Origin: Mycobacteriales bacterium | GTDB taxonomy: Bacteria; Actinomycetota; Actinomycetes; Mycobacteriales; Geodermatophilaceae | Reading direction: 5' to 3' | Assembly (NCBI GenBank): GCA_038233915.1 | Contig: JBBSVA010000004.1 | Coordinates: forward strand, 579-64,578 | DNA length: 64,000 nucleotides | Part shown: positions 1-64,000 of the stretch, one piece after another | How positions within the stretch are numbered: the first letter of the stretch is position 1 | How the letters are laid out: every line of letters starts with the position of its first letter | The notes under the pieces: generated by a model | What the model was told of the DNA's origin: nothing | What the model saw: the letters and a program-made list of their open reading frames with translations, nothing else | Database searches by the model: none | Made by a program: the position numbers and the translations under genes

Positions 1-2060
1 ACGACCGTGGCGTGCTGGGCATCCAGGAGCGCGTCTGGATCCGCCTCGGCGAGGTCTTCGGCGTCGACAACGGCCCGAAGAACGACGCATGGGAGGCCCC
101 GGAGGGCTGGGAGCCCGGCACGCCGGCGCTCGTGCACACCAGCCTGGGGCGGGTGCTCTTCAACGAGGCGCTGCCCGAGGACTACCGCTTCGTCAACTAC
201 CAGGTGCCCAAGAAGGAGCTCGGGGCGATCGTCAACGACCTCGCCGAGCGCTACCCCAAGGTCCAGGTCGCCGCGACCCTGGACGCCCTCAAGGCGGCCG
301 GGTTCCACTGGGCCACCCGCGCGGGCATCACGATCGCCATCGACGACGTGGTGACCCCGCCGGCCAAGGCCGCCATCCTGGAGCGCCACGAGGACGAGGC
401 ACGCAAGATCGAGAAGCAGTACGAGCGCGGCGTCATCACCGACTCCGAGCGTCGTGCCGAGCTCATCGAGATCTGGACCCGGGCGCGTGCCGAGGTCAGC
501 CAGGCGATGGTGGACAACTTCCCCACCACCAACCCGGTCTGGGTCATGGTCAACTCGGGTGCCCGAGGCAACATGATGCAGATTAGCCAGATCGCCGGCA
601 TGCGTGGTCTCGTCGCGAACCCCAAGGGCGAGATCATCCCGCGCCCGATCAAGGCGAACTTCCGCGAGGGTCTGTCCGTGCTGGAGTACTTCATCTCCAC
701 GCACGGCGCCCGCAAGGGCCTGGCCGACACGGCGCTGCGCACCGCCGACTCCGGGTATCTCACCCGTCGTCTGGTGGACGTCAGCCAGGACGTCATCATC
801 CGCGAGGAGGACTGCGGGACCGAGCGTGGCGTGCTCATGCCGATCGGCACGGTCGTCGACGGCACGGTCACCCGTGACGCCCACGTGGAAACCAGCGTCT
901 ACGCCCGGGCCCTGGCCACGGACGTCGAGGCCTCGGACGGGACGGTCGTCGCGACGGCCGGCTCGGACCTGGGGGACGTGCTCATCGCTGAGCTGGTCGA
1001 CACCGGCATCGCCGAGGTCAAGGTCCGCTGCGTGCTCACCTGTGAGTCGCTGCTGGGCACCTGTGCCACCTGCTACGGCCGTTCGCTGGCCACTGGCAAG
1101 CTGGTCGATGTCGGTGAGGCGGTGGGCATCATCGCCGCCCAGTCCATCGGCGAGCCCGGCACGCAGCTGACGATGCGCACCTTCCACACCGGTGGTGTGG
1201 CCGGTGACGACATCACCCACGGTCTGCCCCGCATCGTCGAGCTCTTCGAGGCCCGCGTCCCCAAGGGCAAGGCCCCGATCGCCGAGCTGGCCGGCCGGGT
1301 CTCCATCGAGGACGGCGAGCAGTTCCGCAAGCTCACCATCACCCCCGATGACGGCTCCGACGACGTCGTCTACGAGAAGCTGTCGCGTCGTTCGCGGCTG
1401 CGGGTCGAGGACGGCGGCCACGTCGAGGTCGGCGAGCAGCTGACCGAGGGTGCTGTCGACCCGCACGAGGTGCTGCGGATCATGGGCCCGCGCGAGGTGC
1501 AGCTGCACCTCGTCCGCGAGGTCCAGGAGGTCTACCGCAGCCAGGGCGTGTCGATCCACGACAAGCACATCGAGGTGATCATCCGTCAGATGCTCAAGCG
1601 GGTGACCATCATCGACTCGGGCGCCACGGAGTTCCTGCCCGGTGCGCTGATCGAGCGGACGCTGTTCGAGACCGCGAACCGTCGGGTGGTGTCCGAGGGC
1701 GCCGAGCCGGCCTCGGCTCGTCCGGTCCTCATGGGGATCACCAAGGCGTCGCTGGCGACGGAGTCGTGGCTGTCCGCCGCCTCCTTCCAGGAGACGACCA
1801 AGGTGCTCACCGACGCTGCGATCCAGGGCAAGAGCGACAGCCTGCTCGGGCTCAAGGAGAACGTGATCATCGGCAAGCTCATCCCGGCCGGTACCGGGAT
1901 CAGCCGCTACCGCAACATCACGGTCGAGCCCACCGAGGAGGCCCGCGCCGCGGTCTACACGATGGCGGGCTACGACGACGGGCAGTACTACAGCCCGGAC
2001 GTCTTCGGCTCCGGCACCGGCGAGGCCGTGCGTCTCGAGGAGTACGACTGGCGGAGCTGA
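1..2060 (+). CDS. rpoC: DNA-directed RNA polymerase subunit beta-prime, C-terminal part (gene starts upstream of window)
   Basis: Frame of ORF 12..2060 is open to the window edge. Translation carries beta-prime signatures ([52 protein letters not shown]). Confidence 0.97.
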
Positions 2061-2099
2061 CGGCGGCCTTCCGCGAGGGAGACCGACCCAGCACGTGAC

Positions 2100-2135
2100 G
2101 GAGGCCCCGCAGACCACCCGGTCTGCGGGGCCTCC
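2100..2135. terminator. Perfect 16-bp GC hairpin between convergent rpoC and the oxidoreductase gene (no U-tract)
   Basis: GGAGGCCCCGCAGACC-accc-GGTCTGCGGGGCCTCC read directly, followed by the palindrome GCGCACCGCGGTGCGC. Lies between two convergent stop codons. Confidence 0.6.
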
Positions 2136-2200
2136 TGCGCACCGCGGTGCGCCCGTGCGCCGTCACGTGACGCAACGACTCGGCTGTCCCGGCGCGGACG

Positions 2201-3241
2201 TCAGTGGCAGAGCCGCGCCATCGTCTCCACGGTGGTCCGGCGTCCCTCGCGGCTGGCGTCCAGCGGCTGACAGGTCAGCACTGTCACGCCGGCCTCCGCG
2301 AAGGCTGCGATCCGCTCGGCGACCCAGGCCTCGGGACCCACCAGCGACACGGCCCGGACGAGCTCCTCCGGCAGTGCGGCGGCGGCCTCGTCCTTGCGGC
2401 CGGCCAGGTAGAGGTCCTGCACGGTGGCCGCGGCCTCCGCGTACCCGTACCGGACGGCGAGGTCGTTGTAGAAGTTCTTCCCCTTCGCGCCCATCCCGCC
2501 CACGTACAGCGCCAGCGCCGGCCGGACGGCGTCCAGCAGGTGGTCCACGTCCTCCCCGATGGCCACGGGCACCCCCGCCACGATGCCCAGGTCGCCCAGG
2601 CCGGGGTCCCGCTCGGCCCGTCCGGCGGCCAGCGCGTCCCCCCAGACGTCGGCTGCGCGCTCGGGGTGGAACCAGATGGGTTCCCACACCTCGGCGATCT
2701 CCGCGGCCAGCTGGACGTTCTTGGGGCCGATCGCGGCGAGCATGACCGGGATGCGGTCCCGGACGGGGGTGTTGATCAGCTTGAGCGGCTTGCCCAGCCC
2801 GGTGCCCTGGTCGGCCGGCAGCGGGACGGTGTACTTCGGGCCGTCGTGCTGGAGCTTCTCCCGGCGCCACACCTGCCGGCAGATCTCCACCACCTCGCGG
2901 GTGCGGGCCAGCGGGGCGTCGTAGGGCACGCCGTGCCAGCCCTCGATCACCTGCGGGCCCGAGGCGCCCAAGCCCAGGGTGAAGCGGCCGCCGGAGACGA
3001 AGTCCAGCCCGGCCGCGGTCATCGCGGTCAGCGCGGGGGTGCGGCTGTAGATCGGCAGGATGCCGCTCATCAGCTCGTCCCGGTCGGTGACGGCGGCCAG
3101 GTAGCCCAGCTGGCTGACCGCGTCGAAGGTGTAGACCTCCGCGCACACCGCCACGTCGAGGCCCACCTGTTCGAGGTCGGCGATCTCGGCGGCGGTCTGC
3201 CGGAAGTCACCTGCGTAGGCGGCCTGGATCCCAATGCGCAC
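2201..3241 (-). CDS. LLM-class (luciferase-like) F420-dependent oxidoreductase
   Basis: C-terminal 346 aa of ORF 2201..3598 (VRIGIQAAYAGDF...GGRFTLGLGASGPQVIEGWHGVPY...) look like a luciferase-like monooxygenase/F420 oxidoreductase. GTG at 3241 is preceded by AGGAGG. The upstream Arg/Pro-rich part of the ORF is non-coding-like. Confidence 0.8.
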   Translation of the reverse strand: MRIGIQAAYAGDFRQTAAEIADLEQVGLDVAVCAEVYTFDAVSQLGYLAAVTDRDELMSGILPIYSRTPALTAMTAAGLDFVSGGRFTLGLGASGPQVIEGWHGVPYDAPLARTREVVEICRQVWRREKLQHDGPKYTVPLPADQGTGLGKPLKLINTPVRDRIPVMLAAIGPKNVQLAAEIAEVWEPIWFHPERAADVWGDALAAGRAERDPGLGDLGIVAGVPVAIGEDVDHLLDAVRPALALYVGGMGAKGKNFYNDLAVRYGYAEAAATVQDLYLAGRKDEAAAALPEELVRAVSLVGPEAWVAERIAAFAEAGVTVLTCQPLDASREGRRTTVETMARLCH

Positions 3242-3345
3242 TGGTCCTCCTGGTGTCCGGTTCCGGTGGGGTCGTCGCAGTACGGGTGGGGCCCGCGGCC
3301 CCGGACGGTCCTGCGCCATCCAGCGAGAGCCGCCGGACGGCAGCG

Positions 3346-3582
3346 TCAGCCGGCCGGGAGGGCCCGCACGGTCCCGATCACCTGGGTCACCACCCGGACG
3401 CCGGCCACCGCGGCCGGGACCCGGGCGCCGGCTCCGCTGTCGGCCAGGTCGACCCGGACCACGTACTCGGTGTCCCGGCGGCTGAGCCCGACCGCGACCA
3501 CACCGGGGTCGGTGGCCAGCCGCTCGGCCAGTTCGGTCTTCGCCGCGCGGGCGGTGGCCCGGTCGGGGTGCGGATCGGTCAT
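3346..3582 (-). CDS. Hypothetical 78-aa protein resembling the N-terminal domain of the adjacent protease
   Basis: ATG at 3582 inside ORF 3346..3888, with AGGTGGA about 11 nt upstream. Lies 55 nt downstream of the protease stop on the same strand. Product MTDPHPDRATARAAKTELAERLATDPGVVAVGLSRRD... has no recognised family. Confidence 0.5.
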   Translation of the reverse strand: MTDPHPDRATARAAKTELAERLATDPGVVAVGLSRRDTEYVVRVDLADSGAGARVPAAVAGVRVVTQVIGTVRALPAG

Positions 3583-3637
3583 GGGGCCTATGGTCCACCT
3601 GGACGGGCCTCCTGCCCAGGCCTGACCGCCCCGGTCC

Positions 3638-4618
3638 TCAGCCGGCGACCCACTCCAGGCCGAGGACGTCCAGGACGGTGGCCAGCGGGTTCGCGAAGGT
3701 GACCCCGCCACCCCTCGCCCCGCCGGTGGTCGACCCGGCGAAGAGCAGGCCCAGCGGAGACCGGTCCCGGCTGCGCCAGATGACCGACCCGGAGTCCCCG
3801 CCCTCGCTGAAGGACCCGGACAGGCCCTCGATCTCGACCTGGTCGTCGAACGTGTAGACCACGCCCTCGTCGTACTGCACGCCCACACCGTCGACCTCGA
3901 CAGCGGTGATCCGGCCGAACGTGTGCCCGGTGGTCCGCCCGACCTTCTCCACGTCCTCGTCGGGGTCCACAGCCAGGGCGCCGGCCACCGTCGCCAGCAG
4001 CGGGCCCCCGGGGTAGGCGGTGGGGTCGGCGTCGACGCCGTCGTCGAGAGCGACCACGGCGGCGTCCACCAGGTTGCCGGTCGGGACGAACCGCACCGCG
4101 TCGGTCAGCTCGCCGACCCGGTCGGCCGCGGTGCCACCGTCGGCCGGGCCGGGTTGCAGCACGGGGTCGCCCACGGTGGCCTTGTCGCTGGCGGCCAGCA
4201 CGTGGTTGTTGGACAGCACCAGCAGCCCGCCGGACCCGGCTCGCCGGACGAAGCCGCCGAGCGTGCCGGCGGTGACGTCGCGCTGGGCGATGGACAGCCC
4301 GGGCACGAGCGGTCGGGTCCGCTGCTGCAACTGCGTGGGGGTGGGGGAGCCCAGCGGGCGCACCGGGCCGATCACCCGGATGTCCATCTCGCTGCGGGCG
4401 GCGTCGTCCAACCCGTCGAGCACGGCGGCCGCGTCGGCCTCGGCCACCAGCCGCACCGCGAGGTGCACCTGGTCGGGGCCGACCGGCGCCAGCCCCAGTG
4501 CGACACCGCTCCAGCCCGACCCGTCGCGCAGCCCGCTGGCCACCACCGTGCCCGGGGCCGCCTCGGACAGCCGGCGGGACAGCAGGGCCTTGAGCTCGCG
4601 GGCGGAGTCGACGTGCAC
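3638..4618 (-). CDS. Trypsin-like (S1 family) serine protease with no signal peptide
   Basis: GTG at 4618 with GGAGG 5 nt upstream, inside ORF 3638..4921. Candidate catalytic triad in LSNNHVLA (His), VDAAVVAL (Asp) and EGGDSGSV (Ser). An N-terminal domain of about 100 aa has unknown function. Confidence 0.75.
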   Translation of the reverse strand: MHVDSARELKALLSRRLSEAAPGTVVASGLRDGSGWSGVALGLAPVGPDQVHLAVRLVAEADAAAVLDGLDDAARSEMDIRVIGPVRPLGSPTPTQLQQRTRPLVPGLSIAQRDVTAGTLGGFVRRAGSGGLLVLSNNHVLAASDKATVGDPVLQPGPADGGTAADRVGELTDAVRFVPTGNLVDAAVVALDDGVDADPTAYPGGPLLATVAGALAVDPDEDVEKVGRTTGHTFGRITAVEVDGVGVQYDEGVVYTFDDQVEIEGLSGSFSEGGDSGSVIWRSRDRSPLGLLFAGSTTGGARGGGVTFANPLATVLDVLGLEWVAG

Positions 4619-4907
4619 GGTGGCCTCCAGGGAACGGGTCCGGTGGGCCCGCTGCGGACCCGTCCCCGACGGTAGGGGGAGGGTCCGACAACGGCGATCG
4701 GTCGACCCGCCGCCCCGCACTGCTGACAACGGGGGGACCCGCGGGTAGCTTCGGGCATGGTTCGGTCCCGGCCGGCCGCTGCCCGGGCACAGCCCTCGCA
4801 GTGGCCGGGCACCACGGACCGTCGTCCCGCACCACGTCCGGCCTCCGGGTACCGGTGGTGCATCGACGTCGGACACGGTGTCCAGCGCAGGCGTGACGGA
4901 CCCGGCT

Positions 4908-4936
4908 TTGACCGGGTCCACCCGCCCGGGTATCGT
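4908..4936 (+). promoter_or_regulatory. Predicted sigma-A-type promoter of the str operon
   Basis: TTGACC (4908-4913), 17-nt spacer, TATCGT (4931-4936), about 355 nt upstream of the rpsL ATG. Sequence match only. Confidence 0.45.
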
Positions 4937-5292
4937 GGTCAGCCGTGCCCAGGGAGACCTGGGACTGCTCCCGTTCGCTACGCACCTGCACGCCTGGTCG
5001 GTCCCCGGATCGCCTGGTCAGCAGGGGGTCCAGCCCGCCGGCTCGCGCCGCGGTCCGGTGGACCTGGTGTCAGACGCGAGGGGCGACCGAGTCCGGCTCA
5101 TCCGCTGGCCGGTTCCAGCCGAGGGCAACACGCCCGAGTGCGGGGGCCGGACTACCGGCACGGGCGGACCCGGGAGCAGGACAGCGAGACCCGGCACCAC
5201 GGCACTCAGCACGACAGAAGTCAGCACGGAACCACCCAGCACGGCACTCATCCACAGCACGACCCAGCGCAGGCAGGAGATCAAGGCCACCC

Positions 5293-5667
5293 ATGCCCAC
5301 GATCCAGCAGCTGGTCCGCAAGGGCCGCGAGGACAAGGTCGAGAAGACCAAGACCCCGGCGTTGAAGGGTTCCCCTCAGCGCCGCGGCGTGTGCACGCGC
5401 GTCTACACGACGACGCCGAAGAAGCCGAACTCGGCGCTGCGCAAGGTCGCTCGCGTCCGGCTCACCAGCGGCGTCGAGGTCACCGCGTACATCCCCGGTG
5501 TCGGTCACAACCTGCAGGAGCACTCCATGGTGCTCGTGCGAGGCGGCCGAGTGAAGGACCTCCCCGGCGTCCGTTACAAGATCATCCGTGGCTCCCTGGA
5601 CACCCAGGCGGTCCGCGGTCGCAAGCAGGCTCGCAGCCGGTACGGCGCGAAGAAGGAGAAGAGCTAA
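5293..5667 (+). CDS. rpsL: 30S ribosomal protein S12
   Basis: ATG 5293 inside ORF 4945..5667. [12 protein letters not shown]...[17 protein letters not shown] is canonical S12. AGGAGA lies about 12 nt upstream. Confidence 0.98.
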
Positions 5668-6137
5668 TGCCGCGCAAGGGCCCTGCCCCGAAGCGTCCGC
5701 TCGTCGTCGACCCGGTCTACCAGTCCCAGCTGGTCACCCAGCTGGTGAACAAGGTGCTCGTCGACGGCAAGCGCTCCATCGCCGAGGCGATCGTCTACGG
5801 CGCCCTCGAGGGCGTCCGGGCCAAGAACGACACCGACCCGGTCGTGACCCTCAAGCGCGCGCTGGACAACGTGAAGCCCGCCCTCGAGGTCCGTAGCCGC
5901 CGAGTCGGCGGCGCCACCTACCAGGTGCCGATCGAGGTCCGTCCCTCGCGCAGCACCACGCTCGGCCTCCGCTGGCTCATCCAGTACAGCCGCTCGCGTC
6001 GTGAGAAGACCATGACGGAGCGCCTCATGAACGAGCTGCTGGACGCGAGCAACGGCCTGGGTGCCGCGGTCAAGCGCCGCGAGGACACGCACAAGATGGC
6101 CGAGTCGAACAAGGCCTTCGCGCACTACCGCTGGTGA
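5667..6137 (+). CDS. rpsG: 30S ribosomal protein S7
   Basis: ATG 5667 overlaps the rpsL stop (TAATG). [20 protein letters not shown]...AFAHYRW, 156 aa. Confidence 0.98.
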
Positions 6138-6246
6138 CCACCGGCGGCTGGTGAGACCCACCAGCACCACCAGCCGCCACCCCGCGGCGAACCCCGGGCA
6201 GCCCCCGAGGGAACCGCGACCAGTACCCAGAGCAGGAGGAACACCC

Positions 6247-8334
<2,088 letters not shown>

Positions 8335-8435
8335 CCGGAACGGGCCGCAGCCACCAGGCGGCCTGATCCGGCGGGCACCCGCCCGACCCCCAGACTCAGC
8401 AGCCCGCTGCTAGAAACACGTCAGAGAGGAACCCA

Positions 8436-9629
8436 GTGGCCAAGGCCAAGTTCGAGCGGACCAAGCCGCACGTCAACATCGGCACCATCGGGCACATCGA
8501 CCACGGGAAGACGACGCTCACCGCGGCGATCACCAAGGTCCTGCACGACAAGTACCCGAACCTCAACGAGGCGTCTGCGTTCGACCAGATCGACAAGGCG
8601 CCCGAGGAGAAGGCGCGTGGGATCACGATCTCCATCGCCCACGTCGAGTACCAGACCGAGAAGCGCCACTACGCACACGTCGACTGCCCCGGGCACGCCG
8701 ACTACATCAAGAACATGATCACCGGTGCGGCGCAGATGGACGGCGCCATCCTGGTGGTCGCGGCCACCGACGGCCCCATGCCGCAGACCAAGGAGCACGT
8801 GCTCCTGGCCCGCCAGGTGGGTGTCCCCTACATCGTCGTCGCGCTGAACAAGTCCGACATGGTCGATGACGAGGAGATCCTCGAGCTCGTCGAGCTCGAG
8901 GTCCGCGAGCTGCTCTCCGAGTACGAGTTCCCGGGCGACGACCTGCCGGTCGTGCGCGTCTCGGCGCTGAAGGCGCTCGAGGGTGACGCCGAGTGGGCCG
9001 ACAAGCTCATGGAGCTCATGGACGCGGTCGACGCCTCGATCCCCGAGCCCGAGCGTGAGATCGACAAGCCGTTCCTCATGCCCGTCGAGGACGTCTTCAC
9101 GATCACCGGTCGTGGCACTGTCGTCACCGGCCGCGTCGAGCGTGGCATCGTCAAGGTCTCCGAGGAGATCGAGATCGTCGGCATCCGCCCGACCTCGTCG
9201 AAGACGACCGTCACCGGTGTCGAGATGTTCCGCAAGCTGCTCGACCAGGGTCAGGCCGGCGACAACGTGGGCCTGCTGCTGCGCGGCATCAAGCGCGAGG
9301 ACGTCGAGCGTGGCCAGGTCGTCGTGAAGCCCGGCTCGATCACCCCGCACACGAACTTCGAGGGCTCGGTCTACATCCTCTCGAAGGACGAGGGTGGCCG
9401 TCACACGCCGTTCTTCAACAACTACCGTCCCCAGTTCTACTTCCGGACGACGGACGTCACCGGTGTCGTCACGCTGCCCTCGGGCACCGAGATGGTCATG
9501 CCCGGTGACAACACCGAGATGACGGTGGAGCTCATCCAGCCCATCGCCATGGAGGAGGGCCTGCGCTTCGCCATCCGTGAGGGTGGCCGCACCGTCGGTG
9601 CCGGTCGCGTGGTCAAGATCAACCAGTAG
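8436..9629 (+). CDS. tuf: Elongation factor Tu
   Basis: ORF 8436..9629 (GTG start). [31 protein letters not shown]...DCPGHADY, 397 aa. Confidence 0.99.
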
Positions 9630-9636
9630 TCCCCCT

Positions 9637-9670
9637 GGTGGGTGGCGGACGTGATCGTCCGTCACCCACC
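9637..9670 (+). terminator. 15-bp hairpin directly after tuf (str operon terminator or attenuator)
   Basis: GGTGGGTGGCGGACG-tgat-CGTCCGTCACCCACC with one G-U pair, starting 8 nt after the tuf stop codon. Confidence 0.6.
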
Positions 9671-9754
9671 GCCCGGGTCGTCCCGGGAACTCCCGGGTCA
9701 CCTGATCCAGTACGTCTTCCAGCAACACCCGATCGGCAGGAGCGAGACAAGGCG

Positions 9755-10060
9755 ATGGCGGGACAGAAGATCCGCATCCGGCTGAAGGCTTACGACCACG
9801 AGGCCATCGATGCTTCGGCGCGGCGCATCGTGGACACGGTGACGAAGACCGGAGCGCGCGTCGTCGGCCCGGTGCCGCTGCCGACCGAGAAGAACGTGTA
9901 CTGCGTCATCCGCTCGCCGCACAAGTACAAGGACTCGCGCGAGCACTTCGAGATGCGTACGCACAAGCGGCTCATCGACATCCTCGACCCGACGCCGAAG
10001 ACGGTCGATGCGCTCATGCGCATCGACCTGCCGGCCTCGGTCGACGTCAACATCCAGTAG
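9755..10060 (+). CDS. rpsJ: 30S ribosomal protein S10
   Basis: ATG 9755 inside ORF 9638..10060. [26 protein letters not shown]..., 101 aa. Confidence 0.98.
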
Positions 10061-10073
10061 GGGCACCGAGACA

Positions 10074-10739
10074 ATGGCGAGCACATTCCGTGGTCTCCTC
10101 GGCGAGAAGCTGGGGATGACCCAGGTCTTCGACGAGAACAACCGCATCGTGCCGGTCACCGTGGTCAAGGCGGGCCCGTGCGTGGTCACCCAGGTGCGTA
10201 CCCCCGACGTGGACGGCTACTCGGCCGTCCAGATCGGGTTCGGCGCGATCGACCCCCGCAAGGTGAACAAGCCCGAGGGTGGGCACTTCGCCAAGGCGGG
10301 CGTCACGCCGCGACGGCACCTGGTCGAGCTGCGCACGAAGGACGCCGGCGACTACACGGTCGGTCAGGAACTGACCACTGACGTCTTCGCGGGCGTCGCG
10401 ACCGTCGACGTGATCGGCAAGAGCAAGGGCAAGGGCACCGCCGGTGTCATGAAGCGTCACGGGTTCAAGGGCCTGGGCGCAGGACACGGCGTCCAGCGCA
10501 AGCACCGTTCGCCCGGCTCGATCGGTGGCTGTGCCACCCCGGGTCGTGTCTTCAAGGGCATGCGCATGGCCGGGCGGATGGGTGCGGTCACCACGACCAC
10601 CCTGTCCCTCAAGGTGCACAAGGTGGACGCGGAGAAGGGGCTGGTCCTGATCAAGGGCGCCGTCCCGGGACCGCGCGGTGGGTTGCTGCTCGTCCGCTCC
10701 GCGGTCAAGGGCGGCCCCGTGGGGAGTGACGCGAAGTGA
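10074..10739 (+). CDS. rplC: 50S ribosomal protein L3
   Basis: ATG 10074 inside ORF 10008..10739. [25 protein letters not shown]... matches L3. Confidence 0.97.
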
Positions 10740-11527
10740 CCATCACGACGACCGAGCGGACTGACCGGACCGTCGATGTCCGCACGCCTGCCGGCGAGAA
10801 GTCCGGCACGGCGACGCTGCCGGGCACCCTGTTCGACGCGAACGCCAACGTCTCGCTGATGCACCAGGTGGTCGTGGCCCAGCTGGCCGCGGCCCGCCAG
10901 GGCACGCACGCGACGAAAACGCGCGCCCAGGTCAGCGGCACCGGCGCCAAGCCGTACCGCCAGAAGGGCACCGGCCGCGCCCGTCAGGGCTCGCTGCGTG
11001 CGCCGCAGTTCGAGGGCGGCGGTGTCTCGCACGGCCCGCAGCCGCGCAACTACGACCAGAAGACGCCCAAGAAGATGAAGGCCGCCGCCCTGCGCGGTGC
11101 CCTCTCCGACCGGGCCCGCGAGGACCGCGTGCACGTGGTGTCGGCGTTCGTCGAGGGCGACGCGCCCTCGACCAAGGCCGCGCTCGCTGCGCTGGACCTG
11201 ATCAGCACCGCCAAGCGCGTGCTCGTGGTCCTGGACCGCGAGGACGTCCTCAACTGGGTGAGCCTGCGCAACGTGCCGCGGGTGCACCTGATCGAGGCCG
11301 GTCAGCTGAACACCTACGACGTGCTGTGTGCCGACGAGGTGGTCTTCACCGAGTCCGCGCTCGCTGAGTACGTCGCCGGTCCGGCGAAGGGCGGACGGGG
11401 CCGCGCGAGCAGCTCCGAGCTCCCCGACCTGGAGACGCACGAGATCGACAGCGAGGTGCCGTCGATCGCCCTGCCCACCGACAGCGCGGCCACGACCACC
11501 ACCGCAGACACCGAGGAGAAGGCATGA
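10736..11527 (+). CDS. rplD: 50S ribosomal protein L4 with an acidic/Thr-rich C-terminal tail
   Basis: GTG 10736 overlaps the rplC TGA. ...[34 protein letters not shown]... matches L4. Confidence 0.96.
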
Positions 11528-11826
11528 GCGTCCGCGACCCCCGGGACGTCCTGCTGTCCCCGGTCATCTCGGAGAAGAGCTACGGGCTGCTCGACGAGAA
11601 CAAGTACACGTTCATCGTGCGCCCGGATGCGAACAAGACGCAGATCAAGATCGCTGTGCAGCAGGTCTTCAACGTGAAGGTCCTCGCCGTCAACACGATC
11701 AACCGGCAGGGCAAGCGGAAGCGCTCCAAGGGCGCCGTGATGGGCAAGCGCAAGGACACCAAGCGCGCCATCGTCTCCGTGGCTCCTGGCGACCGCATCG
11801 AGCTGTTCGGCGGCCCGGGCGCCTGA
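11524..11826 (+). CDS. rplW: 50S ribosomal protein L23
   Basis: ATGA overlap with rpl[33 protein letters not shown]..., 100 aa. Confidence 0.97.
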
Positions 11827-11880
11827 CGGCGATCCGGACCAGCGACTGCACCGAGACCAGACAGGGACTGAGTAGGAACC

Positions 11881-12714
11881 ATGGCCATTCGTAAGTACAA
11901 GCCGACGACGCCGGGCCGCCGCGGCTCGTCCGTCGCCGACTTCGCCGAGGTCACCCGCGACCACCCCGAGAAGTCGCTGGTCCGCCCGCTGCACGGCCGG
12001 GGCGGCCGCAACGTCCACGGCCGCGTCACTGCGCGCCACCAGGGTGGTGGGCACAAGCGTGCCTACCGCCTCATCGACTTCCGTCGGGCCGACAAGGACG
12101 GTGTGCCGGCCAAGGTCGCGCACATCGAGTACGACCCGAACCGCACGTCGCGGATCGCGCTCCTGCACTTCGCGGACGGCGAGAAGCGCTACATCATCGC
12201 GCCGGCGAAGCTCAAGCAGGGCGACCTGGTCGAGTGCGGCCCCAATGCCGACATCAAGCCGGGCAACAACCTGCCGCTGCGCAACATCCCGGTCGGCACC
12301 GTGGTCCACGCCATCGAGCTCCGTCCCGGTGGCGGGGCCAAGATCGCCCGCTCGGCCGGCACCAGCGTCCAGCTGGTGGCCCGTGAGGGTCGCTTCGCCC
12401 AGCTGCGGATGCCCTCGGGCGAGATCCGCAACGTCGACGTGCGGTGCCGCGCGTCCATCGGCGAAGTCGGCAACGCCGAGCAGTCGAACATCAACTGGGG
12501 CAAGGCCGGCCGCATGCGGTGGAAGGGCAGGCGCCCGACCGTCCGCGGTGTCGCGATGAACCCGGTCGACCACCCGCACGGTGGTGGTGAGGGGAAGACC
12601 TCCGGTGGACGCCACCCGGTCAACCCGAAGGGCAAGCCGGAGGGCCGCACGCGCAAGCGCAAGGCCTCCGACGCCATGATCGTGCGCCGCCGGCGCGCGA
12701 ACAAGAAGCGCTGA
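11881..12714 (+). CDS. rplB: 50S ribosomal protein L2
   Basis: [21 protein letters not shown]...[17 protein letters not shown], 277 aa. Confidence 0.99.
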
Positions 12715-12737
12715 GCGGGTAGAGGAGCCGACAGACA

Positions 12738-13019
12738 ATGCCACGCAGCCTGAAGAAGGGCCCGTTCGTCGACGACCACCTGCTCGCCAAGGTGGACGCC
12801 CAGAACGAGAAGGGCACCAAGAACGTCATCCGCACCTGGTCGCGGCGTTCGACGATCATCCCCGACATGCTCGGCCACACCATGGCCGTGCACGACGGGC
12901 GCAAGCACGTCCCGGTGTTCGTCACCGAGGCGATGGTCGGGCACAAGCTCGGCGAGTTCGCGCCCACCCGCACCTTCCGCGGGCACGTCAAGGACGACCG
13001 CCGGTCGCGGCGCGGCTGA
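12738..13019 (+). CDS. rpsS: 30S ribosomal protein S19
   Basis: [19 protein letters not shown]...[29 protein letters not shown], 93 aa. Confidence 0.99.
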
Positions 13020-13039
13020 GCGGACGAGGAGAACCTGAG

Positions 13040-13513
13040 ATGACTTCCCAGCTGGGGACCGACGCACCGGTCGCCCGGGCCACGGCCCGGTTCGTCCGCG
13101 TCACCCCGATGAAGGCCCGGCGGGTGGTGGACATGGTCCGCTACCTGCCCACCGACGAGGCCCTGGCGCTCTTGCGCTTCGCCCCGCAGACCGCCAGTGA
13201 GCCGGTGGCCAAGGTCGTCGCGTCCGCGGTGGCCAACGCCGAGCACAACCTGCAGCTCGACCCGGCCGCGCTGGTCATCAGCGCCGCCTACGTCGACGAG
13301 GGCCCCACGCTCAAGCGGATCCGTCCGCGCGCGCAGGGTCGCGCCTTCCGCATCAACAAGCGAACCGCGCACATCACCGTCGAGGTCAGCGAGGTCGCCT
13401 CCAGCGCCGAGCTCGCCCTGCGGTCCCGCAAGGCCCGCCGTCACACCGGCCAGACCGGTCCGGCCACCCAGACCGGTCAGCCGAACGCCAACTCGAAGGG
13501 AGGGACCCGCTAG
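13040..13513 (+). CDS. rplV: 50S ribosomal protein L22 with a C-terminal extension
   Basis: [23 protein letters not shown]...[14 protein letters not shown] matches L22. 157 aa, with a tail of about 40 aa. Confidence 0.97.
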
Positions 13514-14466
13514 TGGGTCAGAAGGTCAACCCGCACGGGTTCCGCCTGGGCATCACCACCGACTACAAGTCCCGGTGGTTCGCCGACAAGCAGTACGCGG
13601 AGTACGTCAAGGAAGATGTGGCCATCCGCAGGCTGATGGGCAAGGGCATGGAGCGCGCCGGCATCTCGAAGGTCGAGATCGAGCGCACCCGTGACCGCGT
13701 CCGCGTCGACATCCACACCGCCCGCCCGGGCATCGTCATCGGTCGCCGTGGCGCCGAGGCCGACCGCATCCGCGGCGAGCTGGAGAAGCTCACCGGCAAG
13801 CAGGTGCAGCTGAACATCCTCGAGGTCAAGAACCCCGAATCCGATGCGCAGCTGGTCGCCCAGGGTGTCGCCGAGCAGCTCTCCAGCCGGGTCAGCTTCC
13901 GCCGCGCGATGCGCAAGGCCATGCAGTCAGCCCAGCGCAGCCCGCAGGTCAAGGGCATCCGGGTGCAGTGCTCCGGTCGCCTCGGCGGCACCGAGATGAG
14001 CCGTTCGGAGTTCTACCGCGAGGGTCGTGTGCCGCTGCACACGCTGCGCGCGAACATCGACTACGGCATCTACGAGGCCCGGACGACCTTCGGTCGCATC
14101 GGCGTGAAGGTGTGGATCTACAAGGGCGACGCGAGCGGCTCCCGGGCCGAGCGCGAGGCCCTGCAGGCCCTCGCACAGCGCCAGGAGCGTCGCGAGCGGG
14201 CCCAGCGTCCGCGCCGGTCGGGCTCGACCGGCACCACCGCCGGTGGCACCGAGGCCGGCCGCGCTGCGGCCGGTACCCCGGGCGCCGAGACCAGTGAGCA
14301 GCCCGTCGAGGACACCACCGCCACCATGGTGGAGCCCACGGTCGAGGCCGCTCCCGCGCAGAGCATCGGCGAGGCCGCCGGTGCCGAGGGCACGGCCACG
14401 GCACAGGCTGCTGGGGCCGAGGCCACTGCGGCCGAGACCGCTGCCCCTGAGAACACGGAAGGCTGA
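13513..14466 (+). CDS. rpsC: 30S ribosomal protein S3 with a long Ala/Glu/Thr-rich C-terminal tail
   Basis: GTG 13513 overlaps the rpl[32 protein letters not shown]... matches S3. 317 aa. Confidence 0.97.
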
Positions 14467-14469
14467 CAG

Positions 14470-14886
14470 ATGCTCATCCCGCGTCGCGTCAAGCACCGCA
14501 AGCAGCACCGTCCCGACCGCACCGGTCGGGCCAAGGGCGGCACAGCGATCAACTTCGGGGAGTACGCGATCCAGGCCCTCGAGTCCGCGTACGTCACGAA
14601 CCGTCAGATCGAGTCCGCTCGTATCGCCATGACCCGCCACATCAAGCGTGGCGGCAAGGTGTGGATCTCGATCTACCCGGACCGTCCGCTCACGAAGAAG
14701 CCCGCCGAGACCCGCATGGGATCGGGTAAGGGCTCGCCCGAGTGGTGGGTCGCCAACGTGAAGCCCGGCCGCGTCATGTTCGAGCTCTCCGGTGTCGAGG
14801 AGCCCATCGCCCGCGAGGCGATGCGCCGCGCCATCCACAAGCTCCCCATGAAGTGCCGCTTCATCACCCGTGAAGGAGAGGTGTGA
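14470..14886 (+). CDS. rplP: 50S ribosomal protein L16
   Basis: [24 protein letters not shown]...[14 protein letters not shown], 138 aa. Confidence 0.99.
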
Positions 14887-15119
14887 TGGCTGCCGGCCTC
14901 ACCGCCCCGGAGCTCCGTGAGCTCTCGGTGGACGAGCTCGCCACGCGTCTGCGTGAGTCGAGGGAAGAGCTGTTCAACCTGAGGTTCCAGGTGGCCACCG
15001 GCCAGCTGGACAACAACCGGCGACTGCAGACCGTCCGCCGCGACATCGCTCGGATCTACACGATCATGCGCGAGCGCGAGCTGGGTCTCTCGGTCGCCCC
15101 GAACGAGGGTGTGGCATGA
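14883..15119 (+). CDS. rpmC: 50S ribosomal protein L29
   Basis: Overlaps the rplP stop. ...[33 protein letters not shown] matches L29. The start is GTG 14883 or ATG 14886. Confidence 0.96.
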
Positions 15120-15424
15120 GCGAGACCACCAACGAGACCAACGAGGCAGTCGCCTCGGGTCCCGGCCTGGCCGGTCGTGGCTACCGCAAGGTCCGCGTGG
15201 GCCTCGTCGTCAGCGACAAGATGGACAAGACCATCGTCGTCGAGGTCGAGGACCGCGTGAAGCACGCGCTGTACGGCAAGGTCCTGCGCCGCACGAACAA
15301 GCTCAAGGCGCACGACGAGGCCAACACGGCCGGCATCGGCGACCGCGTCGAGATCATGGAGACGCGGCCCACCTCGGCCACCAAGCGCTGGCGCCTGGTG
15401 TCCGTGGTCGAGAAGGCCAAGTAA
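15116..15424 (+). CDS. rpsQ: 30S ribosomal protein S17
   Basis: ATGA overlap with rpmC. ...[33 protein letters not shown]... matches S17. Confidence 0.97.
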
Positions 15425-15440
15425 GCCAGAGTCCGGTGTG

Positions 15441-15471
15441 ACCACTGCCCCCGTGACAACGGGGGAGTGGT
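15441..15471 (+). terminator. Hairpin at the S10/spc operon boundary
   Basis: ACCACTgCCCCCG-tgacaa-CGGGGGAGTGGT (12 bp with one bulge), 17 nt after the rpsQ stop. A second perfect 9-bp hairpin GCCGGCGGC-gaga-GCCGCCGGC lies near 15526-15547. Confidence 0.5.
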
Positions 15472-15628
15472 TGCGCGTACCCTGGACCACTGGCGCGCCC
15501 GAGGGTGCACCACATCCGGGACCTGACGGCCGGCGGCGAGAGCCGCCGGCTGTCGCACGTGAGTCCCGACCGCCGCTTCACCACCAGGACCCGGCGGTCA
15601 CCGCGCACAGAGATTCAGGAGCAGAGCT

Positions 15629-15997
15629 GTGATCCAGCAGGAGTCGCGACTCCGCGTCGCCGACAACACCGGAGCCAAGGAAATCTTGTGCATCCGTGTT
15701 CTCGGTGGCTCGGGTAGGCGCTACGCGGGCATCGGCGATGTCATCGTCGGCACCGTGAAGGACGCCCTCCCGGGGGCGGGCGTCAAGAAGGGCGACGTCG
15801 TCAAGGCCGTCATCGTCCGGACCGTGAAGGAGCGCCGTCGTCCCGACGGTTCCTACATCCGGTTCGACGAGAACGCGGCCGTCATCATCCGCGACAGCGG
15901 AGACCCGCGTGGGACCCGGATCTTCGGGCCCGTGGGCCGCGAGCTGCGCGACAAGCGCTTCATGCGGATCATCTCGCTCGCCCCGGAGGTGTTGTGA
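15629..15997 (+). CDS. rplN: 50S ribosomal protein L14
   Basis: GTG start. [28 protein letters not shown]..., 122 aa. Confidence 0.99.
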
Positions 15998-16335
15998 CCA
16001 TGGCTGAGAAGACCCCGTCTCTCAAGGTGAAGAAGGGCGACCAGGTCGTCGTCCTGTCCGGCAAGGACAAGGGGGCGAAGGGCCGCGTCATCGCTGCCTT
16101 CCCCAAGACCGGCAAGGTGCTCGTCGAGGGCATCGGCCGCATCAAGAAGCACACCCGCGTCAGCACCAGCCAGCGCGGCGCCCAGTCGGGTGGGATCGTG
16201 ACCCAGGAGGCCGCCATCCACGTGAGCAACGTGATGGTCGTCGACTCCGAGGGCACGCCGACCCGCATCGGCTACCGCAAGGATGAGGACGGACGCAACA
16301 TCCGGGTCTCGAAGCGAACCGGCAAGGACCTCTGA
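15994..16335 (+). CDS. rplX: 50S ribosomal protein L24
   Basis: [24 protein letters not shown] matches L24. The start is GTG 15994 (overlapping the rplN TGA) or ATG 16000. GGAGG at 15985-15989. Confidence 0.95.
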
Positions 16336-16340
16336 TCATC

Positions 16341-16925
16341 ATGAGCGCACCCACCCGTGAGCTGCCCCGACTGCTCGCCCACTACCGCGCGGACATCGCG
16401 CCGGCACTGATGAGCGAGTTCGGCTACAGCAACGTCATGCAGATCCCCGGCCTGACGAAGATCGTCGTCAACATGGGCGTCGGCGAGGCCACCCGCGACG
16501 CGAAGCTGATGGACGGCGCGGTCCGCGACCTCACCGCGATCACCGGCCAGAAGCCGGCCGTCGTCCGGGCCCGCAAGTCCATCGCTCAGTTCAAGCTCCG
16601 CGAGGGCATGCCGATCGGCGCCAAGGTCACCCTGCGCGGGGACCGCATGTGGGAGTTCCTGGACCGGCTGCTCAGCCTGGCCCTGCCCCGCATCCGGGAC
16701 TTCCGCGGTCTGTCCTCGACCCAGTTCGACGGACACGGCAACTACACGTTCGGCCTGACCGAGCAGTCGATGTTCCGCGAGATCGACGTCGACCGGATCG
16801 ACCGCCCGCGTGGCATGGACATCACGCTGGTCACCACCGCCACGAACGACGAGGAGGGTCGCGAGCTGCTCAGCCTCCTGGGCTTCCCCTTCGCCGGCCG
16901 GCCCGTCGTGCAGACGACCCGCTGA
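16341..16925 (+). CDS. rplE: 50S ribosomal protein L5
   Basis: ...[20 protein letters not shown]...[11 protein letters not shown] matches L5. 194 aa. Confidence 0.98.
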
Positions 16926-16944
16926 CCCGGGACGAGGAGACACC

Positions 16945-17130
16945 ATGGCCAAGAAGGCGCTCGTCAACAAGGCGGCTCGTACGCCCAAGTTCAAGGTGCG
17001 GGGTTACACCCGCTGCCAGCGCTGCGGTCGCCCGCACGCGGTCTACCGCAAGTTCGGCCTGTGCCGGATCTGCGTCCGGGAGATGGCGCACGCGGGCGAG
17101 CTGCCCGGCGTGACCAAGTCCAGCTGGTGA
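16945..17130 (+). CDS. rpsN: 30S ribosomal protein S14, type Z (zinc-binding)
   Basis: ATG 16945 inside ORF 16810..17130. [43 protein letters not shown], 61 aa with two CxxC pairs. Confidence 0.97.
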
Positions 17131-17175
17131 GTGGTCCCGGCTGCTCCGGCAGCCGGGCCGTCCAGCACGTCTCCA
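17131..17175 (+). repeat. Short-loop member of the stop-codon-anchored hairpin family (after rpsN)
   Basis: TGA-GTGGTC-CCCGGCTGC-tccg-GCAGCCGGG-CCGTCCAGCACGTCTCC. Arms and flanks match the glmS copy at 38826, but the 34-nt core is absent. Confidence 0.6.
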
Positions 17176-17253
17176 TCCACAGCACCACTGATCGCCGAGA
17201 GGCCCGCGCACGATGAGCGTGCGGAACCGCGGCGAGAGAGGCACGACCGACAC

Positions 17254-17664
17254 ATGACGATGACCGACCCGATCGCGGACATGCTCACGCGCATCCGTAA
17301 CGCCAACTCGGCGTACCACGACGCAGCGGCCATGCCTTCGTCGAAGTTGAAGACCAAGGTTGCGGAGATCCTCCAGCAGGAGGGTTACATCGCCGGCTGG
17401 AAGGTCGACGACGTCGAGAAGGACGGCCAGACCCGCAAGGTCCTGGTGGTCGACCTGAAGTACGGCCCGAACCGTGAGCGCAGCATCGCCGGTGTCCGGC
17501 GGGTGTCGAAGCCCGGTCTGCGGGTCTACGCGAAGTCCACGGCTCTGCCCAAGGTCCTCGGCGGCCTCGGGGTGGCGATCATCTCCACCTCGACCGGTCT
17601 GCTGACCGACAAGCAGGCGAACAAGAAGGGCGTGGGTGGGGAAGTCCTCGCCTACGTCTGGTAA
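17254..17664 (+). CDS. rpsH: 30S ribosomal protein S8
   Basis: ATG 17254 inside ORF 17131..17664. [23 protein letters not shown]... matches S8. Confidence 0.97.
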
Positions 17665-17676
17665 GGGGAGCTCGAC

Positions 17677-18216
17677 ATGTCACGGATCGGACGACTCCCG
17701 GTCGCGGTGCCCGGTGGAGTGGACGTCGCCATCGACGGCCGCACCGTCAACGTGAAGGGCCCCAAGGGCGCCCTCACCCACACCGTCGCCCAGCCCATCT
17801 TCGTCGAGAAGGGCGAGGACGGTGCGCTGCTCGTCCAGCGCCCGGACGACGAGCGTGAGAGCCGTGCGCTGCACGGTCTGTCGCGCACCCTGATCGCCAA
17901 CATGATCACCGGCGTCACCGATGGGTATTCCAAGACCCTCGAGATCGTCGGCGTCGGCTACCGCGTGCAGGCCCGTGGCTCGGACCTGGAATTCGCGCTC
18001 GGCTTCAGCCACCCGGTGCTCATCAAGGCCCCCGAGGGGATCACCTTCACCGTCGAGGCCCCGACCCGCTTCCGGGTCGCCGGCATCGACAAGCAGCAGG
18101 TCGGCGAGGTCTCGGCCAAGATCCGCAAGCTCCGCAAGCCCGACCCGTACAAGGGCAAGGGCGTGCGGTACCAGGGCGAGGTCATCAAGCGCAAGGTCGG
18201 GAAGACGGGCAAGTGA
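17677..18216 (+). CDS. rplF: 50S ribosomal protein L6
   Basis: [33 protein letters not shown]..., 179 aa. Confidence 0.99.
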
Positions 18217-18632
18217 TGGCACAGACACAGACCAACGAGAAGACGTCCCGGGTGCACAAGCCCGTGGGCACCGATGCCAGCACCGCGCGTCGCACCTCGC
18301 GACTGCGTCGGCACAACCGGCTCCGCAAGCGGGTGTCCGGCACGCCCGAGCGCCCCCGCATGGTGGTCAAGCGCAGCTCGCGCCATGTCCACGTGCAGGT
18401 CGTCGACGACACCCAGGGCATCACCCTGGTGCACGCCTCGACGATGGACTCGAGCCTCAAGGGCACGGCGGGCGACAAGTCCGCCCTCGCCCGGCAGGTC
18501 GGGGCCCTCGTGGCCGACCGGGCGAAGGCCGCCGGCATCACCGCCGTCGTCTTCGACCGCGGTGGCAACCGCTACAGCGGACGGCTGGCGGCGCTCGCCG
18601 ACGGCGCCCGCGAGGCGGGGCTGGACTTCTGA
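18213..18632 (+). CDS. rplR: 50S ribosomal protein L18
   Basis: Overlaps the rplF stop. ...[35 protein letters not shown]...[25 protein letters not shown] matches L18. Confidence 0.97.
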
Positions 18633-18663
18633 TGATGACCACGAAGATCGAGAGGGACGTCTG

Positions 18664-19326
18664 ATGCCAGGACCACAGCGACGCGGCGGTGGCGCCGGCG
18701 GTGCCGGTGGCACCGGCGGCGGACAGGGCGGACCGGGCGGCCAGGGTGGCGGCAACGACCGTCGCGACCGTCGGGACGGCGGCGGTCGTGGACCGGGCGG
18801 ACCGGCCGAGAAGAGCCAGTTCATGGAGCGGGTCGTGGCCATCAACCGCGTCTCGAAGGTCGTCAAGGGCGGTCGGCGCTTCAGCTTCACCGCGCTGGTG
18901 ATCGTCGGCGATGGTGACGGCACCGTGGGTGTCGGCTACGGCAAGGCCAAGGAGGTGCCCGCGGCGATCGCCAAGGGCGTCGAGGAGGCCAAGAAGCACT
19001 TCTACCGGGTGCCCCGCATCGCCAGCACCATCCCGCACCCCGTGCAGGGTGAGGCGGCGGCTGGTGTCGTGCTGCTCAAGCCGGCCAGCCCGGGTACCGG
19101 CGTCATCGCCGGTGGTCCGGTCCGCGCCGTGCTCGAGTGCGCCGGGATCCACGACGTGCTCTCCAAGAGCTTGGGTTCCTCGAACCCGATCAACCTCGTG
19201 CACGCCACGATGCAGGCCCTGAAGGACCTTGTCCGTCCCGAGGAGATCGCGGCCCGCCGCGGTCTGCCCCTCGAGCACGTCGCGCCGGCCGCCATGCTGC
19301 GGGCGCGTGCGGGACAGGGGGTCTGA
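18664..19326 (+). CDS. rpsE: 30S ribosomal protein S5 with a Gly/Arg-rich N-terminal extension
   Basis: ATG 18664 inside ORF 18274..19326. ...[44 protein letters not shown] matches S5. Confidence 0.97.
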
Positions 19327-19327
19327 G

Positions 19328-19510
19328 GTGAGCCAGATCAAGGTCACCCAGGTCAAGTCGGGGATCGGGACCAAGCCCAACCAGCGCCAGACGCTGCGTT
19401 CGCTGGGTCTCAAGCGCATCAACGACTCGGTCGTGCAGGAGGACCGTCCCGAGATCCGCGGGATGGTCGCGACGGTGCCGCACCTGGTCACCGTCGAAGA
19501 GATCAGCTGA
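19328..19510 (+). CDS. rpmD: 50S ribosomal protein L30
   Basis: GTG 19328, 2 nt after the rpsE stop. [32 protein letters not shown]..., 60 aa. Confidence 0.95.
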
Positions 19511-19523
19511 GCAGGGGAAGACG

Positions 19524-19970
19524 ATGACTCTGAAGGTCCACCACCTGCGTCCGGCCCCGGGCGCCCACACCAAGAAGACCCGCGTGGGTCGCGGTGAGGG
19601 CGGCCACAAGGGCAAGACCGCCGGTCGCGGCACCAAGGGCTCGGGCGCTCGTGTCCAGGTCTCCGCCCGCTTCGAGGGTGGTCAGACGCCGCTGTTCATG
19701 CGTCTGCCCAAGCTCTCGGGCTTCACCCCGCGGAACAAGGTCGTCTTCCAGGTCGTGAACCTGGACAAGATCGCCTCACTGTTCCCGGATGGCGGAGCAG
19801 TCAACCCGGACACACTCGTCGAGGTCGGCGCCGTCCGGCGGGGCCAGCCCGTCAAGGTCCTGGGGACCGGTGAGCTCGGCAGCGTCCAGGTCCAGGTCCA
19901 CGCGCACGCCTTCTCCGCCTCTGCGGCTGAGAAGATCGCGTCGGCCGGGGGCAGCACTACCCAGATCTGA
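19524..19970 (+). CDS. rplO: 50S ribosomal protein L15
   Basis: [39 protein letters not shown]..., 148 aa. Confidence 0.98.
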
Positions 19971-19979
19971 CCGCCGATG

Positions 19980-20009
19980 ACCCCCGGGGTGCACCTGCGC
20001 CCCGGGGGT
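19980..20009 (+). terminator. 10-bp hairpin between rplO and secY
   Basis: ACCCCCGGGG-tgcacctgcg-CCCCGGGGGT followed by TTGTCTG. Possible partial terminator or processing site inside the spc operon. Confidence 0.4.
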
Positions 20010-20157
20010 TGTCTGCTGCCCGGACCCGCCTCCGGCGGGGTCCGGCACCACCCGGGACGTCATCAGCGACGTCGCGGCACCGTCCCTCCCGGGACGGGTC
20101 GCCGTCGTGCCGCCCCGGGTCGTTGCTAACCTCGCACGACCGACTCGGGGAGGGCAC

Positions 20158-21468
20158 GTGCTGCAGGCGTTCGCCGCGGCGTTCCGGACGCCAGACCTCC
20201 GGCGCAAGCTGTTGTTCTCCCTGGCGATCATCGCCGTGTACCGGTTGGGCGCCAGCGTCCCCGGGCCCGGCGTGTCGATCGAGGCGATCAACAGCTGTCT
20301 CGACCAGGCCCAGGCCTCCGACCAGCGGGACCTCTACTCGTTGGTCAACCTGTTCTCCGGCGGGGCGTTGCTCCGACTTTCGATCTTCGCGCTCGGGATC
20401 ATGCCCTACATCACGGCGAGCATCATCGTGCAGCTGCTGGTCGTGGTCATCCCGCGATTCGAGCAGCTGAAGAAGGAAGGGCAGTCGGGTCAGGCCAAAC
20501 TGACCCAGTACACCCGCTACCTGACCATCGCCCTCGCGGTCCTGCAGAGCACCGGGATCATCGCGCTGGCCCGCAGTGGCCAGCTCTTCCCGAACTGCGC
20601 CCAGGACCTCATCCCCTCGGACTCGATCTGGACCACCGTCGTCCTGGTCATCGCCCTGACCGCCGGCACCGCCGTGATCATGTGGCTGGGCGAGCTGTTG
20701 ACCGAGAAGGGGATCGGCAACGGCATGTCCGTGCTGATCTTCACCTCGATCGCCGCGCGCATCCCGGCCGAGGGCGGTTCGATCCTGCAGGCCCGCGGTG
20801 GCCTGATCTTCGGCCTCGTCTGCGTCCTGGCCCTGGTCGTCATCACCTCGGTCGTCTACGTCGAGCAGGCCCAGCGCCGTATCCCGGTGCAGTACGCCAA
20901 GCGCATGGTCGGCCGTCGGATGTACGGCGGCACATCCACCTACCTGCCGCTGAAGGTGAACCAGGCCGGTGTGATCCCGGTCATCTTCGCCTCGTCGCTG
21001 CTGTACCTGCCGCAGCTGATCAGCCAGCTGCAGGGCGACTCCACCGGCTCGGTGCGACGGTTCTTCGAGAACTACGTCATCAACCAGTCCAGCCCGGTGC
21101 ACATCGCCATCTACTTCGGCCTGATCATCTTCTTCACGTACTTCTACGTGTCGATCACGTTCAACCCGGAGGAGCGGGCCGAGGACATGAAGCGCTACGG
21201 CGGCTTCATCCCCGGCATCCGGCCCGGTCGGCCCACCGCCGAGTACCTCCAGTACGTGCTCTCCCGGATCACCCTGCCGGGGTCGATCTACCTGGGCCTG
21301 GTGGCAGTGCTGCCCAACCTGTTCCTCTCGGTCACCCAAGAGGGGCAGAACCAGAACGTCCCGTTCGGCGGGACCGCGGTGCTGATCATGGTGGGAGTGG
21401 GCTTGGAGACGGTGAAGCAGATCGAGACGCAGCTCAACCAGCGCAACTACGAAGGGTTCCTGAAGTAG
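20158..21468 (+). CDS. secY: Preprotein translocase subunit SecY
   Basis: GTG 20158 after GGGGAGGG, inside ORF 20107..21468. [31 protein letters not shown]...[15 protein letters not shown] matches SecY. Confidence 0.96.
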
Positions 21469-22094
21469 TGCGCGTCGTCCTGCTGGGGCCGCCCGGAGCG
21501 GGCAAGGGGACCCAGGCGCAGATCATCGCCGCGGAGCTCGGAGTGCCCGCGATCTCCACGGGTGACATCTTCCGGGCGAACGTGTCCGGGAAGACCGAGC
21601 TCGGCCAGAAGGCCAAGGCCTACATGGACGCCGGAGACCTCGTCCCCGACGAGCTCACCGTGGCCATGGTCAGCGACCGTCTCGGCGAGCCCGACGCCGA
21701 GGCCGGATTCCTGCTCGACGGCTTCCCGCGGACCATCGCCCAGGCCGAGCAGCTCCGGGACTCCCTCATCGAGCTGGGGCAGCGGCTGGACTGCGTGCTC
21801 GAGCTTGTGGTGGACGAGGAGGAGCTGGTCCGCCGGCTCTCCGGCCGGGTGGTCGTGGTGGACGGCAAGCCCGTGCAGCGCGGCGACGACAAGCCCGAGA
21901 CCGTCCGGCACCGGCTGGACGTGTACCGCGCGCAGACCGCACCCCTGTCGGGTTGGTACCGCCAGGAGGGGTTGCTGGCGCCGATCGACGCCATCGGCGA
22001 GATCGACGAGGTGACCGGCCGGGCGCTGGAGGCGCTGGGCCGGGCGGGGGACGGGACCGACGACGGGACGGCCGGGCAGACTGCAGCGCGATGA
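21468..22094 (+). CDS. adk: Adenylate kinase
   Basis: GTG 21468 overlaps the sec[22 protein letters not shown]...LLDGFPRT matches adenylate kinase. Confidence 0.97.
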
Positions 22095-22161
22095 CCGGCG
22101 GACGCGCGTGAGCGCCGACCTGCTGTCCCGCCTGCCGCTGCTGGCGAAGTGGAGTGGACGC

Positions 22162-22965
22162 ATGATCCAGATCAAGACAGCGCACGAGATCGAGCTGATG
22201 CGGGCCGCGGGCCTCGTCGTGGCCGGGGCGCTGGCCGCCGTGCGGGCCGAGGTGAAGCCGGGTGTCACGACCGGTGAGCTCGACGCCATCGCCGAGGACC
22301 ACATCCGCAGTGCCGGCGCGGTGCCCTCGTTCCTGGGGTACCACGGGTTCACCGGCTGCATCTGTGCCTCGATCAACGCCGAGATCGTGCACGGCATCCC
22401 GGCGGCGAACCGGGCGCTGGCCGAGGGCGACAACATCTCCATCGACTGCGGGGCGATCCTGCAGGGCTGGCACGGCGACTCGGCGATCACCGTCACGGTG
22501 GGGGAGCCCTCTGCAGTAGACGCCGGCCTGCTGGCGGTGACCGAGAAGTCCATGTGGGCGGGGCTGGCCAAGGCGATCGTCGGTGGCCGGCTCACCGACA
22601 TCAGCCACGCGGTGGAGGAGTCCATCACCGCGCACGAGCACCCCTACGGGATCGTCGACCACTACGGCGGGCACGGCATCGGGACCGAGATGCACCAGGA
22701 CCCGCACGTGCTCAACTACGGCCGGTCGGGCCGCGGCCCCAAGCTGGTGCCCGGTCTCGCTCTGGCCATCGAGCCGATGGTCACGGTGGGGGACCCGGCC
22801 ACGGTGGAGCTCGAGGACGGGTGGACCGTCGTCACCAAGGACTCCTCCCGCGCCGCGCACTTCGAGCACACCGTCGCCATCACGCCCGAGGGCCCGTGGG
22901 TCCTGACGGCTGAGGACGGCGGCGTCGCCGGCCTCGCGCCGTTCGGGGTCACCGCCCGCACCTGA
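22162..22965 (+). CDS. map: Type I methionine aminopeptidase
   Basis: [17 protein letters not shown]...[13 protein letters not shown]...EHTVAIT matches Map. ATG 22162 is preferred; a longer alternative starts at GTG 22108. Confidence 0.93.
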
Positions 22966-23050
22966 GCAGCCTCGCCCCGCGGGGGACGACGGCCCCGTCG
23001 CGCCTTCCCATCCGGAGCTGGCGATGGGTCTCGCGTCACCGGCCCCGGGG

Positions 23051-23079
23051 TTGGTGGGACCCGAGTGGCGGGGTACAGT
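23051..23079 (+). promoter_or_regulatory. Predicted promoter of the infA/alpha operon
   Basis: TTGGTG (23051), 17-nt spacer, TACAGT (23074), about 175 nt upstream of infA. Sequence match only. Confidence 0.4.
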
Positions 23080-23253
23080 GGCCGCTGGCGTTAGCGCCGT
23101 CCGTCGTCGTGCTGTGGCCGCACACCGACGGGCGCCCTCTGCGAGACCGCCCGCACCAGACACCCAGCACCACCCACCCGCGCCTCCGGCGTGGGTGGAC
23201 GCGAGCCAGTGCACCAGCGCTGCAGCACACCAGATCGGGAGGCCGTGTAGGGA

Positions 23254-23475
23254 ATGGCGAAGAAGGACGGGGCCATCGAGGTCGAGGGTCGAGTCGTCGA
23301 GCCGCTCCCCAATGCGATGTTCCGAGTGGAACTGCAGAACGGGCACCGCGTGCTCGCACACATCAGCGGCAAGATGCGCCAGCACTACATCCGCATCCTG
23401 CCCGAGGACCGCGTCGTCGTGGAGCTGTCGCCCTACGACCTCACGCGCGGTCGCATCGTCTACCGCTACAAGTGA
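23254..23475 (+). CDS. infA: Translation initiation factor IF-1
   Basis: [73 protein letters not shown], 73 aa. Confidence 0.99.
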
Positions 23476-23542
23476 CCTCCGCGGTCTGCCCCGGGAGGGC
23501 GGGCCCGCGACCCACGAACTACCAGGAAATGAGGGCGGCCCG

Positions 23543-23656
23543 GTGAAGGTCCAGCCGTCGGTCAAGAAGATCTGCGACAAGTGCAAGGTGATCCGCCGGC
23601 ACGGCCGGGTCATGGTCATCTGCGACAACGCCCGGCACAAGCAGCGCCAGGGCTGA
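23543..23656 (+). CDS. rpmJ: 50S ribosomal protein L36
   Basis: GTG 23543 inside ORF 23024..23656. [37 protein letters not shown], 37 aa. Confidence 0.96.
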
Positions 23657-23669
23657 GGGAGTACAGGAC

Positions 23670-24044
23670 ATGGCACGACTGGCTGGAGTCGATCTCCCCC
23701 GCGAGAAGCGCATGGAGATCGCGCTCACCTACATCTACGGCATCGGCCGGACCTCCTCGAAGGCCACCTTGGCGGCCACGGGCGTGAGCCCGGACCTGCG
23801 CGCCAAGGACCTCTCGGACGAGGACCTGCTCAAGCTCCGCGACTACATCGACGAGCACTTCCGCGTCGAGGGTGACCTCCGCCGCGAGGTGGCCGCCGAC
23901 ATCCGCCGCAAGGTGGAGATCGGCTGCTACCAGGGCTTACGTCACCGCCGCGGTCTGCCTGTCCGAGGACAGCGCACCAAGACCAACGCGCGTTCCTCCA
24001 AGGGCCCGCGCAAGACCATCGCCGGCAAGAAGAAGGCCCGCTGA
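23670..24044 (+). CDS. rpsM: 30S ribosomal protein S13
   Basis: [30 protein letters not shown]..., 124 aa. Confidence 0.99.
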
Positions 24045-24142
24045 GGGCCTAGGCGCCTCGGCCCGGTCGTCGTGCCCCCGCAGAGGGGGCGACCGGGCGC
24101 ACGACCCCCGCTCCACCCAGGCCACGATGAGAGAAGAGAGTC

Positions 24143-24547
24143 ATGCCTCCCAGGGCACGCGCGGCTGGCGCCAAGAAGGTGCGCCGCAAGGAGAAGAAGA
24201 ACATCGCGCACGGTGCGGCGCACATCAAGAGCACCTTCAACAACACGATCGTGTCGATCACGGACCCCACCGGGAACGTCATCAGCTGGGCCTCGGCCGG
24301 CCACGTCGGGTTCAAGGGCTCCCGCAAGTCCACGCCGTTCGCGGCGCAGATGGCTGCCGAGAACGCCGCGCGCAAGGCGCAGGAGCACGGCATGCGGAAG
24401 GTCGACGTCTTCGTGAAGGGTCCCGGCTCCGGCCGCGAGACCGCCATCCGCTCCCTGCAGGCCACCGGCCTGGAGGTCGGGCAGATCTCCGACGTCACCC
24501 CCCAGCCGCACAACGGCTGCCGCCCCAAGAAGCGTCGCCGGGTCTGA
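24143..24547 (+). CDS. rpsK: 30S ribosomal protein S11
   Basis: ...[46 protein letters not shown] matches S11. 134 aa. Confidence 0.99.
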
Positions 24548-24588
24548 CCCGCCGCTCCTGACTCTTAGAAAACCAGGGAGAGACCACT

Positions 24589-25215
24589 GTGGCCCGTTAC
24601 ACCGGAGCCGACTGCCGCCTGTGCCGGCGCGAGAAGATGAAGCTGTTCCTCAAGGGCAGCAAGTGCGAGTCCGCGAAGTGCCCGATCGAGATCCGTCCCT
24701 ACCCCCCGGGTGAGCACGGTCGCGGTCGCACCAAGGACAGCGAGTACCTCCTGCAGTTGCGTGAGAAGCAGAAGGCCCGCCGCATCTACGGCGTGCTGGA
24801 GAAGCAGTTCCGCGGCTACTACGAAGAGGCCAACAAGAAGTCGGGCAAGACCGGTGAGGTCCTGCTGCAGATCCTCGAGAGCCGCCTGGACAACGTAGTC
24901 TACCGGGCCGGCTTCGCCAAGTCCCGCGACATGTCGCGCCAGCTGGTGCGCCACGGCCACATCAAGGTCAACGGCCGCAAGGTCGACATCCCGTCCTACC
25001 GGGTGACCGCGAACGACATCATCGAGGTGGCTGCGAAGTCCGTCGAGATGGTCCCGTTCCAGGTGGCCCAGGCCGAGGCCGGCTCCAAGCCCATCCCCGC
25101 GTGGCTCGAGGTCATCAGCAGCCAGCTCAAGGTGCTCGTGCACTCGATCCCGGCCCGGCAGGTCATCGACACGCCGGTCCAGGAGCAGTTGATCGTCGAG
25201 CTCTACTCGAAGTAG
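24589..25215 (+). CDS. rpsD: 30S ribosomal protein S4
   Basis: GTG start. MARYTGADCRLCRREKMKLFLKGSKC...QLREKQKARRIYGVLEKQF, 208 aa. Confidence 0.99.
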   Translation: MARYTGADCRLCRREKMKLFLKGSKCESAKCPIEIRPYPPGEHGRGRTKDSEYLLQLREKQKARRIYGVLEKQFRGYYEEANKKSGKTGEVLLQILESRLDNVVYRAGFAKSRDMSRQLVRHGHIKVNGRKVDIPSYRVTANDIIEVAAKSVEMVPFQVAQAEAGSKPIPAWLEVISSQLKVLVHSIPARQVIDTPVQEQLIVELYSK

Positions 25216-25275
25216 AAGGACCCCCTCGCCCCCCACGCCACGCTCCGCGCGGCGCGGGACCCTGCGAGGGAGCCG
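25216..25275 (+). repeat. Stop-codon-anchored hairpin element, long-core copy 1 (after rpsD)
   Basis: AAGGACC, arm CCCTCGC, 34-nt core CCCCCACGCCACGCTCCGCGCGGCGCGGGACCCT, arm GCGAGGG. Aligns with the copies at 38826, 48840 and 50645. Confidence 0.75.
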
Positions 25276-25380
25276 AACAAGCACAGTTCGACGGCGGGAC
25301 GGGCGGACCGATGTCCGTCCCGCCGGCACTGCCCCCTCATGGCGTCATATGGCGGTCGCCGGAGGACCTGGAGGAGAACC

Positions 25381-26445
25381 ATGCTCATCGCACAGCGCCC
25401 CACCCTGACCGAGGAGACGATCGACGCCTCGCGTTCGCGGTTCGTCATCGAGCCGCTCGAGCCGGGCTTCGGCTACACCCTCGGCAACTCCCTGCGCCGC
25501 ACCCTGCTGTCCTCGATCCCCGGCGCTGCTGTCACCAGCATCCGCATCGAGGGCACGTTGCACGAGTTCACCACCGTGCCGGGGGTGAAGGAGGACGTCA
25601 CCGAGCTCATCCTGAACCTCAAGGGCCTGGTCGTCAGCTCCGACTCCGACGAGCCCGTCACCATGTACCTGCGCAAGCAGGGCCCCGGTGAGGTCACCGC
25701 CGCCGACATCGCGCCCCCGGCCGGTGTCGAGGTGCACAACCCCGAGGTGCACCTCGCAACCCTGAACGCCAAGGGCCGCCTGGAGATCGAGCTGGTCGTC
25801 GAGCGTGGCCGCGGCTACGTCCCGGCCACCCAGAACAAGCAGCCCGGTCAGGAGATCGGTCGCATCCCCGTGGATTCGATCTACTCCCCGGTGCTCAAGG
25901 TGACCTACGCCGTCGAGGCGACGCGCGTCGAGCAGCGCACCGACTTCGACCGCCTCGTGGTCGATGTCGAGACCAAGCCCTCCATGGAGCCCCGCGACGC
26001 CATCGCCTCCGCCGGCTCGACGCTGGTGGAGCTGTTCGGCCTGCTGCGCGAGCTGAACGTCGACGCCGAGGGAATCGAGGTCGGGCCCAGCCCGGCCGAG
26101 GCCGCCGACATCGCGAACTTCTCGATGCCGATCGAGGACATGGACCTCACCGTCCGGTCCTACAACTGCCTCAAGCGCGAGGGTGTGCACACCGTCGGTG
26201 AGCTCGTCACCCGCTCCGAGGCCGACCTGCTCGACATCCGCAACTTCGGTGCGAAGTCGATCGACGAGGTCAAGCTGAAGCTGGCTGCCATGGGTCTCGC
26301 GCTCAAGGACAGCCCGCCCGGGTTCGTCCCCACCTCGGTGGAGAGCTACGACGAGACCTACGACGAGAGCTACCCGGGCGAGGCGCAGTACGCCGACGGC
26401 CAGGAGTACACCGAGGGCGACTTCCGGGAGACCGAGCAGCTCTGA
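25381..26445 (+). CDS. rpoA: DNA-directed RNA polymerase subunit alpha
   Basis: ATG 25381 after GGAGGAGAA, inside ORF 25339..26445. [12 protein letters not shown]...[29 protein letters not shown] matches RpoA. Confidence 0.98.
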
Positions 26446-26586
26446 TCGACGGATCCCGTTGCCGGGCGCCCCACGGCGTCCGGCAGCGGTGTCCCGCCGG
26501 GAACGGTCCCACCGGGCCCGGAGTTCCACCCATCAGATGATCGCGCGGCCTGCTCCGAGTCTCGGGCGGCCTGAGGAAGGACCGAC

Positions 26587-27312
26587 ATGCCTACTCCCAC
26601 CAAGGGCCCCCGCCTCGGCGGTTCGCCGTCGCACGAGCGGCTGATGCTGGCGAACCTCGCCACCTCGCTGTTCGAGCACGGCCGGATCACCACCACCGAG
26701 ACCAAGGCCAAGCGGCTCCGCCCGCTGGCCGAGAAACTCGTGACGCTGGCCAAGAAGGGCGACCTGCACGCCCGTCGGCAGGTCATGACCACCGTCCGCG
26801 ACAAGAACGTGGTCCACCACCTGTTCGCCGAGATCGGTCCTCGCTTCGAGAACCGCCCCGGCGGCTACACCCGGATCACCAAGATCGGCCCCCGCAAGGG
26901 CGACAACGCCCCGATGGCCGTCATCGAGCTCGTCGAGGCCCTGACGGTGGCCCAGCAGGCCGTCGGCGAGGCCGAGCGCTCGCGTGGCACCCGCTTCGCC
27001 TCCGGTGCGGGCTCCGCCTCCGCCGCCGGCGAGGTCCCCGTCGACACGACCGCCGTGGCGGACGAGGCCAGCGACCAGGCCGACGCCGAGGCCACCGTGA
27101 CCGACGTCTTCTCCCCTGCCGACGAGGTCCAGGACGAGAGCACCACCGAGGAGCAGCCCACCGCCGAGAACGGCGTCGTGGTCGAGGCCGACGGTGTCTC
27201 CCCCGAGGTCGCCGATGCGGCTGCCGCCGAGGTCAACGCCGCTGAGGTCAGCGACGGTGCCACGGCCGGCGACGCCGCCCCCGGCGGGGAGTCCCAGCCC
27301 GACCCGCGATGA
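26587..27312 (+). CDS. rplQ: 50S ribosomal protein L17 with a C-terminal acidic tail of about 115 aa
   Basis: [46 protein letters not shown]... matches L17. 241 aa. Confidence 0.97.
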
Positions 27313-28186
27313 CACCGACGAACGCGACTCACCGCTGAACCAGAGCACGACGGACGAGCCCGCCACCGACACCGGTGGCGGGCTCGTCCGCGTCCGGCTC
27401 GGGGTCTCCTACGACGGGACGACCCTGCACGGCTGGGCAAGGCAGCCCGATCAGCGCACCGTGCAGGGCGAGCTCGAGCAGGCACTGGCCACGGTGCTGC
27501 GCCACGACGTCGGTCTGACCGTCGCCGGCCGCACCGACGCGGGCGTGCACGCGACCGGCCAGGTGGCCCACCTGGACCTGCCCGCCGCGGTCTGGGAGCA
27601 GCACCGGCCCATGCTGTTACGGCGCCTGCGCGGGGTGCTGAACGGCGACATCGCCGTCACCTCCGCCGAGGCCGTCGACCCGGACTTCGACGCTCGCTTC
27701 GCGGCCCTGGGCCGGCACTACGTCTACCGGCTGACCGACGTGGTCTCTGGCCCCCCGCCGTTGCGGCGAGCGGACACCGTGGGCTGGCCCAGGAGCCTCG
27801 ACGTGCCGGCCATGCGGGTGGCCGCCGCCCTGCTGCTCGGCCAGCACGACTTTGCGGCGTTCTGCCGACGGCGGGAGGGTGCCACCACCATCCGGGTGCT
27901 CACCGACCTCGACGTCGTCCGAGACGCCGACCTGGTCACGGTGTCGGCGTCGGCGGACGCGTTCTGCCACTCGATGGTGCGCAGCCTCGTCGGGGGACTA
28001 CTCGCCGTGGGGGAGGGCCGACGGGCGCCGGACTGGCCCGCGTCCCTGCTGACCCGCACCCGCCGCGCCGACGACGTCCCGGTGGCACCCGCGGGCGGGC
28101 TGACCCTGGTGCGGGTGGACTACCCGGCCGACGGCGACCTCGCCGCCCGGACCCGGGTGACCCGGGCCCGGCGCGACGAGGACTGA
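27215..28186 (+). CDS. truA: tRNA pseudouridine(38-40) synthase TruA (start uncertain)
   Basis: [21 protein letters not shown]...[21 protein letters not shown] matches TruA. The only in-frame starts are GTG 27194, ATG 27215 and GTG 27257, all inside rplQ. Confidence 0.85.
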
Positions 28187-28190
28187 CAGC

Positions 28191-28856
28191 TCAGAGCACC
28201 GCGGCGACGGCGTCGACCACCGGCACGTCGCCCCCGCGCAGCTCGATCACCGCCCCGGTCTTCGGGTCGTCCAGCAGGGCCACCAGCACGGCGGCGACGT
28301 CGTCCCGGGTGACCTCGCCCCCGTCGAGGTGCCGGGCCAGCTCGACCTGCCCGGTGCCGGCGTCGTCGGTGAGCGTGACCGGCCGCAGCACGGTGACGTC
28401 CAGCCCGGGCCGGGGCAGGACCGCCTTTTCGGCGGCCAGCTTGGCGCGCAGGTAGGCGACGAAGGCCTCGTCCACGCCGTCGGGGGTGGCCCCGTCGGCG
28501 ACGGTGTCCACGCCGATCGAGGAGACGAGCAGGTAGGGGCGGACGCCGGCCGCCTCGGCGGCGTCGGCGAGCAGGACGGCCGCACCGCGGTCGACGGCGT
28601 CCTTGCGGGCGGGCCCGCTCGAGGGCCCACCACCGGCGGCGAAGACGACGCCGTCGGCGCCGCGGACGACGGCGGTCACGTCCTCCACGGAGGCGGACTC
28701 GAGGTCGAGCACGACGGGCTCGGCGCCGTCGTCGTTCAGGTCCTGGGTGTGGTCGGGGTTGCGGACGATGCCGACGACCTGGTCTCCGCGGGCGGTGAGC
28801 AGGCGGGTGGTCCGGCGGGCGATCTGTCCGTGGGCTCCGGCGATGACGATGCGCAT
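28191..28856 (-). CDS. NAD(P)H-binding SDR/NmrA-like oxidoreductase
   Basis: MRIVIAGAHGQIARRTTRLLTARGDQVVGIVRNP... carries a Rossmann GxxGxxA motif. 221 aa, convergent with truA. Confidence 0.75.
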   Translation of the reverse strand: MRIVIAGAHGQIARRTTRLLTARGDQVVGIVRNPDHTQDLNDDGAEPVVLDLESASVEDVTAVVRGADGVVFAAGGGPSSGPARKDAVDRGAAVLLADAAEAAGVRPYLLVSSIGVDTVADGATPDGVDEAFVAYLRAKLAAEKAVLPRPGLDVTVLRPVTLTDDAGTGQVELARHLDGGEVTRDDVAAVLVALLDDPKTGAVIELRGGDVPVVDAVAAVL

Positions 28857-28890
28857 GTCCCGGGCCCTACCCGGTGAACGACGCCGGCAC

Positions 28891-29478
28891 TCAGGAGGCG
28901 GGCGGGCTCACCCGCCGGGCCCGCTCGAGCTCGGCGGGGGTGTCGCAGTCGGTCCACGGCACCGGGGCACCCGGGACGACCTCAGGGCGGTACCGGCGGA
29001 CGGCCAGCGGCGCGAGGATCGCGCGGACCGAGGTGGGTCCCCGGAGGTCGGCGACCGCTGCCCGCAGCGCAGCCGTTCGCCACACCCCGAGCAGGTGCTG
29101 GTCGCGGCCGGTCGGGTCGACCACGACCACGCCGTCGCCGGTGAGCCGGTTCCGCAGGCCGGTCACCAGGGCCGCGGTGAGGAACGGCAGGTCGGCGGCC
29201 AGGACCGCCACGACGTCGGTGGTCACCGCGCCCAGCCCGGCCCGCAGCGCGGGGACCGGGCCGCCGCCGGGGGGTTGCTCCCGCAGGACGATGACCCCGT
29301 CCGGGACGGGTTGCGGGGGACCGACGACGATGCGCAGGTCGGCGTCGGCCACCGCCGCGAGCACCGTGGCGAGCATGGTGCGGCCGCCGACCTCCAGTTG
29401 GGGCTTCGCCCGGCCGCCCAGGCGCGCGGCCCGGCCCCCGGCCAGCACGACGGCGGAGTACGCCGGCAATCCGCTCAC
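28891..29478 (-). CDS. mobA: Molybdenum cofactor guanylyltransferase
   Basis: SAVVLAGGRAARLGGRAKPQLEVGGRTML... matches the MobA-type nucleotidyltransferase N-terminus. Lies in a Moco gene neighbourhood. Confidence 0.8.
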   Translation of the reverse strand: MSGLPAYSAVVLAGGRAARLGGRAKPQLEVGGRTMLATVLAAVADADLRIVVGPPQPVPDGVIVLREQPPGGGPVPALRAGLGAVTTDVVAVLAADLPFLTAALVTGLRNRLTGDGVVVVDPTGRDQHLLGVWRTAALRAAVADLRGPTSVRAILAPLAVRRYRPEVVPGAPVPWTDCDTPAELERARRVSPPAS

Positions 29479-29520
29479 GTGGTGGACGGTAGGTGGCTAC
29501 CGGTGGGTACCGTCGTCACC

Positions 29521-30351
29521 GTGGGACGAGTCACCAACCGGACGCCGGTGCTGCGCATCCGCGGCGCGCAGCACAGCACCCGCCCGGACACCGTGGCCAG
29601 CGAGGAACCGCTGGAGATCCGGCTGGACGGGACTCCGCTGGCGGTCACCATGCGTACCCCGGGCGACGACTTCGACCTGGTGCACGGCTTCCTGGCCACC
29701 GAAGGCGTGATCCGGTCCGCGGACGACGTCCTGTCACTGCGGTACTGCGACTCCTTCGACGACAGCGGCCGCAACACCTACAACGTGGTCGACGTGGCCC
29801 TGGCCCCCGGTGTCGAGGCGCCGGACACCGCACTGGACCGGAACTTCTACACGACCAGCTCGTGCGGGGTCTGCGGCAAAGCCAGCATCGACGCGATCCG
29901 CACCAGGACCGTCTTCGACGTCCCCGCCGACGAGACCCGGCTGACCCTGGCGACCCTGCTGGCGCTGCCGGACCGGTTGCGGGCCGCGCAGGCCGTCTTC
30001 GACCGGACCGGCGGCCTGCACGCCGCCGGGCTCTTCACCGCCGAGGGCGAGCTGGTGGCCCTGCGGGAGGACGTGGGCCGGCACAACGCCGTCGACAAGG
30101 TGGTCGGGGACGCTGTGCGGGCCGGCCGGCTGCCGCTGGCCGGGCACGTGCTGATGGTCAGCGGGCGCTCCAGCTTCGAGCTGACCCAGAAGGCCGCGAT
30201 GGCCGGCGTCCCGGTGCTGGCCGCGGTCTCGGCGCCCAGCTCGTTGGCCGTCGAGCTCGCCGAGTCCACCGGCATCACCCTGATCGGTTTCCTCCGCGGC
30301 GACGGCTGCAACGTCTACAGCCACACCCGCAGGCTCGTCCTCCCCGACTGA
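29521..30351 (+). CDS. fdhD: Formate dehydrogenase accessory sulfurtransferase FdhD
   Basis: VGRVTNRTPVLRI...FYTTSSCGVCGKASID...REDVGRHNAVDKVVG matches FdhD. GTG 29521 is preferred; alternatives are 29479, 29482 and 29503. Confidence 0.85.
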   Translation: MGRVTNRTPVLRIRGAQHSTRPDTVASEEPLEIRLDGTPLAVTMRTPGDDFDLVHGFLATEGVIRSADDVLSLRYCDSFDDSGRNTYNVVDVALAPGVEAPDTALDRNFYTTSSCGVCGKASIDAIRTRTVFDVPADETRLTLATLLALPDRLRAAQAVFDRTGGLHAAGLFTAEGELVALREDVGRHNAVDKVVGDAVRAGRLPLAGHVLMVSGRSSFELTQKAAMAGVPVLAAVSAPSSLAVELAESTGITLIGFLRGDGCNVYSHTRRLVLPD

Positions 30352-30469
30352 CCTGCCCGGCCCTTGCCGAGATGGCTGTCCCGCCGGCTACGTACCTGCC
30401 GAAAGGCCGGCCAGCAGGAGTGGCTCAGCGCAGCCGCACCGGGCCCCTGGCCGCGCTGGGAGCGCGAGA

Positions 30470-30961
30470 TCAGACATGGTCCCCACCCCGCAACTGACTG
30501 ACCACGTGCGGCAGCAACGGGCCCAGCACGGCCAGCCCGTCGCGCACCCCGCCGGTGGAGCCCGGCAGGTTGACGATCAGCGTCCGGCCCGCGGTGCCGG
30601 CGAGGCCCCGGGAGAGCACCGCGGTGGGCACGGCGGGCTGGCCGTACCGGCGGACGGCGTCGGCGATGCCCGGGGCGTCACGCTCCAGCACCAGCCGTGT
30701 CGCCTCGGGGGTGACGTCGGTCGGGGTCAGCCCGGTGCCGCCGGTGGTCAGCACCAGGTCGGCACCCGAGGAGACGGCCGCGCGCAACACCTCGGCGAGC
30801 TGCTCGACGTCGTCCGGGCGGACGTGCGGGCCCTCGACCTCGAAGCCCAGCTCGCGCAGGCCGTCGGCCAGCGCCTGGCCGGAGCGGTCCTCGTACACCC
30901 CGGCCGCGGCCCGGTTCGAGGCGGTGACGACGACGGCGCGAGCGCCGGCGGGCACCGTCAT
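30470..30961 (-). CDS. moaB: MogA/MoaB family molybdenum cofactor biosynthesis protein
   Basis: ...VVTASNRAAAGVYEDRSG...LVLTTGGTGLTPTDVTPEAT...LPGSTGGVRD matches the MoaB/Mog family. ATGA overlap with moaC. Confidence 0.88.
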   Translation of the reverse strand: MTVPAGARAVVVTASNRAAAGVYEDRSGQALADGLRELGFEVEGPHVRPDDVEQLAEVLRAAVSSGADLVLTTGGTGLTPTDVTPEATRLVLERDAPGIADAVRRYGQPAVPTAVLSRGLAGTAGRTLIVNLPGSTGGVRDGLAVLGPLLPHVVSQLRGGDHV

Positions 30962-31443
30962 CGGGTCCAGTCACCCTTCTTGCCACCGGACTTGGCGAGC
31001 AGCCGGACGTCGCTGATGACCGCACGCGGGTCGACGGCCTTGACCATGTCGATGACGGTCAGCCCGGCGACGGCGACCGAGGTCAGCGCCTCCATCTCCA
31101 CCCCGGTGCGGTCGGCGGTGCGCGCGGTCGCGACGATCTCCACGGCCTCGTCGGTGACCTCGAGCTCGACTGTCACGCCGTGCAGGGCGATCGGGTGGCA
31201 GAGCGGGATGAGGTCCGGCGTCCGCTTGGCCCCGGCGATGCCGGCGATCCGGGCGACGGCGATCGCGTCGCCCTTGGGCACGCCCTCCCCGCGCAGCAGC
31301 GCGACGACCTCCGGGCTGATCAGCACCCGGCCGGCCGCCGTCGCCACCCGGGCCGTGACGGCCTTGGCGGTGACGTCGACCATCCGGGCGGCGCCCTTCT
31401 CGTCCACGTGCGTCAGGCGGGGTCCGGCGGGGGTCTGGCTCAC
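30958..31443 (-). CDS. moaC: Cyclic pyranopterin monophosphate synthase MoaC
   Basis: LTHVDEKGAARMVDVTAK...RTPDLIPLCHPIAL...TGVEMEALTSVAVAGLTVIDMVKAVD matches MoaC. The GTG start overlaps the moeA stop. Confidence 0.93.
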   Translation of the reverse strand: MSQTPAGPRLTHVDEKGAARMVDVTAKAVTARVATAAGRVLISPEVVALLRGEGVPKGDAIAVARIAGIAGAKRTPDLIPLCHPIALHGVTVELEVTDEAVEIVATARTADRTGVEMEALTSVAVAGLTVIDMVKAVDPRAVISDVRLLAKSGGKKGDWTR

Positions 31444-32693
31444 TGCAGGGCTCCTTCGATGAGGATGACGCCGACCGGGGCGCCCGCGGGCAGCTCGGTA
31501 ACGTCCTCGGGGACGACGACGAGGCAGTTCGCCCGCGCCAGGTGGGCCACCAGGTGCGAGCCGGGCCCGCCGACCTGGGACACCTCACCGGCGTCGAACC
31601 AGCCGCGCAGGTACTGCCGGCGCGCGGCGGGGGAGACCAACGGCCCGGACAGCCGCGCCGTCGTCGCCAGCCGGTCGGGGTGGGTGAGGCCCATCGCGCG
31701 GCGCAGCGCGGGCCGGACGAACACCTCGAAGGACACGAACGAGCTCACCGGGTTGCCCGGCAGGGTGACTACCGGGACGCCGTCCACGGTGCCGCAGCCC
31801 TGCGGTCCACCAGGCTGCATGGCGACCTTCACGAACTCGACGGTGCCCAGCGCCCCGAAGGCGTCCTTGACCACCTCGTAGGCGCCCATGCTCACGCCGC
31901 CGCTGGTGATCAGCAGGTCCGCGGTGGCCAGCTCGGACCGGACCGTGGCGAGGAACTGGTCGACGTCGTCGGGCACGAAGTGCAGCGTGCGGGCCTCACC
32001 TCCCGCGGCCTCCACGGCGGTGGCCAACAGCAGCGAGTTGGACTCGTAGATCTGCCCCGGCGCCAGCGGCTGCCCGGGCGCGACGAGCTCGGTGCCGGTG
32101 GAGAGCACCAGCACCCGCGGCCGGCGCCGGACGACGACGGTCGAGCGACCGACCGAGGCGGCCAGCCCCAGCTGCGAGGACCCCAGGACCACCCCGGCGG
32201 ACAGCGCGACCTCGCCCTGGGTGATGTCCTCCCCGGCGTGCCGCACGTGGGTCCCGGCCATGGGGGAGGAGGTGATGGTGACGGTGTCGGTGGCGCCGTC
32301 GGTGCGCTCCACCGGGACGATGACGTCCGCCCCCGCGGGCAGCGGCGCGCCGGTCATGATCCGGTGCACCGTGCCCGGCTCCAGCGCAGGGACGTCGGTG
32401 CGCCCGGCGGGCAGGTCCGCGGCCACCGGCAGCCGCACCGGCGCCTGCCCGCTCGCGGCGCCGACGTCGTCCCAGCGCGCGGCGTAGCCGTCCATCGCGG
32501 AGTTGGTGAAGACGGGCAGGCCGACGGCGGCGGTCACGTCCTCGGCCAGCACCCGGCCGGCGGCCTCGGCCAGCGGCACCTCCTCGGTGCCGGGCTGCCG
32601 GAGCAGCGCGGCGACGACCTGCTGGTGTTCCTCGACCGTGCGCACGGTGTCATCCTCACCCGCGGGCCCCCGTCGCGTCCGATCGGCCGCCAT
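31440..32693 (-). CDS. moeA: Molybdopterin molybdenumtransferase MoeA
   Basis: ATG 32693 inside ORF 31440..33320. ...VFTNSAMDGYA...ITSGGVSMGAYEVVKDAF...LPGNPVSSFVSFEVFVRP matches MoeA. Alternative start GTG 32645. Confidence 0.9.
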   Translation of the reverse strand: MAADRTRRGPAGEDDTVRTVEEHQQVVAALLRQPGTEEVPLAEAAGRVLAEDVTAAVGLPVFTNSAMDGYAARWDDVGAASGQAPVRLPVAADLPAGRTDVPALEPGTVHRIMTGAPLPAGADVIVPVERTDGATDTVTITSSPMAGTHVRHAGEDITQGEVALSAGVVLGSSQLGLAASVGRSTVVVRRRPRVLVLSTGTELVAPGQPLAPGQIYESNSLLLATAVEAAGGEARTLHFVPDDVDQFLATVRSELATADLLITSGGVSMGAYEVVKDAFGALGTVEFVKVAMQPGGPQGCGTVDGVPVVTLPGNPVSSFVSFEVFVRPALRRAMGLTHPDRLATTARLSGPLVSPAARRQYLRGWFDAGEVSQVGGPGSHLVAHLARANCLVVVPEDVTELPAGAPVGVILIEGALQ

Positions 32694-32726
32694 GACGAGA
32701 CGGCGACAGGTCGATAGATTGGCCGG

Positions 32727-33212
32727 GTGACCGAGACCGACCGCATCCTGCAGGCCAACGCCGACTGGGTGGCCCGGTTCCCCGGGTCCAAGCCGGTACA
32801 ACCCGCCCGCCACGTCGCCGTGGTCGCCTGCATGGACTCCCGGATGCCGCTGTTCCCGCTGCTGGGCCTGGAGGTCGGGGACGCCCACGTCATCCGCAAC
32901 GCCGGCGGCGTGATCACCGACGACACCCTGCGGTCGCTGACCATCTCCCAGCACCTGCTGGGCACCCGGGAGACGGTGCTGGTGCACCACACCGACTGCG
33001 GGCTGCAGAAGACCGACGACCAGGGGCTGGCCGACCTGGTCGAGGCGGCCACCGGGCACCGCCCGCCGTGGCCGGCCCGCACCTTCGTCGACGTCGACGA
33101 CGATGTGCGGCAGTCCCTCCGGCTGCTGCGCGAGACTCCCTACCTGCTCTCCCACGACGTCCGCGGCACGGTCTACGACGTGACGACCGGCGAGCTGCGC
33201 GAGGTCCGGTGA
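32727..33212 (+). CDS. Beta-class carbonic anhydrase
   Basis: VAVVACMDSRMP...DAHVIRNAGG...VLVHHTDCG carries the beta-CA zinc ligand pattern (C, H, C). 161 aa, GTG start. Confidence 0.88.
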   Translation: MTETDRILQANADWVARFPGSKPVQPARHVAVVACMDSRMPLFPLLGLEVGDAHVIRNAGGVITDDTLRSLTISQHLLGTRETVLVHHTDCGLQKTDDQGLADLVEAATGHRPPWPARTFVDVDDDVRQSLRLLRETPYLLSHDVRGTVYDVTTGELREVR

Positions 33213-34456
33213 GCTCCTCGCGCCGGTCCCTGCTGGCCGCGACCGCGGTCGGGGTGACCCTGCTGGCGGGGTGCACCTCCACCGTGGACGGCACCGCGAG
33301 CGCCGGCGCCACCAGCGCACCGGGCACGACGGGGTCCCCGTCCGGGTCCTCGGCGCCGACCACGGGGTCCGCGCCGACCGGTCAGGTGACGCCGGCCCCC
33401 GAGGTCGGGCCGGGCACCGGCGCCGAGGCCCGCCGGCTGGCGGCGGTGAGCTCGCTGATCGTCACCACCAGCCCGGAGCGGACCGACAGTTGCTTCCCCA
33501 GCGGCCCGTTCGGCAGCGCCCGCAGCGTCGACTCGCTGTACTTCGGCGACGGCCGGGTGGAGCAGGAGCTGGACCGCTGGGGGTTCGTGGTCGGCTGGGG
33601 CAATTGCGCTCAGGACACCGCGGGGAACGGCTCGCTGGTGCTGATCAGCGAGGTGTCGGACCCGGACTCCGCGGCCGCGGCGGCCACGGCGTTCAACGAG
33701 ATCGCGCTGGGCTTCGACTACGGCGACCAGCAGCCGGTCGAGCTGGCCGCGCTCGGTGTCACCGCCGCGCAGACGACGGGCGGCTCGGACTCCGCGGGCG
33801 CCTCCACCGACACCATCCAGGCCTGGGTTGCCACCGGCCGGATGCTCGCCTACGCCTACGTGGACGCCCCCGCCGGCGGCGGGCCGGACCTGATCACCCG
33901 TCAGCTGCAGGACCAGTTGTCCCTGGTGGGCGCCTTCCAGCCGACGCCGCAGGACCAGGTGCCCGACCTGCCCAACGACGCGCTGGGGCTGGCGGCTCTC
34001 GCCCTGGACCCGCCCGGTGACCTCAACCGGTTCACCGGCACCTACGACCTGGAGGGCTACCTCCGGTTGGCCATCGACCCCGTCGTCGAACGGCAGCTGC
34101 TCACCACCAACGGGCTGACCGGCTTCTTCGCCAAGCAGTCCAGCGACGACTCGACGTCCCTGGGCTACGCCGTCGCGCTGTACGCCTTCCCGTCCTCGGC
34201 GCAGTCCAACGCCGTCTACACCGGCTTCGCGCAGCTGGAGGCCACCGCCTTCGGGGGCGCCCCGTTCGCGCTGCCGGCCATCCCCGAGGCGCCCTGCTTC
34301 GCCTTCGACGGGGGCGGCGGGAGCTTCTACCAGCGCTGCTACGTGGGCTACGGCTCCTACCTGGCCAGCGTCGACGTGACCGGGCTGACTGCGATCGACG
34401 ACTACGCCCCGATGAACACGCTGCTGCCCCAGCAGCGGGACCTGATCGACGGCTGA
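33209..34456 (+). CDS. Hypothetical lipoprotein (415 aa)
   Basis: GTG 33209 overlaps the carbonic anhydrase TGA (GTGA). The N-terminus [25 protein letters not shown] has a lipobox. A Ser/Thr/Pro/Gly linker follows, then a domain I do not recognise. Confidence 0.7.
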
Positions 34457-34587
34457 GCGGCCCCCGGCGGGCTGGTACTGTCCTCTCCTGGTGCGCGCTG
34501 CCGGCTGGTGCACGCGTGCTGTCGATCGGTCTCCCGTCCTCGGTGAGGCGATCCACCAGCCACCCGACGACGAGGAAGTGGGCCCCC

Positions 34588-35031
34588 GTGCGCACGTACA
34601 CCCCCAAGCCCGGTGACATCACCCGGGCCTGGCACGTCATCGACGCCACCGACGTGGTGCTCGGTCGACTGGCCACGCACACCGCGCAGCTCCTGCGCGG
34701 CAAGCACAAGCCGCAGTACGCCCTGCACGTGGACACCGGCGACTTCGTCGTCGTCATCAACGCGGGCAAGGTGGCGCTGACGGGCAACAAGCGCAACGCG
34801 AAGGTCGCCTACCGGCACTCGGGCTACCCGGGTGGTCTGCGGGCGATCAACGTCGGCGACGAGCTCAAGACCCGTCCGGACCGCGTGATCGAGCGCGCTG
34901 TCAAGGGGATGCTGCCGCACAACACGCTGGGCCGGCAGATGCTCTCCAAGCTCAAGGTCTACGCCGGGCCCGAGCACCCGCACCAGGCCCAGCTGCCCCA
35001 GACCTTCGAGATCAAGCAGGTGTCCCAGTGA
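34588..35031 (+). CDS. rplM: 50S ribosomal protein L13
   Basis: GTG 34588 inside ORF 34516..35031. [29 protein letters not shown]..., 147 aa. Confidence 0.97.
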
Positions 35032-35104
35032 TCGAGCTCGCGAGATCACCATTCAGCACGGCACCGTCGGTCACGACGCTGACGAGCGCTAGCGAGGAGA
35101 GCAA

Positions 35105-35536
35105 GTGACCACCCCGATGACGGCGCCCCAGACCGTGACCGACGCCGACGGCCGCCCGATCCAGACTGTGGGCCGCCGCAAGGAGGCCATCGTCCGGGTG
35201 CGTCTGCTCCCCGGTACCGGTCAGTTCACGCTGAACAACCGGACCATCGAGGAGTACTTCCCGAACAAGGTCCACCAGCAGCTCATCCGTGAGCCCTTCA
35301 CCATCCTGGAGAAGGGCGAGCAGTACGACGTCGTCGCGCTGCTCGGCGGTGGCGGGGTCTCCGGCCAGGCCGGTGCCCTCCGTCTGGGGATCGCCCGGGC
35401 GCTCATCGAGATCGAGCCCGACGACCGTCCCGCGCTGAAGAAGGCCGGCTTCCTGACTCGTGACCCCCGGGCCACCGAGCGCAAGAAGTACGGCCTGAAG
35501 AAGGCGCGCAAGGCGCCCCAGTACTCCAAGCGCTGA
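35105..35536 (+). CDS. rpsI: 30S ribosomal protein S9
   Basis: ...[12 protein letters not shown]...[19 protein letters not shown]...[24 protein letters not shown] matches S9. Confidence 0.98.
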
Positions 35537-35547
35537 CCGGGTAGTCC

Positions 35548-36900
35548 GTGGGTCGCCTCTTCGGGACCGACGGCGTCCGGGGTCGGGCCAACGCCGACCT
35601 CACGCCGGAGGTGGCCCTCTCGGTGGCACGTGCTGCCGCCAGCGTGCTCGCCGACCGCGACGGGACCTCGCGTCCCGTCGCGGTCGTCGGGCGCGACCCC
35701 CGCGCGAGCGGGGAGATGCTCGAGGCCGCGGTCGTCGCAGGCCTCACGAGTGCGGGCGCCGAGGTGCTGCGGGTGGGCGTCGTCCCCACCCCGGCCGTCG
35801 CGTTCCTCACCGGCCGGACCGGCGCCGACCTCGGTGTGATGATCTCGGCCAGCCACAACCCGATGCCCGACAACGGCATCAAGCTGTTCTCCCGCGGCGG
35901 GCACAAGCTGCCCGATGCGCTCGAAGCGGCCATCGAGCGGCGCATCGCCGGGCACCTGACGGCCTCCGACGCGCCCGAGTACCGGCCGACCGGCGGCGGC
36001 GTGGGCCGCGTGCGGGACCTGCCGAACGCCGCCGAGGACTACACCGACCACGTGCTGTCCGCGCTGCGCCAGCCGCTGTCCGGGCTGCGCGTCGTCGTCG
36101 ACTGCGCACACGGCGCCGCCTCGCGCTGCGCCCCCGAGGTCTACCGGCGGGCCGGGGCCACCGTGCACGTCATCGGTGGCGAGCCCGACGGCTGGAACAT
36201 CAACGACGGCATCGGCTCGACCCACCTGGGCCCGCTGCAGGCCGCTGTCGCCCGCACCGGCGCCGACATCGGCATCGCCCACGACGGCGACGCCGACCGT
36301 TGCCTGGCCGTCACCGCGCAGGGCGACCTGGTGGACGGCGACGAGATCCTGGCGATCTGTGCGCTGGCGCTGCACGAGAGCGGCAATCTGCTGCAGGACA
36401 CCGTCGTCGCCACCGTGATGAGCAACCTGGGCTTCCACCACACGATGCGTGACGCCGGCATCACCGTGGCCACCACGGCCGTGGGCGACCGCTACGTGCT
36501 CGAGGCGTTGCGCTCCCGCGGCCTCTCGCTGGGCGGTGAGCAGTCCGGGCACCTGGTGTTCCTGGACTGGGCGACCACCGGTGACGGCCTGCTGACCGGC
36601 CTGGCGCTGCTGTCCCGGATGTCGGCCACCGGATCCTCGCTGGCCGACCTCGCCTCCGTCGTCCAGAAGCTGCCGCAGGTCCTGATTAACGTGCCGGTCA
36701 GCGACCGGCTCGCGGTCGTGGAGTCCGACGACGTCGCCCGCGCGGTCAACGCCGTCGAGGCCGAGTTGGGTGAGGACGGCCGGGTGCTGCTGCGCCCCTC
36801 GGGTACCGAGCAGCTGGTCCGGGTGATGGTCGAGGCCCCCACCCAGGAGCAGGCCGACGCCGTCGCGCACCGACTGGCCGAGGTCGTCGCCGCCGTCTGA
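35548..36900 (+). CDS. glmM: Phosphoglucosamine mutase
   Basis: [15 protein letters not shown]...[17 protein letters not shown]...GGEQSGH matches GlmM. 450 aa. Confidence 0.98.
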
Positions 36901-36962
36901 CCCCTCCCGCCGGGACCGCTGGTTGCGGCTCGGGGGCCTCGGGCACCAGTACCCTCATCGGA

Positions 36963-38825
36963 ATGTGCGGCATCGTGGGGTACGTCGGTCCTCAGAACGC
37001 GTTGGACGTCGTCCTGGAGGGACTCCGTCGGCTGGAGTACCGCGGGTACGACTCGGCCGGGGTCGCAGTCCTCGCCGACGGTGAGCTGGCGACGGCGAAG
37101 AAGGCCGGCAAGGTCGCGAACCTGGAGAAGGAGCTGGCCGACGAGGCCCTCCCGTTCGCCACGATCGGGATCGGGCACACCCGGTGGGCCACCCACGGCG
37201 GGCCCACCGACCGCAACGCGCACCCGCACACCTCCGCCGACGGCACGGTCGCGGTGATCCACAACGGGATCATCGAGAACTTCGCCGCGCTGCGCACCGA
37301 GGTGGAGGCGACCGGGGTCGAGTTCACCTCCGAGACCGACACCGAGGTCGTCGCCCACCTGCTCGCCGCCGTCTACCCGACGCTGCCGGCCGGTGAGGGC
37401 CGACTCGCCGAGGCCATGCGCGTGGTGTCCCGCCGCCTGGAGGGCGCCTTCACCCTCGTCGCCAGCCACGCCGCCGAGCCTGACACGCTGGTCGCCTCCC
37501 GTCGCAACTCCCCGCTGGTCGTCGGGGTCGGGGACGGCGAGTACTTCCTCGGCTCGGACGTCGCGGCCTTCATCGGGCACACCCGCAACGCCCTGGAGCT
37601 GGGTCAGGACCAGGTCGTCGAGCTGCACCGCACGCGCGGGGTGACCGTGACCGACTTCCACGGTGCCGTCGTCGAGCCGCTGGCCTACGCGGTGGACTGG
37701 GACGCCGAGGCCGCCGAGAAGGGCGGCTACGACTGGTTCATGCTCAAGGAGATCGCCGAGCAGCCGCGGGCCGTGGCGGACACCCTCCTGGGGCGCCTCG
37801 GCGAGCGCGGCGAGATCGTGCTGGACGAGGTCCGGATCTCCGACGAGGACCTGCGCGGGGTCACCAAGGTCTTCGTGATCGCCTGCGGCACGGCCTACCA
37901 CGCTGGTCTGATCGCCAAGTACGCCATCGAGCACTGGACCCGGATCCCGGTCGAGGTCGAGCTGGCCAGCGAGTTCCGCTACCGGGACCCGGTGCTGGAC
38001 CGCTCCACGCTGGTCGTCGTCATCTCCCAGTCCGGCGAGACGATGGACACCCTGATGGCGCTGCGGCACGCCAAGGAGCAGCAGGCGCGGGTGCTGGCCA
38101 TCTGCAACGCCAACGGGTCGACCATCCCGCGCGAGTCCGACGCCGTGCTCTACACCCGGGCCGGACCCGAGGTCGCCGTCGCCTCCACCAAGGGCTTCCT
38201 GACCCAGGTGGTGGCCTGCTACCTGGTCGGGTTGTTCCTGGCCCAGGTGCGCGGCCTCAAGTACGAGGACGAGGTGGCCGCCGTCGTCACCGAGCTGCGC
38301 AAGCTCCCCGAGCAGATCACCGAGGTCCTGGCCGACATGGACGGCGTCCGGGAGCTGGGCCGGTCGCTGGCCACCGAGTCGACGATCCTCTTCCTCGGCC
38401 GCCACGTCGGGTACCCGGTGGCGCTGGAGGGGGCCCTCAAGCTCAAGGAGCTGGCCTACATCCACGCCGAGGGCTTCGCCGCCGGCGAGCTCAAGCACGG
38501 GTCGATCGCGCTCATCGGCGAGGGCACTCCGGTGATCGTCGTGGCGCCGTCGCCGCACGGCCGGGAGTCGCTGCACGGCAAGGTGGTGTCCAACATCCAG
38601 GAGGTCCGGGCCCGCGGAGCGCGCACGATCGTCATCGCCGAGGAGGGTGACGACGAGGTGCTGCCCTACGCCGACCACGTCATCCGGGTGCCGCGCACCC
38701 CGACGCTGCTGGCGCCGGTCGTGACGACCATCCCGCTGCAGATCCTGGCCTGCGAGATCGCCGACACCCGCGGCCTGGACGTGGACATGCCCCGCAACCT
38801 GGCGAAGTCCGTCACCGTCGAGTGA
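36963..38825 (+). CDS. glmS: Glutamine--fructose-6-phosphate aminotransferase
   Basis: MCGIVGYVG...HTRWATHG...SQSGETMDT...NLAKSVTVE, 620 aa. Confidence 0.99.
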
Positions 38826-38904
38826 TGGACCCGGCTGCCCCCCACGCCACGCTGCGCGCGCCGCGGGTCCCTGCAGCCGGGCCGTTCCAGCACGTCACCG
38901 CGCC
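38826..38904 (+). repeat. Stop-codon-anchored hairpin element, long-core copy 2 (after glmS)
   Basis: TGGACC, arm CGGCTGC, core CCCCCACGCCACGCTGCGCGCGCCGCGGGTCCCT, arm GCAGCCG, tail GGCCGTTCCAGCACGTCACCGCGCC. Fills the whole glmS-acpS gap. Confidence 0.75.
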
Positions 38905-39279
38905 GTGATCGTCGGCGTGGGGATCGACGTCTGTCCGGTGCAGCGGTTCGCCGTGTCGCTGAGCCGCACCCCGGGGCTGCGGGACCGGTTGTTCACCGCC
39001 GCTGAGCAGTGCACTCCCTCGGGGGCTCAGCGCACCGGTGAGTCCCTGGCCGCGCGCTTCGCGGCCAAGGAGGCGTTGGCCAAGGCGCTGGGCGCGCCCG
39101 GCGACCTGCACTGGCACGACGCCGAGGTCGTCGTCGGCGAGCACGGGCGGCCGTTGCTCGAGGTGCGCGGCACGGTGGCTGCCCGGGCCGACGCGCTGGG
39201 CGTCACGTCCTGGCACGTGTCGTTGAGCCACGACGGGGGCATCGCCTTAGCTGTGGTGATCGCCGAGAAGGACTCGTGA
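38905..39279 (+). CDS. acpS: Holo-[acyl-carrier-protein] synthase
   Basis: GTG start. [15 protein letters not shown]...[15 protein letters not shown]...VSLSHDGG matches AcpS. 124 aa. Confidence 0.95.
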
Positions 39280-40706
39280 CCGGGCTCTACACCGCCGACC
39301 AGGTCCGGACGGCGGAGCAGCACGCGCTCATCGGTCTGCCCGGCGGCGCCCTCATGCAGCGGGCCGCGAGCGGCCTGGCCACCCTGTGCCTGCAGCTGGT
39401 CGGGCGGGCGCACGGGCTACGGGTGGTGCTCCTGGTCGGGGCCGGGGACAACGGCGGCGACGCACTCTGGGCCGGCGTCCTGCTTGCCGGCCGGGGGGCC
39501 GCCGTCACCGCGCTGCTGCTCGCCCCGGACCGCGCGCACGGGCCGGGTCTGGCCGCGCTGCGCCGAGCCCGCGGCCGGGTCGCCACCACGACCGGGGACG
39601 CCGGGCTGGACCGCGCCGATCTGGTGCTGGACGGGATCGTCGGCATCGGGGGCCGCGGCGGGCTGCGTCCCGAGGCCGCGGCGGCCGTCGCGGCGGCGGT
39701 GCGCGGGCCGGGCCTGCTGGTCGCCGTGGACCTGCCCAGTGGCGTGGACGCCGACACCGGCGGCGTCGAGGGCGAGGCGTTCCCGGCCCAGCACACCGTG
39801 ACGTTCGGCGCCGTCAAGCCCGGTCTCGTCGTGGGTGCCGGCCGCGGGTACGCGGGCACGGTGCACCTGGTCGACATCGGGCTCGAGCTGCCGGCGCCCA
39901 CCGCGTGCCGACTGACCGACGGCGACGTGGCGGCCCGGCTGACCGAGCCCGGCTCCGGGGACGACAAGTACAGCCAGGGCGTGGTCGGCGTCGTCGCCGG
40001 CTCCGCGACCTACCCGGGCGCCGGGGTGCTGTGCACGGGGGCTGCGCTGCGCGCCCGGCCTGGGCTGGTGCGGTACGCGGGTACCGCCGCCGAGGGCGTC
40101 CGTGCGGCCTGGCCCGAGGCGATCGTGACAGCCGGCCGCCCCGCGGACGCCGGCCGGGTGCAGGCCTGGGTGGTCGGCCCCGGCATGGGCACCGACGACG
40201 AGGCGCGCAGCGTGCTCGCCGAGGTGCTCAGCTTCGACCTGCCGGTGCTGGTGGACGCCGACGGCCTCACCATGCTCGCCACCGACCCGGCCCTGGCCCG
40301 GGGCCGCTCCGCGGCCACCGTGCTGACCCCGCACGACGGGGAGTTCACCCGCTTCGGCTGGGACCTGGGGGCCGACCGGATCGGTGCCGCCCGGGCCGCG
40401 GCCGCCGACTTGGGCGTCACGGTGCTGCTCAAGGGTGACGCGACCGTCGTCGCCGGACCGGACGGCACCACGTTCGTGAACGGGACAGGGACGCCCTGGC
40501 TGGCCACCGCCGGCACCGGGGACGTGCTGGCCGGCATCACCGGGGCGTTCCTGGCCACCGGCCTGGACGCCACCGAGGCCGCGGCGGTCGCCGCGCACGT
40601 GCACGGCCGGGCCGGCCAGCTGGCTGCATCGGGTGGTCCGCTGATTGCCGGCGACCTGGTGCGCCGCCTGCCCGAGACCCTGCACCGGATCCGCGTCGGC
40701 GCCTGA
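39276..40706 (+). CDS. nnr: Bifunctional NAD(P)H-hydrate epimerase / ADP-dependent dehydratase
   Basis: GTGA overlap with acpS. The N-terminal YjeF_N part contains ...[13 protein letters not shown].... The C-terminal kinase-like part contains ...[13 protein letters not shown]...[12 protein letters not shown].... 476 aa. Confidence 0.9.
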
Positions 40707-40750
40707 GCACCCGTCCGACCCCAGCGCCGACCGCGCCGCCCCAGGAGCAT

Positions 40751-40915
40751 CGTTCTCCGCGACCACCGCCCCGCCGCAGGACCGCGATAATCGCGACTAT
40801 CGCCGCCCGAGGAGCGGCGTTCTTCGCGACTTCCGCCGCCTGAGGGGCGGCGTTCTTCGCGACTTTCGCCGCCTGAGGGGCGGCGTTCTTCGCGACTTTC
40901 GCCGCAGGTGGGGCG
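40751..40915 (+). repeat. Tandem 33-bp repeat array (about 3 full units plus degenerate flanking units), each unit a hairpin
   Basis: Units CGCGACTWYCGCCGCCYGAGGRGCGGCGTTCTT at 40792, 40825 and 40858. There is a diverged unit at about 40758 and a partial unit at 40891. Each contains CGCCGCC-tgagg-GGCGGCG. Confidence 0.85.
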
Positions 40916-40949
40916 TGGGCGGGCGCGGGGGCCTGGGAGACTGGCGTCC

Positions 40950-42089
40950 GTGACTGTGCACAACAGGGCCGAGATCGTCGTCGACCTGGACACGATCGCG
41001 GCCAACGCCGCCGCCCTGCGCGAGCGCGCCGGTCGGCCGCTGATGGCCGTGGTCAAGGCCGACGGGTACGGCCACGGCCTGGTGCCCGCCGCCCGGGCTG
41101 CGCTCGCCGGGGGCGCCGACGCCCTGGGCGTCACGGTGCTCGAGGAGGCGTTGGCGCTGCGGGCTGCCGGCGTCACCGCGCCGGTGTTGTCCTGGCAGCA
41201 CGTGCCGGGGGCGGACTACGCCGCCGCGCTGGCCGCCGACGTCGAGGTCTCGGTCAACGCGGGCTGGGCCCTGGCCGAGGTGGTCGACGCCGCGCGCGCG
41301 ACCGGCCACACCGCACGGGTCCAGCTGTTCATCGACACCGGTCTGTCCCGCGAGGGCGCCACCCGGGCGGACTGGCCCGCCCTCGTCGCCGCAGCCGCCC
41401 GGGCGCAGGCCGACGGGGACGTCGTCGTCGTCGGGCTGTGGAGCCACCTGGCCTACGCCGACGCGCCCACGCACCCGACCATCGCGGCGCAGGTCGCGGT
41501 GTTCGAGGAGGCGACGGCGCTGGCCCGCGAGGCCGGTCTGACCGAGGCCCGCCGGCACCTGGCCAACTCCGCGGCGACCCTCACGCTGCCGCACACCTGG
41601 TACGACATGGTCCGGCCGGGGGTGGCGGTCTACGGGCTGGACCCGCTGGAGGGCGACCCTGCGCAGTACGGGCTCCGGCCGGCCATGTCCGTCCGCGCGC
41701 GAGTGGCGCTGACCAAGCGGGTGCCCGCGGGGGTCGGGGTGTCCTACGGCCACAGCTACCACACCACCGCGGAGACGACGCTGGCGCTGGTCCCGGTGGG
41801 CTACGCCGACGGGGTGCCGCGCGCCGGGGGCAACACCGCACGCGTGCTGGCGGCGGGGGAGCAGCGCACCATCGCCGGTCGGGTCTGCATGGACCAGTTC
41901 GTGCTCGACCTCGGGGACGACGAGGTGCAGCCCGGCGACGACGTGGTGCTCTGGGGCCCGGGGGACCGCGGCGAGCCGACTGCGCAGGACTGGGCAACCG
42001 CGCTGGGCACCATCCACTACGAGCTGGTCACCCGGGTCGGCGGGCGTTTCACCCGCGTCTACACCGGTACCGCCGGGGTCCCGGCGTGA
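40950..42089 (+). CDS. alr: Alanine racemase
   Basis: ...LMAVVKADGYGHG...VSYGHSY...GRVCMDQFVLD matches Alr. GTG 40950 is preferred because GTG 40908 lies inside the repeat array. Confidence 0.93.
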   Translation: MTVHNRAEIVVDLDTIAANAAALRERAGRPLMAVVKADGYGHGLVPAARAALAGGADALGVTVLEEALALRAAGVTAPVLSWQHVPGADYAAALAADVEVSVNAGWALAEVVDAARATGHTARVQLFIDTGLSREGATRADWPALVAAAARAQADGDVVVVGLWSHLAYADAPTHPTIAAQVAVFEEATALAREAGLTEARRHLANSAATLTLPHTWYDMVRPGVAVYGLDPLEGDPAQYGLRPAMSVRARVALTKRVPAGVGVSYGHSYHTTAETTLALVPVGYADGVPRAGGNTARVLAAGEQRTIAGRVCMDQFVLDLGDDEVQPGDDVVLWGPGDRGEPTAQDWATALGTIHYELVTRVGGRFTRVYTGTAGVPA

Positions 42090-43327
42090 GCGCCGCACGA
42101 CCGCGGGTGCCGCACGCCAAGCGCTTGCAGCCGATCGCGGTGCCGCACCCCACGCCGCGCACTGTCGGCATCCTCGGCGGGATCGTCGGACTGGCCGCGG
42201 CGAGCGCCGCGGTGGGGGTCGCCGTCACCCGGGCGGCCGGACGACGGGTCACCGCCGCCCAGCTGGGACCGGCTGCCGACCACGCCGAGATCGCCGCCGC
42301 CATCGATCCCACCGAGCGGCCCGCCGCCGTCCAGCGGGAGGACGACCCGCTCGGCTCGGGCAGCCGGGCACCCGACCGGACCGCGCTGGTGCGGGCCAGC
42401 GACGGCGTGCCGCTGTCGGTGGAGGAGATCGGCCCGTCGGACGCCCCGCTGACCGTCGTCTTCGTGCACGGCTACACGTTGTCGATGGCGTCCTGGACCT
42501 TCCAGCGTCGTGACCTGGCGGCCTCGCTGGCCACCGAGAACGGCCACCGGCCCGATGCCCGGCTGGTGTTCTACGACCAGCGCGGCCACGGTTCCTCCGG
42601 GCGCGGGCCGGCCGAGCACTCGACCATCGAGCAGCTCGCCGACGACCTGGCCCGCGTGCTGGCCGAGCGGGTGCCGCGCGGCCCCGTGGTCCTGCTGGGG
42701 CACTCGATGGGCGGCATGACCGTGCTGTCGCTGGCCGCGCACCACCCGGAGCTCTTCGGCCCGCGGGTGGTCGGCGTCGGGCTGCTGTCGACGTCCAGCG
42801 GCGGTCTCTCGGACCTGGACCTGGGGCTGCCACACGTGCTGGCCCGGCTGCGCACCGCGGTCTTCCCCATCGCCGCGTACACGATGAAGCGCCGCCCGCA
42901 GTGGGCCGAGCGGACCCGCCGGATCGCCCGCGACCTGGTCTCGGCCGCGGTCAAGGCGCTCTCCTTCGCCGGGGACGACGTCGACCCCGCCCTGGTCCGG
43001 TATGTGGACGCGATGATCGCCGGCACCCCGGTCGACGTGATCGCGGAGTTCTACCCGGCGATCGCCGGCCTGGACGCCGACGCCGCCCTCGAGCCGCTGA
43101 CCCGCATCCCCGTGCTGGTGCTGACCGGCGATGAGGACAAGATGATCCCGCGGGGGCACAGCGACCGGATCGTGGCCCGGCTCGAGGAGCTGGGCGCCGG
43201 CCCCGAGGAGTACGTCGTCGTCCCGGTGGCCGGGCACCTGGTGCCGTTGGAGCGCCCCGCCGAGGTCACCGCAGCGATCACCCGGCTGCTGCGCCGGGCG
43301 GGGGCCGAGCAGCAGGTCGCCCGGTGA
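42086..43327 (+). CDS. Alpha/beta-fold hydrolase with an N-terminal membrane anchor
   Basis: GTG 42086 overlaps the alr TGA. A TM-like segment GILGGIVGLAAASAAVGVAV is followed by ...VVFVHGYT...LLGHSMGGM (nucleophile elbow GxSxG). Confidence 0.8.
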   Translation: MSAARPRVPHAKRLQPIAVPHPTPRTVGILGGIVGLAAASAAVGVAVTRAAGRRVTAAQLGPAADHAEIAAAIDPTERPAAVQREDDPLGSGSRAPDRTALVRASDGVPLSVEEIGPSDAPLTVVFVHGYTLSMASWTFQRRDLAASLATENGHRPDARLVFYDQRGHGSSGRGPAEHSTIEQLADDLARVLAERVPRGPVVLLGHSMGGMTVLSLAAHHPELFGPRVVGVGLLSTSSGGLSDLDLGLPHVLARLRTAVFPIAAYTMKRRPQWAERTRRIARDLVSAAVKALSFAGDDVDPALVRYVDAMIAGTPVDVIAEFYPAIAGLDADAALEPLTRIPVLVLTGDEDKMIPRGHSDRIVARLEELGAGPEEYVVVPVAGHLVPLERPAEVTAAITRLLRRAGAEQQVAR

Positions 43328-43938
43328 GGGCGCCGGACCCGGTCGCCCTCGAGCTCACCGGGCGGGCCGCGACGATGGACTGGCCGACCCTGGCCGCCGC
43401 TGCCTCGACCTGCACGGCCTGCCCGGAGCTGGCCGCCGCGCGGCAACACGTCGTCGTCGGGGACGTGCCGGCCACCGGTCGGCCGCTGCTGGCGATCGTC
43501 GGCGAGGCGCCGGGCGCGACCGAGGACGAGACCGGCCGGCCCTTCGTGGGCCGCAGCGGCGTCCTGCTGGACCAGCTACTCGCCGAGGTCGGCCTGGACC
43601 GGGCGCAGACTGCGGTGCTCAACGTGGTCAAGTGCCGCCCGCCGGGCAACCGGACGCCGAGGGCCCCCGAGGTGGCCCGCTGCAGCGGCTGGCTGCGCCG
43701 GCAGCTGGACCTGCTCGACCCCCCGGCCGTGCTCGCGCTCGGGCTGTCCTCGGCGACGTGGTTCCTCGGGCCGAAGACGGTGCTCGGCCAGGCACGCGGA
43801 CGGGCGCATCAGGTCGACGGCCGACAGGTCTGGGTGACCTACCACCCGAGTGCGGCGATCCGGTTCGGCCCGAACGGGGCGCCCCGGGCCGCGCTGGCGG
43901 AGGACCTGGCCACGATCGCCCGGGAGGTCCGCCGGTGA
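43324..43938 (+). CDS. Family 4 uracil-DNA glycosylase (4Fe-4S type)
   Basis: GTGA overlap with the hydrolase. CTACPEL...GEAPGATEDETGRPFVGRSG...VVKCRPPGNR...CSGWL match family-4 UDG motifs and the Cys ligand pattern. Confidence 0.85.
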   Translation: MRAPDPVALELTGRAATMDWPTLAAAASTCTACPELAAARQHVVVGDVPATGRPLLAIVGEAPGATEDETGRPFVGRSGVLLDQLLAEVGLDRAQTAVLNVVKCRPPGNRTPRAPEVARCSGWLRRQLDLLDPPAVLALGLSSATWFLGPKTVLGQARGRAHQVDGRQVWVTYHPSAAIRFGPNGAPRAALAEDLATIAREVRR

Positions 43939-44879
43939 GGCGGGTGCTGGCCACTCCGGCCGACACGCACGCCTTCGGGGTCGAGCTCGCCGGGCTGCTG
44001 CGGGCCGGGGACCTGGTGCTGCTGTCCGGTCCGCTGGGCGCGGGCAAGACCGCGCTCACCCAGGGCATCGGCGCGGGGCTCGGCGTCCCCGGGCCGGTCA
44101 CCTCGCCGACGTTCGTGCTGGCCCGGGTGCACCGCGGCGGCCGGCTGCCGCTGGTGCACGTGGACGCCTACCGGCTGGGCTCGGTGGCCGACGTCGACGA
44201 CCTGGACCTGGACGCCGCGGCCGAGGAGTCGGTGACCGTCGTCGAGTGGGGGCACGGGCTGGTGGAGCAGTGGGCCGACGAGCACCTCGTCGTCGAGCTC
44301 ACGCGCGGGGACGACGACGTACGGACGGCGGTGCTGGTCCCGCACGGGGGGTCCTGGACCGCCCGGCTCGACGCCCGCCCCCGCCGCGAGCGGACCACGG
44401 TGCGCGTGCTGCTGCTCGACGACTCCGACCGGGTGCTGCTCTTCCGGGACAGCGACCCCGGCCTGGACCCGGTCCCCAGCTGGTGGATGCTGCCCGGCGG
44501 CGGCATCGAGGACGGCGAGGACGAGGTCGCCGCGGTCGTCCGCGAGGTGGCCGAGGAGACCGGGCTGGTCCTGGACCGCGCCCAGGTCGCGGGTCCGCTC
44601 GCGCGGCGGCGGGTCCGGCACGCCTACAGCGACGTGGTCGTCGACCAGCGGGACGCCTTCTACGTCGTCCGGGTGCCGGGGTTCGCCGTCTCCACCGCCG
44701 GGTTCACCGAGGACGAGCAGCACACGGTGCTGGAGCACCGGTGGTGGAACCGTGCGGAGCTGGCCGGCGCCACCGACCCGGTCTGGCCGGTGCTGCTGCC
44801 CGAGCTTTGGGACCTGGCCGGGACGCCGGCCGACTGGCCCCGCGCGCTGCCCGACGTCGACGAGTCCTCCATCCCCTGA
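43935..44879 (+). CDS. tsaE: tRNA t6A37 biosynthesis ATPase TsaE fused to a C-terminal Nudix hydrolase domain
   Basis: GTGA overlap with the UDG gene. The TsaE part has LSGPLGAGKTALTQGI, SPTFVL and HVDAYRL. From about aa 155 there is an intact Nudix box, [23 protein letters not shown]. Confidence 0.85.
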   Translation: MRRVLATPADTHAFGVELAGLLRAGDLVLLSGPLGAGKTALTQGIGAGLGVPGPVTSPTFVLARVHRGGRLPLVHVDAYRLGSVADVDDLDLDAAAEESVTVVEWGHGLVEQWADEHLVVELTRGDDDVRTAVLVPHGGSWTARLDARPRRERTTVRVLLLDDSDRVLLFRDSDPGLDPVPSWWMLPGGGIEDGEDEVAAVVREVAEETGLVLDRAQVAGPLARRRVRHAYSDVVVDQRDAFYVVRVPGFAVSTAGFTEDEQHTVLEHRWWNRAELAGATDPVWPVLLPELWDLAGTPADWPRALPDVDESSIP

Positions 44880-44958
44880 CCACGAGCCCTCTGACGACGA
44901 GCCCCCCGACCACGGCGTCCGCCGACCGCCCCCGGGCCGGTGACTAACCTGGCTCCTC

Positions 44959-45597
44959 GTGCTCACCCTGGCGATCGACACCGCGACGCCGACCCTGGTG
45001 GTCGGTGTCGGCGAGCCGGGTCCCGGCGGCGGGGTGCTGGCCGAGGCGGCGCTGCCCTCGGGCACCCGGCACGCCGAGCTGCTGACCCCCACGATCTCCG
45101 CGGTGCTCGCCCACGCCGGGGTGCTCCTGGCCGACGTCGGGTCGCTGGTCGTCGGGCTGGGTCCGGGGCCCTACACCGGCCTGCGGGTCGGCATCGTCAC
45201 GGCGGCGGCGATCGGTGACGCCCGTGAGCTCCCGGTGCACGGCGTCTGCTCGCTGGACGCCGTCGGCACCGGCGCCCGGGTCGTCGTCACCGACGCCCGG
45301 CGCAAGGAGGTGTACTGGCGGGCCTACGCCGCCGACGGCACCGCACTGACCGAGCCCGGGGTGGGCCGGCCCGAGGACCTCGAGCTGCCCGACCTGCCGG
45401 TGGTGGGCGACGTCCGTTTCGCCGAGCGGCTCGGCATCGACGTCACCCCCGCCGAGGTGAGCACCGCCGGCCTGCTGCGCACCGCCGCACCGCTGCTCGC
45501 GCACCCGCCGGCGCCGCTGGTCCCGCTCTACCTGCGCCGTCCCGACGCCGTCCCGAACGTGGTCCGCAAGGCCGTCTCGCAGGGGGTGCCGCGGTGA
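44959..45597 (+). CDS. tsaB: tRNA t6A37 biosynthesis protein TsaB
   Basis: GTG start. MLTLAIDTATPTLVVGV...GLGPGPYTGLRVGIVTAA matches TsaB. 212 aa. Confidence 0.93.
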   Translation: MLTLAIDTATPTLVVGVGEPGPGGGVLAEAALPSGTRHAELLTPTISAVLAHAGVLLADVGSLVVGLGPGPYTGLRVGIVTAAAIGDARELPVHGVCSLDAVGTGARVVVTDARRKEVYWRAYAADGTALTEPGVGRPEDLELPDLPVVGDVRFAERLGIDVTPAEVSTAGLLRTAAPLLAHPPAPLVPLYLRRPDAVPNVVRKAVSQGVPR

Positions 45598-46023
45598 TCG
45601 AGCTGAGGCCGATGACCCGGGCGGACCTGACCGCCGTCATGCGCCTGGAGGAGGAGCTCTTCGCCCCCGACACGTGGTCCCGGGCGATGTACCTGGAGGA
45701 GCTGGGCATGACCGACACCCGCAGCTACACCGTCGCCGTGGACCGCGACGAGGTCGTCGGCTACGCCGGTCTGATCGCGTACCCCGACGAGGCGCACGTG
45801 GCCACCATCGGGGTCACCGGCTCCCGGCAGGGCCAGGGCGTCGGCGGCCGGCTGTTGGACGCGCTGCTCGCCGAGGCCGACACCCGCAGCCCGGTCGTGC
45901 TGCTGGAGGTCCGGGCGACCGACACCGACACCCAGCGGCTGTACGCCCGGCGCGGGTTCGTGCCGATCGGCGTGCGGCCGCAGTACTACCCGCTGAGCGG
46001 GGAGGACGCCCTGGTGATGAAGC

Positions 46024-46031
<8 letters not shown>
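45594..46031 (+). CDS. rimI: Ribosomal-protein-alanine N-acetyltransferase
   Basis: GTGA overlap with tsaB. GNAT motif ...[21 protein letters not shown]...RLYARRGF. Canonical position between tsaB and tsaD. Confidence 0.9.
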
Positions 46032-47076
<1,045 letters not shown>

Positions 47077-47111
47077 AGGACCCACCCCCCGACCCGCTCA
47101 TCGGGGCCGTT
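47077..47111 (+). repeat. Short-loop member of the hairpin family (after tsaD), overlapping the convergent gene's stop codon
   Basis: TGA-AGGACC-cac-CCCCGA-cccgctca-TCGGGG-CCGTTGCGCC. It keeps the AGGACC and CCGTT flanks but has no 34-nt core. Confidence 0.45.
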
Positions 47112-48351
47112 GCGCCGTGTTCTCGCACAGCAGGACGGTGGGCACGTCGGACACCCGCGTGACGACGACGACGGCGTGCCCGTCGCCCCTGCCGCGCAGC
47201 TGCCTCACCAGCGCCTCCGGCTCCACGGCCGACCCGCGCTTCTTCACCGTCACACTGCCGATCCCGCGCCCGCGCAGCAGGGCCTTGAGCCGCTTGACGG
47301 CGAAGGGCAGCACATCGGTCACCCGGTAGGAGCTGACCCACGGGGAGTCGCTCGGCGAGTCCGAGGTCAGGTAGGCGATCTGCTCGTCGACCAGCGTCGC
47401 TCCGAGCTCGGCGGCCACGGTGGCGACCAGCCCGGAGCGGATCACGGCGGGGTCGGGCTCGTGCAGCCACTCCCGCGGGGCGGCGACCGGCGCGCGTCCG
47501 GGATCGCTGTCGGCGGTGAGCTCGTGCCAGGTGCCGGCGCGCAGCTGGGTCGCCCGCCGCCAGGTGGTGGACGGTCCGCGCCCCCAGAGCAGCGCCTCGA
47601 CGATCGAGCCGCCGACCGACACCCACTCGGCCTCGACGCCGGCCGGCACCCGGTCGTGGTCCAGACCCGGCGCCACCTTGACCACGCTGGTGGGCACCCG
47701 GTCCAGCAGCGCCGCCACCGTCGACCAGGGCGGGGACCAGCCGTCGGGGTCCAGCACCCGCCGGCCACCGGCCCGGCGGGCCGGGTCCAGCACGGCCGCG
47801 TCGCAGTCGGCGACCCGGCCGCCGGTGGCCGCGGCGACCAGGTCGACGACATCGGCGTCCAGCACGGTCACCCCGGTCAGCCCCAGGGTCGCGGTGTTCA
47901 GCGCGGTCAGTTCCCGGGCCACCGGGTCCCGGTCGACGGCGGTCACCCGGGCGCCGGCCCGGGCCAACGCGACGGTGTCGGTGCCCGAGGCGCAGCCCAG
48001 GTCGGCGGCCGAGGTCGCGCCGCCGGCGAGCAGCCGGGCGGCCCGCCGGTCGGCCAACGCCGGGCGGCCGGCCTGCTCCAGGGTGTCGCCGGTGAACAGC
48101 AGCCGGTCGGCATCCGCGCCGAAGGCCGCCCGGGCCTTCTCCCGTTGCCGGGCGACGCCCCAGGCCGGGCCGCCCACCTCGGGGCCGAACTCCGCGCGCA
48201 GCCGGGACAGCGCGGTGACGACGTCCGTGCGGGCGGTCAGGAGCACGCCCGCGCGGGTCAGCGCGGCGGCTCCGGTCGGGGTGGCCAGGGCACGGAGCTG
48301 GCGCAGCGTCTCGGCGGTCTCGTCCTCTGCCACCGGCACAGCCTGGCCCAC
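47098..48351 (-). CDS. Class I SAM-dependent methyltransferase (THUMP-like C-terminal region)
   Basis: ...AADLGCASGTDTVALARAGARVTAVDRD... is a SAM motif I. Start GTG 48351 (alternatives 48339, 48333) is chosen so the CDS stays clear of the groES CIRCE/promoter. The ORF extends to 48465. Confidence 0.75.
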   Translation of the reverse strand: MGQAVPVAEDETAETLRQLRALATPTGAAALTRAGVLLTARTDVVTALSRLRAEFGPEVGGPAWGVARQREKARAAFGADADRLLFTGDTLEQAGRPALADRRAARLLAGGATSAADLGCASGTDTVALARAGARVTAVDRDPVARELTALNTATLGLTGVTVLDADVVDLVAAATGGRVADCDAAVLDPARRAGGRRVLDPDGWSPPWSTVAALLDRVPTSVVKVAPGLDHDRVPAGVEAEWVSVGGSIVEALLWGRGPSTTWRRATQLRAGTWHELTADSDPGRAPVAAPREWLHEPDPAVIRSGLVATVAAELGATLVDEQIAYLTSDSPSDSPWVSSYRVTDVLPFAVKRLKALLRGRGIGSVTVKKRGSAVEPEALVRQLRGRGDGHAVVVVTRVSDVPTVLLCENTAQRPR

Positions 48352-48384
48352 GGTGTGGACCCGGCCGCGACCGGTGTTGAACGG

Positions 48385-48411
48385 CTGGCACTCGGGTGGG
48401 TAGAGTGCCAA
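48385..48411 (+). promoter_or_regulatory. CIRCE (HrcA) operator upstream of groES
   Basis: CTGGCACTC-N9-GAGTGCCAA compared with consensus TTAGCACTC-N9-GAGTGCTAA. About 120 nt upstream of groES, with TTGAAC just 5' of it. Confidence 0.8.
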
Positions 48412-48530
48412 TCGACACGGGCCGGGCCTGACCCCCGCGACGGCAGACCCCGGCCTCCGTGCCACAGCATCCGCACCACCTGCACTGTCACAGCCACTGC
48501 TCGTCCGATGAGAAGAGGGGGAGTCACCAC

Positions 48531-48839
48531 GTGACCACCGCCACCAAGGTCAGCATCAAGCCGCTCGAGGACCGCGTCGTCGTCCAGGCCAACGAGGCCG
48601 AGACCACCACCGCCTCCGGTCTGGTCATCCCGGACACCGCCAAGGAGAAGCCCCAGGAGGGCACCGTCATCGCCGTGGGCCCCGGCCGCATCGACGACAA
48701 CGGCAACCGCGTCCCCCTGGACGTCAACGTGGGCGACGTCGTCGTCTACTCCAAGTACGGCGGCACCGAGGTGCGCTACGCCGGCGAGGACTACCTCGTG
48801 CTCTCCGCCCGCGACCTGCTGGCCGTCGTCGTCAAATGA
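48531..48839 (+). CDS. groES: Co-chaperonin GroES
   Basis: GTG 48531 after [51 protein letters not shown]..., 102 aa. Confidence 0.98.
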
Positions 48840-48914
48840 AGGACCACGTCGCCCCCCACCGCACGCTCCGCGCGCGGCGGGACCCTGCGACGTAGCCGTT
48901 CCATCGCCTCACCT
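48840..48914 (+). repeat. Stop-codon-anchored hairpin element, long-core copy 3 (after groES)
   Basis: AGGACC, arm ACGTCGC, core CCCCCACCGCACGCTCCGCGCGCGGCGGGACCCT, arm GCGACGT, tail AGCCGTTCCATCGCCTCACC. Confidence 0.75.
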
Positions 48915-50644
<1,730 letters not shown>

Positions 50645-50730
50645 AGAAGGACCCCCTCCCACCCCACGACGCGCTCCGCGCGCCGCGGGCCCCTGGGAGG
50701 GGACCGTTCCAGTACGTCACCACACCGCGC
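50645..50730 (+). repeat. Stop-codon-anchored hairpin element, long-core copy 4 (after groEL)
   Basis: AGAAGGACC, arm CCCTCCC, core ACCCCACGACGCGCTCCGCGCGCCGCGGGCCCCT, arm GGGAGGG, tail GACCGTTCCAGTACGTCACCACACC. A further 12-bp hairpin lies at 50731-50762. Confidence 0.75.
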
Positions 50731-50809
50731 GGGCCGATCGACCCTCCGTGGTCGACCGGCCCTCTCGGGTGTCCTGGGGGGCCTGTCGGCCCCGGGTGGT
50801 GCTGGTGGG

Positions 50810-51109
50810 TCAGACGCCCGCGGCGACGGTGGCCGGCTCTGTGGCGATGAGCCGGGTGCGCTCCTCCTCGCTCATGCCCCCCCAGACGCCGTAGGGCTCG
50901 CGGACCGACAGGGCGTGCTTGAGGCACGCCTCGACGACGGGGCAGGTGCCGCAGACGGCCTTGGCGGCGGCCTGGCGCCGGGCGCGGGCGGGGCCGCGCT
51001 CGCCGTCGGGGTGGAAGAACAGCGACGTGGACTCGCCACGGCAGGCGCCGTGCAGTTGCCAGTCCCAGACCTCGGCAACGGGCGTGGGCAGGCGGCGGAT
51101 GTCGGCCAT
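50810..51109 (-). CDS. whiB3: WhiB-family Fe-S transcriptional regulator (WhiB3/WhiD-like)
   Basis: MADIRRLPTPVAEVWDWQLHGACRGESTSLFFHPDGERGPARARRQAAAKAVCGTCPVVEACLKHAL...PYGVWGG has four Cys and the GVWGG turn. GGAGGA SD. Sits next to groEL, as I recall for mycobacterial whiB3. Confidence 0.93.
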   Translation of the reverse strand: MADIRRLPTPVAEVWDWQLHGACRGESTSLFFHPDGERGPARARRQAAAKAVCGTCPVVEACLKHALSVREPYGVWGGMSEEERTRLIATEPATVAAGV

Positions 51110-51544
51110 GGGTCCTCCTCGACTCGGTCAGCCGGGGGTGCTGCCCGGCCGCACGGGAGTTGTGTCCCGGGGTGATCACCGTCAAACGCATCGCGATCAC
51201 GCTTTCTGTTGCGAGGTCCTCCGGCCTGTGCGACGCGGCCCGCCGGGGGTCACCCGGGGTGTGCGTGGTAGGCGGCCCGCTCGCGGAGAACCCAACCGAA
51301 AGTGTCCGTCTCACTCCGCTGGGTGACATTCCCTGTCCGGACACGGTCGAGTGGATCAAGGTGGTCCCCAGGCGTGCCGACCACCTGGGTGGGCGACCCA
51401 CGGCCCTCCGCCGACACGGGTGGGGGACACACGGGTCGCCGCCGTCCGGATCCCCGGTCGGTGCGGCCACGGTCGGGCGACACCCGGCCACCGGCACACC
51501 GCCGGTCCACCTCGGGTGGACCGGTGCAGCGACGGAGGTAGTGA

Positions 51545-52309
51545 GTGATCGAGGACAGGACACGGGTCGGCGTGAACGGCGGAGCAGGCGCGCCGTCCTC
51601 GGGTGGTCAGGTCGTGTGGGTGTTCGACGAGCGCCGCCGCGTGCGGGACGACGTCGCCTCCCGGCTGGTCGCCCTGCCCTTCGTCGGCCGGGTCGAGGCC
51701 GTGGGCGACCCCGCCTCCCTGCTCGCCCGCCTGGCCACCCGGCAGCCCGACGTGCTGCTCGTGGGCACCCAGCGGGCCACCGACAACGGCCTCGCCGTCG
51801 CCACCCAGGTGCTCCGCGCCCACCCCGGCCTTTCGGTGCTGGTGCTCGGTGCCCCCGATGACGCCGAGACCGTTCGCGCCGCCGTCGCCTTCGGAGCCCG
51901 CGGGTACCTGCGCTGGGACGCCTCACCCGTCGAGATGGGCCTGGGCCTGTCCCGGGCGGGCCTGCGGGCCGAGCCCGGCCGCCCGCCGCACAGCGGCCCG
52001 CTGTCCACAGTCGGTGCCTCCTCGGCCCCGGCGTCCTGGTCGTCGGGGTCCAGCGCGCTGGCCGGCGCCGGCCCCACCACGGTCCGCGCCGCGGTCCGCG
52101 TCGACGTCCCCGCGGTGTCGTTGTCGGTGCGTGAGATGCAGGTGCTCACCGGCATGAGCCAGGGCAAGTCCAATGCCCAGATCGGCCGGGAGCTCTACCT
52201 GTCCGAGGACACCATCAAGACCCACGCCCGGCGGCTGTTCCGCAAGCTGGGAGCCAAGGACCGTGCCGAGGCGGTCGCCACCGGCTTCCGCCGCGGGATG
52301 ATGAGCTGA
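51545..52309 (+). CDS. LuxR-family regulator with a degenerate (pseudo-)receiver domain
   Basis: C-terminal HTH: LSVREMQVLTGMSQGKSNAQIGRELYLSEDTIKTHARRLFRKLGA. The N-terminal REC-like fold lacks the phospho-Asp (PDVLLVGTQ), the conserved Thr/Ser and the Lys. GTG start is uncertain. Confidence 0.75.
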   Translation: MIEDRTRVGVNGGAGAPSSGGQVVWVFDERRRVRDDVASRLVALPFVGRVEAVGDPASLLARLATRQPDVLLVGTQRATDNGLAVATQVLRAHPGLSVLVLGAPDDAETVRAAVAFGARGYLRWDASPVEMGLGLSRAGLRAEPGRPPHSGPLSTVGASSAPASWSSGSSALAGAGPTTVRAAVRVDVPAVSLSVREMQVLTGMSQGKSNAQIGRELYLSEDTIKTHARRLFRKLGAKDRAEAVATGFRRGMMS

Positions 52310-52357
52310 CCGACCCTGCGGGAACGACCCGCCTGGAGGGAGCGGGCGGGTCCTGCT

Positions 52358-52756
52358 TCAGTCCTCGCGGGAGTGCCGGCCCGGGGTGCGCCCGTCGCGG
52401 GGCTCCTCGGCCTCGGCGCGGGCGGCCACGCCGTCGGCGTACCCGCTGGCGTAGTCCCAGCTGACGTAGTCGTCGGGGTCGGGGTCGAAGGGCGGCTCGT
52501 GCCGGCCGGTCTGGCCCTCGTCCAGCAGCTGGCGCAGGTTGGCCTGCATCAGGGCCCAGTCGACGTGGTGCTCCTCGTCGCAGTCGGGGCAGTCCACGAC
52601 GATGCCCTTGACGCCGGTGGGCTCCAGCAGCGTGCGGAAGACCTCGAGCTCGGCCAGGTCGTCGAGGACGCCGGCGCGCTCCTCCATGGTCAACGGGGGA
52701 GGGGGTGCGTCCTCCCCGGCGCCGTCGGTCCCGAACGCGTCGTCCCACGAGGTCAC
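52358..52756 (-). CDS. Conserved actinobacterial hypothetical protein (DUF5319-like), divergent from guaB
   Basis: 132 aa and acidic, with ...GIVVDCPDCDEEHHVDWALMQANLRQLL.... The family assignment is from memory of the guaB neighbour in mycobacteria. Confidence 0.6.
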   Translation of the reverse strand: MTSWDDAFGTDGAGEDAPPPPLTMEERAGVLDDLAELEVFRTLLEPTGVKGIVVDCPDCDEEHHVDWALMQANLRQLLDEGQTGRHEPPFDPDPDDYVSWDYASGYADGVAARAEAEEPRDGRTPGRHSRED

Positions 52757-52812
52757 CGGGCCAGCCTAGGCGTCCCTGGGGTGTGACGGGCCTGGCAGCC
52801 TACGATCGATGA

Positions 52813-54411
<1,599 letters not shown>

Positions 54412-54461
54412 GCACCCGCACCACCCCGCCCGCCCCCCAGACCCGGACCCGGTGACCTCCT

Positions 54462-55610
54462 GTGCCAGTGCGTGACAACGTCGAGATCGGGCTGAACCGC
54501 TTCGCCCGCCGTGGCTACGACCTCGACGAGGTGTCCATCGTCCCCAGCCGTCGCACCCGGGACGTCGACGACGTCTCGACCGCGTGGCAGATCGACGCGT
54601 TCCGCTTCGAGATCCCGCTGGTCGCCAGCCCCTCGGATGCCGTGATGAGCCCGGCCACCGCCGTCGCTGTCGGCCGGGCCGGCGGGCTGGGCGTGCTCAA
54701 CGCCGAGGGCCTGTGGACCCGGTACGACGACCCGAGCGACGCCTACCGCCGGCTGCGGGACGGCGCCGGGTCGACCGGGTCCACCACCGCGCTGCTGCAG
54801 CAGCTCTACAGCGAGCCGGTCAAGCCCGACCTGGTCACCGCCCGGGTGAAGGAGCTGCGCGACTCCGGGGTGACGTCGGCGGTGCGGATCAGCCCGCAGC
54901 ACACCGAGGCGCTGGCCCCCGCCGTGCTGGCCGGCGGGGTGGACCTGCTGGTCATCCAGGGCACGATCGTCTCCGCCGAGCACGTCACCACCACCGGTGA
55001 CTCGCTCAACCTCAAGGACTTCATCGCCGACCTCGACGTCCCGGTGATCGTCGGCGGGGCCGCGGACTACCAGACCACGCTGCACCTGATGCGCACCGGC
55101 GCCGCCGGCGTCATCGTCGGCGTCGGTGCCGACAGCGCCTCCACCGGGGACGCCGTGATGGGCGTCCGGGTGCCGCTGGCCACCGCGATCGCCGACGCCG
55201 CCGCGGCCCGCCGCGACTACCTCGACGAGACCGGCGGTCGGTACGTGCACGTCATCGCCAACGGCCGGATCGAGACCTCGGGTGCCATCGCCCGCGCGCT
55301 GGCCTGCGGGGCGGACGCCGTCCAGCTCGGCGAGCCGCTGCGGTCGGCCACCGAGGCCCCGGCCGGCGGCGCCTGGTGGGACTCCGTCGCCGCGCACCCC
55401 CGGCTGCCCCGCGGTGTGGTGTCCGCCCCGGTGAGCACCACCGCCCCGCTGCACCAGGTGCTCCTCGGCCCGGCGCTGGGCTCCGACGGTCGCACCAACC
55501 TCTTCGGCGCGCTGGCCCGCACGATGGCCAAGACCGGGTACCGGGACCTCAAGGAGTTCCAGCGGGTCGACCTCGTGATCGGTGGAGCCATCGGGGACCG
55601 GGTTCGTTGA
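54462..55610 (+). CDS. guaB3: GuaB3-family IMP dehydrogenase-related protein
   Basis: ...[16 protein letters not shown]...[14 protein letters not shown]...[12 protein letters not shown]... has an IMPDH-like barrel without CBS domains. Lies between guaB and guaA. Confidence 0.88.
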
Positions 55611-57172
55611 TGGACTTCCCGACGGTGCTGGTCATCGACTTCGGTGCCCAGTACGCCCAGCTCATCGCCCGCCGCATCCGGGAGGCCGGGGTCTACTCCG
55701 AGCTGATCGGCTCCGACGTGCCGGTCGCCGAGGTGCTGGCCCGCAAGCCGGCGGCGATCGTGCTGTCCGGCGGGCCGTCCTCGGTCTACGCCGACGGCGC
55801 CCCGCAGGTCGACCCCGCGCTCTTCGAGGCCGGCGTCCCGGCGTTCGGCATCTGCTACGGCTTCCAGGCGATGGCGCAGTCCCTCGGCGGGACCGTCGCG
55901 CACACCGGCGACCGGGAGTACGGCGGCACTCCGCTGACCGTCACGACCGGCGGCCGGCTGTTCGGCGAGACCCCGGTCGAGCAGTCGGTCTGGATGAGCC
56001 ACGGGGACGCCGTCTCGGCAGCCCCGCCCGGGTTCACCGTCACGGCCACCTCCACCGGCGCCCCCGTCGCGGCCTTCGAGGACGTCGACCGCCGGCTCGC
56101 CGGCGTCCAGTTCCACCCCGAGGTCCGGCACACCGCGCACGGCCAGACGGTGCTCGAGCACTTCCTGTTCGACATCGCGGGCCTGGAGCCCACCTGGACG
56201 ATGGCCAACGTCGTCGAGGAGCAGGTCGAGGCGGTCCGTACCCGGATCGGTGACGCGCGGGCGCTCTGCGCGCTGTCCGGAGGCGTGGACTCCGCCGTCG
56301 CGGCGGCCCTGGTGCAGCGGGCGATCGGGGACAAGCTGACCTGCGTCTACGTCGACCACGGGCTGATGCGCGAGGGCGAGACCGAGCAGATCGAGCGGGA
56401 CTTCGTCGCGATCACCGGCATCGACCTGCGGGTCGTCGAGGCGCGCGAGCAGTTCCTCACCGCGCTGGCCGGGGTCAGCGACCCCGAGCAGAAGCGCAAG
56501 ATCATCGGCCGGGAGTTCATCCGGGTCTTCGAGCAGGCCGCCCTCGACGTCGTCGCCGACGCCCAGGCGCACGGCGAGACCGTGGAGTTCCTCGTCCAGG
56601 GCACGCTGTACCCCGACGTGGTGGAGTCCGGTGGCGGTACCGGGACGGCGAACATCAAGAGCCACCACAACGTCGGCGGGCTGCCCGATGACCTGACGTT
56701 CTCCCTCGTCGAGCCGCTGCGGACGCTGTTCAAGGACGAGGTCCGCGAGGTCGGCGTGCAGCTGGGCCTGCCGGAGTCGATGGTCTGGCGGCAGCCTTTC
56801 CCGGGGCCCGGGCTGGGCATCCGGATCGTCGGTGAGGTGACCGCCGAGCGGCTGGACACCCTGCGCCGGGCCGACGCGATCGCCCGGGCCGAGCTCACCG
56901 CCGCCGGGCTGGACCGCGACATCTGGCAGTGCCCCGTGGTGCTGCTGGCCGACGTGCGCTCCGTCGGCGTGCAGGGCGACGGCCGCACCTACGGCCACCC
57001 GGTCGTGCTGCGGCCGGTGTCGAGTGAGGACGCGATGACCGCGGACTGGACCCGACTGCCCTACGACGTGCTGGCGAAGATCTCCACCCGGATCACCAAC
57101 GAGGTGGCCGAGGTCAACCGGGTGGTGCTGGACGTGACCAGCAAGCCCCCGGGCACCATCGAGTGGGAGTGA
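55610..57172 (+). CDS. guaA: GMP synthase (glutamine-hydrolysing)
   Basis: ATG 55610 overlaps the guaB3 [23 protein letters not shown]...ICYGFQ...LSGGVDSAV...PPGTIEWE matches GuaA. Confidence 0.98.
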
Positions 57173-57227
57173 CGTCCGCTCGCGCCCTGTCCGCCTGAGG
57201 CAGGGGATCCCCTGCGTGCCGGGGGAG

Positions 57228-57629
57228 TCATCCGCGGCGGACGCGGCGGAGCTCAGCAACCAGCAGGCCGGCCCCCAGCACGACCAGCAGGACGGCGACC
57301 AGACCGCCGCCGAACACCCAGCCCGGCAGTGACGTGCCGACCACGCCGAGCACCGCGACGACGCAGAACAGGATCCCGGCGATCAGGCCGACGAGGTCCG
57401 GGGACCGCTTCGTGGCCGGGGCCGCGGCGACCTGCGCGGGCTCGGACGTGGTGGCCGTCTCGGTCCAGCCGCCGTACGGGTACGAGGTGGACCCGGTCGG
57501 CTGCACCGACGTGGGGTGCTCGGAGGTGGGGTTCTCGGAGGTCGGGTGCTCGGTCGGCTGCACGGCGGTGTCCTGACGGTCGAGGGGGCGGGCGGGGTCC
57601 TGCGGTGCGGTGTCGGTCGGCTCAGCCAC
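57228..57629 (-). CDS. Small membrane protein with a PTS(E/V)x pentapeptide repeat
   Basis: GTG 57629 overlaps the upstream gene by 8 nt. ...QPTEHPTSENPTSEHPTSVQPTGS... is followed by two hydrophobic helices (LIAGILFCVVAVLGVV, LVAVLLVVLGAGLLV). Confidence 0.6.
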   Translation of the reverse strand: MAEPTDTAPQDPARPLDRQDTAVQPTEHPTSENPTSEHPTSVQPTGSTSYPYGGWTETATTSEPAQVAAAPATKRSPDLVGLIAGILFCVVAVLGVVGTSLPGWVFGGGLVAVLLVVLGAGLLVAELRRVRRG

Positions 57630-58569
57630 GGGACACCGTCACGTCACCGATGCCGGCCTCGATGGTCAGCACGATCTCCGGGTTGCCGTCGCCGGTCCAC
57701 GGCGCGGACCCGGTGCCCGCGTAGGTGCCGCCGTTCGAGTCCTGCCCGAAGAGCTCGGCGTCTCCCAGTCCGTTGGACACGCTGACCCGGACGTCGGCGG
57801 AGCGGGGGACGACGACCTGAACGTCCCCGACGCCCGAATCGACGACCGTGGTGATGGGCCCGGTGAGGGCGGCCAGGTCGATGGCGGTGAGGTCGAGCTC
57901 GACGTCCCCGACCCCGGACTGGTAGCGCGCATCGACGGTCGCGGCGGTCTGCGGGGAGAAGGTGACGTCGCTGCTGGCGCTCGGACGGCCCCGTCCGCCC
58001 CAGCCGTCGGTGGCCGAGGCGAGGAGCAGCGCGAAGGACAGCAGCACGCCCAGCGCGATGAGCGGGCCGCGGGAGCTGCGGGCGGGGACGAACGCACCCA
58101 CCGCCAGTCCGAGCCCGACGACGGTGAGGGCGGAGGCGAGGAAGGGCACCGGGCCCGGCGACCAGGCCGTCGTCCGGGCGATCAGCGCGAGCAGACCGAC
58201 GACGATCAACAGCACGGCGATGGTGATCCCGGGCACCGGCGAGCGTGGTCCGGCCGGCTCGGTGGGCCGGACGACGGCGGTGGCGGGGTCGACGTCCCGG
58301 CGGGCGGGCATCAGTACCCACAACAGCAGGTAGACGATGACGCCGGTCCCGCCGGCGAACACCAGGGCGATGAACCCGACCCGCCACAGCAGGGCGTCGA
58401 TGCCGGTGTAGTCGGCGAGGCCACCGCTGACCCCGCCGACGACCTTGTCCTGACGGCTGCGACGCAGCGGCGGACGCAGTCCGGTGGCCCCGGGCGGTGG
58501 GGGCGGGGGCTGCCCGGCGGGGGCCTCGGGGAACGGGGGGAGCGGCGGCGGGGGAGCTGCACTGGTCAT
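57622..58569 (-). CDS. PspC-domain membrane protein with a LiaF-like C-terminal domain
   Basis: Pro-rich N-terminus, then VVGGVSGGLADYTGIDALLWRVGFIALVF (PspC), several TM helices, and C-terminal GVGDVELDL...GVGDVQVVVP...GLGDAELFG repeats. Confidence 0.8.
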   Translation of the reverse strand: MTSAAPPPPLPPFPEAPAGQPPPPPPGATGLRPPLRRSRQDKVVGGVSGGLADYTGIDALLWRVGFIALVFAGGTGVIVYLLLWVLMPARRDVDPATAVVRPTEPAGPRSPVPGITIAVLLIVVGLLALIARTTAWSPGPVPFLASALTVVGLGLAVGAFVPARSSRGPLIALGVLLSFALLLASATDGWGGRGRPSASSDVTFSPQTAATVDARYQSGVGDVELDLTAIDLAALTGPITTVVDSGVGDVQVVVPRSADVRVSVSNGLGDAELFGQDSNGGTYAGTGSAPWTGDGNPEIVLTIEAGIGDVTVSRG

Positions 58570-58824
58570 GGCACCAGCCTGCCGACGGGAGGGTGCCCGG
58601 CACCATCAGGGAACCCCCGGACCCGACCCTGGTTCTCAGCGCGGGGACAGCACCTGGCGCAGCAGCAGGTAGGGGTCAGGCCCACGGTCACGCTGACCGG
58701 CGGTGCAGCTCGTCGGCCAGGGCTGTCGCGCCGGACGGAACAGGGGAACACCCTGGCCCCGGCACCCGGGATCTCGGGGTGTCACCGGGTGGGCAGCCCC
58801 GGACGCCGGTGACACGATGATCAC

Positions 58825-60024
58825 GTGACCACCCCGGGGACGACGACGCTGCCGCAGCCCGGCGCGACGGTCCCCGAGCCCCGTCCGCCGCTGCTGCGAC
58901 CCCGCTCGGGCCGGCTGCTGGGCGGGGTCGCCGCCGGGACCGCAGACCACCTGCGGCTGGACCCGCTGCTGGTCCGGGTCGCGTTCGTGCTGCTCGCGGT
59001 CAGCGGGATCGGGGTGGTCGCCTACGCCCTGCTGTGGCTGACGATGCGGGCCGCCCCGGTGGACGCGGTGCGGCCGGCCCGGGCGGAGCCGACCAGCCGT
59101 CGCCAGGTGGTCGGCCTGGTGCTCCTCGGTCTGGGCGCGCTGGCGCTGACCAGCCGGCTGTCGAGCTGGGGGAGCGGCGACGTCGTCGTCCCGCTGCTGC
59201 TGGCCGGCGTCGGGATCGCGGTCATCTGGTACCAGCTGGACACCGAGCGGACGCTGGCCCGCTCCACCGTGCGGTGGGGCCTGGTCGTCGGCGTGCTGCT
59301 CGGCGTCGGCGGGGTGGTGCTGCTGCTGGCGACGACCGGGCAGCTGGTCAACGCCCGCAACGGGTTCGCCGCCACACTGGTCGTGCTGGTCGGCATCGGG
59401 CTGTCCACCGCCCCGCTGTGGCGCCGGCTGTTGGACTCCCGCGCCGACGAGCGCGCCGCCCGGATCCGGTCTGAGGAGCGCGCCGCGGTCGCCGCGCACC
59501 TGCACGACTCGGTGCTGCAGACCCTGGCCCTGGTGCAGCGGCACGCCGCCGACCCGGCCCAGGTGGCCCGGCTGGCCCGCAGCCAGGAGCGCGAGCTGCG
59601 CAGCTGGCTGTACGCCCCGCAGGTTGCCACCGGCGGCACCTGGGCCGGCCTGGTCCAGCGGCTGGTCGCCGAGGTCGAGGCCGACCACGTCGTCACCGTC
59701 GACCCGGTCGTGGTCGGCGACGCGGCTGTCGACGTCGCCGTCGCCGCCCTGGGCCAGGCCACCCGGGAGGCCGTGGTCAACGCGGCCAAGCACTCCGGGG
59801 CGACCGAGGTCGCGCTGTACTCCGAGGTCACCACCGGTGCGGTCACCGTCTTCGTCCGGGACCGCGGCACCGGGTTCGACCCGGCGCGGGTGCCGGCCGA
59901 CCGGCGCGGGCTGCGCGACTCCGTCGTCGGTCGGCTGCAACGCGTCGGCGGCACCGCGGTCGTGCACTCGAACCCGGGGGAGGGGACCGAGGTGGAGCTG
60001 ACCCTGCCGAGGAGCACGTCGTGA
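58825..60024 (+). CDS. PspC-domain-containing sensor histidine kinase (HisKA_3 type)
   Basis: LLGGVAAGTADHLRLDPLLVRVAFVLLAV (PspC), TM helices, an H-box AAHLHDSVLQTL, and the ATPase part ...NAAKHSGA...DRGTGF. Confidence 0.88.
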   Translation: MTTPGTTTLPQPGATVPEPRPPLLRPRSGRLLGGVAAGTADHLRLDPLLVRVAFVLLAVSGIGVVAYALLWLTMRAAPVDAVRPARAEPTSRRQVVGLVLLGLGALALTSRLSSWGSGDVVVPLLLAGVGIAVIWYQLDTERTLARSTVRWGLVVGVLLGVGGVVLLLATTGQLVNARNGFAATLVVLVGIGLSTAPLWRRLLDSRADERAARIRSEERAAVAAHLHDSVLQTLALVQRHAADPAQVARLARSQERELRSWLYAPQVATGGTWAGLVQRLVAEVEADHVVTVDPVVVGDAAVDVAVAALGQATREAVVNAAKHSGATEVALYSEVTTGAVTVFVRDRGTGFDPARVPADRRGLRDSVVGRLQRVGGTAVVHSNPGEGTEVELTLPRSTS

Positions 60025-60668
60025 CCCGGGTGTTCCTGGTCGACGACCACGCGATGGTCCGGTCGGGTGTCCGGGCTGAGCTGGGGGACGCCGTCGAGGT
60101 GGTCGGCGAGGCCGCCGACGTCGTCGGTGCGGTGGCCGGGGTCCGCGACACCCGTCCAGACGTCGTCCTGCTCGACGTGCACCTGCCCGGCGGGGGCGGC
60201 CGGGCCGTGCTGGAGACGCTGCGCCCGGAGCTGCCCGACGTCCGGTGGCTGGCGCTGTCGGTCTCCGACGCCGCCGAGGACGTCATCGCGGTCATCCGGG
60301 CCGGTGCACGCGGCTACGTCACGAAGACCATCTCCGGCCCGGACCTGCGGGACGCCGTGGCCCGCGTCGCCGAGGGTGACGTCGTGTTCTCCCCGCGGCT
60401 GGCCGGGTTCGTGCTGGACGCCTTCGCCGCCGGCCCCGCGCAACCCGCGCCGGAGCCCGACGTCGACCCCGGGCTGGACCTGCTGTCGGCCCGGGAGCGC
60501 GAGGTCATGCAGCTGCTTGCCCGTGGCTACACCTACCGGGAGATCGGACAGCGGCTGTTCATCTCGGTCAAGACCGTGGAGTCCCACGCCTCGAACGTGC
60601 TGCGCAAGCTGCAGCTGTGCAACCGCAACGAGCTCACTCGTTGGGCAGCGACCAACCGCCTGCTCTAA
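60021..60668 (+). CDS. NarL/LuxR-family response regulator
   Basis: GTGA overlap with the kinase. RVFLVDDHAMVRSG...PDVVLLDVHLPGG...LSAREREVMQLLARGYTYREIGQRLFISVKTVESH. Confidence 0.93.
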   Translation: MTRVFLVDDHAMVRSGVRAELGDAVEVVGEAADVVGAVAGVRDTRPDVVLLDVHLPGGGGRAVLETLRPELPDVRWLALSVSDAAEDVIAVIRAGARGYVTKTISGPDLRDAVARVAEGDVVFSPRLAGFVLDAFAAGPAQPAPEPDVDPGLDLLSAREREVMQLLARGYTYREIGQRLFISVKTVESHASNVLRKLQLCNRNELTRWAATNRLL

Positions 60669-61402
60669 GCGGTGTGCACGACCTGGAAGGCCTCGGCGAG
60701 CCGGCCCTCGGGCAGGCCGTGGGTGCGCGCGGTCTGCTGCATCCAGCCGGTGACGAACCGGCGAAGCTGACCCGCGGGCTGGTGCGAGACCTGGGTGACG
60801 TGCGACTCCAGGGCGGCGAACTTGCGCTCCACGACGTCGGTCACGTCGACGGCGTGGTCGGCGTTCGGGCTGGCGCCCAGCCACACCTCGGCGACGGTCC
60901 AGGCGTCCAGGCCCTCGTCGGCCAGCAGCTCGGGGTGCGCGAAGGGGTTGCGGGCGTCGGGGTAGACCGCGCGCAGCGTGGCCTCCCCGGTGGTCATGTG
61001 GTCGGGGTGGCTGGCCCCGATCCGGTCGTACATCCGCTCCGGGGACGACGTCAGCACCCGCTGCGGCTCGACCTCGCGGATCACCCGGCTGATGTCCCGG
61101 CGCAGGTCCAGGGTCAGCTCCAGACGTCCGTCCGGGTAGCCCAGGAAGCGGACGTCGGTGACGCCGACCGCCGCGGCGGCCGCACGCTGCTCGGCCTGGC
61201 GCAGCAGCGGCATCTCCTCCCGCGGGGTGTCGTCGAAACCACCGGCGTCGCCGTTGGTGACGATGCAGTAGGTGACCTCGGTGCCGGCCGCGGTCCAGGT
61301 GGCGACGGTGCCGGCGCTGCCGAAGTCGACGTCGTCGGGGTGGGCGAGCACGCAGAGCACCCGGTCGACGTGGGCTGCCGGTTGCCGCGGGGGTGAGGTC
61401 AC
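60665..61402 (-). CDS. PIG-L family deacetylase (MshB/LmbE-like)
   Basis: VLCVLAHPDDVDFGSAGT...HPDHMTTGEA matches PIG-L motifs. GTG 61402 is preferred. The longer start at 61477 would overlap chorismate mutase by 20 nt. Confidence 0.82.
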   Translation of the reverse strand: MTSPPRQPAAHVDRVLCVLAHPDDVDFGSAGTVATWTAAGTEVTYCIVTNGDAGGFDDTPREEMPLLRQAEQRAAAAAVGVTDVRFLGYPDGRLELTLDLRRDISRVIREVEPQRVLTSSPERMYDRIGASHPDHMTTGEATLRAVYPDARNPFAHPELLADEGLDAWTVAEVWLGASPNADHAVDVTDVVERKFAALESHVTQVSHQPAGQLRRFVTGWMQQTARTHGLPEGRLAEAFQVVHTA

Positions 61403-61457
61403 GGAGCCTGGAAGTCCGCTGCGAGCCGCGGTGTTCCCGCCCGGGCCGTCGTCCGGG

Positions 61458-61769
61458 TCAGAGCGCGCCGCGCCCACGACGCAGCAGCATCATGCCCAGC
61501 GTGGTGCCGTCGGCCGGGCCCAGTGCGGCGGAGAACGCGGCCAGCACCGCCTGCTCGCGGGCCAGCGAGAGCCGGGTGCCGCCGGCGGCCCGGCGTAGCT
61601 CTCCGATCTCCCGGGAGACCTCCAGGCGGCGCTGCACCTGCCGGATGATCTCGGCATCGCAGGCGTCGATCTCGGCCCGCAGCACGGCGATGCGCTCGGC
61701 CGGGGCGGTGGGCTCGGGGCCGCTGCTGGCGGGGGTGCTGGACACGGTGTTCTCCAGGGTGGTGCTCAT
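61458..61769 (-). CDS. AroQ-class chorismate mutase
   Basis: 103 aa. ...IAVLRAEIDACDAEIIRQVQRRLEVSREIGELRRAAGGTRLSLAREQAVL is helical AroQ-like. GGAGGA lies 6 nt before the ATG. Sits next to uvrD/pcrA, as I recall for mycobacteria. Confidence 0.85.
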   Translation of the reverse strand: MSTTLENTVSSTPASSGPEPTAPAERIAVLRAEIDACDAEIIRQVQRRLEVSREIGELRRAAGGTRLSLAREQAVLAAFSAALGPADGTTLGMMLLRRGRGAL

Positions 61770-61816
61770 GTCGGTTCCTCCGGGTGAGGAGGCCGTCGGA
61801 CCCCGGACACACGAAA

Positions 61817-61841
61817 GCCCCGGGCTCGTCGGGCCCGGGGC
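61817..61841 (-). terminator. Intrinsic-terminator-like hairpin in the chorismate mutase leader (candidate attenuator)
   Basis: Minus strand reads GCCCCGGGC-ccgacga-GCCCGGGGC-TTTCGTGTGT, ending 38 nt upstream of the chorismate mutase ATG. Confidence 0.5.
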
Positions 61842-61856
61842 GGTGTCTGTGCGCGG

Positions 61857-61916
61857 CTAGCGCTGCGAGACGGCGACCGGGAACCGGTGGCCGTAGAAAA
61901 ACGCGCAGTGGAGCAC
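61857..61916 (-). CDS. Candidate 19-aa leader peptide VLHCAFFYGHRFPVAVSQR
   Basis: GTG 61916 to TAG 61857. 18 of 19 codons end in G or C, as in real genes here. Contains Phe-Phe-Tyr and a further Phe. No SD, so it would need leaderless or other initiation. Confidence 0.3.
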   Translation of the reverse strand: MLHCAFFYGHRFPVAVSQR

Positions 61917-62010
61917 ATCGCGGAGTGTGCCACAGCACGTCGCCGGTGGGCCAGCGTCGTCCCCAGCCACCCGGTTGCTGTCGGTGCCCCGGCCTAGAGT
62001 GGGAGGGGTC

Positions 62011-64000
62011 ATGAGCAGCCCCCAGATCTCCCTCCCCGGGACCGCCGCCCTGCCCCGCCAGACCGCCGGACGGGTGGGTCGCGAGCTGGAGAGGATGCTC
62101 GCCGGGCTCAACGGACCGCAGCGTGACGCCGTCGTCCACGAGGGCACGCCGTTGCTCATCGTGGCCGGTGCCGGGTCGGGCAAGACCCGGGTGCTGACCC
62201 ACCGGATCGCCTACCTGCTGGGAGCCCGCGGGGCCACTCCCGGCGAGATCATGGCGATCACCTTCACCAACAAGGCCGCCGGTGAGATGAAGGAGCGGGT
62301 GGCCCAGCTGGTCGGCCCGCGCGCCCGGGCGATGTGGGTGTCGACGTTCCACTCGATGTGCGTGCGGATCCTGCGGGCCGAGGCCGCGAAGCTGCAGATG
62401 AAGACCAGCTTCACCATCTACGACCAGGGTGATTCGGTCCGGCTGATGACGATGGTGGCCCGCGACCTCGAGCTGGACGCCAAGCGCTACCCCGGTCGCA
62501 GCCTCGCCGCGCAGGTGTCGAACCTGAAGAACGAGCTGATCGACGAGGAGGCCTTCGCCCCGCAGACGCCGCCGGAGAAGGTGCTCGGCGAGGTCTACGC
62601 GCTCTACCAGCGTCGGCTCCGCGAGGCGCACGCGATGGACTTCGACGACCTGATCATGACCACGGTCAACCTCTTCCGGGCCTTCCCCGACGTCGCCGAG
62701 CACTACCGCCGGCGCTTCCGGCACGTGCTGGTCGACGAGTACCAGGACACCAACCACGCGCAGTACGCCCTGGTCCGGGAGATCGTCGGTTACGGCGACA
62801 GCCCGGTGCCGCCGGCCGAGCTCTGCGTGGTCGGTGACGCCGACCAGTCGATCTACGCCTTCCGCGGCGCCACGATCCGCAACATCGACGAGTTCGAGCG
62901 GGACTACCCCGACGCCACCACGATCGTGCTGGAGCAGAACTACCGCTCCACCCAGCGCATCCTCAAGGCCGCCAACCAGGTCATCTCACGCAACACCTCG
63001 CGCCGGCCCAAGAACCTCTGGTCCGACGCCGGGGACGGCGAGCTGATCGAGGGCTACGTCGGTGACAACGAGCACGACGAGGCGGCCTGGGTCGCCGAGC
63101 AGATCGACGCCCTCGTCGACGAGGGCAAAGCCAAGCCCCGCGACATCGCCATCTTCTACCGGACCAACAACGCCTCCCGCGTCTTCGAGGAGGTGTTCAT
63201 CCGGGTCGGCATGCCCTACAAGGTGGTCGGCGGGGTGCGCTTCTACGAGCGCAAGGAGGTCCGGGACGCCCTGGCCTACCTGAAGGTGGTCAGCAACCCG
63301 ACCGACGTGGTCAGCCTGCGCCGGGTGCTGAACACCCCCAAGCGAGGCATCGGCGACCGCGCCGAGGCCTGCGTCGAGAAGTTGGCCGACCGCGAGCGGA
63401 TCGCGTTCGCGACCGCGCTGCGGCGCGCGCAGGACGCCCCGGGGATCGCGACCCGCTCGCTGAAGAACATCCAGGAGTTCGTCTCGCTGCTGGAGGAGTT
63501 CGAGCACCTGCTGGCCACCGGGTCGGGGCCCAGCGCGCTGCTGGAGTCGATCCTGGAGCGCAGCGGGCTGCTCTCCGAGCTGGAGTCCTCCACCGACCCG
63601 CAGGACGAGGGCCGGGTCGACAACCTGCACGAGCTGGTCAGCGTCGCCGCCGAGTTCGAGGTGGTGAACCCCGAGGGCACGGTCACCGACTTCCTGGAGC
63701 AGGTCTCCCTGGTCGCCGATGCCGACCAGATCCCGGTCACCGGGGACGACGCCGGCGTGGTCACGATGATGACGCTGCACACTGCCAAGGGCCTGGAGTT
63801 CCCGGTGGTCTTCGTGACCGCCTGGGAGGACGGCGTCTTCCCGCACCTCCGGGCCCTCGGTGACCCCAAGGAGCTCGAGGAGGAGCGCCGGCTGGCCTAC
63901 GTGGGCATCACCCGCGCCCGCGAGCGGCTGTTCCTGTCCCGGGCCACGGTGCGCACGAGCTGGGGGCAGCCGGCCTACAACCCGCCGTCCCGGTTCCTGG
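62011..64000 (+). CDS. pcrA: ATP-dependent DNA helicase PcrA/UvrD (N-terminal ~663 aa; continues past the window)
   Basis: ATG 62011 after GGGAGGGG. The frame stays open to 64000, so it is absent from the ORF track. My translation shows AGAGSGKTRVLTHRIAYLL, VDEYQDTN, QNYRST, TLHTAKGLEFPVVF and LAYVGITRA (SF1 helicase motifs). Confidence 0.95.
   Translation, partial: MSSPQISLPGTAALPRQTAGRVGRELERMLAGLNGPQRDAVVHEGTPLLIVAGAGSGKTRVLTHRIAYLLGARGATPGEIMAITFTNKAAGEMKERVAQLVGPRARAMWVSTFHSMCVRILRAEAAKLQMKTSFTIYDQGDSVRLMTMVARDLELDAKRYPGRSLAAQVSNLKNELIDEEAFAPQTPPEKVLGEVYALYQRRLREAHAMDFDDLIMTTVNLFRAFPDVAEHYRRRFRHVLVDEYQDTNHAQYALVREIVGYGDSPVPPAELCVVGDADQSIYAFRGATIRNIDEFERDYPDATTIVLEQNYRSTQRILKAANQVISRNTSRRPKNLWSDAGDGELIEGYVGDNEHDEAAWVAEQIDALVDEGKAKPRDIAIFYRTNNASRVFEEVFIRVGMPYKVVGGVRFYERKEVRDALAYLKVVSNPTDVVSLRRVLNTPKRGIGDRAEACVEKLADRERIAFATALRRAQDAPGIATRSLKNIQEFVSLLEEFEHLLATGSGPSALLESILERSGLLSELESSTDPQDEGRVDNLHELVSVAAEFEVVNPEGTVTDFLEQVSLVADADQIPVTGDDAGVVTMMTLHTAKGLEFPVVFVTAWEDGVFPHLRALGDPKELEEERRLAYVGITRARERLFLSRATVRTSWGQPAYNPPSRFL

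Follow-up and report, generated by a model that had tools for sequence, protein, structure and literature searches.

A Hairpin Repeat Family Adjoining Stop Codons in Geodermatophilaceae: A Candidate Cistron-Boundary Element

Introduction

To our knowledge, high-G+C actinobacteria are largely without classical terminators, and the punctuation of their cistrons is poorly explained. The closest described system is TRIT, a conserved hairpin of Mycobacterium whose location around stop codons varies very little, for which the authors inferred an unknown binding factor (Gardner et al. 2011, PMC3152330). TRIT was found only in Mycobacterium, is centered approximately 8 nt inside the coding sequence, and is largely palindromic and bidirectional (PMC3152330). 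It has been unexplained since 2011.

Here we describe a hairpin repeat found in a 64,000-nt stretch of DNA (the window). Judged from the published description of TRIT, the element is apparently unrelated to it. Both are actinobacterial and lineage-restricted, with about 10^2 copies per genome. Furthermore, both conserve sequence as well as hairpin and hold a narrow position at stop codons, and a putative binding factor is inferred for both. In contrast to TRIT, which is described as lying at about -8, the element lies just outside the ORF. It has one fixed orientation, a variable stem around a conserved interior and a one-sided tail. The range of TRIT is Mycobacterium, whereas the at least 117 loci of the element belong to Geodermatophilaceae or to MAGs close to them.

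Like REP, BIME and REPIN sequences, the element is a short extragenic imperfect palindrome with hundreds of copies, transcribed in 3′ UTRs and operon spacers. REPs reportedly stabilize the upstream mRNA, and those within 15 nt of a stop codon are said to affect translation via ribosome stalling. However, the GTAG/CTAC of REPs is absent from the foot of the element (126 aligned copies). The copies are single or in direct tandem, with no inverted doublets or clusters among the at least 117 loci. In addition, sequence conservation in the element is found in its interior and at the stem base, not along the stem, and nearly all copies have the same orientation with respect to the upstream gene.

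Integron attC sites possess R″/R′ boxes (RYYYAAC/GTTRRRY), a variable interior and extrahelical bases, and they flank mobile cassettes by an integrase gene. As with attC, the element comes directly after the stop codon of the gene before it and has a fixed orientation, carries conserved boxes at the base of an imperfect hairpin, and has its best-folding strand antisense to the gene. In contrast, the right box of the element precedes GTTCCAG, a sequence that departs from GTTRRRY. The element has a conserved interior and sits behind core housekeeping genes in conserved synteny, such as rpsD, groEL and glmS.

Results

An earlier note on this DNA, made from the letters alone, had described four full copies, after rpsD, glmS, groES and groEL. 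All four are real and lie on the + strand, with stop codons 0-4 nt from the GAAGGACC box. The upstream genes were assigned by Pfam as S4, GlmS, GroES and GroEL. Copy 1 (25215..25274, +; CM 78.4 bits) follows rpsD, and the G of the rpsD stop codon TAG (25213-25215) is shared with the box. This copy consists of the box (G)AAGGACC (25215-25222), the left arm (25223-25229), the core (25230-25263), the right arm (25264-25270) and a degenerate right box, AGCC (25271-25274), and its tail is decayed. Copy 2 (38824..38899, +; CM 78.1 bits) follows the glmS stop codon TGA (38823-38825). It carries the box GATGGACC, the left arm (38832-38838), the core (38839-38872), the right arm (38873-38879) and GGCC with a full tail (38880-38899), and the acpS start codon GTG is at position 38905, 5 nt past the tail. 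Copy 3 (48838..48913, +; CM 83.9 bits) is inside the groES-groEL operon, where the groES stop codon TGA (48837-48839) overlaps the GAAGGACC box. Its left arm (48846-48852), core (48853-48886) and right arm (48887-48893) are followed by AGCC and the tail (48894-48913). Copy 4 (50646..50721, +; CM 82.9 bits) is placed after the groEL stop codon TGA (50642-50644), with the box GAAGGACC (50646-50653), the left arm (50654-50660), the core (50661-50694), the right arm (50695-50701) and GACC with the tail (50702-50721).

The hairpin repeat unit is 72-88 nt long. Its order is the stop codon, GAAGG(A)CC, a variable arm of 7-9 nt, the conserved core, the complementary arm, GGCC and an optional GTTCCAGCACGTCACC tail. 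The foot of the hairpin is GAAGG(A)CC / GGCC(G)TTC in the 126 aligned copies, and the element ends GAAGGACC and GGCCGTTC are inverted repeats matching at six of eight positions. On the sense strand, which is rich in C (C 47%, G 33%), the 3′ flank is GUUCCAGCAC, and the 3′ flank consensus is GTTCCAGCACGTCACC. The core pattern matched the window four times, always on the + strand (25231-25263, 38840-38872, 48854-48886 and 50662-50694), a number reached by none of 100 shuffles. The conserved 34-nt core reported for the four copies was reproduced, with 26 of the 34 columns invariant in the same frame. The arms CCCTCGC/GCGAGGG, CGGCTGC/GCAGCCG, ACGTCGC/GCGACGT and CCCTCCC/GGGAGGG all pair fully, as had been stated, and the GCCGTTCCAGCACGTCACC-like tail expected in three copies was found in copies 2-4. 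However, the 34-nt core is not uniform. Family-wide, several core subfamilies exist, which have only the base and internal loop of the core in common and differ in the apex.

The proposed covariation of the stem was clearly detected. Changes on both sides of a pair occurred in 312 cells, against 109 ± 7.7 in shuffled and 60-91 in slid controls, and none of 500 shuffles reached 312. The variable arms are 92% Watson-Crick. At orthologous hisE sites, compensated arm changes were observed as CTCGCG/CGCGAG, CTCGAG/CTCGAG and CTCGGG/CCCGAG, and at orthologous rpsD sites as CTCG/CGAG, CTTG/CAAG and TTCG/CGAA. The inner helix with two compensated pairs, noticed in copy 3, was also confirmed, and it generalizes across the 126 copies.

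A scan of public genomes gave at least 117 loci carrying the element. Among the matches listed, all were from Geodermatophilaceae, a group of rock- and desert-dwelling actinobacteria, or from MAGs close to them. Approximately 47 further copies, outside the search pattern, were found by the covariance model in the recovered loci. In 767 kb, 39 pattern-missed copies were counted, roughly one extra copy per 20 kb. In agreement with the earlier note, which did not recognize a described RNA or repeat family, Rfam 15 gave no hit in the whole window at gathering thresholds, and only chance-level hits (E > 0.4) appeared around copies 1 and 3 at permissive thresholds. Our search of the literature did not find a description of the element, and TRIT was the sole analogue to emerge. 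Judged from these comparisons of sequence, and from that with TRIT by description only, the element is a Geodermatophilaceae-specific hairpin repeat family without prior description.

The anchoring to stop codons and the strand bias suggested from the window hold for the family. In 96 of 119 copies, a same-strand, coding-like ORF of at least 80 codons came to its stop 12-20 nt ahead of the core, and the mode of this distance was 17 nt. The exceptions among the 119 were mostly inner units of tandem arrays or short ORFs. About 90% of the primary copies adjoin a stop codon in one orientation, and in most copies the start of the box falls at about -2 to +1 nt from it. TGA was used 66 times, TAG 21 times and TAA 9 times. 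A hidden ORF or read-through peptide was ruled out, because stop type, stop-to-box spacing and arm length vary and no frame is conserved. A bacterial SECIS or other recoding hairpin was also ruled out, since all three stop codons are used, the C-termini are native (ELYSK, GGMDF) and a conserved frame is lacking. The upstream genes belong to at least 62 families. Very high expression had been ascribed to the host genes; this is correct for the window but not for the family, whose hosts include hisE, cysH, an anti-sigma factor and a transporter-binding protein. The downstream neighbor was co-directional in 41 cases and convergent in 18, and operon-internal copies were found in groES-groEL, hisE-hisG, S14-S8 and glmS-acpS.

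Copies were 77.1% alike within genomes and 77.7% alike between genomes, and the best matches were orthologous copies. Since there is no extra similarity within genomes, this is an old family whose copies are each conserved on their own. Since the best matches are orthologous, the conservation does not come from recent copying or homogenization; recent transposition or concerted evolution was not seen. At orthologous sites, the boxes and arms were 68-93% identical, codon position 3 was 74-77% identical, and the next 30 nt were 40-46% identical.

These results bear on the possibility that the element is a fossil selfish MITE- or REP-like sequence without host function. The orientation and stop position would then be the footprint of an insertion mechanism, and the stems would persist only because their disruption in tight operon junctions is harmful. 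We consider this improbable. No near-identical copies and no excess of similarity were present within a genome, and the core is kept at many loci across six genera while the adjoining spacer is unalignable. Some features are nevertheless those of a selfish element. Arm types are common to unrelated loci (CCCTCGC behind at least eight genes; CGGCTGC, TCGTCCC and CCGCTGC each behind at least four), there are several core subfamilies, and some copies form tandem arrays (L074, L107, L023), are nested (L072) or have been cut short by another copy (L028). Presence, absence and relics were observed at orthologous sites. However, a terminal inverted repeat plus a target-site duplication was not seen; inspection by eye showed no direct repeats at the flanks, and an IS element was likewise not identified. 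No transposase was found by tblastn with an approximate E. coli RAYT query (best E = 0.16 in ~1 Mb), and no copies were present in phage/viral contig and plasmid collections. Furthermore, a DNA-level T-purine-purine target could not single out true stop codons.

The pairing pattern differs between the two strands. Four fixed pairs are A·C on the sense strand, which corresponds to G·U on the antisense strand. A·C was counted 514 times against 54 for G·T in the 126 copies, and 133 times against 19 in the 47 copies outside the search pattern. Given the usual G·U rule, the excess of A·C in sense places the selected fold on the antisense strand. This makes a simple sense-strand terminator or stabilizer less secure. 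Thus, the sense orientation noted for the copies stands, but their pairing pattern is better on the antisense strand.

The functional strand may therefore be the antisense, with a fully paired hairpin containing G·U on an RNA or single-stranded DNA complementary to the upstream mRNA. Such a hairpin might be a factor-dependent block to transcription that runs into the gene from the 3′ side, or else the folded form on which an enzyme working on DNA (recombinase, HUH nuclease or topoisomerase) acts, like the bottom strand of integron attC. We regard an antisense function as unlikely, although several observations speak for it. A·C exceeds G·T by ~7-10:1, concentrated at the four pairs, and these alternate only between A·C and G:C or covary fully (pair 35:49, AC65/CG29/GC19/AT5 in the 126-copy alignment; pair 32:52, AC23/GC17/AT2/TA1 in the 47 copies outside the search pattern). 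The asymmetry is weak in the variable arms (A·C 23, G·T 15). The antisense strand folded better in 129 of 129 copies (mean -47.1 vs -36.0 kcal/mol), and its z-scores were lower (-4.2 to -4.9, against -2.4 to -4.0 for sense). However, shuffled antisense sequences also folded ~8 kcal/mol better, so that part of the energy gap between strands is due to base composition. The gap was thus downgraded as stand-alone proof of antisense function, and the position-specific A·C counts are the better evidence. The antisense hairpin is followed by UCCUUC-N-UCA, which is comparatively U-rich for a genome of 72% G+C, but two or three U residues are not a U-tract. As for an insulator against antisense transcription, no enrichment at convergent gene pairs was found (30% vs a baseline of 24%), and most copies are between co-directional genes, where little antisense transcription is expected. 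Linkage of the copies to a transposase or recombinase gene was not seen in the RAYT search described above, a weak test. The anchoring to stop codons is explained no better by an antisense function. GC skew across the window was uninformative for the replication strand.

On the same strand, a family-specific system for marking gene ends can be imagined, in which a dedicated putative factor reads the antisense G·U-studded hairpin, as RNA or single-stranded DNA, at stop codons. This idea is speculative and we give it little weight. Such marking might keep transcription or other machinery out of genes when it arrives from behind. Alternatively, the putative factor might be the substrate-recognizing part of a stop-codon-targeting mobilization mechanism; the junctions T[GA]AGGACC, TA[G]AAGGACC and T[AA]GGACC would, if mobilized, look like microhomology between the stop codon and the GAA end.

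Canonical intrinsic terminators and the "I-shaped" hairpins of high-G+C actinobacteria are, like the element, G+C-rich hairpins downstream of genes. The ordinary hairpins of these genomes possess perfect stems of 11-20 bp and loops of 3-6 nt. They have no sequence in common, and they are without the GGACC/GGCC boxes of the element. That such hairpins are often found after the element sets the two apart as different classes. In 54 of 122 copies (44%), a separate hairpin with 8 bp or more was present within 90 nt downstream. The additional hairpin reported after copy 1 (25293..25324, +) exists outside the repeat and is kept in orthologues, with compensated changes in six orthologous loci. Separate hairpins outside the repeat are also located 3′ of copy 3, in the groES-groEL spacer (48915..48958, +), and 3′ of copy 4 (50731..50762, +). 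The latter is probably an ordinary end-of-operon hairpin.

The frequent ordinary hairpin and the many operon-internal copies make it unlikely that the element is a plain terminator, and a consensus scan called no U-tract terminator at copies 1, 3 and 4. A TRIT-type attenuator or terminator was considered in addition. In this case, the sense hairpin together with a lineage-specific factor or Rho/NusG would halt or lower transcription just after the stop codon, and the element would set the expression ratio of the upstream and downstream cistrons. In its location at the ends of genes and in its conserved sequence, the element mirrors TRIT, which was read as a terminator. Among the hosts are rplL before rpoB, tsf, glmS before acpS, and nusG; at these junctions the upstream gene is presumably needed in excess of the downstream gene. 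The C-rich sense strand also resembles Rho-binding RNA, but a stable hairpin of ~-36 kcal/mol is a poor Rho loading site. Several copies are inside obligately co-expressed operons (groES-groEL, S14-S8, hisE-hisG), and the separate hairpin follows 44% of the copies. Moreover, the sense 3′ flank GUUCCAGCAC has no U-tract. A U-tract is reportedly required in vitro by mycobacterial RNA polymerase (PMC3993855), which applies here by analogy only. We therefore judge attenuation at the element to be rather unlikely.

Degenerate copies were also identified. Two short-loop relatives had been noticed at 17131 and 47077, and both proved to be relics of the element. In the relic after the S14 gene (17131..17174, +; CM 17.1 bits), the arms CGGCTGC/GCAGCCG are retained together with right box and tail, whereas the inner hairpin is deleted and the loop is TCCG. 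The site is syntenic with loci L007, L078 and L104, where the full core is present. The relic after tsaD (47075..47113, +) consists of box and core remnants: the GAAGGACC box, the core start (CCCCCCGACCCGCTC) and GGGGCCGTTGC are kept, and the remainder is deleted. With low confidence, the segments after rpsM and rpoA may be old relics. In the rpsM candidate (24045..24130, +), GGCC flanks a hairpin whose interior is a short CCCCC/GGGGG, and a remnant of the tail is present as GCTCCACCC; at the orthologous site, L090 has a full copy and then two additional right-box-plus-tail segments. The rpoA candidate (26446..26560, +) shows GGATCC, an arm, CCCCAC..., the complementary arm and, further on, GTTCCACCC, and a full subfamily-B copy is present at the orthologous site in L090.

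Discussion

We tentatively prefer the explanation that the element is an anciently dispersed REP/TRIT-like sequence kept as a factor-recognized hairpin at cistron boundaries. According to this proposal, the element would have dispersed as one complete unit (GAAGG(A)CC, arm, core, complementary arm and GGCC, with or without the GTTCCAGCACGTCACC tail) in the ancestor of Geodermatophilaceae and would now be mostly immobile. Selection would keep each copy as a cis-acting boundary between the stop codon and the ordinary downstream hairpin. The element would be transcribed within the mRNA of the upstream gene. A ribosome at the stop codon would have to unwind the GAAGG(A)CC/GGCC(G)UUC helix at the base, which is Shine-Dalgarno-like, while the variable stem and the inner hairpin would remain folded. 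A putative lineage-specific factor would recognize the internal loop, which is invariant (CC / NCCCU), together with the CCC-A-C / G-C-GGG helix. Once bound, the hairpin may mark and protect the 3′ end of the upstream cistron and decouple the following sequence, without ending transcription.

Anatomy, taxonomic range, anchoring at stop codons, orientation, covariation, age and the conservation of individual copies have been shown above, but the parts of this proposal differ in strength. The conservation of the element argues strongly that a trans-acting factor exists, a putative cell factor that reads the hairpin as a gene-end signal. The element would act at the RNA level, and its specific role in boundary marking or protection is only weakly suggested. 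Points against the proposal are the pairing and the z-scores, both of which favor the antisense strand, and the many relics, since these show that single copies can be lost. In addition, blocking of an exonuclease needs no contact between hairpin and stop codon, which counts against a protective boundary.

After TRIT, the element is a second family in which a conserved hairpin is locked to stop codons. Hence, stop-codon-anchored boundary elements read by factors may be a recurrent solution in the actinobacterial phylum. The family has a clear anatomy, numerous copies of ancient conservation and a wealth of compensatory changes that arose naturally. It is also a tractable system, as culturable strains of Modestobacter, Blastococcus and Geodermatophilus could lead to the putative factor and to what the element does. 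As an aid to annotation, the covariance model indicates where genes truly end, and their orientation, in Geodermatophilaceae genomes.

As for how the copies arose, insertion of the core into pre-existing terminator loops was rejected as the main origin, because the boxes and arm types recur at unrelated loci and the ordinary hairpins are without the boxes. A CRISPR array was also ruled out. The 62-64-nt units of L074 and L107 are identical throughout, including the stretch between the cores, and thus these arrays are tandem duplications. Separately, the nested copy L072 indicates that insertion into the apex of another element can happen.

Copies in the Window and Anatomy of the Repeat

The segments after rpsD, glmS, groES and groEL were read and aligned, and they correspond base for base, as the earlier note had described. 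In the window, whose G+C content is 72%, a degenerate core pattern matched exactly four times, always on the + strand; four or more matches were reached in 0 of 100 shuffles of the window. Pfam assigned the ORFs upstream of copies 1–4 to ribosomal protein S4, GlmS, GroES and GroEL, and the genes before two short relatives to S14 and TsaD. The tail GCCGTTCCAGCACGTCACC was found in copies 2–4. When the window was searched with R1, a covariance model built from 126 distinct copies (alignment A2), these four were the only full copies (78–84 bits), and the other matches were weak, core-less hairpins after stop codons. The S14 site of the window has kept the arms and tail and lost the inner hairpin, and three other species possess a full copy there. 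The tsaD site is a second relic, and the spacers that follow map, rpsM and rpoA resemble older ones.

The consensus reads stop - (N) - GAAGG(A)CC - arm of 7–9 nt - C/T - CCCCAC n1n2 n3n4 CGC-TNC-GCG CG m1m2 GCGGG - N CCC T - arm' - GGCC - (G)TTCCAGCACGTCACC. The left box forms pairs through its GG.CC with GGCC, its A standing opposite C, and its GAA is able to pair with TTC. The arm pairs with arm'. In the inner helix of the core, CCC-A-C-n1-n2 pairs with m1-m2-G-C-GGG, and the apex is formed by CGC/GCG pairing around a three-base loop. Between the outer helix and the inner one lies an asymmetric internal loop, with C/CC as its 5' side and NCCCT as its 3' side. The exact tail start GTTCCA occurs in about one third of the copies, and conservation stops at ...TCACC. 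Since the tail at orthologous rpsD sites is intact in one species only and eroded in the others, it is a part of the original unit that has not been maintained.

The proposed 34-nt core holds for the four window copies; across the family as a whole, it varies. A second subfamily carries CCCCCACCGC-TCGCAGGCTC-GCGGCGGGACCCT, and a third has CCTCAC...GCGAGCCTC, a compensated change from C:G to T:A. All subfamilies have the chassis, internal loop and stop-codon placement in common. After the map stop codon, two species carry near-identical arms with different core types.

Distribution of the Family

When genomes representative of bacteria and archaea were scanned for the core pattern, at least 117 stretches matched. 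Among the matches listed, all came from Geodermatophilaceae (Geodermatophilus, Modestobacter, Blastococcus, Klenkia, Goekera and Trujillonella) or from unnamed MAGs aligning closely with them, and the best syntenic match to the window was a MAG with 88% identity. A covariance-model search of the collected loci, of the kind proposed in the earlier note, found about 47 further copies that lie outside the search pattern. Counting 39 of these extra copies in 767 kb gives about one per 20 kb. A few hundred copies in each genome would follow from this; the estimate is rough, since the loci had been chosen for containing a copy in the first place. No copy was found in viral contigs or plasmids. The Rfam scan matched no known family, and the searchable literature holds no description of the repeat. 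The element belongs among the lineage-specific structured extragenic repeats, as a family absent from both sources.

Position Relative to Stop Codons

A same-strand ORF (at least 80 codons, coding-type GC3) ends 12–20 nt ahead of the core, most often at 17 nt, in 96 of 119 copies. The stop codons are TGA (66), TAG (21) and TAA (9). The remaining 23 copies are mostly second or later units of tandem arrays, or stand behind short genes such as S14. When the distance is taken to the box, the junctions seen most often are TGA-N-GAAGGACC (33), TA-GAAGGACC (11), T-GAAGGACC (6) and T-AAGGACC (6), and two orthologues have their stop codon within the arm. The stop type varies among orthologues with the element position unchanged. 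At least 62 distinct gene families stand upstream. Many of them are housekeeping genes (S4, S14, L7/L12, IF-2, EF-Ts, NusG, GroES, both GroEL paralogues, GlmS, AhcY, Ppc and PurH), and the rest include non-housekeeping genes (HisE, CysH, a MoeZ-like protein, the anti-sigma factor RsiG, an OpuAC-type binding protein and a JAB peptidase). The ribosome-binding region of rplQ (26574–26593) is TGAGGAAGGACCGACATG, identical to the consensus of the left junction, TGA-G-GAAGGACC; in this genome, therefore, nothing sets the left box apart from a real Shine-Dalgarno context.

Covariation and Conservation

The claim of a covarying stem was borne out: A2 contains 312 cells changed on both sides of the stated pairs, compared with 109 ± 7.7 in column shuffles (312 reached in 0 of 500) and 60–91 when the 3' partners were slid. 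The covariation score was 0.234, against 0.081 for shuffles and 0.04–0.065 for slid partners, and 92% of arm pairs are Watson-Crick. Part of this covariation is inherited. A few arm types recur behind unrelated genes (CCCTCGC behind at least eight; CGGCTGC, TCGTCCC and CCGCTGC behind at least four each), so the hairpin spread as a whole unit. Compensation in place was also observed, in nine hisE copies (CTCGCG/CGCGAG, CTCGAG/CTCGAG, CTCGGG/CCCGAG), in rpsD copies (CTCG/CGAG, CTTG/CAAG, TTCG/CGAA) and, as single compensated pairs, in the moeZ-like, JAB and oxidoreductase ortholog sets.

Likeness was 77.1% between copies of the same genome and 77.7% between genomes. No non-tandem pair within a genome exceeded 95% identity, and the closest pairs were orthologues, up to 100%. 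There was thus neither a recent copying burst nor concerted evolution; from before the divergence of the genera, the core has been retained locus by locus. At orthologous sites, the boxes and arms, which the search pattern does not constrain, are 68–93% identical, compared with 74–77% for codon position 3 and 40–46% for the next 30 nt (ungapped). The comparison is strong indirect evidence that every copy is under selection, and that the conserved interior is read by something in trans.

Spread and Decay

The history of the family is one of spread and decay. Loci L074 (6150–6400) and L107 (7370–7620) carry tandem arrays of at least four identical 62–64-nt units (core, right arm, GGCC and tail) lacking the left arm. 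These arrays resemble a CRISPR array at first sight, which was rejected because their 'spacers' are identical. L023 has a similar doublet, and L042 and L011 have segmental duplications. In L072 (- strand, ~7455–7525), a complete tailless copy is nested in another and replaces its apical hairpin, indicating that the mobile unit is GAAAGGACC...GGCCG. In L028 one copy is truncated by the following copy, and presence, absence and relics are all observed at orthologous sites. A RAYT-like query of approximate sequence found no transposase in ~1 Mb around copies, and no target-site duplication was seen by eye. A fossil selfish element held by local constraints only is a rather improbable reading, and it leaves unexplained how copies came to be so close, a few bases away, to true stop codons.

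The window groES copy (48846–48893) has the arms ACGTCGC/GCGACGT-A, with the same C·A mismatch, of groEL2 copies in other genera (L057, L066, L081 and L082), and the arms of the Goekera groES copy differ from it. Exchange between the chaperonin loci, or a common source copy, may lie behind this. The window groEL (49001–50644) encodes a histidine-rich C-terminal tail of GroEL1 type, and a convergent WhiB-family gene (50810–51109) lies just downstream.

Strand Asymmetry

The hairpin fold is the same on both strands, with unequal stability. Across 27 modelled pairs in 126 copies, 2537 cells are Watson-Crick, 514 A·C, 54 G·T and 295 other; an A·C on the sense strand is a G·U on the antisense strand. 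The A·C excess stems from four positions, which are real pairs because they covary. Three were counted in the 126 copies: the A of GGACC opposite C (AC 96, GC 21), n2:m1 (AC 65, CG 29, GC 19, AT 5) and n4 opposite C (AC 96, GC 25). The A of CCCCAC opposite C, fixed in A2 by the search pattern, was counted in the 47 pattern-independent copies (AC 23, GC 17, AT 2, TA 1), whose totals are 133 A·C and 19 G·T. The commonest state of the four pairs is a wobble on the antisense strand only. The variable arms show a weak asymmetry (23 A·C vs 15 G·T).

The antisense fold was more stable in 129 of 129 copies (mean -47.1 vs -36.0 kcal/mol), and its folding z-scores (-4.2 to -4.9) were lower than those of the sense fold (-2.4 to -4.0). 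Part of this gap is due to composition, since shuffled antisense sequences also fold better by ~8 kcal/mol. The G·U pattern favors an antisense-strand or DNA-level function, a reading we consider somewhat unlikely and one that does not account for the placement at stop codons either. Alternatively, selection may exclude G from the 5' half of the sense RNA, or weaken the sense hairpin on purpose.

Relation to Operons and Terminators

A canonical terminator was rejected, since the element has no U-tract and many copies stand within operons whose transcription has to pass through them: groES-groEL, S14-S8, hisE-hisG (where the hisG Shine-Dalgarno sequence is 3' of the tail) and glmS-acpS (with the GTG of acpS 5 nt past the tail). 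In the resolved cases, the next gene was co-directional in 41 and convergent in 18 (30%, against a 24% baseline). For 54 of 122 copies, the next 90 nt contain a separate hairpin of at least 8 bp, compared with 19% of coding-region controls; about 38 of the 54 are perfect 11–20-bp stems with small loops, the ordinary end-of-gene type in these genomes. These hairpins lack the GGACC/GGCC boxes. The element is therefore placed between the stop codon and the ordinary hairpin.

The closest described system is TRIT, a conserved hairpin restricted to Mycobacterium, with 147 copies at a very narrow position relative to stop codons (PMC3152330); the comparison is with its published description. Its authors likewise inferred machinery not yet known (PMC3152330). 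A TRIT-like attenuator assisted by a factor or by Rho is an unlikely role for our element, and one that again does not explain the stop-codon placement.

Proposed Role

We tentatively favor an anciently dispersed REP/TRIT-like hairpin that may now serve as a factor-recognised cistron boundary element on the sense transcript. On reaching the stop codon, a ribosome would have to unwind the basal helix GAAGG(A)CC/GGCC(G)UUC, whose 5' strand has the same sequence as the genuine ribosome-binding site before rplQ (TGAGGAAGGACCGACATG). The rest of the hairpin would stay folded as a bound structure, protecting and delimiting the upstream cistron with transcription not ended. That the element touches the stop codon speaks for an interaction with the ribosome as it terminates; a precedent was reportedly described by Liang, Rudd and Deutscher (2015) for E. 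coli REPs within 15 nt of the stop codon. How copies arrived at true stop codons is the most puzzling feature, explained neither by this model nor by its rivals.

REP/REPIN is the nearest well-studied kind, and the element lacks two of its defining features, the GTAG/CTAC foot and the inverted doublets or clusters. Unusual here are the fixed orientation, the stop-codon contact, the conserved interior in a covarying stem and the fixed antisense-only wobble pairs. Other candidates were rejected: an attC site (the boxes depart from the attC consensus and the hosts are syntenic core genes), a SECIS element (all three stop codons are used) and a coding extension (no reading frame is conserved through the element).

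Other Hairpins

The rpsD-rpoA spacer contains a second hairpin (25293–25324; stem GGCGGGACGGGCGGAC/GTCCGTCCCGCC, loop CGAT) independent of the repeat. Six other Geodermatophilaceae keep this hairpin with compensated changes, and its role may be that of an rpoA leader or of a structure ending rpsD. Perfect G+C-rich hairpins of 16 bp (2100–2135) and 18 bp (27351–27390, after rplQ), with 4-nt loops, follow genes; R1 matches them weakly as 'core-less' forms, and they look like ordinary end-of-gene hairpins of this genome. In several species (L049, L055), the rpsM-rpsK spacer carries another conserved long hairpin, GCGCGCCGTCGC...GCGACGGCGCGC. The same spacer of the window (24058–24100) has a GGCC-flanked hairpin with a CCCCC/GGGGG interior, and the structure may be an alpha-operon regulatory element or an old relic of the repeat.
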